DNA of 64,000 bases from Octopus sinensis (taxonomy: Eukaryota): NCBI RefSeq assembly GCF_006345805.1, contig NC_042997.1:130944001-131008000 (forward strand), given 5' to 3'. Position numbers and translations under genes: made by a program. Every line of letters begins with the position of its first letter. Within the stretch, counting starts at the first letter, position 1. Shown here one piece after another: positions 1-64,000 of this stretch. Under the pieces are notes generated by a model. It ran no database searches. It was not told the origin of the DNA and worked only from the letters and a program-made list of their open reading frames with translations.

Positions 1-57
1 TACTACTACAACTACTACTACCATCATAAGCACTACCTCTACTACTACAACTACTAC
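1..57. repeat. Degenerate (CTA)n microsatellite
   Basis: tactactacaactactactac... at the window start. Confidence 0.8.
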
Positions 58-556
58 TTCAGGACAAACAATATAACCACTGGAGAGAATGTAAAGCCAT
101 CAGAAGTCACTTCTATAAAACATAATTATCAATTATTTTATTGATCCTCAGGCAGACTCTAAAACATTTTCAATATAAGCAATGTAGTTTGTTAGCAAAC
201 ATCTGTTCCACTGTCAAATTGATCTGTCTTTACAATGTCAAGGTTTTACTCTGGGGGCAGCTATTTGTATACTGTGCCATTTCCATTGTATGCATTCTCA
301 CAGCTGACATCATCATTATCATCGATGTTTTAATGTCTTATACTATAGCCCCAGGCCAACCAAAGCCTTGTGAGTGAATTTGGTAGATGGAAACTGAAAG
401 AAACTTGTGGTATATATAAATATGTGTATAGACATGTACGCATGGGTTGTTTTTGTCTCTTGTCTTGACATGGCATGATAGTTGTAAATGAGGATCACTG
501 TCAAACAAGCAGTGTTGTTAATTTCCAATATTCTATAGAAACATGTCTGGCCATGA

Positions 557-790
557 GGAACAAACTGCCGGCATCAGTTGTTGGTTGTCAGGGCACTGCA
601 TCCTTCAAAACTTCCATGCTTCCTGAGATTTGCCAGCACTTCACCTGATTTTCTCTTCTCCATGCGTGCGCGGGCATGTATCTGACTCGTGCACTGTTCA
701 CTTTCCAGACATTTGTGCATTGCTGCATGTGCTTTATATGCACTTTTGACAAGTTGTGGTGCACCTGAGCACTGTATACAATAATTTCAT
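557..790 (+). mobile_element. 3' end of a CR1/L2-group LINE (truncated)
   Basis: Reads NKLPASVVGC..ASFKTSMLPEI, followed by a 3' UTR and an (ATT)n tail; a homologous copy lies on the minus strand at ~54690-55160. Confidence 0.55.
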
Positions 791-1879
791 TATTATTGTT
801 ACCTTGCTTGGAAACAAGTGAGGGTTGGTGACAAGAAGGGTGTCTGTATTCTTTATTCTTTTAGTGTTTTTAGTCATAGGACAACAGCCATGCTGGAGCA
901 CAGCCTTAATTTATTTTCTTTCAGATTTGTTGTCACTTTATGGCTGGAAGTTGATCTATGATTGAGTTTGTAGCAGCTGATTTTCCCTGGGTGTATCCTT
1001 GAATGGATGCTTGGTCTGGTATTGTCATTAGGAATTTATCCAATGTTTTGTGTTTCAGTAGAGGTTCCCTTTTACATTTCTGATTTCTTCAGACTAATAC
1101 AATAGTGTTTTTGTTGTGATTTCGAAGGTGGAAAAATCTATCTCAAATATACCGTCTGTTAAATGATGATGATCATCATCATCCTGTTTCTTTATTAGCC
1201 ACAAGGGCCCAAACATAGAGGGGGACAATACAGCCTGATTGGGGTCAGACACACAATGATTATATGACTTTTAAAATTTTACAAAATATAATGAAATCGA
1301 ATGAGATATAACAAGGACAAAATACAAACATGAAATGAAGCAGAGAGATGGGTTACGCTCCGACCCCACGAGCCCCATTCTCCTACTGGAACCTTTGTAT
1401 GCAGACTTATGACATGTTCACGAGGAATCTTTCCCAGCACCCTTGCAACATGCAACAATCTTTCTTTGAACATTTTCTTTGACATCATCCTCTAACAACT
1501 GTTTCCCATGCTGGCATGGATTGAAAATAAACAGAAATAATGGGTTATGTTACATTTATTTATTTCCTACAGCTGTTTCAGATATGCATTTGGGTGCATT
1601 CCTGGTTCATATAATTAAGATTCGGTTGAATTAGGTACTTAAATTGTGACATTTTGTTAAGTCAATCTAATTTGCACACCCAAACAACATCAGGTGAATA
1701 TTAAACTCTGTGCAGAAGCGTTTGCACTTGATATTCTTGCAGTGTATGCAGATAACATGACCCAGCTTAATGAAGAGATCCACTCTTGGTTGTTTAGACA
1801 TGCACTTTATATAAAAATACAAAAACACTTTCTATAAAATTTCAAAAGTACAGATTCCAGGGTAGGTGAATGAGATATA

Positions 1880-2120
1880 AGTAACAAAGATGTACAGGTG
1901 TCAATTCATTATGACCGTTTCAAGCGACTCCTTTAGTTGATTAAATAAAACATCATTGCAAAGAAACCATTTTCATCAAATGACTGCACAGACTTCAAAC
2001 ACAAAGGACAAACCAACTGCTTTAACATATCCGTATCACCAATGGAGCTCAAATATTTACATTGATTCTGCAGCTATATCTTTGGCCATAACGAATTGAC
2101 ACCTGTACATCTTTGATACT
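1880..2120. repeat. 37-bp inverted repeat pair (foldback remnant)
   Basis: 1880-1916 agtaacaaagatgtacaggtgtcaattcattatgacc matches the reverse complement of 2084-2120 with 3 mismatches. Confidence 0.8.
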
Positions 2121-2124
2121 CATT

Positions 2125-2152
<28 letters not shown>

Positions 2153-2158
<6 letters not shown>

Positions 2159-2593
2159 CATCCGTGTTAGTGGAACGCTAAGAGCACCATCCGAGTGTGA
2201 TCGTTGCCAGAGCAGCTAACTGGCTTCTGCGCCAGTGGCAAGTAAAAAGCACCATTCGAGCGTGATCGCTACCAGCGTCGCCTTACTGGCACGTGAAAAA
2301 ACATTCAAGCGAGGTCGTTGCCAGTGCCGCTGGACTGGCTCCTGTTCAGGTGGCACATAATAGACACCATTTGAGTGCAGCCATTGTCAGTACTGCTTGA
2401 CTGGCCCTCATGCCGGTGGCACGTAAAAGCACCCACTACACTCTCGGAGTGGTTGATGTTAGGAAGGGCATCCAGCTGTAGAAACTCTGCCAGATCAGAT
2501 TGGAGCCTGGTGCAGCCATCTGGTTCGCCAGTCCTCAGTCAAATCGTCCAACCCATGCTAGCATGGAAAGAGGACATTAAACGATGATGATGA
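2153..2593 (+). mobile_element. 3' UTR/tail fragment of the PHD-RTE LINE family
   Basis: Several gccggtggcacgtaaaagcacc units, then the aggaagggcatccagctgtag block, the ccatgctagcatgg palindrome and a (GAT)n tail, as at 54480-54643. Confidence 0.85.
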
Positions 2594-3309
2594 CTGTTGT
2601 GTCTGGGGAGAGTCATTCTCTTTTAGTGCCTTATAATTTAACACACTCACCAGCAAAATTTCCACTCATTTACTTTTTATTTTTCTAAAATTTTCTTTGT
2701 GTCTCATTACCTTTTCAATAGTTGTTGACTCTATAAATTAATATAAACAGCCATGCACAATGTATTATGAAAAAAGAAAACTATAAAATGTCACCAAATG
2801 CAATTAAGGGAATTAGGATCATCTACATTGCTAGAAATGAGAGCTAAAATGCTCTCATGCTGTAGTTAAAGTACATAATTGTATACATATATGCTGAGAG
2901 GGACTGTAATCACCTAAACACTGATCGAGAATTCGTTATATGGACAAATGGGCTTCGGCTATTTCCATAGTGTCATCAGTAAGGACAGCTTGCTCAGATG
3001 ATCAGTTATATAACATACACATATAAAATCCATGGTAACATTACTGTAACAAGTTATCTGTAACAACATCTACTTGTATACACAATTTCTACTTTTTATA
3101 TATTCTTGTTCTTTTTACTTGTTTCACTGCCTTAAAGGGTTTTTAATTGAACAAATTGACCCTAGGACTTATTCTTTGTAAGCCTAGAACTTATTTTATC
3201 GGTCTCTTTATTCAAACCACTAAGTTATGGGGATATAAACACACCAACATTGGTTGTTAGCCAATGGTGAGGGGACAAACACAGACACAAAGACACACAC
3301 ACATAAATA

Positions 3310-4697
3310 TCATCATCATCATCATTCAACATCCGTTGTCCATGCTGATATGGGTTGGATGGTTTGACCAGGGCTTGCAAGATGGAAGGCCGCATCAGAC
3401 TCCAGTCTGTTTTGGCATGGTTTCTATGGCTGGATGTCCTTCCTAATGCCAACCATTCTGAAAGTGTAATGGGTGCTTTTATGTGCCACCGGGATGGGTG
3501 CCATTTGCATGACACCAGCATCTGTCATGACTGTGGTTTTACTTGGTTTGATGGCTATTCTCAAGCACAGCGTAACGCCGGTCATTGCCTCTGTGAGTCA
3601 TTGGCGATATGCTATGCTTGAGAAGACCCATCAAGCCAAGTGAAATTGCAGTTGTGGCTGATGCTGATGTCATGTAACTGGCACTCATGCCAGCCACAGT
3701 GAGTCATTGCCAAAGAGTGTCAGTCCTTGCCCAATGAGGCCCAACACTCGAAAAGTGCTTTTACATGCCACTGGCACAAGTGCCATTTGTATGACACCAG
3801 TACCTTCCACAACTGTGATTTTACTTGGCTTAATGGGTCGTCTTCTCAAGCAAAACATAATGTCAAAGGTCTTGGTTATTACCTCAGTGAAGCCCAACAT
3901 TTGAAAGGAGTTTAACCACTTTACCTCCGTGAGGCTCAATGCTTTTTATGTGCCACCTGCATGGGTGCTGGTTACATGACACCAACATCAGCTATGACTG
4001 CGATTTAACTTGGGTTGATGGGTCTTCTGAAGCACAGCATATTGCCAAGATCTCAGTCACTAGTCATTGCGTCTGTGAGGCTCAAAGTTCGGAGATCATG
4101 CTTTACCACCTCGTCCCATGTTTTCCTGGATCAGCCTCTACCACAGGTTCCCTCCACAGCTAGGGATTAGCACTTCTTTACACAACTATCCTAGTCCATA
4201 TGCATCACATGACCATACCAGCACATTCGTCTCTCTTGCACACATCTGATACCTCTTATGCCTAACTTTTCTCTCAAGATACTTACACTCTGTTGAACAT
4301 GCACACTGACATTGCACATCAAGCGAAGCATATTGGCTGCATTTCTTTCAAGCCCAAACATGTCCTTGGCTGTCATAGCCCATATTTCACTGCCATATAG
4401 TATAGCTGTTCGCACACAGGCATCTTATGTTTAACTTTTCTCTCAGTGCACTTACACTCTGTCATGTATGCACACTGACATTACACATCCAGTGCATCAT
4501 ACTAGCTTCATTTCTTTCAAGCCTATGCATGCCCTCAGCAGTCATGGCCCATGTTTCACTGGCATGTAGCACGGCAGTTTGCACACATGCATCATACAGT
4601 CTACCTTTCACCCGGAGCAAGAGGCCCTTAGTTGCCAGCAGAGGTAGGAGCTCCCTGAACTTTACCCAAGCTATTCTTATTCTAGCTGCTACACTCT
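3310..4697 (-). mobile_element. Degenerate PHD-RTE family LINE 3' portion with internal duplication
   Basis: ORF remnants (RTAILYGSEIWAMTAKDM...WYGHVMHMD) match the C-terminus of 51062-53038 and occur twice (~4130-4425, ~4425-4697); repeated 3' UTR modules; (CAT)n tail at 3310. Confidence 0.8.
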
Positions 4698-5232
4698 CAG
4701 AGGCTAGAATAGTGTGTGTGTGTGTGTGTGTGAATATGTAGTATGCTTCTTTCAGTTTCTGGGTACCAAATCAACCCACAAGGTTTTGGTTGGTCTGTGG
4801 CAAAAAAACATTTGGTCAAGGTACCACATAGTGGAACTGAACCCAAAACCATGTGGTGGGGAAGCAAACATATGTATTTGTCTGTTACTTGTAACATTGT
4901 GTTGCCATATGCATGTGGGTGTTAGAATATGTAAACTAGCAATTTAATTTCAGCATCTGTATGTATACAAACATCAATGTGTATACAGTTGCTTACAAAC
5001 CAACTGACTTCCGACACACACAAACCCCGTCACAAATAATCCTCCACTTCCTCCTTCTTATTATTCTCTTTCCACTTCCAACTCTACTCCCTCCAAATAT
5101 ATTTTCTTTTCTTTCAGACAAACGGATTAGTTTCACAGAAACTAATCCATCACTATTTCCAGACTTTCATGAACTACAAACAAAAAAAAAAAACTTGCCT
5201 CTTTCTCTAGTTAAAGATTTGGGTGAGAAGAT

Positions 5233-5423
5233 TCTTTTACTCTTTTATTTGTTTCAGTCATGTGACTGTGGCCATGCTGAAGCACCACCTTTAGTCGAGC
5301 AAATCGACCCCTTTGTAAGCCTATTCTATCAGTCTCTTTTGCCGAACCGCTAAGTTATGGGGATGTAAACACACCAGCATCGATTGTCAAGCGATGTTGG
5401 GGGGGTACAAACACAGACACACA

Positions 5424-5455
<32 letters not shown>

Positions 5456-5618
5456 CGACGGGCTTCTTTCAGTTTCCGTCTACCAAATCCACTCACAAGG
5501 CTTTGGTCGGCCCAAGGCTATAGTAGAAGACACTTGCCGAAGGTGCCACGCAGTGGGACTGAACCCGGAACCATGTGGTTGGTAAGCAAGCTACTTACCA
5601 CACAGCCACTCCTATGCC
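5233..5618 (-). mobile_element. tRNA-derived SINE, family A (central (TA)n/(TG)n tract)
   Basis: Reverse complement starts ggcataggagtggctgtgtggtaag (A box) ... ggttcagtccc (B box); body and tail match many other copies in the window. Confidence 0.9.
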
Positions 5619-6267
5619 TATATTAGAAAAATTTTACCATATGAATTATGATTATAATTATCACATTAATATCTACTTTTCCATGCTTTGTATGAGTCAA
5701 ATAAAATTTGTTGAGGCAGATTTTCTATAGCTGGGCACACATACACACACAGCATGGCAGGTTTCTTTCAGTTTTCATTTAACAAATCCACATGTGTGCA
5801 TGTGTGTGTGTATGCATGCACAGACTTTCATACATATATGCATAGGCATGCATAAATATATTTTGTTAGCTTGTAATGGAGAAAAGCGACTAGTGTTCTC
5901 AGGAGGTGACATTGATATAATTAATGTTCAGTTTGAAGATATTGTAGGTCAATGCTTAAAAAATTAGATAGGTAGGGAAAAAGTTCCAGAGGATAAGAAT
6001 CGGAAACAACTGGGTGAAGTATTTAGTGCAGGACCATAAAAGTTAAATACAGAGAGGGTCAAGGGGAATGAAGGGAGACAGGCAGTGGAGCAGATACGCA
6101 AGAAGCTAGTTCAGTGGAGCAACAGCTGTTGTAGCAGCATTTGAAGTATTCAAGAAATTAGATCATACATCTATGAATGTGGTGTGTAGGGAAATGAATT
6201 AATGTCAAGTAGTCAGGCCTGACTCTGAATTTGGTCTGAAGTGTTTGTGCATGTAACAACAATGTCA

Positions 6268-6698
6268 TCTCTCTATATATAAACGGCAGTTTGTGTGTCT
6301 GTGTGTCTGTCAGGTTGTACCCTCACCCTGACCATGGCTTTCAACCGATTCTGATGAAACTTGACACACACATAGCCCAATGTCATAATTCAAAACTAAC
6401 GCAGTGAAAATTTTGAAAAGTTCCCCCAGTTCTGAAAAAAATCGATAAATTCGACATGGGGTTGAGAATCTAAGCTTTTCATATGCAACACATTTTCTGT
6501 CTAGGGGACACAACTCGACTTTTTTATCGCCCAAAGGACAGCTAGGAACATTGTATACACAGAAGTATTCGAGTGAAGAGAAGACATTGCAACCTACACA
6601 TGCGCCTTCGTTCCCTAGAGGGAAAGGACTAGATTGGGATTAGTCGTTGCCTACTAGGGGCTCTTACATACCCGGGCAACACCGGGCTATGCTGCTAG
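6268..6698 (+). mobile_element. Non-autonomous Helitron-like element
   Basis: A|TC 5' end (tctctctatatataaa), subterminal hairpin cccgggcaacaccggg, CTAG|T 3' end, no TSD. Confidence 0.75.
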
Positions 6699-6840
6699 TC
6701 TTATATAAGTGAACAGTACTGCTGGGTGGGTAATACACACGCTTTGGAACAGAGCTGAGTTAGAGAGGGCAGTCTGGACAGCAATGATAGTTTTAATATA
6801 AAGGGTGAGAGATTTGTACCAGGGTATAATATGAGGATGG

Positions 6841-7090
6841 AGGTGCAATGGCCCAGTGGTTAGGGCAGCGGACTCGCAGTCGGAGGATCGCGGTTTCGAT
6901 TTCCACGAGGCTCTGGCAGGGGGTGGTGGTGACCCCTGCTGTACTCTTTCACCACAACTTTCTCTCACTCTCTCTTCCTGTCTCTTGAGTAATGCTGCGA
7001 TGGACTGGCGTCCTGTCCAGCCGGGGGAACATATACGCCACAGAAATCGGGAAACCAGGCCCATGAGCCTGGCTAGGCTTGAAAAGGGTG
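6841..7090 (+). mobile_element. tRNA-derived SINE with V-domain-like body
   Basis: Head tggcccagtggttagg...ggtttcgatt; body ctgcgatggactggcgtcctgtccag recalled as resembling the V-SINE core; related copies at ~30620 and ~48555. Confidence 0.75.
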
Positions 7091-7621
7091 ACGTTTATCG
7101 TTATAATATGAGGTGTGGTTGACATGTTAGTAGAAGGTGTCAAGTGGGATTCAAGTTGGACTGAAGTTTCTGAACATTGTCATAGAGGAATTGTTTAGCA
7201 GATTTTACAAGATTCTTGTATTGTGAGCTGTTCATGCTTGCAGTAGTTTTGGTGAAGGAAAGGGAGAAGGATAGCCTTACTTTGGTCTATATAAGTTAGT
7301 CAGTTAATAAGTCAGTGCATGCAACATAGCCCTCAGACTCTTGGACTCCAGCGATGAACTAAGGGACTAACAAACATTTATGTACCAACTGATGTGTGTG
7401 TGTGTAAGTGCGTATGAATGTTTGTGTATATATATGCAGATATGGTGCCAAATGGTTAAGAAGCTCACTTCATAATCAGGAGGCTCTGTGTTGAATCTCA
7501 CTAATGGTATCTTGTTGTTTCAATTGCAGGACCCGATGGTGCATTGTGTTCTTCAGCAAGACACTTCATTTCATGTTGCTCTGCAATCACTTTGACATCT
7601 GACATGTGACACGCTAAGTGG

Positions 7622-8150
7622 GCGTAGGAGTGGCTGTGTGGTAAGTAGGTTGCTTACCAACCACATGGTTCCGGGTTCAGTCCCACTGCGTTACACCTTG
7701 GGCAAGTGTCTTCTACTATAGCCTCAAGGCCGACCAAAGCCTTTTGAGTGGTTTTGGTAGATGGAAACTGAAAGAAGCCCGTCGTATATATATGTATGTA
7801 TATATATATATATATATACATACATATGTATGTATATATAGTAGCCTGTACGGCTAATAATTCGCTTACCACTTGTGATGGTATTTTAATAATACCATCC
7901 CTATATTTATTTATATATATGTGTGTGTGTGTGTGTGCATTTGTGTGTCTGTGTTTGTTCCCCCAACATCGCATGACAACCGATGCTGGTGTGTTTACAT
8001 CCCCATAACTTAGCGGTTCAGCAAAAGAGACCGATAGAATAAGTACTAGGCTTACAAAGAATAAGTTCTGGGGTTGATTTTCTTGACTAAAGGCAGTGCT
8101 CCAGCATGGCCACAGTCAAATTACTGAAACAAGTAAAAGAGTAAAGAGTA
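7622..8150 (+). mobile_element. SINE family A, full length
   Basis: ggcgtaggagtggctgtgtggtaag...ggttcagtccc head, central TA/TG tract, cagcatggcc..ctgaaacaagtaaaagagt tail. Confidence 0.9.
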
Positions 8151-8785
8151 TTGTGTTGTATTACACATGAAGATTGAATTTCTTTCCTATGTAGCGGCAG
8201 AATTACATTGAGAAGTAGAAGTTCCTGTTGTAAATGACAGATGAGTGTTCCACAACTTCTGGCTTAACAACTGCCCAAATAATTTGTTTATAGTGATCAA
8301 ATGTATGTGCTGGACATTAGCTCACCCTCTCCATCAAATCAACATTGTATGTTCAAGTACTTGGTGTGTCACATCTCAGATGTCTAAGTGATTGCAGAGC
8401 AACACGAAATGAAGGGTCTTGTTGAAGAACACAATGCACAATCAGGTCCTGCAATTGAAACAACAATCTTGCAATCATGAGTGCAACACCCTAACCACTA
8501 GATCATGTCCCTTCACATGCTTGGGGGTACTTTGTAACAAACAATAACATTATGCAAGGGAAAGTGCAACTAGAGGTGGCACATCAAAAGAGCCGGTTAT
8601 ATTCACAGTGAGCCAGCTCAAAATATTTACATATGAACTACATTAAATACATCAAGAGCCAGATGGTACTATTAAACTATGTGGAGCCACCTACTCAAAA
8701 AAAAATATGGATATAAACACTAATGGTGTTTTCATGTTCACACACACAAACACATATGTATACATGTGTGTGTGTGTATATATTA

Positions 8786-9117
8786 TGACCCCCTTCGGTC
8801 AGACACTGACCATGGGCTTCTACCTAGAGAGTTACCCTCTGAGGCACAAGTCTGGGCAAGGTTGTTTTTATGGAAGACCAGCAGTCGCCCATGCATAACG
8901 GCCTCCCCTCTCCACATCACCAGTGTTATCCAAGGGAAAGGCAAAGGGGCCGATACAGCTTGGCACCTGTGACGTCGCAACTCATTTCTACAGCTGAGTG
9001 AACTGGAGCAACATGAAATAAAGTGTCTTGCTCAAGAACACAACACGCAGCCCGGTTCGGGATTCGAGCTCACAATCTCACGATCGTAAGCTCTAACCAC
9101 TGAGCCATGCGCCTTCA
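8786..9117 (-). mobile_element. tRNA-derived SINE (third family)
   Basis: Reverse complement: ggcgcatggctcagtggttagagc...gagctcgaatccc, then tgtgttcttgagcaagacacttt; degenerate relatives at ~7440-7615 (+) and ~8170-8520 (-). Confidence 0.75.
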
Positions 9118-9145
9118 CATGTGTGTATATATATATATATATATA

Positions 9146-9530
9146 TCATCATTGTCGTCGTCGTTTAACATCCGCTTTCCATGCTGGCATGAGTTGGATG
9201 GTTTGACTGAGGACTGGCAAACCAGAAGACTGTACCAGGCTCTAATCTAATCTGGCAAGGTTTCTACACCTGGATGCTCTTCCTAACACCAACCATGTCA
9301 AGAGTGTAGTGGGTGCTTTTTAAGTACCACCGGCACAAGGGTCAATCAGGCAGTACTGGTATTGACCATGCTCGAATGGTGCTTTTTATGTGCTGCCAGC
9401 ACAGGAGCTAGTCAGGCGGCACTGGCAACGGCCACACTCAAATGATGAATTTTATGTGTCACCGGCACAAGACCAGTCAGCAGCACTAGCATCAACCATG
9501 CTTGAATGGTGCTTTTTACATGCCACTGGC
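9146..9530 (-). mobile_element. PHD-RTE family 3' tail with ~4 repeat units
   Basis: Repeated ggtgctttt.tgtg.caccggcac motifs plus the terminal block. Confidence 0.8.
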
Positions 9531-10289
9531 ATATATCTTTTATTTGATTCAGTCATTAGACTGCAGCCATGAATCATTTTTAGTTGAATAAATTGATTCC
9601 AGTACTTATTCTATCAGTATTTTTTGCTGAACCACTAAGTTATGGGGACATAAACACACTAACACCAGTTGTCAAGCCATGGTAGGGGACAAATACAGAC
9701 ACAAAAACATACACAAATATATGTGTATATATACATATAAATTTAAAATAATAAGGGTGAAAAATTGAATATTAATTTGATTAATATCAATTTAAAACAA
9801 GTGGCCTAGCATACTGAAAAATCTAAAGATTCAGAAAAATTATATTACATACATATAAGTGGGTTGACCACTAAGTGGACATCCATTATGCTAGATGTAG
9901 ACCCCCTATGGTCTTACCACTAAGAAAAGATTGTTCTCAAGAAAATTCAGCAAATGCCAGAACATAAGCGAGCAAGACAAATGGAAAGATACTAAATATA
10001 TACATTTATATTTTGTATCTTTTCATTTGTCTTGCTCACTTCTAACCTAGATCCAAGGCTCCTTCATTGGAATATGGTGTAAGTCAACTTTATTGAAGTA
10101 TGACCACTTCTGTGCAATACTGGTTGCAATCATCTTAAAAAACTGAAGAAAATAGTAGTGGGTTCTTTATAGAAGATCATATAACCTCTAGCCTAAGCTA
10201 TAGAAATTACATTACTGTAGTTAAAAATGACATTGTTAAATATTAAGATTTCATTAGTCATTTAACTGCAAATCTAAGAAGTTGGCACT

Positions 10290-10745
10290 CAGCACATGGA
10301 AGATGGGCATCTGCCAGAGTCTGTATGACTTCAGAGAGGGCTGAGGGACAGGTCATTTGTAGACTAATCAAGACCTTTGACATTGTCAGTTATGAAGGGC
10401 TTTGGGAGATCATGGGTAAATTTGGCTGCCTGGACAAATTCATCAGCATGGTGCAACAGTTGCACAATGGCATGTTTGCTTGGGTGCTGGACAATGGAGA
10501 TTCTTCTGAGGCATTCCTAGTCACTAACGGAGTCAAACAGGGTTGTGTACTCACACCTACACTGTTCAGCATAATGTTGGATGTCTTCTGCAACAGCAAC
10601 AGAACCAGCATGAAGATCAAATTCAAGACTGATGGCAGATTCTTCAACCTGGGGAGGCAATAGACCAACACCGAAGTTCAAGAGGACTCAATGCGTGACT
10701 TCCTTTTTGCAGACGACAGTCCACCCAACACTGCCACAGAGGCCT
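10290..10745 (+). pseudogene. RTE (BovB/RTE-1-like) reverse transcriptase fragment
   Basis: KTFDIVSYEGLWEIMGKFGCLDKFISMV...NGVKQGCVLTPTLFSIM...DFLFADD, with stops/frameshifts. Confidence 0.85.
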
Positions 10746-11029
10746 AGATATATACATATATATAAATACATACACACATTCTTTCTATCTTATTGATATG
10801 TGGGAAAAACAAAGGGAGAGAGACTCCTGATGGATGATTTCATGGTTTGTTGACTGCTCCTTAGATAAGACATACCCAGCTTCATAAAGCAGACATAAAA
10901 TAGGCTAGCACCAAAGTGGATTGTCTAATTTGCATACTCGTAATTTTGACATTTTATCACTAGTTTATGTTCAATATAGTGTAGACTGATAACAGCGAGG
11001 AAGACATAAACAAAAATAAATCTAAATAT

Positions 11030-11230
11030 TGGTTTCAAATTTTGGTACAAGACCAGTAAGCTGATTCCAGTCATCCACCCCAGTGCTCAAGTAGTATTTA
11101 TTTTACCAACCCCAAAAGGATACAAGGCAAAGTTGACCTCAGTGGAATTTGAACTCAGAACATAGAGGCAGCCAAAATGCCGTTAAGCATTTTACCCAGT
11201 GTGCTAATGGTTCTACCAGCTCACCACCTT
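11030..11230 (-). mobile_element. SINE family M (ctttgcctttcatcctttcggggtcgata core), degenerate
   Basis: Similar to the intact copy at 62338-62557. Confidence 0.7.
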
Positions 11231-11357
11231 CATAAATCTAAATATTAAGAAGATTCACGGTGGGTGTAATATAAATGTAAGTACCTTCTTTCCTTATTAT
11301 TGATGGAATATGGGAGGTTTTGAAATATCTAAATTTCTTTCATGAGACATTGTTCAA

Positions 11358-11576
11358 CCCTTTCGTTACCAACCCAGCTGAAACCAGCCCTGGCTGAGTA
11401 CAAATGTCTTGTTTTCATAAGTTTTGAATTAAAATCTTCCACCAAACCTTAGTCACAATTTATGTTCCTAACACTTACTGAATGATAACTAAGTTATTTT
11501 ACTAAATTCTTTGTTATATTTAAAAGTAATTGAAAGAATCAGAGAGCATCTCAAAATCAATACAGTAATGAAAGGG
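11358..11576. mobile_element. piggyBac-like MITE
   Basis: TIRs ccctttcgttac / gtaatgaaaggg with degenerate TTAA flanks (tcaa/ctaa); an inverted copy at 46025-46245 has perfect TTAA flanks. Confidence 0.75.
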
Positions 11577-11719
11577 CTAACTTAAGACAAGCTGTCAAAA
11601 GCACAAGCAAGCAAATTAGACTATCTATTAATGTGCTACTCAATATATGTGTGGTGTGTTATGGTGTGGAGAAACGTGTGACGGGACGGTAGGCTGGATG
11701 TATATTTGAAGGTTTAAAA

Positions 11720-11961
11720 CAGTGGTTTTTTCAACAGGGGTTCTTGTGGCCCATAAGGGTCCGTATAAAATTTTGTTGCTAAAACCTATCAGCAATTAAT
11801 TAGTCATATTTCTACAATAAATTATTTAAAATATAATTTCTAATAATATTCAACTATACAAATATAATAGGATTATTTAAACATTGAATGGCTATGACGG
11901 TCCTGTAAAGTAAGACAGGAATCAAAGGGACCCATAGACAGAAAATGGTTGAGAACCACTT
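11720..11961. mobile_element. hAT-like MITE
   Basis: Termini cagtggtt(t)ttcaac ... ggttgagaaccact; degenerate 8-bp flanks gtttaaaa/gtttaacc. Confidence 0.6.
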
Positions 11962-13957
11962 GTTTAACCCACAAAGCGCTGGGATTTGTACTTACATAGC
12001 ATGGGCTGCTGAGCACATTTTATGAAAATGAGACTGCCATGCATACATAAAAAACAAAAAATAGTTAAAATATCTTCTTAGTATACAATGATAGTAAGTT
12101 GATAGCGTTTGAATGACATTAGACTCCCAACAAACGCCCATAAATTGAATGCATCTATCTGGGCCACGATCGTGGTCTGTCGACCGCTGCCTGACGGCCA
12201 CGATCGTGACCCGTCGCGCTTTATGTGTTAAAGTCAGGCGGTATTTCAATGTGTCTGTAAGTGCGTGTACATAGGAAGTGAGTAGTTATATCCACGTGCC
12301 AGTTTATGTGGGTGTATAGATGGATGGGATAGTGCTATACAGTAAGCTGGGTGTGTACAAGTGTAGTGTAATATGGAGTGAATGTATGAGGTCGAAACGC
12401 AACGTAGTAGGGTGGTGTTCGATTATCTTGACTAATTCTTGACGATTATCTTAACAATTCCGAAGGTGTGGAAGAGCAACTGAGGCAGAAAATAACACAC
12501 GCACACACATACATAAAAATGTAAGTAGGCGAGCATGTGTGTACATACATCGAAATACAATATAAACACTTCATAAGATTTATTCTAAGCATTTACATGG
12601 TAATTTCGCATGCTTCAGATACTGAAATGAGCCAGACGAATTATTTCCGGTGAATTAAGTTTGAATGAAGCCAACTAGTCAACCAAAACTTTCTATTAAT
12701 CTATCAGTATATTTGTTTTATATGTGTGTGACATGATTTATGATACAACTAGAAAGATTAATAAAGTTTCTGAATTTGAAAGCAAAACTAGTCTCCCTCA
12801 CCATCACCACCTTCGCCTCTCCCACAATTAGGAAAAACAAAAACTAATTATAATGAGTCATTAAAGCACATCGGGTCTTGAATGATTATGCTGTTGAACT
12901 GTCAATGTTTCCCTTTCAAAATGATTTTCTTCTCAATTACCAAAGCTATGAATGCGTGTGTGTGTGAAGAAAGAGAGGGCGAGTCAGGTATTTCAATGTG
13001 GAATATTTATGTAATTAAATTGCAGAATAGTTATTTTATATATATAATTGAAAAAAGGTTCCGATACTATGTATGTGTAGGAAGAACCCATTAAGGTAAA
13101 CTTAAATGTTAGTAAATTTTGTATTCTGTTATAAACCACAGACCTTTGCGTGTTCGCTCGGCCTGTTAGAAACAGCAGCTAAATTTTCATCGCATCTTTT
13201 CAGCTCTCTCAATTAAGGAAAGGCACTCTATCTACAATTCAAAGACATCTAAAATGTCTTTGACCATAGGATGTTCAATCAAGGTTGGCCTGGGTTAAAC
13301 AAGGACACGTCGAGCCAATGTAGGGGCTCGACCTGCTAATTCCAACCAAATTTCCCACAATCCATATCCTAGTATCTTAAATAAGGAAAGAACACAGACA
13401 CTGCATGCATATACCTATAAAAGAGGAGATAGACTTTGATCCCGAATCTATATGATAGGGGTTGACATGGGTTTAAGCATCAACAACACCAATTTGACTG
13501 ACACTTTCGTTAGAAGCGGCACAAAATGCCTCAAAGACTTTCTTAACAGTTCTCTTTAACTTCAGTTCATAAATAAATAAATATCCTCAAATAAAACTCA
13601 CATAGCATATCAAACACAATTACATTTAAGTTTTAGAATAAATAGTTCAACACTTTAACAAAAGAACATACGCCTACCGCTCGATAATCGATCCCTGTTA
13701 GACGACAAATGTTGTTACTATTTGTGCGACAAGATTGAAGTATACTATACTATGTACTACTGACACCTCACTATCTGAAATAAGTAAATTCGAGAGAAAC
13801 AACAAAACATTATTCTAATATCGAGGTATATCTATATATGTGAGTATCAAAACAGGTTCCGGGTGAAGGTCTTATTGTTTTTTACCCACCAAAGAAATAT
13901 AAACAATAAGTTTCAGGTGGAATGCAAACAGGAAATATAAATTAAAGTTTCACTTAC

Positions 13958-14614
13958 CCCAAAAAGACCATTTTGCAAACCAAATGGAATTGGTGTGAGC
14001 CTAGCCAAAGCGATGACTTTGTATCCCTGGGGTCCTTCCACAACTTTAATGACAGCCTCTAGTTTTTTACTGTAAAATCTCACGGTTATACATCGACAGC
14101 AGGTCCTCAAAACTAAATAAGCAGTTGATACACCGACAGCCCCACATGTAAGTACAACAAAGATGCCACGAAGGAAACCGTATACGTAACCTGTGGTTAA
14201 CAACAGTAGAAAGTATCCCCAGGCAATGGGGAAGCTGACAAGTGTGTACATACATAGAAAGGCTAAGTAACTGACAATTGCATCTGTATGTTCCAGCCAT
14301 AACAACATGTCTTTAACATAACTCTTGAAAAATATCAGCAGCAAACAGATTATTGAAATAACTGTCAATGAAACGATGGACATATGACCACAATTTGTGG
14401 CCGAAGGGTCGCTGTAAAAACTATCTTCAAGAACTGACTGTCCACTGTTGAGATTTAGGGAATGACGCGGAGAAGACGCCCCAGAAGAAGCAGAGGAGTT
14501 TGTCATCAATGAAGATTTACAAGGTGTTAGATTCTGCATCTTCGACATCTCCGAACTTCCAGGCTGCTGAGAAAAGAAAACTTTTTCCAGCGAAGATAAA
14601 TCTCCGAATATCAT
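13958..14614 (-). CDS. TMEM64: First coding exon of transmembrane protein 64-like (DedA/VTT, SNARE_assoc domain)
   Basis: ATG at 14614; Ser-rich N-terminus, hydrophobic helices, VSFPIAWGY and VIALARLTPIPFGLQNGLFG, matching the recalled TMEM64 motif LARLTPIPFGLQN; phase-0 donor GGG|GTAAGT at 13958/13957 (219 codons). Downstream exons were not found in the window. Confidence 0.9.
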
Positions 14615-14989
14615 TTATGTAAAGTTGTGTGTAAGCGATATATATATATATAGTTCAAAGTCTCTTTAAAGATATAACTTTAAATGAAAGAAAACAACAA
14701 TAAAAAACGTCACTTGAAATTATTCATCGTTAACAATGGGTGTTCAATGGGAACCGTAATGTTTAGTAAATAAATAAACAAATAAATAAATCACAATTAT
14801 TCATTCATTAAGCTGATGTCCACAAACTTTCCTCTGAAGTATGTTCATGCTGGCATCAGCTTGTTAAAGACAAAAAGTAAGTTTTCTAACATGTTCATGT
14901 TTACGGCGTTTTATAAGAACTCCCAGATTTTCACAACCGTTGATGTGGCTTGACACTTGATTTACTGTGTTAATATGTCCGTTTGAAAA

Positions 14990-15250
14990 TAATAAAGGTT
15001 TATCGCGTGATCCATATCAGTAATACGTCTGTATAACATTTGTTGCTGCCGACCTCATTCGGCGATTCGTTTCTTTAAGTTCCCTGGGCATTTGGAGATC
15101 GCTTCGATGACAGGCAAAACTAATGTATCTTGTTACGATGCATCGTCATTACTTTCGCCTGTCATTACAGTTACGTGTGACGTAACGAGTTATTTCCCTT
15201 AGTAAGCAGAATTTTACCGATTCTGTTTCTCATCATAATGGTGTAACTAA
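14990..15250 (-). promoter_or_regulatory. Putative TMEM64 promoter/5' region
   Basis: Repeat-free, locally CpG-enriched segment upstream of the ATG; palindrome GTTACGT-gtg-ACGTAAC (15170-15186) containing a CRE/ATF-like TGACGTAA. Confidence 0.4.
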
Positions 15251-16284
15251 GCAACATATCCACTGAGAATTTTATTTAACCCTTTGCCAATTTCTCACAT
15301 TACTTTATGTTTTATGAGTTAGATTGAAATTTTTGCATATATTGGGAATATTCTTTTAATGCACTCTAACATATGACATATACATTTTTCATTCCAAATA
15401 TATTTCTCAAATACAAAAGCCGAAATATTTTTCTGAAATTGAAAACGAAAAACTTTTGCTAAAGAAAAAATGGCAGATTTAATAAATATAATGATTATAT
15501 CATATTAAAGTGATATTTTCCCTTTAAACTAAAATATTTTACCAATGTGTGAAAAACAATTGTTAATAAATGTAGATAAAAATGTAAAAAATAAATTTTA
15601 GTTGTAAAAATAATACAACAAAAGATCAAAGTATTTATTATTTAATATTGAAACAAATCATGCAAAAATATCATTATTTATTTATTTATTGATATCTTGG
15701 ATTATTTCGTTTTTGGATTTGGTTTGCGAGATTCTTTATTTGAGCTTGTGTGTTGAAGCATATTCTGTTGTGTCTGGGAAGAGTAATTTTCTTTTTGTGT
15801 CTTATAATGTAACACACTAACCAGTAAAATTTCCACTTATTTCTTATTTTTATTTTCCTAAATAAGAAATAAGTGGAAATTTTACCGGTGATTGGATTAT
15901 TTTGTTTAACCTTTTCCTTGGGATTTTTATGATTATACGCTGCAGTAATTATTTTGAAACAGCAATGGTCTTAAATACAAATTTGTTATAATCTTTTCTT
16001 GGAATTTTGCCTACAGATCTTGTTCTAGTCCAGCATTTCTAAAAAGAAGTTACCGTGAGGACTGAAAAATGAGAATAGAAAATGTTTAACAAAATTAAGG
16101 AGGTTTTAAGCAAATATCTCCTATACTTTGGTGACTCTTTTATTTCCCAAACCAAGAGCATAACTCTAATGAACTAAAAAGTTTTCTCTCTCTCTGCATT
16201 TGACCTGGACGTCTTTGTTTCAGACTTTTTACCACACCCACCATCACCACCACCATTCATACCAACATGGACTATGAATGCTAA

Positions 16285-16718
16285 ACGATGAAGAAAGTCT
16301 ACAGGTGCTAAAATCTGCTGAATAGGGCTGGTGTGGAAATTATATTATTTCATTTTTTTATGAGAAACTCATGAGTGAGGAGAAGTCAGTGAAGAATCCA
16401 ATTTTTCAGCCTTTACAGATCCAGTTGCTTTCAAAACGTCACACTAGAACTCTCAATTGATGGTCTGGCCCTGGGGGGACAAATTCTCGATGCACAATAC
16501 CACATTTCCAAGGGGGATGCTCATGGCAAGTCTTCCACATCGCTCATCATCTTCCAGGGACATTCTTCCACTTTTGAAGTGACCATGCCACTCAATACAT
16601 TGCTCATGACCCATTGCCTCATTACCATAAGCTTTTCTAAAGCATACTCAATGTCTTTGTAGCAGACTTTCCAAGCGTAACACAAAAAATTTCACATTGG
16701 CTTTTTGTTCATGTCCAA
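16285..16718 (-). mobile_element. Degenerate, internally deleted mariner transposase remnant
   Basis: Minus strand gives EQKANVKF..LGKSAT...AYGNEAM...FKSGRMSLEDDER (HTH region) and PHQPYSADLAPVDF (YSPDLAP motif). Confidence 0.7.
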
Positions 16719-16784
16719 ACACCGGTCGAACCGCCCAACCCATGCTAGCATGGAAAATGGACATTAAATGATGATGATGATGAT

Positions 16785-17000
16785 ATGTGCGCATGTGTGT
16801 GTGTGTCTGTGTTTGTCCCCCAACATTGTTTGACAACCAATGCTGGTGTGTTTACATCCCCGTAACTTAGTGGTTTGGCAAAAGAGACCGATAGAATAAG
16901 TACTAGGCTTACAAAGAATAAGTCCTGGGGTCGATTTGCTCGACTAAAGGCAGTGCTCCAGCATGGCCACAGTCAAGTGACTGAAACATGTAAAAGAGTA
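16785..17000 (+). mobile_element. SINE family A, 3' half
   Basis: Near-identical to 7940-8150. Confidence 0.85.
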
Positions 17001-17069
17001 TAAAATAAAGGTCCAATTAAGTAAAATAGGAATCAAAGGAATCTATCAGGAAAAAAATGGTTAAGAATT

Positions 17070-17479
17070 ACCAGCGTTGCCTTACTGGCACTTGTGCTCC
17101 ATGCCAGTAGGGTGCTAAGAGCACCATCCAAGCGTGATCGTTGCCAGAGTGGCTAATCTGGCTTCCGTGCCGGTGGCAAGTAAAAGGTACCATTTGAGCG
17201 TGATCGTTACCAGCGGCACCTTACTGGCACCTGTGCCGGTGGCATGTGTAAAAAGATTCGAGCGAGGTCGTTGCCAGTACCACCTGACTGGCCCCCGTGC
17301 CGGTGGCACATAAAAGCACCCACTACACTCTCGGAGTGGTTGGCTTTAGGAAGGGCATCCAGCTGTAGAAACTCTGCCAGATCAGATTGGAGCCTAGTGC
17401 AGCCATCTGGTTCGCCAGTCCTCAGTCAAATTGTCCAATCCATGCTAGCATGGAAAGCAGATGTTAAACGATGATGATG
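17070..17479 (+). mobile_element. PHD-RTE family 3' tail with ~4 repeat units
   Basis: Highly similar to 2153-2593; (GAT)n tail. Confidence 0.85.
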
Positions 17480-17995
17480 AATCACTGATCAAACCTATCA
17501 TCTCTATGAAGCTCATATTCTATGAAACTTGTATCCTATGAAGCTTTCTGATTGTGAATGGTTGTCCCTCATACTATCTCCATCTCTCTACCTCCTTCAT
17601 CCTTTACTAGGCCTATGTATGAGCGATTATTTTGGTCCATCCTTCAATTCATCAGTACCAACTTTCCCTTCTCCAGCCATGTCTCTGCTCCATTTCGGTC
17701 ATCATCCAATCACTCATATCTCTCATCTGTCCATCCTCATCACTCTGCTTCTGCCCACCTTCTTTCCTCCATCTCTCCATTTACTTTAATCATCACCTTA
17801 TCATTCACATCCCTCATCTCACCACCTGTGTGGCTTGCTCACCTACTATCATCCATCATTCTTTCTCTGCTTGTTTTCTTCTCACTGTTCTCCTCCAACA
17901 GCTTCCCTACCACCTCAACTAACCCTCATCTCTCTTATGTGTTGCATGTGTGTGTGTGTGTGTAAGTCTATGTATGTATGCATACATGTAAATTA

Positions 17996-19660
17996 TCATC
18001 ATCATCATCATCATCATCATCATATACTCAGGCCTATTCCCCATTTTTTTTTAGGAGTAGGTAGCCACAGCAAGACACATATTCCATTCATTTCCTAGCT
18101 CAAAGGAGCAAGCCCTGTTCTATGCTTGGGTCAAGGTATAGAACACAACTCCCAATATCAGCAGCAGGGACCCACAGCATATGCTGGTTTACTCCCACCA
18201 CATCATGCTGGTTCCATACCTCTTTGAGCAACATCAAAATTCACTCATCTGTCCACAAACGCTCCCCAAGCTTTCCTATCTTTTATAAACTCTCTTGCCT
18301 CTCTCACTCCAACACCTCTAACCACAAAAGCTTTCCTCACTCCATCCATCCATACAAACCAAGGTCTGCCTCTGGTTTTGCTGCCTACCACTTCAGCCTT
18401 CATCACCCTCCTTACCATCTTTTCCTCCTCATCCATCTTTTCCATGTGGCCAAACCACCTCAACATTCATCTGTCCAATTTGGTTGTTAGTTTTTCTTTC
18501 ATCCCTTTTCGTTTTCACACTTCCTCATTCTTCATCCTATCCATCCAAGTCACACTAACCATAGCCCTCAGAAATCTCACCTCAAACACATCTAGTCATC
18601 TCCTTTCCACCTCTTTCAGCCCCCACATCTCTGCACCATATAATATTGTCGGCACAATCACACCCTCATACACACCTCTTTTCACTTTCATACTCAACCT
18701 TTTATCTCTCAGCATACCTTTCACAACTCCAAGTATCTAACTCCCCTCCCTTACTCTGTATCCCACTTCCTCAGCCAACCCCACCATCTGCTGTCACATG
18801 TGATCCTAGATACTTAAAAAACACTCACCTCCTCTAACATCTCACCATTTATACTCACATCCATCCTACCAGCCCTTCCATCTCTCGAACATCTCACCAC
18901 CTTACTCTTAACTACATTCACTTTCAGTTTCCTCCTCTCACACACTCTTCCAGACTCTATTACCAGTCTCCTCAGTTGCTCTTCTGAATCTGCCACCACT
19001 ACTGTATCATCAGCAAACAACAGCTGACTCACCTGCCATTTCTCTCCATTTCCTCCCACCATTTGGGTTCTCCTACCAAGGGTTCTAGCATTTACCTGTC
19101 TCACCACACCATCCATTTATAATTTAAACAGCCACAGTGACATCACACAACCCTGTCTTAACCCCACCTCCACATCAAACCACTCACTTCACCACCCACC
19201 CTAACGCATACCCTACTTTCTTTATAAAAACTCTGAACAGCTCTCAACAATCTACAGCTCTCAACAAATACTCGATACAACCACAACACCTGCTACATTG
19301 CATCCCTATCCACTTGGTCATATGCCTCCTCTAAGTTCATAAAGGCCCAATACACCTCCCTCCCTTTTGCAAAAAACTTCTCACACATTTGTCTTACTAC
19401 AAATATTTGATCTGTACACACCCTTCCACTCCTAAAACCACACTGCACATCCCCTAGTAACTCTCTGTCTGGTTCCTCACCCTAACAACCAGAATTTTCC
19501 CATACAATTTACCAACCACACACTACAGACTTATACCCCTAAAATTTCCACTCACATTTATCCCCTTTCCCGTTGTACAGTGGCACTTTACAGGCACTGC
19601 ACCAATCCTTTGGTACTCTTCCAGCCATATAACAAACATTCATAAACCTCACTAACCATT
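17996..19660 (-). mobile_element. Second RTE-clade LINE family (no PHD insert), 5'-truncated and degenerate
   Basis: QLLFADDTVVVADSEEQL...KVNVVKSKVV...EMLEEVSVF; LRWFGHMEKM...RGRPWFVWMDGV; (TGA)n tail at 17996-18022. Confidence 0.85.
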
Positions 19661-20571
19661 CAATCATTGTCCTTTCTCATTCTTGTGCTTACACTTTCCG
19701 TACATCCTTCTCCACTGCTATTTACATCTAGAGATCAGAAATTATTCACTACCTCTAAAGAGCCTTTGGGGTATTTGACAAAATTAATTTCCCAAGTACC
19801 TATAGTTTTTAATGTTCCAGTGCATATTCCACATACAAACAGTACTTTCTCTTATAACCTTCCTATTATTCTATTGCCCTTCTTGTGTGTCTATAGCTTG
19901 CACTGGGTACACCATATGAAATTCTTGCCAACATCTTCCTTACATATCAAGCAGGGCTCTGATAGGACTAGACCTATCTTGCTTTCTAGAACTTTAGTCT
20001 TTGCTAAGTTAGCCCTAAGGCCCTTCGATTCCAGGTTTTGCTTCCACACCTGGAATTTCTTTTTTCTTCTGTTACGGAATCTGTTATGAGAGCAAGATAA
20101 TCGGTATATAGCAGTTCTCATGGAAAGCCACTCTTGAATTCTTCTGTTATAGCCTGTTGAATAGGAGGGGACTGAGAATGAAACCCTGATGAATGCCTAC
20201 CTGTACACTAAATTCATCACAGTACTCATCATTAACTCTCACCTTACTGGCAGAACTTCTGTATGTGGCCTGTACAACTTTTATAAGCCATTCATCTACC
20301 CCTAGCTTCCTCAGCACCCACCATATCACACAGCAGAGTACACTGTCAAAGGTTTTCTCCTAATTTCAAATGCCAACTACAATGGTTTATTTTTAGCCAA
20401 ATACTACTCCTGCAGTTACCTGACTATAAAGATGGTCAGTAGTGCTGCTTCTCAGATCAAAGCCAAACTGCATTTCACCTATTCTGATTCTGTTCCAAAT
20501 TAATTGGGCTATAACCCTTTCTGTAACTTTCATGACCTGATCCAGCAAATTGATGACTCTGTAGTTATTTC

Positions 20572-21593
20572 TGTCTTAACTTTTCTAGAGGAACCTGACT
20601 ATGATTTGCTTGGAGAATTGGAGTTACAAGAATTCAATCAAATGCTAGCTTATTTGACAGACATTTTCACTTGTATGAATGATCTGAGTCTATCTCTTCA
20701 AGGAAAAAACATAAACATATTGAAATGTTGTGCAAAGCTAAATGCCTTCAGAGAAAAGTTAGCTCTTTGGTGTTGATGAGTGAAAAGAAGGAATCTTTCA
20801 AAGTTTCCATCACTTGAAGAAACAGTTGATAATAATGAATCTGTAATTCCTAGTGTGGGTGAAGAAATTGTGGCTCATTTGGAAATGTTGTCAAAGTTGT
20901 TTGATGGATATTTTGAAGTAGAAAAACTGGAAACTTCTGAAGAATGGATTATGAATCCATATTCCTTCATCTGGAATATGTTATCTGGATATGTCAGATG
21001 ATAGAGAGCTGAAGAAGGATCTTATCGAACTGTATCCAAGGTGTGTCCTTGAAATGCAATTTGAAAGCAAGACTTTGGAAGAGTATTGGTGTTCAGCTAT
21101 GGATATGTTTCCAAGACTTTGTGGAAAAGCACTAGCTTTACTCATCCCATATGTGATGACGTACTTATGTGAGTCTTAGATTAGTACTCTTTTATCAATC
21201 AAAATAAAATCAAGAAATCACTTGAATGCAGATATGTGGATTGCTATCAGCAACATAACGCCATGTTATGAAGAACTCATAACCAAGAAACAGGAACAGA
21301 AGAGTAATTAACTTTAAATTCATTTATGAATGTTTAAGCGTTAGTCCTTTCAATTTTTTAATTTGTGAAAATAAAATTTGTTATAATAAAATTTATTTTA
21401 GTTTGTTATATATTCTCTTGACCATACATTTTGTTTTTGTTAACATATTGTTGAAAAATTAGATAATATAAAATATATTGCTCAAATTTATTTCACTTTT
21501 AACGTTAAATAAATTTTTAATTTTTTAAGGGGTGCAAAGACATTGTGGAAAATTTTTAGGGATGCAGGCATAACAAAAGGTTGGGAACCACTA
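20572..21593 (+). mobile_element. hAT (Buster/Charlie-type) transposon 3' fragment
   Basis: LAYLTDIF..MNDLSLSLQGK...LEEYW...TYLCES (C-terminal dimerisation region); right terminus ggttgggaaccacta followed by an atcTAaag target-like 8-mer. Confidence 0.85.
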
Positions 21594-21671
21594 ATCTAAA
21601 GCATCTTCCTTACCCTTGTAGCAGCTGATTCTGATGCTGCTGCACCACTCATTGTGGATGACAATGATCCT

Positions 21672-22025
21672 GAGTGGAAGCACTCTGTCGGTTACGATGA
21701 CGAGGGTTCTGGTTGATCCGATCAAAGGAACAGCCTGCTCGTGAAATTAACGTGTAAGTGGCTGAGCACTCCACAGACACGTGTACCCTTAACGCAGTTC
21801 TCGGGGATATTCAGCATGACACAGAGAGTGACAAGGCCGGCCCTTTGAAATACAGGTACAACAGAAACAGGAAGTAAGAGTGAGAGAAAGTTGTGGCAAA
21901 AGAGTACGGCAGGGATCACCACCATCCCCTGCCGGAGCCTCGTGGAGCTTTAGGTGTTTTCGCTCAATAAACACTCACAACGCCTGGTCTGGGAATCGAA
22001 ACCGCGAGTCCGCTGCCCTAATCAC
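21672..22025 (-). mobile_element. SINE with the same head as 6841-7090 but a different 3' module
   Basis: Shared ttagggcagcggactcgc...ctccacgaggctccggcagggg..ccctgc...ccacaactttctctcactc; sequences diverge after that. Confidence 0.75.
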
Positions 22026-22634
22026 AATGTTCCTGAATAACCTGATTAACTATACAGGATACTAAACCATATCCTACACCTCAAGATATTTTAAGCATGT
22101 CAACTTTTCCTCTCTCCATATCCTTAATTGCCTCATCTAACATACTGCAGTCAAGACAAAAAGCTAATTCCTTTGTTGGGTTTACATAGGGGATATTCCC
22201 TTTCTCCCTTCCATTCACCACATCTAATAGCTTTTCATAGAAGCACTTCCACACCTCTTTCTTTTTGGGGTCAATGAGAGCAAGCATACCATTATCCATC
22301 TGTATATACTTCTCTCTGACACACTGTCTAACAATTCAGACTGATCTTCCTTTCTGCATCTACCCTTGCTAGATAAACCTGTTGCCTAGCTTCCCACTTG
22401 GCTACCTGATATAGATCTTTGCTGCCTCCATATCTCCACTCTTTCCAAACCAGTCTCTTTGCTTGTAAGGCCCTATTTGCTTCACTGTACCACCATCAAG
22501 TCATCCTCCTTCTGGCAGAGATTTTGCCCTAGCCACGGATTTGATCTGCAACCTTCAGGAGGTTGTCATTTAAGAACTTCCAGTCATCCTCTATTTTATG
22601 CACATCACAACCTCCTCCTCTTTCTCATTAAATG

Positions 22635-22854
22635 CTTTACTCTTTTACTCTTTTACTTGTTTCAGTCATTTGACTGCAGCCATGCTGGACACCGCCTTTA
22701 GTCAAGCAAATCGACCACAGTACATTCTTTGGAAGCATAGTACTTATTCTATTGGTCTCTTTTGCTGAATCGCTAAGTTACGGGCATGTAAACACACCAC
22801 CATCGGTTGTCAAGCGATGTTGGTGGGGACAAAGACACACAAACATATACACAC

Positions 22855-22913
<59 letters not shown>

Positions 22914-23090
22914 ATATATATATACAATGGGCTTTTCTTTCAGTTTCCGTCTACCAAATCCACTCACAAGGCTTTGGTTGGCCCGAGGCTATAGTAGAAG
23001 ACACTTGCCCGAGGTGCCATGCAGAGGGACTGAACTCGGAACCATGTGATTCATAAGCAAGCTACATACCACACGGCCACCCCTGTGCCT
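22635..23090 (-). mobile_element. SINE family A, full length
   Basis: Same head, body and tail as the other copies. Confidence 0.9.
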
Positions 23091-23499
23091 ATAATCAGAA
23101 TATTTATAAACCCCTGACTGTTTGATGGATCTTTTGAGCTTCAATAACTTCCTTTTCTGAACTGAACTGCTTTCTGTCCCTGTGTCCATCTAGCCCAAAG
23201 CCTGAAGTTGCTAGCGACTAACTTGCGTTATGTTGTACATTCCTCATTGGGAAAGGACTTAGCATTTGTAAGCATCTGTCTATATCTGTTTCTGGTGAGG
23301 AAATAATCAATCTGGCTGAAATGCCCAGCAAATAGATAAGAGATTAGATGGCTGACTGGTTTCCTGAAGTTAGTGCTGTAGACTAACAAGTCATTTGCCT
23401 CACAGAACTCCAGGAGCCTTGTTCTATCTTCGTTTCAAGGTCCAAAGCTGAAACTTTCATGCACACCATAAAATCCATTAGTGTGTTAACCTACATGAC

Positions 23500-23915
23500 T
23501 TATTTCTTTATTGCCCACAAGGGGCTAAACATAGAGGGGACAAACAAGGACAGGCAAATGGATTCAGTCGATTATATCGACTCCAGTGCGTAACTGGTAC
23601 TTATTTAATTGACCACGAAAGGATGAAGGGCAAAGTCGACCTTGGCGGAATTTGAACTCAGAACGTAACGGCAGACGAAATACCTATTTCTTTACTACCC
23701 ACAAGGGGTTAAACACAGAGGGGACAAACAAGGACAGACACACGGATTAAGTCGATTACATCGACCCCAGTGCATAACTGGTACTTATTTAATCGACCCC
23801 GAAAGGATGAAAGGCAAAGTCGACCTCAGCGGAATTTGAACTCAGAACATAATGGCAGATGAAATATGGCTACACATTTTGCCCGGCTTGCTAATGTTTC
23901 TGCCAGCTCGCTACC
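23500..23915 (-). mobile_element. SINE family M with tandemly duplicated body (~184-bp period)
   Basis: tatttcttta...cccacaagggg.taaac at 23501 and 23685; single head at the right end. Confidence 0.85.
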
Positions 23916-23956
23916 CTACATGACTAATGAGTGAGTGGTGACTGTTCTTGTCACCA

Positions 23957-23993
<37 letters not shown>

Positions 23994-24288
23994 CTATTGC
24001 TTTCGTGTGTATGTGTACAAAGCCTTAATGTGTGAGCATTTAAACGAGAGAATGTAGGAGATTACCGGAATGGCCAAAGGGATCTTCAGACCTTGCAAAT
24101 AGCATCAAACATGGTGTGTGCAGATGCCATAAAACACCATCCTTGCTAATAAGCCAGCATGACAGTGTGTTGCCACCTTCACCAATTGCTCCCACTGATC
24201 TGCTGCAGCCGACTTCAAAGCCATGCGGATAAAGGTTATTTATTTCTTTTTACCTCGTTTGAATGAAATACAAACATGGCACTAACAT

Positions 24289-24331
<43 letters not shown>

Positions 24332-24403
24332 AATGTGCATGCATATACATTATTGGTTGACCATTGACTGATCTGAATTTATGCGCTGTGATTATGTTTT
24401 ATG

Positions 24404-24965
24404 TATACATACGTAAATACATACATACATATATGCATGCATACATGTATACATACATACATGCATACATGCATACATACATACATACATATATACGTAC
24501 ATGCATACATACATACATACATACATACATACATACATACATACATACATACATACATACATACGTACATGCATACATATATACATACATACATACACGC
24601 ATACATATATACATACATACATACATGCATACATACATACATATATATGTACATGCATACATACATACATATACATATATACATACATACATACATACAT
24701 ACAAACATATATACATACATACATACATATATACATACATACATACATATGTACATACATACATATATACATACATACATACATACATATGTACATGCAT
24801 ACATACATACATATATACATACATACATGCATGCATACATACATACATGCATACATACATACATACATACATACATACATACATACATACATACATACAT
24901 ACATACATACATACATACATACATACATACATACAAACATACATACAAACATACGTATATACATA
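24404..24965. repeat. Long (TACA)n microsatellite
   Basis: ~560 bp of imperfect atac repeats; source of the HTYI/VCMY ORFs. Confidence 0.95.
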
Positions 24966-25409
24966 GTATGTATTTATGAATGTATGTGTGTATGTATGGT
25001 GTAGTGATGAATGGATGGATGGATACATTAGTGTATGTATGTAAGTATATGCACACATACATAAAACACATTAAAACACATAATTTAAAGCTCACGTGTG
25101 CACAAATACTTAGACGTACAAATAGATGAATATATACAAACAACCATATACACTTATTCTCCACACAGACATTTACAAATATATTCATGTATAGTTGTGT
25201 ACAGTTGCATGCATGGCTACACAGACAAAATAAATATAACAGGAAGTAGGTAACAAAAATAAACATTTCTTGGGTGAGTGCTTGATAGGTAAATGGGTAA
25301 AGATTAAATAATTAAATAGATTCCTAAATAAATAGATAGATGCATAAATGAATAAATGAGGAAAAGGAAAGAATAAAAGAAAATAAGAGAATGAAAATGG
25401 TTGTGGCTG

Positions 25410-25574
25410 TAGGCACAGACGTGGCTATGTGGCAAGAAGCTTACTTTTTAACCACGTGGTTTTGAGTTCAGTCCCACTGCATGGCACCTTGGGCAAATAT
25501 CTCCTACTATAGCCTTGAGCCAACCAAAGCCTTGTGAGTGAATCTGGTAGAAGGAAACTGAAAGAAGCTTATCA

Positions 25575-25606
<32 letters not shown>

Positions 25607-25890
25607 CACGTGTCTGTGTGTGTGTATGTGTGTCCGTCTTTCTGTCTGTCCGTCTGCCTGTCTTTATGTCTGTGTTTGTCCCCCACCACTGCTTGACAAC
25701 CAGTGTTGGTGTGTTTACGTCCCCATAATTTAGCAGTTCGGCAAAAGAGACAAATAGAATAAATACCAGCCTTAACAAAAATTAGTCCTAGAGTTGATTC
25801 ATTTGAGTAAAGAACATTGTTCAAGGTGGTGCTCCAGCTTGACCACAGTCTAATGACTGAGACGAGTAAAAAAAAAGAAGATAAAAGATA
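25410..25890 (+). mobile_element. SINE family A, older subfamily
   Basis: Head tggctatgtggcaagaagc...gagttcagtccc, central (TG)n, conserved tail. Confidence 0.85.
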
Positions 25891-26243
25891 AAGCTACTGT
25901 AACAGAAGAGTCACTAGTAAGTGAAATATGAAAGAATGGAATGTTTATGCTGTAGTGTGATGGAGGAAAAGGACAACAGAAAAAGAAGCAAACGGAAGAA
26001 AGAAATACAAAAGGCCCTACCTGTTGACTTCGGCAGAATCAGCGGTCACTCTCACGAATTAAACATGTCTTGTCTCACTGCTGTCTCTGCTCAAACTGAC
26101 CACATGTGCTTCCTGCCCATGCATGCCCTGTGCCTGTGTCACAGGCCCCTGCAGTCCTTACTTCCGTCCACCTCATCTGCAATCCCCTCCACCAACACCA
26201 CATAGCTCCATCACATCCCATAACACCACTAACACCACATTTA

Positions 26244-28306
26244 TGCTATAGTGAAAATGGTACCCCAATTCCCACATGACAGCTACTATAAAGTCAGTCA
26301 GTCAGTAATAGTTGAGTCATTGTATGAGTTCTCAGTTGGAGTCGGTGCCAGTTATGTAATATATAGGAGTTTGAGTTAGCGTCAAGGTAGATGTTTCAAA
26401 TTCGTCTTGTGGAGCTGTTGGTGATAGCATGACAAACAATTCACACTGACAAAGTTGAAAAAAAGATTTTTATCCATGAGAAAATTAACAATTCATGCAC
26501 ACAGCATAGAAAACTTTTTCACTTGAAATTAAAAACTCGACAGAAGAGTGACAAACATTGTTGCAGTACATATTTTATGAAAAATCTGTAAAATTATGGA
26601 AAACTTGTTACAATGTCTAGTTGCAAAAACAGCAGCAACAACAACTCAAAGAACAATAAAAACAACAACAAATGTTACAGCAACAAATGCTACAATTAAT
26701 GAAGTTGGTATCAAAACCTGAAAAATCATTTTCACCAGACCATGTAACAAATTCAATAAATGAATTTAAATATGACTCAGAAGAAGGAGTCACTTTTGAG
26801 GCATATTACCAAAGATTTGAACAAATTTTCGAAAAAGAATGCCAAGACTGGATGGATGAAATGAAAACATGTCTAATTCTGAAGAAACTGGTGATGACTG
26901 AGCACAAAAGATACTGTAACTTTATATTGCCTAAAAAAAGTTTCTGACATAAATTTCATGGATACAATTAACATTTTATGTAAAATGTTCAGTGAAAAAA
27001 CATCATTATTCAACACACATTGGAAGAGTTTGAACATGGAGAAAAGCAATGACAAAGACTTTACCACATATGTGGGTTGAGTGAACAGGAGTTCTAGAGA
27101 TTTAAACTGTATAAGCTAACTCCATGCTTGTTCAAGTGCCTGATTTTTGCTCAGGGACTTACTGCCAAAAAGGACACAGAAGTCAGAACAAAACTTCTCG
27201 CAAAGCTGGAAATGAACCATGATATAAGTGGACGATGATTCACATTATAAGAGTGCGATATGATATTAAAGGTAAGGAACGACACAGAAGAAATCCAGTG
27301 CAGAGATTGTTTATAGATAAAATCAGTGTGGAAGAGTTGGAGGATGGATAAAGTGTTTCACGAAAACATGATATGCAACAGGAAATAAACCCCAGTATGG
27401 CATGTGGAGGTAGGCATTCAAGAAAAGAGTGTCCATTCAAAAAAGCAAAGTGTTTTCATTGTGGGAATACAGGACACATTAAATCACACTGCAGAACTCA
27501 GATGATGAAAAATTGGACCAAACGAGGAAAAATAAATAGAAGTCACTTTGCAGCAATTCCTAAGGGTATACAGGGTGACACCGAACCCCAATACACCAGC
27601 AGGAAGCTCACCAGCAGAACTGATGTTCACAAGAAAGGTGAAATCAGTTTTTGATAAACTGTTACCTGGCAAGAAAAAAAAATAGCAGGAAAGACAATTC
27701 TAAATTTTTCTAAATTGGTGAAAAGGTGTACATGAGGTTGTATAAAAATGGAAAACAGTACTGGGAAGAAGGCAAAATTACAAAGTACATAGAAAAATGA
27801 TGTGCAAAATTAAAAGCAAAAAAGGTATTGGAAAAAGACACAGAAACCAATTGAAGAAGAGATTCACAGAAAATGAACCAGAGTGATTGGAAGAACCTAT
27901 GGAATGGTTGTATGACACATTCCAGGTACCAACACCATTACAGGTGGTTGAACCCATGTGTACAAGTGGGAAAAAAAGGAAGAACACAAAGTTCCTACAA
28001 ATAGATGCTAAAAAAAAATTAAGTTGGAAAAAATGCTAAAAAGGAGGAAGGGTGATTATAGTAAAATAAAAGTACTTGCTTCTCAAAGAAAAAAAATATT
28101 AAAAGGGGAGATGTTGTAATGAAAATGGTACACCCCTTCCCATGTGACAAAGTGGTACGACGCAGCCACTATAAAAGTCAGTCGGTCATAGTAGTAGAGT
28201 CATTGTACAAGTTCTCAGTTGGAGTCAGTGTCAGTTACATGATATATATAAGTTCAAGTTACCATCAAAGTCATTGTCTTGCAGAGCTATAAGCGGTAGC
28301 ATGATA
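26244..28306 (+). mobile_element. Degenerate Gypsy-type LTR retrotransposon, pol largely deleted
   Basis: Diverged ~190-bp LTRs at 26244-26434 (TG...CA) and 28112-28306; polypurine tract aaaaggggaga before the 3' LTR; gag remnants EFKYDSEEGVTFEAYYQRFE and CCHC knuckle CFHCGNTGHIKSHC. Confidence 0.8.
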
Positions 28307-28479
28307 GATGAGTCAAAGATGGTAAGAGGCAGAATACCGCCACAACTCTCACCTTACTGGCAGAGCTTCTACAATGCTGACCACAACATGTAAATGAACA
28401 AGGATTCACATTATAACAGCTTATGGGTTCTATAAACTTTATGAATACAAAATGGATTTTTTTTGGGGGGGGGGGGGGG

Positions 28480-28900
28480 GTTCAGTGATTCTCTCAAGGA
28501 GGTTATTCTTGGTAAATAGGACCTCCAAACTTTCTTTCATACAATAGTTTCAGAGTTTGCAGTTTCTTGTATAACTTGACTGCCATAAGATTTTTCCATT
28601 TGCAGCTCTATGTTGTTGATTGGTTTTTTAGACACTGGATGTAGCTAGTTAAATGAAGTTTGCTTTGACCTATTGGTGAAATTTAAAAGAATAAGCATGT
28701 AAATTATACTTAGATTTAAATGGGGTTGTAAGCCATACCTATGTAGGAGTTTAGATGAGTTGTGGGAGTTGATTATACATTTTTACATAATGTTCTTAAG
28801 AAAGAAGTTGCTATTGAGTGGATAGTTGTTGATGAAGTTGAAGGATATCATAGAAGAGTGGCTATTGTTTTTTGTTCAGTTTGTAGTGGTTAGTTCAACC
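28480..28900 (-). mobile_element. Possible Penelope-like (GIY-YIG end) remnant
   Basis: Highly decayed minus-strand reading with WKIL...LCMKESLEVL-like words; weak. Confidence 0.3.
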
Positions 28901-29179
28901 CTTTTTCCATCTTCATCACTGTCAGCATCTCCTTGCATCCCTCTTCAACCTCATCCACATTGTTGAACCTCTTTCTATGCAGAAAATGAAGTATGGCTCA
29001 GAAAAGGTGGCAATATGATTGTGCAAGGTAAGGCTGTAAACTGGCAGAATTGTTACCATGCTGGGCAGAATGCTTAGCAGCATTTCATCTGTCTTTATGT
29101 TCCACGTTCATATTCCACTAAGGTCAACTTTGCCTTACATCCTTTCAGAGACAATAAAGTAAGTACAGTTGAGCACAAG

Positions 29180-29260
29180 TTCCTCAAGTTTGCATTTGGT
29201 CACATTGGCAGTGTGTACTGGGGCATTGTCATATTGTAGGAGTGAACATCTTTGAATGAC
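29180..29260 (-). mobile_element. Mariner/Tc1 catalytic-domain fragment
   Basis: LLQYDNAPVHTANVTKCKLEEL (HDNAP-type motif). Confidence 0.55.
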
Positions 29261-29354
29261 CAATGTCAGGTAGTGAGCTTTCAAAGCATCATATACATAG
29301 GTGTTGAGCATAAAAGTGTTCACAGCATAAAAATCTGGCACAAGCACAAAGGGC

Positions 29355-31953
29355 GAGAGGCCCTATACTATCAGCAGAGGTAGGAGCTCTCTGAACTTTG
29401 TCCAGCCTATTCTTATTCTAGTAGCTACGCTCTCAGTGCATCACCCACCCCATCACTACTGACTTGGTCGTCTAGGTAACAGAAACTATTGACTTCTTCT
29501 AGTTTTTTCCCCTGGCATGTGATGGAATTTATTTTCTGTACATGTTGGTGTTTATTGTACCTGTGCACCTTCCACACACAAAAACTATCTTCCCTGTTAA
29601 CCTTCCTCTGATATTGCTGCACCTTCTTGTCTCGCAAGTTACTTGGTGACCCTGCCAGTGCTGGTGCCACATAAAAAGCATCCAGTCCACACTGTAGAGT
29701 GGTTGGCATTTGGAAGGGCATACAGCTGTAAAAAACCATGCCAAAACTGACCTCACATGTGCTGGTGCCATGTATAAAACACCCACTCTACTCTGTGGGG
29801 TGGTTGGTGTTAGGAAAGGCTTCCAGCTACAAAAACTGTGCCAGAACAGAGACAATAGCCCAGTATAGTCTTCATGGCTGGCTTATGTTTCCATAGCTTA
29901 TACTAGGTACATCTTATGGAGTTTCTACCTATGCCTTTTCTACAGATCAAGCAGAGCCAACTACCTGAAGGGATTTGTGATTTGTCCGCCTTCCTACTTA
30001 CTAAGACTTTAGTTTTTACTAGGTTAACTCTAAGACTTTTCAATTCTAGACCTTGCTTCCACACCTGAAGTTTCTACTCTAGTTCTTAGAGTAGAAGTAA
30101 TTAGAGCAAGGTCATCAGCATAGAGGAGCTCCCAGTGGCAGCCTGTCTTGAATTCCTCTGTTATTGCCTGGGGAACTATGATGAATAAGGGTGGTGGTGG
30201 CTGAGGACTGATCCTTGGTGAACACCTACTTATACCCTGAATTCATTGCTGCACTCATTTACAACCTTCACCTTATTGACAGCATCCCTATACATGGCTT
30301 GCACAGCTCTTCATCAACCACTCACCTATCCCTAGTTTCTGCATTGACCACCAGAGAAGAGATTGGGGGACCCTATCAAAGGCTTTCTCCATATCAATAA
30401 AAGCCAAGTACAGAAGTTTATCTTTGGCTAGGTATTTCTCCTGCAGTTGTCTTACTAGAAATATTGCATCAGTGGTGCTTCTCCCTGGCACAAACCCCAA
30501 ATGCATCTCATCTAAACTCTCTCCCTAATTAGTTGGGTTATGACCCTCTCTGTGACTTTCATCACTTGATCCAACAATTTGAAACCTCTATAGTTTTTCT
30601 TATCTAAGGCATCACTTTGTGGAGGCACATGGCCTGAGGGATCATGGATTTGAATCTCAAACCAGGTGATGTGTGTGTTTATGAGTGAATCACCTAAGCT
30701 CCACGTGGCTCTGGCAGAAGGTAATGGTAAACTTCTGCTGATTCTTTCACCACAACTTTCTCTCACTCTTTCCTGTATCTAGCAACTCACCTGCGATGGA
30801 CCAGCATCCTGTCCAAGTGGGGAACCTATATGCTAATGAAACTGAGAAACCAGCTCTTATGTGCCAGGCATGGCTCAAGAAGGAAAAAAACAACAAGGCA
30901 TCACCTTTATCTTTGTCATAGGTGACTATGGTACTGTTACACCAGTCATTGGGTATGAATTCTTTGTGTATCACCTGGTTGACTATACAGGTGAGTAGAC
31001 TATAGCCTACACCGCCAGATATTTTAAGCATCTGAGCAGTGATTCCTGGTGGGCTGGGGTCTTTCTTTGTCTTCATATCCTTAATTGCTTTATCTACCTA
31101 GGTACTGTCAATTTGGATAGCTGGTCCCTTGTTGGGTCAACATTTGGCAGGCTCACTTTCCCCCATTCATTCTCTTCACTTAGCAACCTTTCATAGTGGC
31201 ATCTCCAAGTCTCTCTCTTTGCAGCATCATTAAATGCACGTGAACCATCATCCATGTGGACACATTTTTCTCCTATGGCATCACGATTTTCTCTCACACA
31301 CTGTCTTGCAATTTGAAGTACTTCTAGTCTCTGGTCCTCATGATGCAGAACATTGACAAATCTCTTCTTTTCTGCTTCCCCTCTGGCTAAGTAGACCTGT
31401 TTCTTAGCTTCCCTTCTGGCTATCTGATACAGTTCACTGCTGCCACCACACTTCCAGTCTGTCCAGGCCTGTTTCTTTTTCCTATTGGCCCTGTCAACTA
31501 TATTGTTCCATCAGCATGTCACCTTAGGTCGAGTCAGGGATCTTGCACTAGCCACAGATCTGGTCAGTAGCCCTGAATAGGTTGTCCTGTAGGAACCTCC
31601 TGTCATCCTCTACATTACGTGTTGGTATATCCTCCTCTTTTTAGTCAAATTCTTCAAGTATTACGTCTCTAAATCTCTGTCCATCCAGAGGATCCTTAAG
31701 TTTCCAAACCCTTCTTTTCCACACTGGTCGTCTTCTGGGCAGCCATTTAGCCCTGATCCTGAAGTCGCCAACAACTAACCTATGTTGTGGGGTGCATTCT
31801 TCACCTGGGAAAGTTTTGGCATTTATAAGTAGCCATCTTTATCATTTGCTAGTGAGGATGTAGTCAATCTGTCTAGTGTGTCCACCAGACTGGTAGGTGA
31901 ACAGGTGACTGGCAGGTTTCCTGAAGTTAGTATTACAGACCATAAGACCATTT
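29355..31953 (-). mobile_element. Longer degenerate PHD-RTE family LINE (endonuclease C-terminus through RT), with nested insertions
   Basis: NTNFRKPASHLFTYQSGGHTRQIDYIL (APE end), GFVPGRSTTDAIFLVRQLQEKYL, LYADD at 30111-30122, VFVCGRC; collinear with 51062-53038. Confidence 0.9.
30620..30885 (+). mobile_element. V-domain-like SINE nested in the LINE
   Basis: Homologous to 6841-7090. Confidence 0.7.
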
Positions 31954-32451
31954 AACTACTGGTGTTGGTTTGTTTATATCCCCATAACTTATTAGTTCAG
32001 CAAAAGAGACTTATGAAAATAAACAGTGGGGTCAATCTGGCTGACTCCTTTAAGGCAGTGCCCCAGCATTGCCACAGTCCAATGACTGAAACAAGTGAAA
32101 GACAAAAGAATAAAGATGTATGAGTGTGTGTGTGTGTGTATGTGTGAGTGCATGTATGAGTGTGTGTGTGTCTATGAGTTTGTGTGTGTGTATGTGAGTG
32201 CATGTATGAGAGTGTGTGTGTGTGTGTGTGTTTGTGTGTATATGTGTATCTTTGTGTCTGTGTTTGTCCATCACCACCACTTGACAACCGGTGGTGTGTG
32301 TTTATGACCTCATAACTTAGCAGTTTGGCAAAACAGACCGATAAAATAAATATAAGGCTTAAAAAATAAAAATAAGTACTTGGTCAGTTAATTCGACAAA
32401 AACTTCAAGGTAGTGCTCCTGCATGGCCACAGTCTAGTGACTTAAGTAAAG

Positions 32452-32868
32452 GGCAATCTTTCGTCTCTAGTAGACCTTTCCGTCGATTTCCGTAAAAAAT
32501 TCTTTTTTTTTTTACATATGGGCTTGCGGGAACTTTTGAAGTAATGAGAGCGAAAGAGACTAAGAGAAAGCGATTGTATGACGAGGGAAATTCTTTTGAA
32601 GTTACCGTGCATGGGAAGCATTGATGTACATGTGTGTGTGTGTGTTTGATGGGGTGTGGGAGACAGACAGTATGTTGTGTAAGTGAAGTGCTTCTGTTAG
32701 TGTGTGTGAAGAGACAGAGTAATGTGTGAAAGAAAGAGATAACTGATTTTTTTTACTCGGTGTATGTGTATATGTATATTACTTCAAAAGTTCCCGCAAG
32801 CCCATATGTAAAAAAAAAAAATTTTTACGGAAATCGACGGAAAGGTCTACTAGAGACGAAAGATCGCC
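32452..32868. mobile_element. MITE with ~95-bp TIRs and 8-bp TSD (Merlin-like)
   Basis: TIR ggc(a/g)atctttcgtctctagtagacctttccgtcgatttccgtaaaaa...gggcttgcgggaacttttgaagtaat; perfect TSD aagtaaag at 32444-32451 and 32869-32876; GG..CC termini. Confidence 0.85.
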
Positions 32869-33299
32869 AAGTAAAGAATAAAAGATTTTAAAAAGATTAT
32901 ACATTGAGTTCTATATCTCTCGTTTATGCATACTCTCTTCTGACTATCCATTCTTTTCTCTTTTTCCTTTTCTCTAGACTTCGTTACACTTTCTAACGAA
33001 GAGCCATTCTTGGAACGTCGTATTTTTACTTTTAATTTCCCATTTAAAACCTCCCGAGCGTCGTCCATTTGACTTGTGCTGTTTTTATTTTTGAAGTCAC
33101 CCTTCGTCACCAATATACGTACATCCATCCATCCATTCATACGTTGACATCATAAGAATTTTTATAAAATTCCGAGTGATCGTGAAATAATTCTTTTTTG
33201 GAACGGTGAATCTTGGAGCATATAAAGCTATAGATAATAAGATGTAAATATTGAGTTGAAAAACTCCTTTCTGAGAGAAAAAGTCGATGGCTACCTTTG

Positions 33300-33794
33300 G
33301 GACACGAACCCACATATCTTGTAGACATGAAAAGCATTTTACTGTTGTCCGCTCCTGTGTCCGGGCAGCCTTTGACTTTTCCTTTTCATTAGGACTTTTC
33401 AATTCAATATATACATGCTGTGATTTATGGATTTATTAGATTTATGTGCTTCGAGACACATTATTCCCACGCACACACATACATGCCCGCACACGCACAC
33501 AATATATATAATGCAGAAACAAACAGTATAAGCATTTCTTATCTACTTCACACTTTCAATATTTTTATATTGTCTTCCTAATCTACTTAGTTACGAAAGT
33601 ATCCATCCCTGCGCTCTAAGTTTTAAACCTATATAGAACGAAAACAGTACAACAAACATTTTCATATAGTTTATTATATCACTTTGTGCTATCCATAGTT
33701 TACCCTCGACCCTATGCAACCACGATAACACTTATTTTAGTTTCCTTGGAGAAGTCAAGTGTAGTGAGCTGAACGACACATTTATCAGGTAAGT
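33300..33794 (+). promoter_or_regulatory. Putative promoter/non-coding first exon of the zinc-finger gene
   Basis: TE-poor, CpG-retaining region ending in a consensus donor CAG|GTAAGT at 33788/33789; candidate acceptor ttttccag|g at 41102/41103 precedes the ZNF ORF. Confidence 0.4.
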
Positions 33795-33990
33795 GATTTT
33801 TGTTATGGTAACAGCTAATAACAGTTCTTGTTTTAAGCACCATCCAGTTACCCATCCATCCATCCATCCATCCCGCACTCCGACCCTGAAAATTCTGAGA
33901 AAAGATAAGCTCTAAGTCATGTTTTATTTATTGTCCTGGTATTCGCAGCCGCTGAGTCATTCTTTGTCTCCGGCAACTGTGTCGCCAAAT

Positions 33991-33992
<2 letters not shown>

Positions 33993-34025
<33 letters not shown>

Positions 34026-34161
34026 CACGCACATATATGCAGATACACATATAAATCACCTGAGTACACACACATATATACATACAAACATACGCATACA
34101 TATTTATGTGTATAAATATATATACATACATACATATATATATGTGTGTATATATATATAT

Positions 34162-34240
<79 letters not shown>

Positions 34241-34290
34241 TGCGTGTGCATATGTTTGTGTATATGTGTATATATGCATGTGTGTGTGTT
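33993..34290. repeat. Compound (TA)n/(CA)n/(TG)n microsatellite
   Basis: Direct inspection. Confidence 0.9.
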
Positions 34291-35131
34291 TTGTGTACAT
34301 CAGTCCCCATCCTTGTATAGATTACTTTAGCCAACTGTCTTTCTTCTTAAGAGAAACTATATATTATAAAACAAGTTTTTAAAATTCTCCTGTCGTCATT
34401 TTCCTTGCACGAAAAAGAAATAAAATAGAAAATAAATCGTGTTCCCCCCATTTTGTAATCTTTAATCAAGTTCTTGATTAGTTTTTCTTACTTTTTCCAG
34501 TCTTTCCTGGAAAATAATAAGTAAACTTGACGCACTTGCCGTCTGTGTTTATATAGCAGGATCGATTAGATGAATGTTTACTAAGCAGATTTGTGAATAC
34601 GAAGTAAAGGAGAATGTTATTTTTCTTTTTACACTTCAGTGTATGTACTTTTAATGATTTTGTCATTTATTTCTTTTGCTTCAGATCGCAGATTTCGATC
34701 GTACTGAGAAAAACTAATGCTTTTATTTATTATTTCTTGTAAAGTTGAATATAATGACCGAATCAATAATTTTTATTATTTTGTCGGTGCTTGAAATACA
34801 GGCTTTCGTTTTGTTAGTTTCCTTCTGTCAAGTCATTTAGTACACACAAACAGAGACTACGATCATTACAACAAGCAATATCAAAAATAATGTCACTTAA
34901 AGACAATGTTTATGCCTTTCCTACTTCATTACAGTTTAATTAAAATTATTTTGTGACTTAAAGTCGAATAATAAATTGTTCATGCATAATTTACTGCCTT
35001 AGCGTGGCACTCCTTCCTATCCTGAACTTATTTAAACCCCATTTTTAAGTGCAAGACGTAGTAGACTTTTGATAATGGTTAGAAAAACTATGAAAATAAA
35101 TATTTCTTTGTTCTCTCTCTCTCTCTCCCCC

Positions 35132-35173
<42 letters not shown>

Positions 35174-35799
35174 ACTTTAGGAACTTTTTGCAATAATACT
35201 ACAAATAATGACTGATAAGAAGTTTGCACTGAAACATTTTCAAAAGTAAACTTCCTCATTTTATCATTGTTCAGATTTTTAAATCCTGTCGTGACCAACT
35301 TTGCTATTCATTCATCCAGGGTCCTCAAACTAAAATATCAATTATATATACTGCAGTTGATATATAATCAACTGATTTCTTGTTTGCAAACCTGAGACAT
35401 CTGCCTAACAGAATTCTCTTATAGAGACTAGTTCATCTAATTATAATTTGTTCGTTTGAAATTTCCAAAGTAAAACACTGGAAATATATTTTAGAACATG
35501 CTACTTGTTTTTGAAACCTTGCTAATAATGTGACAGTTAATGTTGTGATACATTTATTCATATTTTTCTGCTGTCTCCAGTTTGCCTGGTTGATAATATA
35601 GGATTGGCTTTGATTTCATGATTTAGTATTTAGCTGTAGGAAGAACAAATCTTTTAATACGAATATATTCTCCAGCTATAAGCCAATGTTCAAATATGCA
35701 AAAAAATAAAATAAAAATATCCCCATCAATGACAACTTAGAGGACGGGTGCAAAAATCAACACAGGAACCTCTATGTTAAAAGTATATAATGGGAGCAT

Positions 35800-36130
35800 C
35801 ATCATCGTCGTTTTACCCCTCAATTTTCTATGCTTACAAGTGTGAAACGGAGGTTATTGAGGCAGATTTTCAATAGCTGGATGCCCTTCCCAACCAGAGT
35901 GGACTGAGTGCTTTTTACGTGGCACCAGCACAGGCGAGGTCAGTTTTGGCATGATTTTAATAGCTGGATGCCCTTTCAAATGCCAACCACTTTACAGTGT
36001 AGACTGGGTGCTTTTTACGTGACATCAGCACAGGCGAGGTCAGTTTTGCCAAGGTTTTAATAGCTGGATGCCCTTCCAAATGCCATCCACTTTACAGTGT
36101 GGACTGGGTGCTTTTTAAGAGGCACCTGCA
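35800..36130 (-). mobile_element. RTE-family 3' tail with a triplicated ~90-bp terminal module
   Basis: tagctggatgccct...gactg.gtgcttttta occurs three times in tandem. Confidence 0.7.
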
Positions 36131-38596
36131 CTGGCAGGGTCACCGAGTAAGTTTGCAAGACAAAGAATCTTTGAGAGTGGGGGAGGCATTGGAGGAAGTG
36201 ATCTTGTGTCAGATGATGAAAGTTTAGAGTGTGACAGAGAGACAAACAGGTGTCTTGCTGAAGAAGGGGTACATGGTTACCCGGCTAGAGAGAGAGAGGG
36301 AGAGAAAGTTAACAAAAATGAGGACAGAAACGGGTATCCTGCTGTAAAGGAGATACATGGTTACCCTGCAAGAGGGAAGAGCAAGAGATACACAAACTCA
36401 TACAATGAACATCTTTCAGTTCCAATCAACTGAATCCACTCATGGCTCTGGTAACCTAGGTGGAATAGGGAGTGGTTGGAGACCATGCGGTTGTTAGCCT
36501 CAAATTGCCAGGTCTGGTCGGTGTTTGTGAGAGATGCAGCATTGAGGATGAATGAAGCCAGCTCAACCCACCCCGGGTGAATGCTGTTTCAAGACAAGAG
36601 GGTTTGTAGGGGAAAACACTTGCCTGAGGTGCCTTGCCTTAGGACTGAACCAGAAACCATGTGGTTGGGAAGAAAACTTCTTAACCACCCAGCCACCCCT
36701 GCAACTACAGAAACTCAGTAAATAATTACTGAAGTCTTTTATTGAAGTCTTGTAGTCATCCATGTAATGCTGTAGTTGTACCATTAAATAATCGAACTCC
36801 TACATAGAATGTTGCTTCATTTAATAACCCAGCTTATGTGACCATGTAGTTGAGTTACATGACCTAGCAAGTGTGTCAGGCTTACCATATCTTAATCACA
36901 GAAATCTTATATTTTTTCCTTCCTTTTACAATGCAATTGATCTTTAACATACTCCTACTTTCAAAATCAAGCCAACTCTGCATAGATTAGTTTTCAAGCT
37001 CCCGGTGATTGAATCTGAATTAATTTCTAAACTCATGTTGCTTTATTATGGATGAGTTTTAGACCTGTGATACTGGGACATGGATCAATTTTTAAATTCA
37101 TTTTGAGTTTGATCACTTTTGTGCATTAGGTGTAATGCAAATTCATTGTCATTTAGTATATCTGAACCGTGTACAGATATAATCCAAAACTATGTTAAAA
37201 TTGCCGCACCTCGACCACTGGAATGTTATAGTTCCCCCTTTCACAGTGTACTTGACCTCTGACACACTCCTGTTTCAAACTCTTTATCTATTGATTTATG
37301 GAGTTCCAATTGTGCCTGGAACTATTTTCCCAACTAATGGTGCTTTGGCAGGGATTATCTTGAAACTCATGTTGTTTAGGCATGGGTTAGCTTCAAACTC
37401 CAGTGTATTATTACTGGGCATCCTTACAATGTAAAATTTTATTTGTCATTCAGTATTTCTTAACTTAGTCAACATTACAGTAAGCCCAGTGAGTGTTTGC
37501 TCAAGTCGTTTATTGAAGTCTCACAGTAAAGTATTCATCCAAATAATGTTGTAGTCACATGTGGATCTTTAGCTCTAGAAGCATTATCTAATTGTATAAT
37601 CACACACCCAGATTGAACTGCTAGCCTGGATTTATTCTGTTTGGCTGTCACTTTTCAATTTCTGCAACTTTTGTTCCAATTGATTTCATATATGATGTGT
37701 TGATGTAGTTTTATATGGTAATTATTGACATGAAATTCATTTTTACTATAAATCAATCTATAAAGAGTTAATAGCTTTTAAAGTTAGAAAATTTGGGGTA
37801 ACTTTTTTAGCCAATCAAAAGCCACAAACATATAGGTGTCTGTTTCCATAATAAAAAACCAAGCTGCTTACCCATGTAGTAATTTTTCGTTTATTAAATG
37901 CTTAAAACACATGAGATATGAGGTGATCCTCAAATGTGCTAAAAACAATAAGCTAAATAGGCCTTGAATCATGCACAATTTTTGTTTTTGCATAATTGTA
38001 TTCCTGTGTGCAGAATACAAATTCACAAAATTTTTCTGAAAATTCCAAAAAAATAAACAAGTTATGAGAGGTTATAATAGCATGCATAAAGCAGAATTCT
38101 ACCAATATTTCATTTGTTTACAGTGAAAATGACAGCTTCCAATTCTTGTTTTCTGACTGGGTAAAAATAATCAAACTTTAAACCTCTGTAACTTTTTAAA
38201 AAAATTTTTTAGAAAAAGTGGATTAGCCCCCGAAATTTAGCATGGAAACTTACCTCAATACATCAGATTTTAAAATTTTCACTAAACTTTAAAATTTCCA
38301 CAGGTGCAAGCCAAAAAGAAAAGATCCACTAGTCCTGTTAAACAGTCTGGTTCATGTGCCCTTCAGGTTGAGTAACATGACAGAAAATAATGTGGATGAC
38401 AGTAAATATTTTGGATGTGAACCCTTTTAATACCAGTAGTAAACTTTAAGTGTATTTGAACATGTATATCTGAGCTGAGAAAAATAAGGTATCTTTCATT
38501 TTAGAAATTGATAGGTGCATCAGCTTATATTACATTACAGCTTTGAGCTTAGGTATTAAGCAATTTGTTTTCATATTGGCTTTTAGTTACCTTTCT

Positions 38597-39018
38597 CTCT
38601 TTCTCTTTTACTTGTTTCAGTCATTTGGCTGCGGCCATGCTGGAGCACCGCTTTTAGTCAAGCAAATCGACCCCAGGACTTATTATTTGTAAGCCTGGTA
38701 CTTATTCTATCGGTCTCTTTTGCCGAACCGCTAAGTTACAGGGACGCAAACACACCAGCATTGGTTGTCAAGCGATGTTGTGTGTGTGTGTGTGGGGGGG
38801 GGGGACACAGACACACAAACACACACACACATATAAAAATATATATACATATATATATGACGGGCTTCTTCCAGTTTCTGTCTACCAAATCCACTCACAA
38901 GGCTTTGGTCGGCCCGAGGCTATAGTAGAAGACACTTGCCAAAGGTACCATGCAGTGGGACTGAACTTGGAATCATGTGGTTGGTAAGCAAGCTACTTAC
39001 CACACAGCCACTCCTGTG
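38597..39018 (-). mobile_element. SINE family A, full length
   Basis: Matches the other copies. Confidence 0.9.
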
Positions 39019-39317
39019 CTTTATCGACAATTGGTTTCAAATGGAGACAAAGAAGTTCCCTAACCAAATCTTCCTCAAATCACGTCTTAGCCTCTGAAAA
39101 AAAAAAGTAAACATTGGGTAATATAGTTCTAGGTACACTGTGACTGAAAATATTGGATAGTCACAACTAGATTGGGGTTGTCATTTTGATCATAAATCTG
39201 TTTTATCAGGGCCTCCATGGTGGCCAACCAACAACATAGAGTCTACAAGTGAGACAAATAAAACAAAATAGCTTCCACAGATGAATAAATGAATATAATT
39301 ATAAAACAATTAAAGAG

Positions 39318-39692
39318 CATCATCATCATCTTTTAACGTCCATTTTCCATGCTAGCATGGGTTGGACGATTTGACTGAAGTCTGGTGAACCAGATGGCTG
39401 CACCAGGCTCCAATCTGATCTGGCAGAGTTTCTACAGCTGGATGCCCTTCCTAACGCCAACCACTCTGAGAGTGTAGTGGGTGCTTTTACGTGTCACCGG
39501 CACGCGGACCAGTCAGGCGGTACTGGCAATGGCCACACTCAAATGGTGCTTTTTATGTGCCTCCTGCACAGGAGCCAGTCCAGCGGTACTGGCAACAACC
39601 TCGCTTGAATGTTTTTTCATGTGCCACCAGCACAAGTGCCAGTAAGGCAACGCAGGTAATGATCCCGCTTGAATGGTGGTTTTTACGTGCCA
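39318..39692 (-). mobile_element. PHD-RTE family 3' tail
   Basis: Reverse complement of 2153-2593-like sequence. Confidence 0.85.
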
Positions 39693-40320
39693 TCACATTT
39701 CACATTACTAGCTCTATTGGACATTGTTTTCAAATGTTTGTATAAAAATGCTTATGATTAGAATATACAGAAGTAGACTAAGAATTGAAGTATGTGTAAC
39801 TGCTAGTACAGTATATTATTCTACTTAAAAACAAACACCACTCCTATTCCATTGGGGAGTGAGTAAGATGAAAAAAGTCATCTGTAAAAGTACTTGTTCT
39901 GACAATTCCTAAGCAAATATCTATGATTACAGGGAATGTTGAATGCAAAAACCACTGAAAAAAACAAAAATGCTTAATGAATCATGTCAAATTAAAAGTT
40001 TATCTTTTCAGTCCCTCTTTCCTTTTCATTTGACTTTTTTCATTTTTTCCTGTTGTAAAATATTGACTAAATCACTACGTCTCAGATAATAAATAGACAT
40101 GGAGAACTAGATTCAACCCATTCAATACAATTATCATTATTATGCAGTTGGCAGAATCATTACAGTCTTTGACAAAATGCTTTGTAATATTTTTTTTCAA
40201 TTTTCTTCATCCGAAGTTCAATACCCAATGGGGTTGACAAAATAAAGTACTGGGATTGATAGTATTTACTAATAAATAATGTAATAATGAACTTTCCCTC
40301 AAATTTGCTGGCCTAGTGTC

Positions 40321-40870
40321 ATCATCATCATCATCATCGTTTAACATCTGCTTTCCATGCTAGCATGGGTTGGACGATTTTGACTGAGGGCTGGTGAACC
40401 AGATGGCTGTGCCAGGCTCCAATCTTGATCTGGCAGAGTTTCTACAGCTGGATGCCCTTTCTAACGCCAACCACTCCGAGAGTGTAGTGGGTGCTTTTAC
40501 GTGCCACTGGCACGGGGGCCAGTCAGGTGGTACTGGCAACGACCTCGCTCGAATCTTTTTACACAGGCCACCGGCACAGGTGCCAGTAAGTGTCTAAACT
40601 AGAAACAATTATAGGGTTACCTAATCACTATCCTTTTTATTGAGACTTAAGCACTGTGGTACAGGTGCCACATAAAAAGCACTGGTGATGATGCCATGCA
40701 AAAAGCACCCTGTGCACTCCGTAACTTGTTGGCGTTAGGAAGGGTATCCAGCTGTAGAAACCAAGCTAGAATAGAATAAGGAATCTGGTGCAGCCCCTAG
40801 CCTTGTCAGCTCCTGTCAAGCTGTCCAACCCATGTCAGCATGTAAAACAGATGTTAAATTATGATGATGA
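40321..40870. mobile_element. Two RTE-family 3' tails in inverted orientation (40321-40590 minus; 40650-40870 plus)
   Basis: (CAT)n at the left end and (GAT)n at the right; the gttggcgttaggaaggg.atccagctgtagaaac block is present on both strands. Confidence 0.8.
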
Positions 40871-41236
40871 AGCTAATTGATGCTGCCACCATCATTATTT
40901 TTTCACTAAGATCCCCACTCTAGCCCCACCATTATTGTGTGATCTGTGAGGTCTTATTCAATAATTTTGCTTCATATTTTTATATATCTCAGCCTCAGTG
41001 CTTTCCCAGCTTGTCAAAAAATTAGTTGAAATATTTGAAGTTTCTATTCAGAATATTTTTCATTAATTTATGCAGATAATATTGAAATGTAATATTTTCC
41101 AGGTCTGGCTCCTGAAAATGCAAAGCAACTAACTGCTGATGAAATGCTGCGACTAAAATTATATTCTGTGATCAAAGGTAGATATCAATTTCTTCGCAAA
41201 GCAAAAACAGGCAAGAAGTTTATTTGAGCAAACAAT

Positions 41237-42580
41237 ATGGAAATGGATTTGAAATTAAAAATATTTAGCTGTGGAATATGTAAAGAGACCTTTTCTTTGA
41301 CTAAAGAACTAAGTGCACACATGAAAATACATTCAAAAGAAATAAAGCCTTTTAAATGTAAAATATGTGGGAAAAGTTTTACAAAGAATTTCCTCTTAAA
41401 AGTTCACACACAAAAACACAATGGAAAGCAGTTTCATTGTAAAGTATGCAATAAAGGATTTTCAGAAAACTATAACTTGAAAAATCATATGCGACTTCAT
41501 ACTGGTGAGAAACCTTTTCATTGCAACGTATGTAACGAAAAGTTTTCAACAAATTACTTTTTTAAAAAGCACATGATATTGCATACTGGAAAAAATCCTT
41601 TCCAATGTAAAATTTGTGATGCAAATTTTTCATCTAATTATCTTCTTAAAAAACATGCCAGAATTCATCCGAGTGAGAAAGTATTTGCTTGTGAAATATG
41701 TGGTAAAGACTTTTTTACAAGTTACTTGTTAAAAAGGCATGTCAGGGCACATACTGGGGAGAAACCATTTCGCTGTGAAATTTGCGACAAACTATTTTCT
41801 ACAGGGTATCTTTTAAAAAGACATCTTTGGGGACACACAGGAGAGAGACATTTTTACTGTGAGATTTGTGGAAAAGATTTTGCTTTTTGTGAATCATTAA
41901 AACGACACTTGAAAACACATTATGATGAGGAACGATACTCCTGTGAGATATGTGGGAATGATTTTGCTACAAATTATTATTTAAAATGCCACTTGCGGAC
42001 ACATTCTGGAGAAAAACCTTTCCACTGTGAAACATGTGGGAAAGATTTCTCATTTGGTCAGTCTTTAGCAAGACACATTCGAATACATACTGGTGAAAGA
42101 CCGTTCCTTTGTTCAACATGTGGTAAAGATTTTTCTCAATATTCTCAACTAACGAAGCATACAAGAACTCATACTGGTGAGAAACCATTCCATTGTGAAA
42201 TATGTGGTAAGGATTATTCTGGAAACTGTGATTTAAGGAATCATATGATGGTTCACACCGGTGAGAAACGGTATAATTGCAGGTTTTGTGGAGAAAAGCT
42301 GTCTACATACTATTACTTGAAAAAACATATTAGATCACACACAGGAGAGAAACCTTTCCGTTGTACAATTTGTGGAGAAACCTTCTCCTCTAATTACTTT
42401 TTGAAGAGACATAGAATGGTACATACTGGAGAGGAAAGCTTTGTCTGCAATGTATGTGGTAAAGAATTTTCATATAATGAATCATTAAGAAGGCACAAGA
42501 AAACTCATAATGGAAAGGAAGCACTTGCTAATAAAGATTCTTGTAAAAGTTTATCTGTGAAAGAGAATATGAAGGTTTGA
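41237..42580 (+). CDS. C2H2 zinc-finger protein, 15 tandem fingers, no effector domain (447 aa)
   Basis: Fifteen CxxC-x12-HxxxH units, many with TGEKPF linkers; intact ORF; in-frame TGA at 41225-41227 upstream of the ATG; splice acceptor at 41102/41103. Confidence 0.95.
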   Translation: MEMDLKLKIFSCGICKETFSLTKELSAHMKIHSKEIKPFKCKICGKSFTKNFLLKVHTQKHNGKQFHCKVCNKGFSENYNLKNHMRLHTGEKPFHCNVCNEKFSTNYFFKKHMILHTGKNPFQCKICDANFSSNYLLKKHARIHPSEKVFACEICGKDFFTSYLLKRHVRAHTGEKPFRCEICDKLFSTGYLLKRHLWGHTGERHFYCEICGKDFAFCESLKRHLKTHYDEERYSCEICGNDFATNYYLKCHLRTHSGEKPFHCETCGKDFSFGQSLARHIRIHTGERPFLCSTCGKDFSQYSQLTKHTRTHTGEKPFHCEICGKDYSGNCDLRNHMMVHTGEKRYNCRFCGEKLSTYYYLKKHIRSHTGEKPFRCTICGETFSSNYFLKRHRMVHTGEESFVCNVCGKEFSYNESLRRHKKTHNGKEALANKDSCKSLSVKENMKV

Positions 42581-43859
42581 AAAGCAATTTTATTTTTTAA
42601 ACAAATACAACTGAAGCAGACAACTACAATTTTGACTTTCAACATCATGATGAAAAGTAAGTGAACTGTAACATGCCAAAGATGTTTTTAGTTTTTGACA
42701 AGAGCCTGATGGAGCCACTTCCTAACAGTGTGATACCTGGAGTCTTCAATGAATTTTGTTTTCACTATCTGTGTTGGACAAAATTTGGTGTTTTCTTACC
42801 TCCAGTAAGACTTTCAATATGCCTTAAGGAATAGCTTTGACTGACTCCAGCAATATACTTGATTAGCTCTTCCAGTGTATGTGTTGTTTAGGAAGAGCCA
42901 GTTCATGGTTTGGCCCTGTGTATTGTTGTTTTAGTTTCTTTGGTCCTTGGAGCTGGCTGGTCACAATCAAGCACCCCATTCCATCTATCAACCTCTCACT
43001 ACCATTCTATATCCAACCACAATAATCACTATATCCAATCCTTCCTGTCCTCCAGAATATCATCCTGCTAGTTGCTCTTCCCTATTCATGTCTCTCCTGC
43101 AGGTATTGACTTGCAATGCTTCTAACAGAACATTAATGACATCAATCTCACCAGTCTCTGAGGGCCTGCAAAGGTCACAGTTTATATTCCTTCCTCTAGA
43201 ATTTAAAAAAAAAAGGCATGCTGGAATATATCTGTTGGGATGTCTGCCAACATTCTAGCATTCTCAGATACTATACATGTGATACACAGGTCAGGTAAAG
43301 GATTAAAAGGATCTGCCCTTCACAATGATTTGGGGGTCACATTCAACATAGTTCTGAAGTGAGGTAATCCAATTTATCTGGATCAATCATTCAATATGTG
43401 GCAACACACCAGAAAAATACGCCAAGGTAATTTCCAAGGTTCAGCTCTCAATCCAGGAAGTCATGCTCAACAGATATGGGTGTTCTCTGAGCAGTGAATA
43501 GATCAACCTTACTTACAATTGATCCACTTGTCCTTACAGCAACTCTGAAAGAAAGATTTCTGCTCATCCAACAGAATTTCACTCTTGAGACTTTCCATGA
43601 ATCTGTATATGAATGCTTCTCTGTAATTGATTAGGGTTTCCTTCCAGAAGGGTTTCTTTCCAGAAGAGTAACCTTGATAAGGTGTCTTAATTTCAGTTGT
43701 GAGAAACCAAGTATTTATGGCGATTTTCCTTTTTTTTCCAACAATTTGAAAAACTTAACATGCAGAAAACTTATATTTTTATTGAAAATTAATTTGTTAC
43801 TTCTTTCTTTCATTTACAGTCAAAATTTGCAAAAATTCTTTCTAACACACAATGATATA

Positions 43860-44075
43860 TTCTTTACTCTCTTTTACTTGTTTCAGTCATTTGACTGTGG
43901 CCATGTTGGAGCACCACCTTTAGTCAAGCAAATCGACCCCAGGACTTATTCTTTGTAAGCCTAGTACTTATTCTATTGGTCTCTTTTGCTGAACCGCTAA
44001 GTTACGGGGATGTAGACACACCAGCATCAGTTGTCAAGCGATGTTGTGGGGATAAACGCAGACACACAAACATAT

Positions 44076-44164
<89 letters not shown>

Positions 44165-44330
44165 CACGACGGGCTTCTTTCAGTTTCCGTCTACAAAATC
44201 CACTCACAAGGCTTTGGTCAGCCTGAGGCTATAGTAGAAGACACTTGCCCATGGTGCCATGCAGTTGGACTGGACCCGGAACCATGTCGTTGGTAAGCAA
44301 GCTACTTACCACACAGCCACTCCTACACCT
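43860..44330 (-). mobile_element. SINE family A, full length, long (TA)n
   Basis: Matches the other copies. Confidence 0.9.
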
Positions 44331-44648
44331 ATGTATATAAAGTAAAAAATGATGACAGAAACCATGTGATTGTATACCTGTAGGGTAAACCATATACAAA
44401 AATATTTCCTACTTTGAACAGCTTAATTCTACGTATACCCACCTTCAGAATATCAATATTTCATCATTTCTGTGTACAGGAAGTAAATTGGAGAGAAAGA
44501 AGCTGACTATGGAAACTGATTCTTTGTAAGCCCTTTTTATCAGTCTCTTTTGCCGAACCACTAAGTTACAGGGATGTAAACACACCAACATCGGTTGTCA
44601 AGTGATGCTGGTGGAACAAACACAAAGACATATAAATATATACCTACA

Positions 44649-45052
44649 TTTTTTTTTTCTAGTTTCAGCTCAGAGCTGCGGCCATGCTGATGCACCGCCG
44701 TTTTGTGCTACACTGTTATTACGACGAACCTTGTCTAATATGTGGTACTTTGTGAAGAATGGAGTTTGATACAGCTACTCTCATTTGCACCTCTTGCCGT
44801 GAGGTAGGTTCATCTGGGACTCTTGACAAGAAGATGTCCAGCTTTGATTTAAAAACTGCTACATCTACTTTGTGCAAGTTCTTCAGACTCTTTGGGAGAA
44901 TATTAAGAAGCTGTGGGCCCTTGAAACCCAGGCTGTTGCAGAAGCTGGTCCTGAAGCGTGATGGCATTGCTGGGATCTTTGGCACTATGCAGTATCGTCC
45001 CGTTCTAGCATTGGTGTAGCTTACAATGCCAAAATTTGGCACAATTCCTTCC
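44649..45052 (-). mobile_element. 3' end of a CR1/Jockey-group LINE with short 3' UTR and A tail
   Basis: EGIVPNFGI...KGPQLLNILPKSLKNL...FKSKLDIFLSRVPDEP...SNSILH, stop at 44719, then ggcggtgcatcagcatggccgcagctctgagctgaaactag(A)n. Confidence 0.8.
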
Positions 45053-46024
45053 ATATATATATATATATATATATAAGCTTTAGTCTTATATTTATATATA
45101 TATATATATGTATATATATACAACACGTATCTTTGAGTTTCCACCTACTATCTCTACTCACAAGGCTTTGGTCAGCCCAAGGCTATAGTAGAAGGCATTT
45201 GTCCAAGCTGCTATGCAGAGGGACTGAACCTGGAATCATGTGGTTGGCAAGCAAGCTTCAACCACATATCCACACTTGTACCAATATGTTGGAAAGTTTT
45301 AGAATTTGTTTTTAGTTTTCTGTTAGATTCCTTGTACTCCTTCTTATGTTGTTCATTAATCATTGAATTAATTTTGAATTTTTTTCACACCATTTTCTGT
45401 TGTGGTTTTGAGCCTCACAGATTATTCTGTTATTGTTTCTCACATTCTGCATACTTCGATTCTTATCAACTTCAAAACAATCTGCCAGGCTTTTATGCTC
45501 TTCAAGGTTGGGGAGCCCACAACATCTTGCTGAAAGGGGATTCTGAAAACATGGACCTCATTTTACTAGTGCTAATTTTGCTAATTTTGGAAAACCTTTC
45601 TCCTAATCTTGAGGGCTTGCAAAGGCCATATAGGCTCAGCCAACTTTCTTCAAACACATTCATTAAAAATAAATAAATAAAAGGTGTTCCAAAAGGATCT
45701 CAGGTATAAAAACCCAACTCCTCACAAACCCTAGATTTAATGTACATAGAAGAAGGGTTACTCTTAAATTATATACATCCAACACTTACTATGTCTAGCT
45801 GCTCTTACAGAAATCATACATACTTCATAATGTTCTCTAGCCACTTCCAAAATAGCAACCAACAACAGACAGAGCCCCTAAAAATAGCAGCTAAATCCCT
45901 CAAATGACTACTAGTAAACTTTAAAAGGAAGGTGATTTTAGATGAAATATGTCTGAAAACAGGATGGAAAGGGTTAATAACCTCTGTGAATCCTATGCAA
46001 CTGGAACTAAGTGTAGTTTGTTAA

Positions 46025-46245
46025 CCCTTTCATTACTGTATATATTTTGAGATGCTCTGTGTTTCTTCCAATTATTTTAAAAATAACAAAGAATTTAGTA
46101 AAATAACTTGGTTATCATTAAGCTAGTGTTAGGAACATAAATTGTGACTAAGATTTGGTGGAAGATTTGAATTCAAAACTTATGAAAACAAGACATTTAT
46201 ACTAAAGAGCCAGAGCCAGTTTCATCCGGGTTGGTAACGAAATGG
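46025..46245. mobile_element. piggyBac-like MITE (same family as 11358-11576, inverted)
   Basis: TTAA|ccctttcattac ... gtaacgaaatgg|TTAA. Confidence 0.8.
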
Positions 46246-46934
46246 TTAAGTAGAGTGCTGGTTGCTCAATATCAATATTTTGTCATTTCTATATATGGAA
46301 AGTAAACTGGAGAGAAACAGACTGGGTATGGATCTGATACTTGTGCACTGGGGATCAGAAACAAGAAAGTGATAGGTATTGTAGATATTATTTTGCAATA
46401 TAATTTTATGTGTTTCCAGAACAGTATTTTAACATTTCTAATTTGTCTTTGTCAGAGAAGGAAAATTATAGACATCAGCTTCTTCAGTGTGTGTGGGTGA
46501 ATAGTAGTAGAATTTAAATGGGGCTGAGCTTGGACAATAAAATTGTTATGAAGAAGTTGGATTAAACTTTAGTAAGTTACATTTTATTGATAAAATCATT
46601 TAGAATACCATGTTTGCCAGTGCAATAAGTCACACAGTTTTTATTTTTAAATGTATTAAAAAATATCCTGGCATCTAATGCAACCATATAATTGATGGGA
46701 GACCAAATGATGTAGACTAGGGAGCCAAGTCTGCTAGTTATAATTATTGTTACTAATAATAAATTAATTGAAAACCGGCCAAAATATCACATTTTGTTAG
46801 CACAAACTTACAAAAAAAGCAGCTTACGGTACACTGGCAGTGATGTGGAGAGGTCACATCATTCCATTATACCTCCTTTCCCAGCAAACATACACCTCAT
46901 ATATATATATATATATTTATTTTTATATATATAT

Positions 46935-47265
46935 TTCCCAACCACATGGTTCCGGATTCAGTCTCACTGTGTGGCATGTTGGGCAAGTGTCTTCTACTAT
47001 AACCGCGAGCCAACCAAAACCTTGTGAGTATATTTAGTAGATGTGTGTGTGTCTGTATGTGTCTTTGTGTCTGTGTTTGTCCTCCACAACTGCTTGACAA
47101 TGAGTTGGTATGTTTATGTTCCCATAACCTAGTGGTTCAGCAAAAGAGGCCAACAATAAATATCAAGTAAAAAAAAAAGTCCTGTGGTCAATTCATTCAA
47201 CTAAAAATTCTTCAAGACAGTGCTCCAGCATGGCCACAGTATGATGACTAAAACAAGTAAAAGAA
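46935..47265 (+). mobile_element. SINE family A, degenerate with internal deletion
   Basis: B-box region, body and tail recognisable. Confidence 0.75.
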
Positions 47266-49488
47266 ATTAATTATCTAAATGAAAATTCTCCTGGATAGAG
47301 GAGAGAAATATTACACTTTCATTTTCCTATCAACGATTTGCAATGAGTGAATGGCAACAAAAACCATCCTGATGGTGATTTGTGGTAACACAAAATGTCA
47401 CAGCCAGAAATAAAAGTTTTACATTTTGTATAGCAATTCTCTTGACCAATAAATAACTATAGAATTGATTTGAAAGAATATAAAATTGAGATACAGTACT
47501 CCCATTCTGTAGTTTATATATGATAAATTTCCAGTATACTGTCACAGCATTTTATTTATATGCAAAGAATCATAGATTTCCCTTACAAAACCACTTGAAA
47601 ATATTCAACAGGTGTATTATGAAACATACTAAATTTGTTTTTTTCTGCAAAATAAACTTGTACAATAGGGGTGTGCCTTATATGCTGGCAAGTTTGGTAT
47701 GTGACAAATTCCAACCATGATCATCACACATAGACCAATGTTGATAATGGCAATGCCAGTGGGTATGTGGTAATTAAGAGAACATTTTAGATGGAAATAA
47801 GTACAATCTATTTTATAATGGAATATTTACCATTAAGAGGGCTAAGAATAAGTTTGTTCCCAGAGTGTTTGATTGTATAGACTCATCTAAACTCTTTCAG
47901 ATATCATGATTATTGTGTTTCTACATTTCTAGATATACTTGTTATGTTGTATTTCTGAGAACTATACTTAAGTTGTTTCATTCTTCTTCAGTGGACCAAA
48001 ATGTCTGAAAGTTCGAGGAGGGGAATAGGAACTGTGAGACTGGTCATCATCATTATCATTTAATGTCCATGTTGTATGTTAGCATGGGTTGGACCATTCA
48101 ACAGGCTCTGACTAGCCTGAGAACTGTGTTAATGTCCAGTGTCTGCTTTAATAAAGTTTCTAGGGTTGGATGCCCTGGTGGTTTTTTTTTTTTTTTTTTT
48201 GTTAGCACCAACACTAGTAAGTCATCAAGTGACTTGCAAAACAAAACTCCTTATCTGAGTGGGGATGCAGTATTGAGGGAGGTCGCTTTCTACCAGATGT
48301 AGAGTGGCTGAAGTAGGGAACAGGAACAGGAGCTGGGTGTCTGTTTAGCTTGAGAAGGACAGGAGCAGGTGTCCAGTTAAGAAGAAATATATTGCTACTT
48401 CAGCAGGGAAGGTAGAAAGATCAGGAGATGAAGTATCGGGCACCACCCTCTTTCACATCACAATTGCATTTATATTAGTGAAGCAATGTAAGTAGAAGTT
48501 TGAATCATGACAATTGTTGAGAATATTTATCCCCAACAAGTTTGGGTTAGTGGAGGTGCATGACCTGGTGGTTAGAGGTATTGCACTTGTGATCTGGGCA
48601 TTACATTGTATTCATTTCACATTGCCCCTCACCACTGTAAATGAGTAACAGTGTGATGGATTGACATCCTGTTCAGAGGGAATCTTGTAATCGCAGTCAC
48701 TTATATGCCAAGGAGTCCTAGAACTCAAGATAGCAATTATTTGTTAAGTTTAGACTCTTGGCTCTAATTTTCAAGCGTTTCTAGCTCAGACTAAAGCCTA
48801 AAGCTTTAACATCCAACCTAAAGCCTTACTTCATGTATCAGTTAGGTGTTCCATAAAAACTTTGGAGTTCTATTAAAAAAATTTTTTAGGAACAAAGAAT
48901 TTGTTCAACTAACTTGTATATGTATATACAAAATCCACATCGTATACAAATATTAATACTTACAGATTCATGAAAATACACATACAAACACCAACATATA
49001 TACTATGCCCTCTTTTACTTCAGTTATTAAATTGATGATCAGTTTTCCTTTTTTAGAGACTTCATATATCCATTACTAACCAGTTCTATTCAAATAATTC
49101 AACTGCTATTTTATATTCTTTTAATAAAAACCTCTATTTTATTAACTCTTTGTTTTGTCATTCATTCCATTCAATGTCACTGCTGCTGTCAACCCCAGAT
49201 TCAATATAAATAGAAGAATTTGTCTTTGTACATAGGTCTGCTTTATCAGGGCCAGCTTTAATTTAAACAACTCCAGATTTGTTCTACATTAAACTGATAG
49301 CTGTGATGATCAAGTTCACTGGTGTTAGATAAACATTGACTAAGTGATTCTTTCACCACTATTTTGGTAAGTATGAAGTCTGTGCTTTACTGAAGCGGTT
49401 GAATATTGTTGAAACATATCCAGAGTTGTCTCCTGTCATTACCGAAAGGATTAAGATAATTTTCCTCATTAAGCCACACGTGACTGTA

Positions 49489-50734
49489 GGTCATAACACC
49501 TGGTCAATACTGAAATGCATTGCTAGTATATACATATAAAAAACAGGCTGTGTGTGGTGCGTATATTCTTTATGGATTCGAAAACTGAGTTGCTGATGTT
49601 GACGAATGAGGTATCAAAAGATTCAGTAATCTTTTGGCTACCAAATGAAATATGTTTTTTTGCACAACTCTTTTTTTTTACTACAAAAATAACCTTAAAA
49701 ATGAGGTTGGGTCACACAATTTTGAGGTCATTTTCAGGCAGTATTTGGATTTGCTTCTAATCTACATTGCCAATTTTAATGTTTACGGTATCAAAAAATG
49801 CAGCAATATACAAGGAGTGTAATGAGTGCGTTTGTGATGCACAAAACCCTATTTGTCAACAGAAAATGACCAAAAAACATGCTTTTTTGGAACAATTATT
49901 GGCACATTTTCTGTCACTAATGGCCTTTGTGCCACAACTAAACTGCCAATGTGAACCTCTTCACTATTCTATGATTACATAATGTCTTTGAAGTATTTTG
50001 ATATCATTTCTTTGCACAAAGCCCTATTTTCCAACAGAAAATTGACTAATGAACATCCATGTTTCTGACAATTGTGATCGCTTCTGGCATTACTACCAAA
50101 AGCAATTTGTCTATGTAGATTTTCTATGTTGCAAATGACTCAGGAATGTCAAACAAGCATTCTCAGCTTTAAATTCAATAAACTTTCTCCAAGGATTAAG
50201 CACAATAAACACCTATGTTCATTCAAGTGTGGTAAAGACGTGAAGCAATGACTTAAACCTTTTGAGCTTTTTTGCCTTTAACATTTTCCTCTTTATTCAA
50301 GTCACTTTATGCAAAGTTGCTTATCGTTATTAGTATATATTCATGCCTATTATTCATTCCATAAGCTGCAGAGTTCATAAGGATTTTGCTACAATCTCTG
50401 TACTTTTCACAGTGGTTGAGCATGTACTATAACACGGGTGGTGCAATGGTAAACAAATGTCTGACCTGATAACCTCAGTGAAAACAACAACAACACCATG
50501 CATCTGTGTGAGAGCAAATTAAGATCACATACACACGTGAATCCACCCATAGTGGATCTCCCTTCATTGGTCAGGATGCATAATGTGTTCATTGATTGGT
50601 ACAATTTCAAATTAAATTTTCCTTATCAGAAATGTACTGCAATACCAGTTGGTCATAGTGTTATTATCAACAACCCAGGCAACGCTGGATTGCACTGTGT
50701 GGTGCGTATGTTCCACTTGAACCTGAAAATTGAG

Positions 50735-50735
<1 letters not shown>
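49489..50735 (+). mobile_element. Probable head-to-tail Helitron-like unit
   Basis: Two homologous junctions (49489-49590 and 50651-50735), each with a cc.gg(t)caa..ctg hairpin relic followed by tgtggtgcgtat.ttc...gaaaa.tgagt; the first includes CTAG|T. Confidence 0.45.
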
Positions 50736-50791
<56 letters not shown>

Positions 50792-50795
<4 letters not shown>

Positions 50796-50965
50796 TAATA
50801 GTTATCACCAAGCTAACATAGCAGTCCAGGAAAATAGGAAGGTTATAATGGACACAGGTTCGTGTGTCACATAGCTAGAACCGATGGCCTCTTGGAGCTA
50901 ATGAACGGCAACATTCGTTCTATTTTCCTGAACTGCCATGTTAGCATGCTGATAACTATTAATAT
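50792..50965. repeat. Foldback element with ~48-bp imperfect inverted arms
   Basis: atattaatagttatca...gctaacat.gcagt.caggaaaatag, with its reverse complement ending at 50965. Confidence 0.75.
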
Positions 50966-51061
50966 CCAGTACTGCTGCCATTGTCTCCTTTAGAGAGACT
51001 TAGAAATATTAATATATATATATAGACTTGGAAGCACTGGAAGAATGGTGGTAGCAGGGAA

Positions 51062-53038
51062 TTGTATCAGACTGCTAAAAGGGAAGCTAGGAGACAGGTC
51101 TATCTAGCCAGAGGGGAAGCAGATAAGAAAAAATTTGCCAATGTTCTGCGCCGTGAGGACCAAAGACTGGAGGTGTTTCGCGTTGCAAGACAGTGTGTGA
51201 GAGAGAATTGTGATGTGGTGGGAGAGAAGTGTGTTCGCATGGAAGATGGTTCACTTGCGCTAAACGAGGATGCAAAGAGAGAGGCTTGGAGATGCCACTA
51301 TGAAAGGTTGCTGAATAAAGAAAATGAATGGGATAAAGAGAGTCTGCCGAACGTTGACCCAACAGAGGGACCAGCTATCAGGGTTGATAGTTCCTTAGTA
51401 GCTAAGGCAATTAGAAGCATGAAGACAGGGAAAGCCCCAGGCCCATCAGGTATCACTGCAGAGATGCTGAAAATATCTGGTAGTGTCGGCTATAGCCTAG
51501 TCACCTGTATAGTTAATCAGGTGATACATGAAGGAGTCATACCCAATGACTGGTGTAGCAGCATAATAGTCAACTGCTACAAAGGTAAAGGTGATGCCCT
51601 AGATACAAATAATTACAGAGGTATCAAGCTGTTGGATCAGGTGATGAAGGTTACAGAGAGGGTCATAAGCCAACTAATTAGAGAGAGAGTTAGTTTAGAT
51701 GAGATGCAGTTTGGTTTCGTGCCAGGGAAAAGTACCACTGATGCTATATTCCTGGTAAGGCAGCTGCAGGAGAAATACCTAGCCAAAGATAAGGCCCTGT
51801 ACCTGGCTTTTGTTGACATGGAGAAAGCCTTCGACAGGGTCCCCCGATCCCTCATATGGTGGTCAATGAGGAAACTAGGAATAGAAGAATGGTTAGTGAG
51901 AGCTGTGCAAGCCATGTACAGGGACGCTGCTAGTAAGGTGAGGGTTGGAAATGAGTACAGTGAAGAATTCCGGGTAGAGGTAGGGGTCCACCAAGGCTCA
52001 GTCCTCAGCCCCCTCCTATTTATCATAGTCCTCCAGGCAATAACGGAGGAATTCAAGACAGGATGCCCCTGGGAGCTCCTCTATACTGATGACCTTGCTC
52101 TAATTGCTGAGTCATTATCAGAACTGGAGAAGAAGTTTCAGGTGTGGAAGCATGGTTTAGAATCGAAGGGCCTTAGAGTCAACCTAGCTAAAACCAAAGT
52201 CGTAATAAGTAGGAAGGTAGACAAATCACAAACGCCTTCAGGTAGATGGCCCTGCTCGATCTGTAGAAAAGGTGTAGGTAGAAACTCTATAAGATGCACC
52301 AAGTGTAAGCTATGGACACATAAGAGGTGCAGCAATGTCATAGGAAGGCTAACTAGGAAGATGGTTTTTGTATGTGGCAGATGCTCGGGAGCATTAACCT
52401 CTGAAAATCTGCAGAAAACAACTTCCGTCACTTTCCAGGGGGAAAAACTAGAAGTGGTTGATAGCTTCCGTTATCTTGGTGACCAAGTCAGTAGTGGGGG
52501 TGGGTGTGCTGAAAGTGTAACGGCTAGAGTAAGAATAGCCTGGGCAAAGTTTAGGGAGCTCTTACCTCTGTTGGTGACTAAAGGCCTCTCGCTCAGAGTA
52601 AAAGGCAGACTGTATGATGCATGTGTACGAACAGCCATGCTACATGGCAGTGAAACATGGGCCGTGACTGCTGAGGACATGCGTAAGCTCGCGAGAAATG
52701 AAGCTAGTATGCTCCGTTGGATGTGTAATGTCAGTGTTCATAGTCGACAGAGTGTAAGTACCTTGAGAGAAAAGTTGGACCTAAGAGGAATCAGATGTTG
52801 TGTGCAAGAGAGACGATTGCGCTGGTATGGTCATGTGGTGAGAATGGATGAAGATAGGTGTGTGAAAAAGTGCCACACCCTGGCAGTTGAGGGGACCTGT
52901 GGAAGAGGTAGACCCAGGAAAACCTGGGTCGAGGTGGTGAAGCACGACCTTCGAACTCTAGGTCTCACCAAGGAAATGACCAGAGACCGAGACCTATGGA
53001 AGTATGCTGTGCGTGAGAAGACCCGGCAAGACCAGTGA
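51062..53038 (+). CDS. LINE reverse transcriptase (N-terminally truncated) with an inserted C4HC3 PHD-type finger
   Basis: KAPGPSG, NYRGIKLL, QFGFVPG, FVDMEKAFDRV, GVHQGSVLSP, LYTDD, FRYLG, RLRWYGHV, RGRPRKTW; the listed start is TTG and is not a genuine initiator. Confidence 0.9.
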   Translation: MYQTAKREARRQVYLARGEADKKKFANVLRREDQRLEVFRVARQCVRENCDVVGEKCVRMEDGSLALNEDAKREAWRCHYERLLNKENEWDKESLPNVDPTEGPAIRVDSSLVAKAIRSMKTGKAPGPSGITAEMLKISGSVGYSLVTCIVNQVIHEGVIPNDWCSSIIVNCYKGKGDALDTNNYRGIKLLDQVMKVTERVISQLIRERVSLDEMQFGFVPGKSTTDAIFLVRQLQEKYLAKDKALYLAFVDMEKAFDRVPRSLIWWSMRKLGIEEWLVRAVQAMYRDAASKVRVGNEYSEEFRVEVGVHQGSVLSPLLFIIVLQAITEEFKTGCPWELLYTDDLALIAESLSELEKKFQVWKHGLESKGLRVNLAKTKVVISRKVDKSQTPSGRWPCSICRKGVGRNSIRCTKCKLWTHKRCSNVIGRLTRKMVFVCGRCSGALTSENLQKTTSVTFQGEKLEVVDSFRYLGDQVSSGGGCAESVTARVRIAWAKFRELLPLLVTKGLSLRVKGRLYDACVRTAMLHGSETWAVTAEDMRKLARNEASMLRWMCNVSVHSRQSVSTLREKLDLRGIRCCVQERRLRWYGHVVRMDEDRCVKKCHTLAVEGTCGRGRPRKTWVEVVKHDLRTLGLTKEMTRDRDLWKYAVREKTRQDQ

Positions 53039-53085
53039 GAACAATCAAAATCAAATCATATATCAGAAAGCAGGGGTTAAGTGAC

Positions 53086-54492
53086 CCATCTGTTCGTGTC
53101 CGCTGTCAGCCTCGTCTGGCACCTGTGCCGGTGATACGTAAAAGCACCATTCGCTCATGGCCGTTTGCCAGCTCTGCCTGGCCCCGTGTCGGTGGCACGT
53201 AAAAGCACCATCCGTTTGTGTTCGTTGCCAGCCTCGCCTGGCTCTGTGCCGGTGACACGTAAAAGCACTGTCCGTTCGTGGCCGTTGGCCAGCTCTGTCT
53301 GGCCCCGTGTCGGTGGCACGTAAAAGCACCATCCGTCCGTGTCCATTGCCAGCCTCGGCTGGCCCCCGTGCCGGTGACACGTAAAAGCACCGTCCGCTCG
53401 TGGCCGTTTGCCAGCTCTGTCTGGCAACCGTGTCGGTGGCACGTAAAAGCACCATCTGTTCACGTCCGTTGCCAGCCTCGGCTGGCCCCCGTGCCGGTGA
53501 CACGTAAAAGCACCATCCGTTCGTGGCCGTTTGCCAGCTCTGTCTGGCCCCGTGTCGGTGGCACGTAAAAGCACCATCCGTCCGTGTCCGTTGCCAGCCT
53601 CGGCTGGCCCCCGTGCCGGTGACACGTAAAAGCACCGTCCGTTCGTGGCCGGTTGCCAGCTCTGTCTGGCCCCGTTCGGTGGCACGTAAAAGCACCATCC
53701 GTCCGTGTCCATTGCCAGCCTCGGCTGGCCCCCGTGCCGGTGACACGTAAAAGCACCGTCCGCTCGTGGCCGTTTGCCAGCTCTGTCTGGCAACCGTGTC
53801 GGTGGCACGTAAAAGCACCATCTGTTCACGTCCGTTGCCAGCCTCGGCTGGCCCCCGTGCCGGTGACACGTAAAAGCACCATCCGTTCGTGGCCGTTTGC
53901 CAGCTCTGTCTGGCCCCGTGTCGGTGGCACGTAAAAGCACCATCCGTCTGTGTCCGTTGCCAGCCTCGGCTGGCCCCCGTGCCGGTGACACGTAAAAGCA
54001 CCGTCCGTTCGTGGCCGGTTGCCAGCTCTGTCTGGCCCCGTGTCGGTGGCACGTAAAAGCACCATCCGTTCGTGGCCGTTTGCCAGCTCTGTCTGGCCCC
54101 GTGTCGGTGGCACGTAAAAGCACCATCCGTCCATGTCCGTTGCCAGCCTTGGCTGGCCCCCATGCCGGTGACACATAAAAGCACCGTCCGCTCATGGCCG
54201 TTTGCCAGCTCTGTCTGGCAACCGTGTCGGTGGCACGTAAAAGCACCATCCGTTCGTGTCCGTTGCCAGCCTCGGCTGGCCCCCGTGCCGGTGGCACGTA
54301 AAAGCACCGTCCGTTCGTGGCCGGTTGCCAGCTCTGTCTGGCCCCGTGTCGGTGGCACGTAAAAGCACCATCCGTTCGTGTCCGTTGCCAGCATCGCCTG
54401 GCCCCGTGCCGGTGACACGTAAAAGCACCATCCGTTCATGGCCGTTCGCCAGCTCTGTCTGGCACCTGTGCAGGTGGTACGTAAAAAACACC
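53086..54492 (+). repeat. Tandem array of 23 x ~61-bp GC-rich units in the LINE 3' UTR
   Basis: 23 occurrences of the CGTG(C/T)CGGTG(G/A)CACGTAAAAGCACC-type core counted by eye; alternating A/B units; 366-bp higher-order repeat (53341 vs 53707). Confidence 0.95.
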
Positions 54493-54689
54493 CACCACAC
54501 TCACGGAGTGGTTGGCGTTAGGAAGGGCATCCAGCCGTAGAAACACTGCCAGATCTGACTGGGCCTGACGAAGCCTTCCAGCTTCACAGACCCCAGTTGA
54601 CCCGTCCAACCCATGCTAGCATGGAAAACGGACGCTAAACGATTCTTTTTGCTGTGTAAACCTGACACCTAGCTGTCTTTTTGGCTACC

Positions 54690-55160
54690 TGATATAGGTG
54701 ATAGAAGTCATATGACTGCAATAACTGGCATATACATGTGCATGCATATGGAGCAGGGTGATATCGTGTGTAGTGTTGGTGAATTTCAGGAAGCATGGAG
54801 GTTTTAAAGGACGCAATATCTCAGCAGCTAACAACTGATGCAGGTAGTTTGTTCCATGCTTCAGCAAGTGTGAAAGTCATTGGAGCTGTGCTGTTTTCTG
54901 ACTTTGTAGGCATGCCTACATGTGTTAGACATATGGAGCTCAAAAAGGTGCTTAAGGTGGTTGTTGGCACAATGGTTAATAATTTTGTGGGTGTTTACCA
55001 AGTCAGTTGCCAGATGGTGGAGCTTCACTGTATGCTCAGGAAGCTAGGCGTTCAGAGTATGGTAGATACTTGATAGAGGGTATTCTCTGAACAGTTTCCA
55101 GGTGATGCAAATTCCAAATGTGGCCACACCACAGCCATATATAGCTGACAAAGGTCTTCT
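54690..55160 (-). mobile_element. CR1/L2-group LINE 3' fragment
   Basis: Minus strand WNKLPASVVSC..ASFKTSMLPEIHQHYT, same family as 557-790. Confidence 0.6.
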
Positions 55161-55286
55161 CTATAGTAGAAGACACTTACCCAAGGTGCTGTGTAGTAGG
55201 AGAGAACTTGAAACCATGTGATTGCAAAGCAAGCTTCTTAACCACACAGCAATGCTTGTACTTATGTTGTTAAAGGTTTAAGAGGA

Positions 55287-55508
55287 ACTCTTTACTCTTT
55301 TACTTGTTTCAGTCATTTGACTGTGGCCATGCTGGAGCACCGCCTTTAGTCGAGCAAATTGATCCCAGGACTTATTCTTTGTAAGCGTAGTACTTATTCT
55401 ATCGGTCTCTTTTGCCAAACCACTAAGTTACGGGGACGTAAACATAGCATCGGTTGTCAAGCGATGTTGGTGGGACAAACACAGACACACAAACATATAC
55501 ACACACAC

Positions 55509-55563
<55 letters not shown>

Positions 55564-55728
55564 TACGACAGGCTCCTTTCAGTTTCCATCTACCAAAACC
55601 ACTCACAAAGCTTTGGTCGGCCCGAGGCTATAGTAGAAGACACTTGCCCAAAGTGCCTCTCAGTGGGACTGAACCCAGAACCATGTGGTTCGTAAGCAAG
55701 CTACTTACCACACAGCCACTCCTACGCC
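55287..55728 (-). mobile_element. SINE family A, full length
   Basis: Matches the other copies. Confidence 0.9.
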
Positions 55729-55881
55729 TGTTTGTCATTGGTTCTCATATGAGACAGAACTAAAACAAATTAAGACATGCTCCATCATAAATTTATTAAG
55801 GCAGCTTGTTAAAGCAAAGATGAACATGCTAATATTTTACAAGCATGGATAACAATGTTTGAGGAATTGGTTGTTGTTTAA

Positions 55882-56101
55882 CCCTTTAGCATTCAGATTA
55901 CTCTGTCAAATGTAAAGCCTGTTTAATCACATGGTTTTAAATTAATTGTACAGCATCTTGTAACTCTGAGATTTTGATGATGTCCCTGTTTATTTTTAGA
56001 ATGACTTTGTAGGGTAGGTGTGAGAGGTCAGAGCTGGCTGGTTTGAGCATATAACAGGAAGGCAATTTTAGCCTGGTATGACCAGTTTAAACACTAAAGG
56101 G
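55882..56101. mobile_element. piggyBac-like MITE (second family)
   Basis: TTAA|ccctttag ... ctaaaggg|TTAA. Confidence 0.7.
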
Positions 56102-56599
56102 TTAATCTCAGATAAGCCCTAACCAAATAGAACTACAATCATAGACATTGTATCCAGAATATTCATTACATCCTTACTTTTTTACAGTAGTAAGGGTGTG
56201 GTTTGATATAGATTTAGCTGATATTTCTAAAACATAGAACCTCCTTCATTAACTCATAATGGTTTGGTTTTCTATATAAATTGAAATGATAAATATTTTT
56301 CTCTAACACTATATAACTCAGTGAAAGTTGGTGAAATATAATGGAAAACTATTAGTAATTACTGTATCTTGTTTTTCAAAATTTTTTTTTATGGCCATTA
56401 TATATTAATTAATTATTAATGTAATAGAATTGATAAAAGCTATCTCAGCTATTGATCTTGTTGTGGAAGTGTCAGAAGTTCAATAAGCTGTTAACCTGAT
56501 GTAGACAGGTCAGCATTAGCAAGGTACAGGTCCTAACTTACTGAGGCCAGACACATTTTAGAATATGTCTGATCACAAGGTTTACTACTACATTGTCGC

Positions 56600-56613
56600 C
56601 GTCATCGTCTTCG

Positions 56614-56647
<34 letters not shown>

Positions 56648-56960
56648 TTAATGTCAGGTTTCCTATGCTGGTATGGGTTTGTTAGTTTGACTGAGTTTGA
56701 TGATTTGAAGAACTGCATCTTGCATCAATGTCTACTTTAGCTTGGTTTCTATGGCTGGATGTCCTTCCTAATGTCAACCATTTTACAGTGTAGTGGGTGC
56801 TTTTTATGTGCCACCGGCACAGGAGCCAGAGGAGGCTAGCAACGGCCACGATCGGTTGGTGCTTTTTACATGTCACCGACACGGATGCCAGTCAGGTGGC
56901 ACTGGCATCTACCACGTTCAGATGGTGCTTTTTACGTGCCACTGACACAGGTATCACAAC
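56600..56960 (-). mobile_element. RTE-family 3' tail with repeat units and a long (CAT)n
   Basis: Three ggtgctttt..gtg.cac units plus the terminal block. Confidence 0.75.
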
Positions 56961-57564
56961 TACAATTTCCATTTGATTTTTATTTTGATGTTGGTGTTGA
57001 TGTACTTGACTCAATAGGTCTCCTCAAGCACAACGGTCACTCTACAATCCAAGGTTAGCACTTCTTGAACTTAAACTTACACAACTGTACTTTGGCCTTT
57101 TGGAACACTTTCAAATGCACCTTTTTTGTAAAATATAGTAATGTGTAGTAATTTATTACATGGACTATTGGGATATCTCTGAATACTAAATGTTTGTATG
57201 GTATTTGATGCAAACATATTTATTCAAGTGTTTTCTGCCCAATGGCCAGATAAAGGATAGCTCAGTATTGTCAGCTCATAAAACATTGAGTTATCTATTC
57301 CTTTTAAATACATTTCAATATGAATATTTGATCATTGTTGTTATACATCAACAGAGAACATTTTCTCCCTTCAGGCAATCACTGGTGTTTTGGCCTCATT
57401 GTGTGTCTCTTCAGTAGAAGCTTCTCCACACTGATGTCTCTCACAAGGGCCTGAGCTCTTATAAGAATCAGCAAACAAATTATTTGTTAGAGCATGCAGA
57501 TGTCTGCCAAACATAGTAATCCATAAGATGCAAGTAGAATAGTGAAAATTCAAACAATAACATA

Positions 57565-57891
57565 TCCGTGCCGGTGGCACGTAAAAAGATCCATCCGAAC
57601 ATGGCCGATGCCAGCACCGCCTTGACTGGCTTCTGTGCCGGTGGCATGTATAAAGCACCAACTGATCGTGGCCGCTGCTAGCTCCCCACCCGCACCTGTG
57701 CAGGTGGCACGTAAAAAACACCCACTGCACTCATGGAGTGGTTGGCGTTAGGAAGGGCATCCAGCTGTAGAAACACTGCCAGCTCAGACTGAAACCTGGT
57801 GCAGCATCCTGGCTTCCCAAGACCCCAGTCGAACCATCCAACCCCTGCTAGCATGGAAAATGGATGTTAAACGATGATGATGATGATGATG
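57565..57891 (+). mobile_element. PHD-RTE family 3' tail with 3 repeat units
   Basis: cgtgccggtggcacgtaaaa units, terminal block, (GAT)n tail. Confidence 0.85.
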
Positions 57892-58506
57892 AACATATCC
57901 ATACATTCTTAATATGTTCTGGTAGATTCCAATATGAATATATTCTCTGATGGTGAATAACAACAGTGGTCTGATATTCACACTTGAATCTGCAAGAACA
58001 TATTGAGAATGAATACATTATTGTCTGGATTCTTACTGTTCTTCATGTACCACATGAATCAATAATAAAACATTCTTTTATTAGAACTCCCACAGCTTAC
58101 AGTGCTCTTTTAACTGTATCCTTTCAAAGCTAAGTGAACTGGGCCACCATAAATTGTATTTTTTCACAGATTCTGTGAAGTGTTGATAACAAGATTTTGC
58201 ATTATATTTTATCACATAATCAAAAATAAAAAAAAACAAAAAAGCAGTAGCCATTAATCTTTTCAGGGTCTCCAAATTTAGTGGAAGTCATTCTCAAACT
58301 GGAAACCTTCTTGCAATAGTGGACTCCACTAAAAACATATATGGACCAAATTGTGGTGTTCAAGCTAATGATGGATTAAGCCTACCATCCAAAAAATACA
58401 CACATATACAACACACACTTGGAAATAGAGACTTGAACATCAGCCTTTCATATACACACACTTACAGTCTCATACACTATATCTCTACCTCTCTCTCACT
58501 CAATTA

Positions 58507-59052
58507 TTGGGTTGTCTGGAAAGTTCATGCCAGTTTATAGTAGCTTACCTTTCGACTTATTTTGGAACATGGTTGAGTCCATAAAATAGGATTTGACGAC
58601 ACCTCCGCTTAGAGCACAGTTTAAGCTATCTTTTCCTATAACCTGTGTTAATTCTGTAATCCTTTAAAATGGAAGATAAGAAAGTTCATTTTCGGCACTT
58701 GATGCTTTAGGAACCATACAAAAATTGTTGCAGCTTTGCTGGGATGTGTTACCCCACCCTCCATATTTACCAGATATTGCTCCTTTGGATTTCCACTTAT
58801 TCAGGTCTCTGCAGAATAGTCTTAATGGTAAAAATTTCAATTCCTTGGATGACGTAAAAAGATACCTTGATGAATTCTTTGCCATGAAACCACCTCAATT
58901 CTGGGAAGAGGGTATTTTCAAGTTAAAGGAAAGATGGAGACGCATTGTGCAACAAAATGATTCATATTTGGTTGATTAAAAATGGAATGGCAAGTATTTA
59001 TTGACCTTTTTCTTTCCTTTAAAAATCGAAATGAACTTTCCGGACAACCGAA
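58507..59052 (+). mobile_element. Internally deleted mariner element with both TIRs
   Basis: TA|ttgggttgtctggaaagttcat ... atgaactttccggacaaccgaa|TA; N-terminal MEDKKVHFRHLML joined to C-terminal WDVLPHPPYLPDIAPLDFHLFRSLQN. Confidence 0.9.
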
Positions 59053-59306
59053 TACAAACACACTCACATACACATAATACTGATACATTATATGCACTTA
59101 AAGGCATGTGTACACACACATACAATATACATATTTGTGTTGAGTAGGACCTTTTTGCTTTATAGCTTATTTAACCAGTATTGAGTCCTCTGTCAATAAA
59201 TGTTCTGCCATTAAAGAAATGTCAATTTAACATAAATATCATGTACTGTAAGATCTTCTGCAAACACATGCTGTGATATGCATTTACAGCCCCACAGTTA
59301 CGCATA

Positions 59307-59740
59307 ATAATAATGTTCGTCCTTCGGGTTCGAAGATGACCAGTGACATCATCTGGTGGAACTGCCGCTATGAGACCGGAGGTGGCTAGTGAGGCCAATC
59401 CGGGCAAGGAAGCCCCTCCCACAGGTGGGGCAGAAGTGGGTAGGGGCCGTGCTCCTGGTGCAGGCGGCTCTGGCTTTCCGCATCTGGCGTTTCTGCTCTG
59501 CTGACCGAATCTGTCCCTCCTCGGCTGTCCCTGCTCCTGTGGTGATTGCAAAGCATCCCAAAACAGCTCTTCTACGGTGAACTCAGCCAGGGCAAACGCA
59601 AAGTCGGAGGGCAGAAGAAGCGCTTCAAAGACAGTCTCAAGGTCTCTCTCAAAGACTTCTCCATCGGCACAGAGACTTGGGAGACACTTGCTGCCGACCG
59701 CTCATCCTGGCGCAGTGCAATCACCACAGGAGCAATCAAT
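59307..59740 (-). mobile_element. RTE (BovB/RTE-1-like) 3' end with 5' inversion and 14-bp TSD
   Basis: Minus segment encodes CPTCGRGFLARIGLTSHLRSH and an (ATT)n tail; plus segment encodes IPKQLFYGELSQGKRKVGGQKKRFKD; TSD cacagttacgcata at 59293-59306 and 59741-59754. Confidence 0.9.
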
Positions 59741-60006
59741 CACAGTTACGCATATGTCACACTTGAAAGCAGACTCATTCTCACATATACACACTCATAC
59801 ACCTATGTACAACACAACAAACTTAAGTCCATGAATGGACGAGATTCTATATGGTTGCTTGATCTGCTAAAAGTAGCAGCTAAATCTCCACCAAATCACA
59901 CACTCTACCATCTTTGAAAAAAGACGCACTGAATACTGTAGTCCTTGATATTCTGTTCCTAAATATATGGTAAATTAGATACAAATTTAAGTAAATGCTG
60001 TTTATA

Positions 60007-60398
60007 GGTGTAGGAATGGCTGTGTGGTAAGTAGCTTGCTTACCAACCACATGGTTCCGGGTTCAGTCCCACTGTCTTCTACTATTGCCTTGGACCGACC
60101 AAAGCCTTGTGAGTGGATTTGGTAGACGGAAACTGAAAGAAGCCCATCATATATATGTATATATATATATGTATATATTTGTATGTATGTGTGTGTTTGT
60201 TTGTCCCCCCAACATCGCTTGACAACCGATGATGGTGTGTTTACATCCCCATAACTTAGCAGTTCGGCAAAACAGACTGATAGAAAAAGTACTAGGCTTA
60301 CAAAGAATAAGTCATGGGGTCGATTTGCTCAACTAAAGGCGGTGCTCCAGCATGGCCACAGTCAAATGACTGAAACAAGTAAGAGTAAAAGAGTAAAG
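60007..60398 (+). mobile_element. SINE family A
   Basis: A/B-box head, body, tail. Confidence 0.9.
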
Positions 60399-60437
60399 TA
60401 GTCTAAGAGAAATGTAGAGTTGTTACAAGCAAAATAT

Positions 60438-60647
60438 AATGGTTTCAAATTTTGGCACAAGGCCAGCAATTTTGGGGGAGGGGCCTAATTGACCCCAGTA
60501 CTCCAACTGGTACTAATTTAATCAATCCCGAAAGGATGAAAGGCAAAATCAACCATATCAGAATTCAAACTCAGAATGTGAAGACAGACGAAATGGTGCC
60601 AAACATTTTGCCTGGCATGCTAATGATTCTGCCAGCTTGCTGTTGCC
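60438..60647 (-). mobile_element. SINE family M, degenerate
   Basis: cccgaaaggatgaaaggcaaa core on the plus strand. Confidence 0.7.
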
Positions 60648-61651
60648 TTACATGCAAGGTATAATAATAAAATCATGTTTAGGAACAGTCTGAGAAAGTG
60701 TGATGTACATGTGTGTGTGTGTGTGTGTGTGGAAAGATGTTAAAGAACGATTCTTTATATCTGAATTGAAATCGTTATAAAAGTGCAGCCTTGCAACATT
60801 CTAGTAATGTCAGTTAACAAACAAAATCTGCTGTGGGTAGAGGAATAAGGAATAGAGAACTAGTTCTTGGTGGTATTTTAGTTTCTAGTGAATAAAAAGG
60901 AAAAAGAAAACATTTGCTGGAAAGTTTTCAAAAAATGTGAATATACATTTTGCTGTAATGAAAATAAAAATAACTAATTACAAATTAAAGTTTTTTCTTG
61001 AAATACTATTTCTTATAAAAAAATGAAGTTATGTACACACGCACACATACACATTGAGTGTGTTGTTAATATGACTGGTGTTTTGTGATCATGCACTGCT
61101 AACTTAATTAAATTGTTCTTCAGTCCCAGGTGATCTTTGAATAAAGACATTCCAGCTGTAACCATTCCATCTTTATTTCAAAACCGAATCTTGGACTGTT
61201 ATCTGTGTGTCCTTCCTTTTATGATGGTAATGAGTTGAGGGAGCTTTAGCTGCTATTTCTAGCAGACCAAATTGATCAGTAATTTCATTACTGTCCTTGA
61301 TGTTACATTGGGAAAACTGAAATGAGGATTTAGCTTTCTTTAATACAATTGTTCATGTGTCTATAAAAACCTGTATTGTTTTTTTTTATGCTTGTGTGAT
61401 ATGTCCCTATGTTGAGCTCACTGAGTCTGTACTTTTTTGTTGTGGTTTATGGTTTTAGTTTACTCACATTTGTCAAGTTCAAATTCACCAAAGTCAACTT
61501 TGCCTTTCCATCCTTCCAATGTCAATAAGTTGAAGAACCTGCTAAGTACTGGAGCCTATTTGATTAACTAGCCCTTCCTTCAAATTTCATGCTTTGTGTC
61601 TATGTCAGAGACAATTACTAAGGACGGTTGATTAGCAGATTTATTAAAGTA

Positions 61652-62032
61652 CTAGCAGTATAGCCCAGCGTTGCTCGGGTTTGTTTTCTTTTCGACCCTT
61701 TAGAATTGGAATTTTTGAAAAGTAAACATTTTGCATTATGTAGCTTGTTATTCTCTTTAAGTGAACATTTTTCTGGTTGAAATACACCAAAAAATGGTGA
61801 CACAGCAGTCAAAAAATAGGGATTTTCGTAGAAAAAAGCACCTTTTTGATGTAAATAATTTTTGGTCTTAACATGGTCCGATTTGAATTTTTTCTACAGA
61901 ATGAAGAGCAAGTCTTCTTCTATCATACTCTCAATTTTGGACAACTTGTGCCGCAAGGTCTCGGAGGAGATAGTGTTAGTTGAAGGCTACCAAACCTGAC
62001 ACACACAGACAACTTCAGCTTTATATATAAAG
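61652..62032 (-). mobile_element. Non-autonomous Helitron-like element
   Basis: Minus strand: A|TCttatatataaag... cccgagcaacgctgggctatactgCTAG|T; termini resemble 6268-6698. Confidence 0.75.
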
Positions 62033-62337
62033 ATTAGAGAAAATGTATTGTGTGATTTGTTACAGCACTTTACATTCTGAATTCAACAAAATAGAGTACC
62101 AGTCCATACTGGGGTAAATGTAATTTACTAACTTCCTTCACTCAGAAACGCTAGCCTTCTGCCTAAATTAGAAACAATTAATATTAGCAGTAGCATTAAG
62201 TCTCAGCAGGATGTACTGTCCTGCTCACATTCACTTTTATATTTTGAGGGTACATCCTGACAATTCATCATCACCATTTTCACTCCTTTTCCAGCTGGGA
62301 TAGCCATGTATCTCCTCTATAGAAAGACACATAAGAC

Positions 62338-62557
62338 AGTGAGCTGGGAGAAACGTTAGGACGCTGGACGAAATGCCTAACGGTATTTCGTCTGTCTTTA
62401 CATTCTGAGTTCAAATTCCGCCGAGGTCAACTTTGCCTTTCATCCTTTTGGGGTTGATAAATTAAGAACCAGTTACGCACTGGGGTCGATGTAATCGACT
62501 TAAACTATTTGTCTGTCCCCTCTATGTTTAGCCCCTTGTAGGCAATAAAGAAATAAG
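62338..62557 (+). mobile_element. SINE family M
   Basis: gtgagctgg..gaaacgttag...gagttcaaattcc (B box)...ctttgcctttcatccttttggggttgataaattaag...tail. Confidence 0.8.
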
Positions 62558-64000
62558 ACACCTGTTCCTGTCCTTCTATCATATTCTTGCTTCTCAACAT
62601 TTGGCAAAAAACCACTACCCTTAATACTACACCCCTTACACTCAAGGCGTATTTTCTTGTGGACTATTAGGTGACCCCACAAGTGCCAATGACACACAAA
62701 AAGGCACCCAATACACTCTAAAGTGGTTGGCATTAGGAAGGGCATCTGTTCTTACAAACCATGCCAAAACAGACATTGGGCTTGATACAAACCCCTGACC
62801 TGTTGGATCATGTCAAACCATCCATTTCCTGCCAGCAGGGAGGAATACAGACTCTAAATGATAATGTAATAAATGTGGTAAATGTTCATGAAGTTGGAAA
62901 TCACTTTTTGTTTTTGGCTGGCAAAGAATAAAATGTATTTAATACAAATTGTGATTAGTTGAATTCTTGCAGGTTTGTGGATAAGAGGAAAGTCAAAGCA
63001 GGAAAGATGCTTGAAGGGAACAGTTCTAGGAAAGAAAAACTGGGCAAAGTTGGTTTAATAATGAAAGAAACAGAAGGCTAATCTAAGGAGATAAAACAGG
63101 TCAATTACTAAGATTTATATGTAAAAATGGGAAATAGTCAGCAAGTTTAGGACAGAGACAGTTATAGTAAAGGTAGAAAGCAGCATTTTACTTTTTTATG
63201 TAAAAAAGTAGTTTAGAATGTATATGCATACAGTAAGCTGCAATGCCCGAATGTGAGAGTACTTTAGAATAAAGCATATTTGTTGTAAATGGTTTATCAT
63301 ATGTTCACAGGGTTGAAATATATTTCCTGCTAAAGAAAGGAAACCCAGCCTTTGTGATGGTCAGGATAGTTTGTCTCATTCATAAGGAGTGCAAATAGGG
63401 TTTAACTGTGTTAAAAATCAAATGAATATTGTGCTGAAATGTGTAGTAACTAATTGTTAATGCTATCAAGTTCTCAGTCTTGGATGTTTTAAATGTTGCT
63501 TGCTATTCATAGACTTCCTGAATGCTTGTAAGTTGTGGTGAAAGAAGCATGTGTGAGAAGAGAAGAATTTGGTTATTAGCCTAGGTGTTTGTGTTGTTAG
63601 TATGACATTAAGTTGGTGATTAAACAATCCCTGAATGCAATGTGAGTTGATAATGAGTACCTTATCAAACATACTGCAGTGCAGAAATCTGACAGGAGAG
63701 ATTTTCTTTTATATATTTAAATGATTAGTGACAAGTGGAGCTGTCCATAATGAATTACCCTGGCCTATTTTATTCTGGAAGTTATATAACTATTCACAAA
63801 CTATTAAGACCTGTGGATTTGTTAGGAATCTTTTTGTTGTACAGATTTAAAGAAAATGTTTTATAACGTTTATATAGAAACCTCATAAACAGAGATCTTT
63901 GTTAGAGTCAACCTAATTAATGCTGCTTGTGATTATAGTGAAAATATAAATTATAGTTACAAAAGGTATATAAGCCCAGAGAAGTGTTACCTTTATTTTA

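Follow-up and report, generated by a model that had tools for sequence, protein, structure and literature searches.

A variable tandem array with RNA-pairing potential in the 3' UTR of an octopus RTE-type LINE

We analysed a 64,000-nucleotide stretch of the Octopus sinensis genome (NC_042997.1, positions 130,944,001 to 131,008,000, forward strand), called the window below. On its plus strand lies a LINE copy whose 5'-truncated ORF (51026-53038; RVT_1, E=3.9e-31) encodes a reverse transcriptase (RT) with a PHD-like Cys/His insert, in a frame of 670 aa that holds no endonuclease in the window copy. Behind the RT stop codon (53036-53038), the 3' UTR starts with an A-rich spacer (53039-53087) that comparison of copies identified as specific to the subfamily. 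An array of alternating A-type and B-type units follows (53088-54492), in which the terminal unit (54430-54492) has a broken palindrome. Next come a short hairpin with a conserved GGAAGGGCATCC domain (54493-54552), identified by pattern search and recurring in the element L362 and in SINE-like loci, and a 3'-terminal region (54553-54643) that ends in a TGCTAGCA hairpin and a single GAT. Elsewhere the window carries a 450-aa frame with tandem C2H2 zinc fingers (41228-42580, plus strand) and a 233-aa frame whose match to the VTT domain is weak and falls short of the curated cut-off (13913-14614, minus strand).

A sequence-only reading of the window had described 23 tandem units of ~61 nt, about 50 bp past the RT stop, and both TRF and splitting at the linker bear this out. 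TRF places the array at 53086-54486 (period 61, 23.0 copies, 81% matches), and a period of 122 gives 90% matches, reflecting the alternation of A and B units. Cutting at the A-rich linker yields 23 units of 60-63 nt, the first beginning ~50 nt downstream of the stop codon and the last ending at 54492. Each unit runs from linker to a 5-bp hairpin to a 25-nt module, which itself consists of a palindromic 15-mer (CGTGYC-GGT-GRCACG), an A-rich linker and CACC. Stop-free minus-strand frames also span the array (53063-54517 and 53155-54435), probably as a property of the repeat; the longer, the one of the two that was scanned, matched no Pfam family.

Relatives of the window ORF are single-ORF proteins of ~1050 aa that combine an endonuclease (PF03372), an RT (PF00078) and a PHD domain (PF00628). 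Such frames, of 1019-1160 aa, are open in 27 of 150 scored loci, consistent with the single ORF of RTE elements, and three copies are full length (L410, L415 and L417). Truncation at the 5' end is frequent, with the start of the endonuclease region absent from 17 of 20 copies, and sister copies end in (GAT)n, a microsatellite tail of the RTE kind. We call the element RTE-type, a name that rests on this architecture. The catalytic motif reads YADD in 18 of the 19 copies that reach it and YTDD only in the window copy. Beginning after a TA run at 51026, with no endonuclease and with YTDD, the window copy is by its sequence a dead one. Runs of (TA)n directly precede the start of many 5'-truncated copies (window 51005-51025, L268, L274, L294, L312, L314). 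The three full-length copies share a long pyrimidine-rich leader, ~1300 nt before the ORF, with ~150-nt duplications of its own and possible splice signals immediately upstream of the ORF. Two further array copies (L359 and L370) have their 5' part in the opposite orientation to the remainder. Both the tail motif and RT relatives were absent from the viral contigs searched; in genome contigs, a first scan found no RT relatives and a second found eight loci. The contigs of L361-L364, which hold animal-type RTE elements, are listed under bacterial genome bins, probably through host contamination.

The sequence-only reading knew of no description of such an array, and we likewise found no account of array or module in the literature searched, which left most subscription journals and Repbase outside its scope. 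The nearest described case is the repeat-filled 3' UTR of RTE-2_OV from Octopus vulgaris, whose repeats are presented, in the part of the source available, only as a microsatellite with no structure (PMC9115989). Identity of the two elements was considered and rejected: all three primers tried, with up to 3 mismatches allowed, fail to match the full-length copy L415. RTE-2_OV is thus a different family.

Each unit had been proposed to fold as a hairpin followed by an H-type pseudoknot, and the pairing potential of single units agrees with this. Stem 1 (CGTG/CACG) and stem 2 (GGTG/CACC) cross with feasible loops and can both form entirely from Watson-Crick pairs in 18 of 23 units; units 1, 3 and 23 need G-U pairs, and stem 1 is damaged in units 10 and 18. 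The hairpin, which had been said to persist, is present in its 5-bp form in all 23 units and extends to 6 bp in the eight with loop CCTCGG or CCTTGG. We gauged chance levels from 20,000 dinucleotide shuffles per unit type. A 4+4-bp H-type geometry arose in 3.2-3.5% of shuffles, and in 0.07% with at least four A in loop 3, so the knot geometry is uncommon; the 5-bp hairpin, which arose in 34-36%, is not, and knot and hairpin occurred together in 2%. In a nested fold, single units were no more stable than their shuffles (z +0.56 and -1.64). The variant copies cited by the sequence-only reading do exist, at 35931 (minus strand), 29658 (plus) and 40659 (plus), but the extra C-G pair that they were said to add to stem 2 is a one-sided change whose G is the commonest letter at that position, and the copy at 40659 has a broken stem 1. 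A sister family known from three loci only (L351:3178-3243 and L332) has TAACAAA as loop 3, and one of its unit types alters the 5' strand of stem 2 such that a shifted TTTG/CAAA pairing is possible.

Luteoviral knots such as that of BWYV have a 2-nt loop 1, a 1-nt loop 2 and an A-rich loop 3, and the octopus module is alike, with loop lengths of 2/1/6-7. Short stems are a further likeness to these frameshift pseudoknots (PMC6007934, in the part of the source available). The octopus module differs in lying in a 3' UTR with no slippery site or frame, and in having a 4-bp stem 1 with stronger competitors.

These features speak for the view that every unit folds as hairpin plus pseudoknot and that the multimer was selected, as a set of protein avidity sites or as a nuclease block. 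Also in its favour, variation within the otherwise constant block falls on loops 1, 2 and 3, including both loop-1 letters and the single loop-2 letter, and in birds and turtles R2 proteins bind a 3' UTR pseudoknot through their zinc finger, according to the available part of PMC12180492. We nevertheless judge a selected pseudoknot multimer distinctly unlikely.

Unit number proved highly variable. Among the 30 best of 40 scored RT-end copies, drawn from 4098 candidates, arrays range from 5 to 23 units with a median of 11, the longest one sampled being that of the window copy, and the ORFs diverge by 1.4 letters per 300. Nineteen distinct A/B orders occur in these 30 copies; first and last units are constant and the interior shows block duplications and deletions. 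As in a VNTR, then, unit count differs among near-identical copies with fixed ends and a variable interior. Growth in DNA after insertion is also apparent. Genome-wide, one CpG-type variant that disrupts stem 1 has 25 occurrences, 16 of them as singletons and nine in tandem at L290; since the stem-breaking variant is repeated there, the L290 array must have grown in DNA after the mutation, regardless of the stem. Private units repeated within L001 and L019 are further instances of such expansion. Amplification in place of a unit with a broken stem 1 counts against a selected pseudoknot multimer, as does the fixation of units with broken stem 1 or stem 2 in successful families. Array length at any single locus may be an assembly artefact; among the pieces listed from four sequencing runs, all of them short contigs, none crosses the array of the window. 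The count of 23 is incidental rather than characteristic of the element.

Copies with long ORFs speak to the same point. Of 27 loci with a frame of at least 1019 aa among the 150 scored, 26 formed our long-ORF set, and the 27th (L027) has ~6 units. Detected units number 2-4 in 15 of the 26 and 5-7 in six; three copies of the window subfamily have 11-12, and two of another type have 5 and 17. Unit number is thus 3-4, 5-7 or ~11 according to subfamily, sister subfamilies with intact ORFs carrying 3-4 or 5-7, and long-ORF subfamilies with 3-4 units are hard to square with a selected pseudoknot multimer. Short mixed arrays have near-constant length, homogeneous arrays variable length. From the more diverged copies to the youngest, unit number climbs from 1-5 to 10-11, a trend that selection could also produce.

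Neighbouring units offer one another a competing partner. Centred on GGT, the core 15-mer reads as a palindrome, which by prediction lets an A unit pair with the B unit next to it; the two types differ at two mirrored places. Predicted duplex energies are -24.1 kcal/mol for A:B, -20.8 for B:B and -11.9 for A:A. In nested folds of the whole 3' UTR (the L002 copy, and the window copy with 22 of 23 units scored), 0.73-0.79 of strands pair between units, compared with 0.01-0.06 in stem 1 or stem 2. A natural dimer reaches -42.8 kcal/mol (-44.9 in another fold), as against -26.7 to -31.9 for two knots and two hairpins; this advantage of 11-16 kcal/mol per dimer, which again disfavours a pseudoknot in every unit, sets a folding program unable to form pseudoknots beside a knot energy that assumes a loop penalty and leaves out tertiary contacts. 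With several partners competing for one strand, 23 identical knots are argued against, although a local knot could be trapped first during transcription. The terminal unit, whose types have CA or CG as loop-1 letters, shows an inter-unit pairing of 0.00 in both folds. With its palindrome broken it is predicted to pair least with neighbours and to be the best pseudoknot candidate.

The mirrored differences between A and B invite another explanation, that the multimer was selected as a scaffold of inter-unit duplexes, with complementary changes that make A pair best with B. Besides the strength of the A:B duplex, unit order fits: of the 154 A units found across the 30 selected loci, 152 adjoin a B, adjacencies comprise 263 AB/BA, 27 BB and 7 AA, and the order seen most often has five mixed pairs and leaves the terminal unit free. 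A sister family with both palindrome changes together in one unit (4 of 13) also suits it. The complementarity amounts, however, to a single evolutionary event, and duplication of a dimer yields alternation mechanically. On another reading the A of A units would pair in cis with the A-type linker, a T-A pairing available in 194 units. Outside the selected loci, moreover, no B flanks 19 of the 62 A units. To selection for such a scaffold we give little credence.

We next considered whether pairing is under selection at all. A profile run over 1.63 Mb of sequence gave 1474 hits, 1286 of them with a complete core after removal of 188 partial, core-gapped or duplicate ones. Across 20 unit types found in at least three loci, and after CpG-type changes were dropped, variable columns number 6 of 22 in stems and 18 of 32 elsewhere (p=0.052); across 47 types found in at least two loci, they number 7 of 22 and 21 of 32 (p=0.026). 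Derived states of recurrent types fall in stems in 7 of 37 cases, where 15 would be expected (p=0.004), and one-sided stem changes are mostly G-U. Lower variation in stem than in loop columns suggests weak selection on pairing, and on these sequence comparisons weak selection probably acts on the structure of one module.

Covariation gave no such signal. Over 45 representative units the score was 0.156, compared with 0.155 in shuffles, 199 of 500 of which scored as high. Two-sided changes affect none of the four stem-2 pairs in these 45 rows and only the end pair of stem 1 (U-A in 4 of 45); the 6-bp rival hairpin fared no better than the knot. The share of paired cells was 89.4%, as against 87.7% in shuffles (1 of 500 as high). 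The sequence-only reading had named lack of covariation among the grounds for giving up its structural claim, and covariation is indeed lacking, in a test of low power; because the families are closely related, it is weak in both directions. The result, and the lack of any two-sided change in stem 2 in particular, adds to the case against a selected pseudoknot multimer. It also lends something to a wholly neutral account, in which the inverted repeats arose by template switching and constancy reflects recent common descent, as do single units that fold no better than shuffles and terminal-module deletions that appear amplified. Yet the deficit of derived states in stems, together with retention of the module in every long-ORF copy, leaves complete neutrality very unlikely.

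That retention concerns the terminal module, which is kept in 26 of 26 long-ORF copies, a set of about four subfamilies only. Genome-wide, terminal units that lack the 16 nt between two TGGCAC repeats number 2,561; a comparable but non-identical pattern for the intact form matches 14,081. We built a tree from 20 deleted copies, taken from 100 among the matches listed, and 27 intact ones (146 columns, weak support). Deleted and intact labels change seven times on it, compared with 15.5 when shuffled, and two supported nested clades contain deleted copies only. Sources bearing the deletion thus probably kept transposing, with upstream units intact, as far as the tree can tell.

A self-cleaving ribozyme in each unit, one of the functions floated by the sequence-only reading together with a check against Rfam, receives no backing. 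None of 16 Rfam matches (E up to 10, positions 48000-56000) lies inside the array, and Rfam returned nothing relevant on L361, L362 or L364. Nor do 5' ends reveal a cut site: 85 clean ends, left after 92 of 177 candidates were dropped as not clean truncations, fall on 48 positions with a maximum of six at one (bins p=0.053). Ribozymes are known from the 5' ends of RTE elements (PMC5786205, in the part available), but cleavage within the 3' UTR would sever the ORF from its own tail, and we regard this possibility as extremely improbable.

The sequence behind the array has a wider distribution. The 2.72-Gb host genome matches a 30-letter tail pattern exactly at 40,390 places, and 43 letters of the GGAAGGGCATCC domain recur near-identically in the 5' UTR of a second L362 element (L362:3976-4038). 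The domain is also found in SINE-like elements, namely in 120 loci from a metagenome scan (L051-L170), which have no module upstream, and in L270 and L278-L281. Pieces of the RTE 5' UTR have been described as recurring in this way (PMC5786205). Its distribution indicates that the domain is older than the array behind which it sits. Being far more widely conserved than the array, it may be the better target. A consensus fold of 15 motif-chosen rows has a two-sided change in one of seven pairs, and domain plus hairpin match no Rfam family. In the LINE 3' UTR, in the other RTE and in SINE-like elements of other animals alike, a 5-bp hairpin of unrelated sequence precedes the domain. L270 and L278-L281 belong to one SINE-like family that is headed by a tRNA and starts sharply at its 5' end; it has the UTR domain but a different tail.

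The module, by comparison, is restricted to its lineage. L361 and L362, at 47-49% RT protein identity, end soon after the stop codon with no module, and L362 has a similar 3' end directly after its stop. A covariance model of the module found no hits in 88 foreign loci (80 of the 120 SINE-like loci and eight others). Conservation across divergent clade members, as seen at R2 3' ends, is thus missing from L361, L362 and these 88 loci of other animals, a further point against a selected pseudoknot multimer.

A 5'-UTR-type domain beside an array also recalls promoters. Rodent L1 elements carry tandem promoter monomers, and the octopus core could, as a DNA palindrome, be a binding site for a transcription factor dimer, the array acting as enhancer-like monomers: A and B cores alike contain two CGTGYC half-sites around 3 nt, and the adjoining domain sits in the 5' UTR of another RTE. 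Against this, CACC and the separate hairpin are conserved too, and fixed stem changes lean towards G-U-compatible ones. A module copy in the element's own 5' UTR, as a terminal repeat or promoter, was sought and rejected: 28 of 30 endonuclease-bearing loci have none in the 5' region, and the two that do resemble neighbouring tails. We rate a transcription factor site as quite improbable. A promoter scan returned no sites; its models are bacterial and the host is an animal.

Older and sister families preserve earlier states of the repeat. The window includes three units of an older sister family with longer hairpin loops, one of them lacking the 3' strand of stem 2 (17126-17320, plus strand), and three of a sister family in which one unit has both palindrome changes, T and A (56796-56989, minus strand). 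In two older families the duplicated segment is longer: module and UTR domain repeat together with a 100-nt period at 35907-36158 (minus strand; also delimited as 35895-36142), and RT C-terminal coding sequence and module are duplicated as one at 3472-4003 (minus strand). The former arrangement recurs at C19:50367039-50368049 (L217), ~10-fold with a 100-106-nt period behind a pyrimidine-rich stretch, and its family may be a bipartite non-autonomous element. One older family has a single module after the stop codon, preceded by a hairpin that resembles the module itself (three copies). In this same family, 7 of the 18 junctions tested join the module end to RT coding sequence through a shared AAGCAC hexamer, giving ~185-280-nt repeats. 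In all sampled families of the lineage the module is present after the RT stop.

Minisatellites born in transposable elements start by slippage or unequal exchange between 5-10-bp repeats that flank the future unit, followed by expansion and dispersal (PMC6947457, in the part available). The octopus array resembles them in its likely birth between short repeats; it departs from the cases in that part of the source by its conserved, pairing-capable core and by long-ORF copies with subfamily-typical counts (PMC6947457). The tail behind the array invites comparison with bipartite RTE derivatives, which join a 5'-UTR domain to an RTE 3' end in the available part of PMC5786205. The octopus tail has the same two parts, a 5'-UTR-type domain and an RTE 3' end, but fused behind an autonomous ORF. 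Three motifs sought as a check on identity with Kojima's RTE 5'-UTR domain do not occur in the supplement text of that paper, where alignments may be pictures.

Taken together, we favour, as rather probable, an unstable minisatellite in a LINE 3' UTR that is built from a lineage-specific module under modest structural constraint and whose multimer is most likely a by-product. A hypervariable minisatellite would have grown in a young RTE-type LINE subfamily from one 25-nt module by short-repeat slippage. Since relatives whose ORFs are intact have just 3-4 units, and since the repeats would by prediction pair among themselves, extra copies are likely a by-product of slippage. One module likely folds as RNA; copy number is likely incidental and the extra units redundant. 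Two things weigh on the other side: stems persist in internal units, with 18 of 23 units perfect in the window copy, and the terminal module is present in every long-ORF copy (26 of 26). The prediction for internal units is that their palindromes join them in twos by 14-bp helices, forming a chain of branched duplexes in place of 23 pseudoknots. We infer that a single retained module, for which the terminal one is the most plausible candidate, serves as a folding accessory next to the 3'-terminal signal, with a putative role in aiding transcript folding or binding by the element's protein. Where the sequence-only reading preferred a functional multimer to a neutral minisatellite, linkage to the RT, a retained module and constraint on the stems stand; the selected pseudoknot multimer does not.

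By analogy, a single terminal copy may work like the R2 3' UTR pseudoknot. In A-clade R2, the pseudoknot-hinge-stem is single, occupies the last 65 nt, is shared despite divergence and was proven by structure and compensatory mutation, as set out in the available part of PMC12180492. The modelled octopus knot is similar in being a pseudoknot of a non-LTR 3' UTR beside a 3'-terminal stem (PMC12180492). It is unlike the R2 knot in lying at least 150 nt from the end, in being multiplied and lineage-restricted, and in being predicted only.

A more elaborate idea treats the module as switchable: a luteovirus-like knot would form first and then give way to zipping of A and B palindromes between neighbours, the terminal knot staying free, the paired array would package or protect the transcript, and growth from 1 to 11 units would have driven subfamily succession. 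We consider this unlikely, though worth stating. The 3-, 7- and 11-unit subfamilies make it directly testable. If true, it would be the first retrotransposon RNA of tandem modules pairing in trans, and would bear on how RTE proteins choose their RNA.

If the minisatellite explanation that we favour is true, the octopus elements offer a natural series of minisatellite birth within an active LINE lineage, with many marker loci. The series would run from one unit through long duplications and arrays of 3-7 mixed units to ~11 homogeneous, unstable units. It would also warn that a capacity for pairing can be repeated many times over without function being repeated with it.
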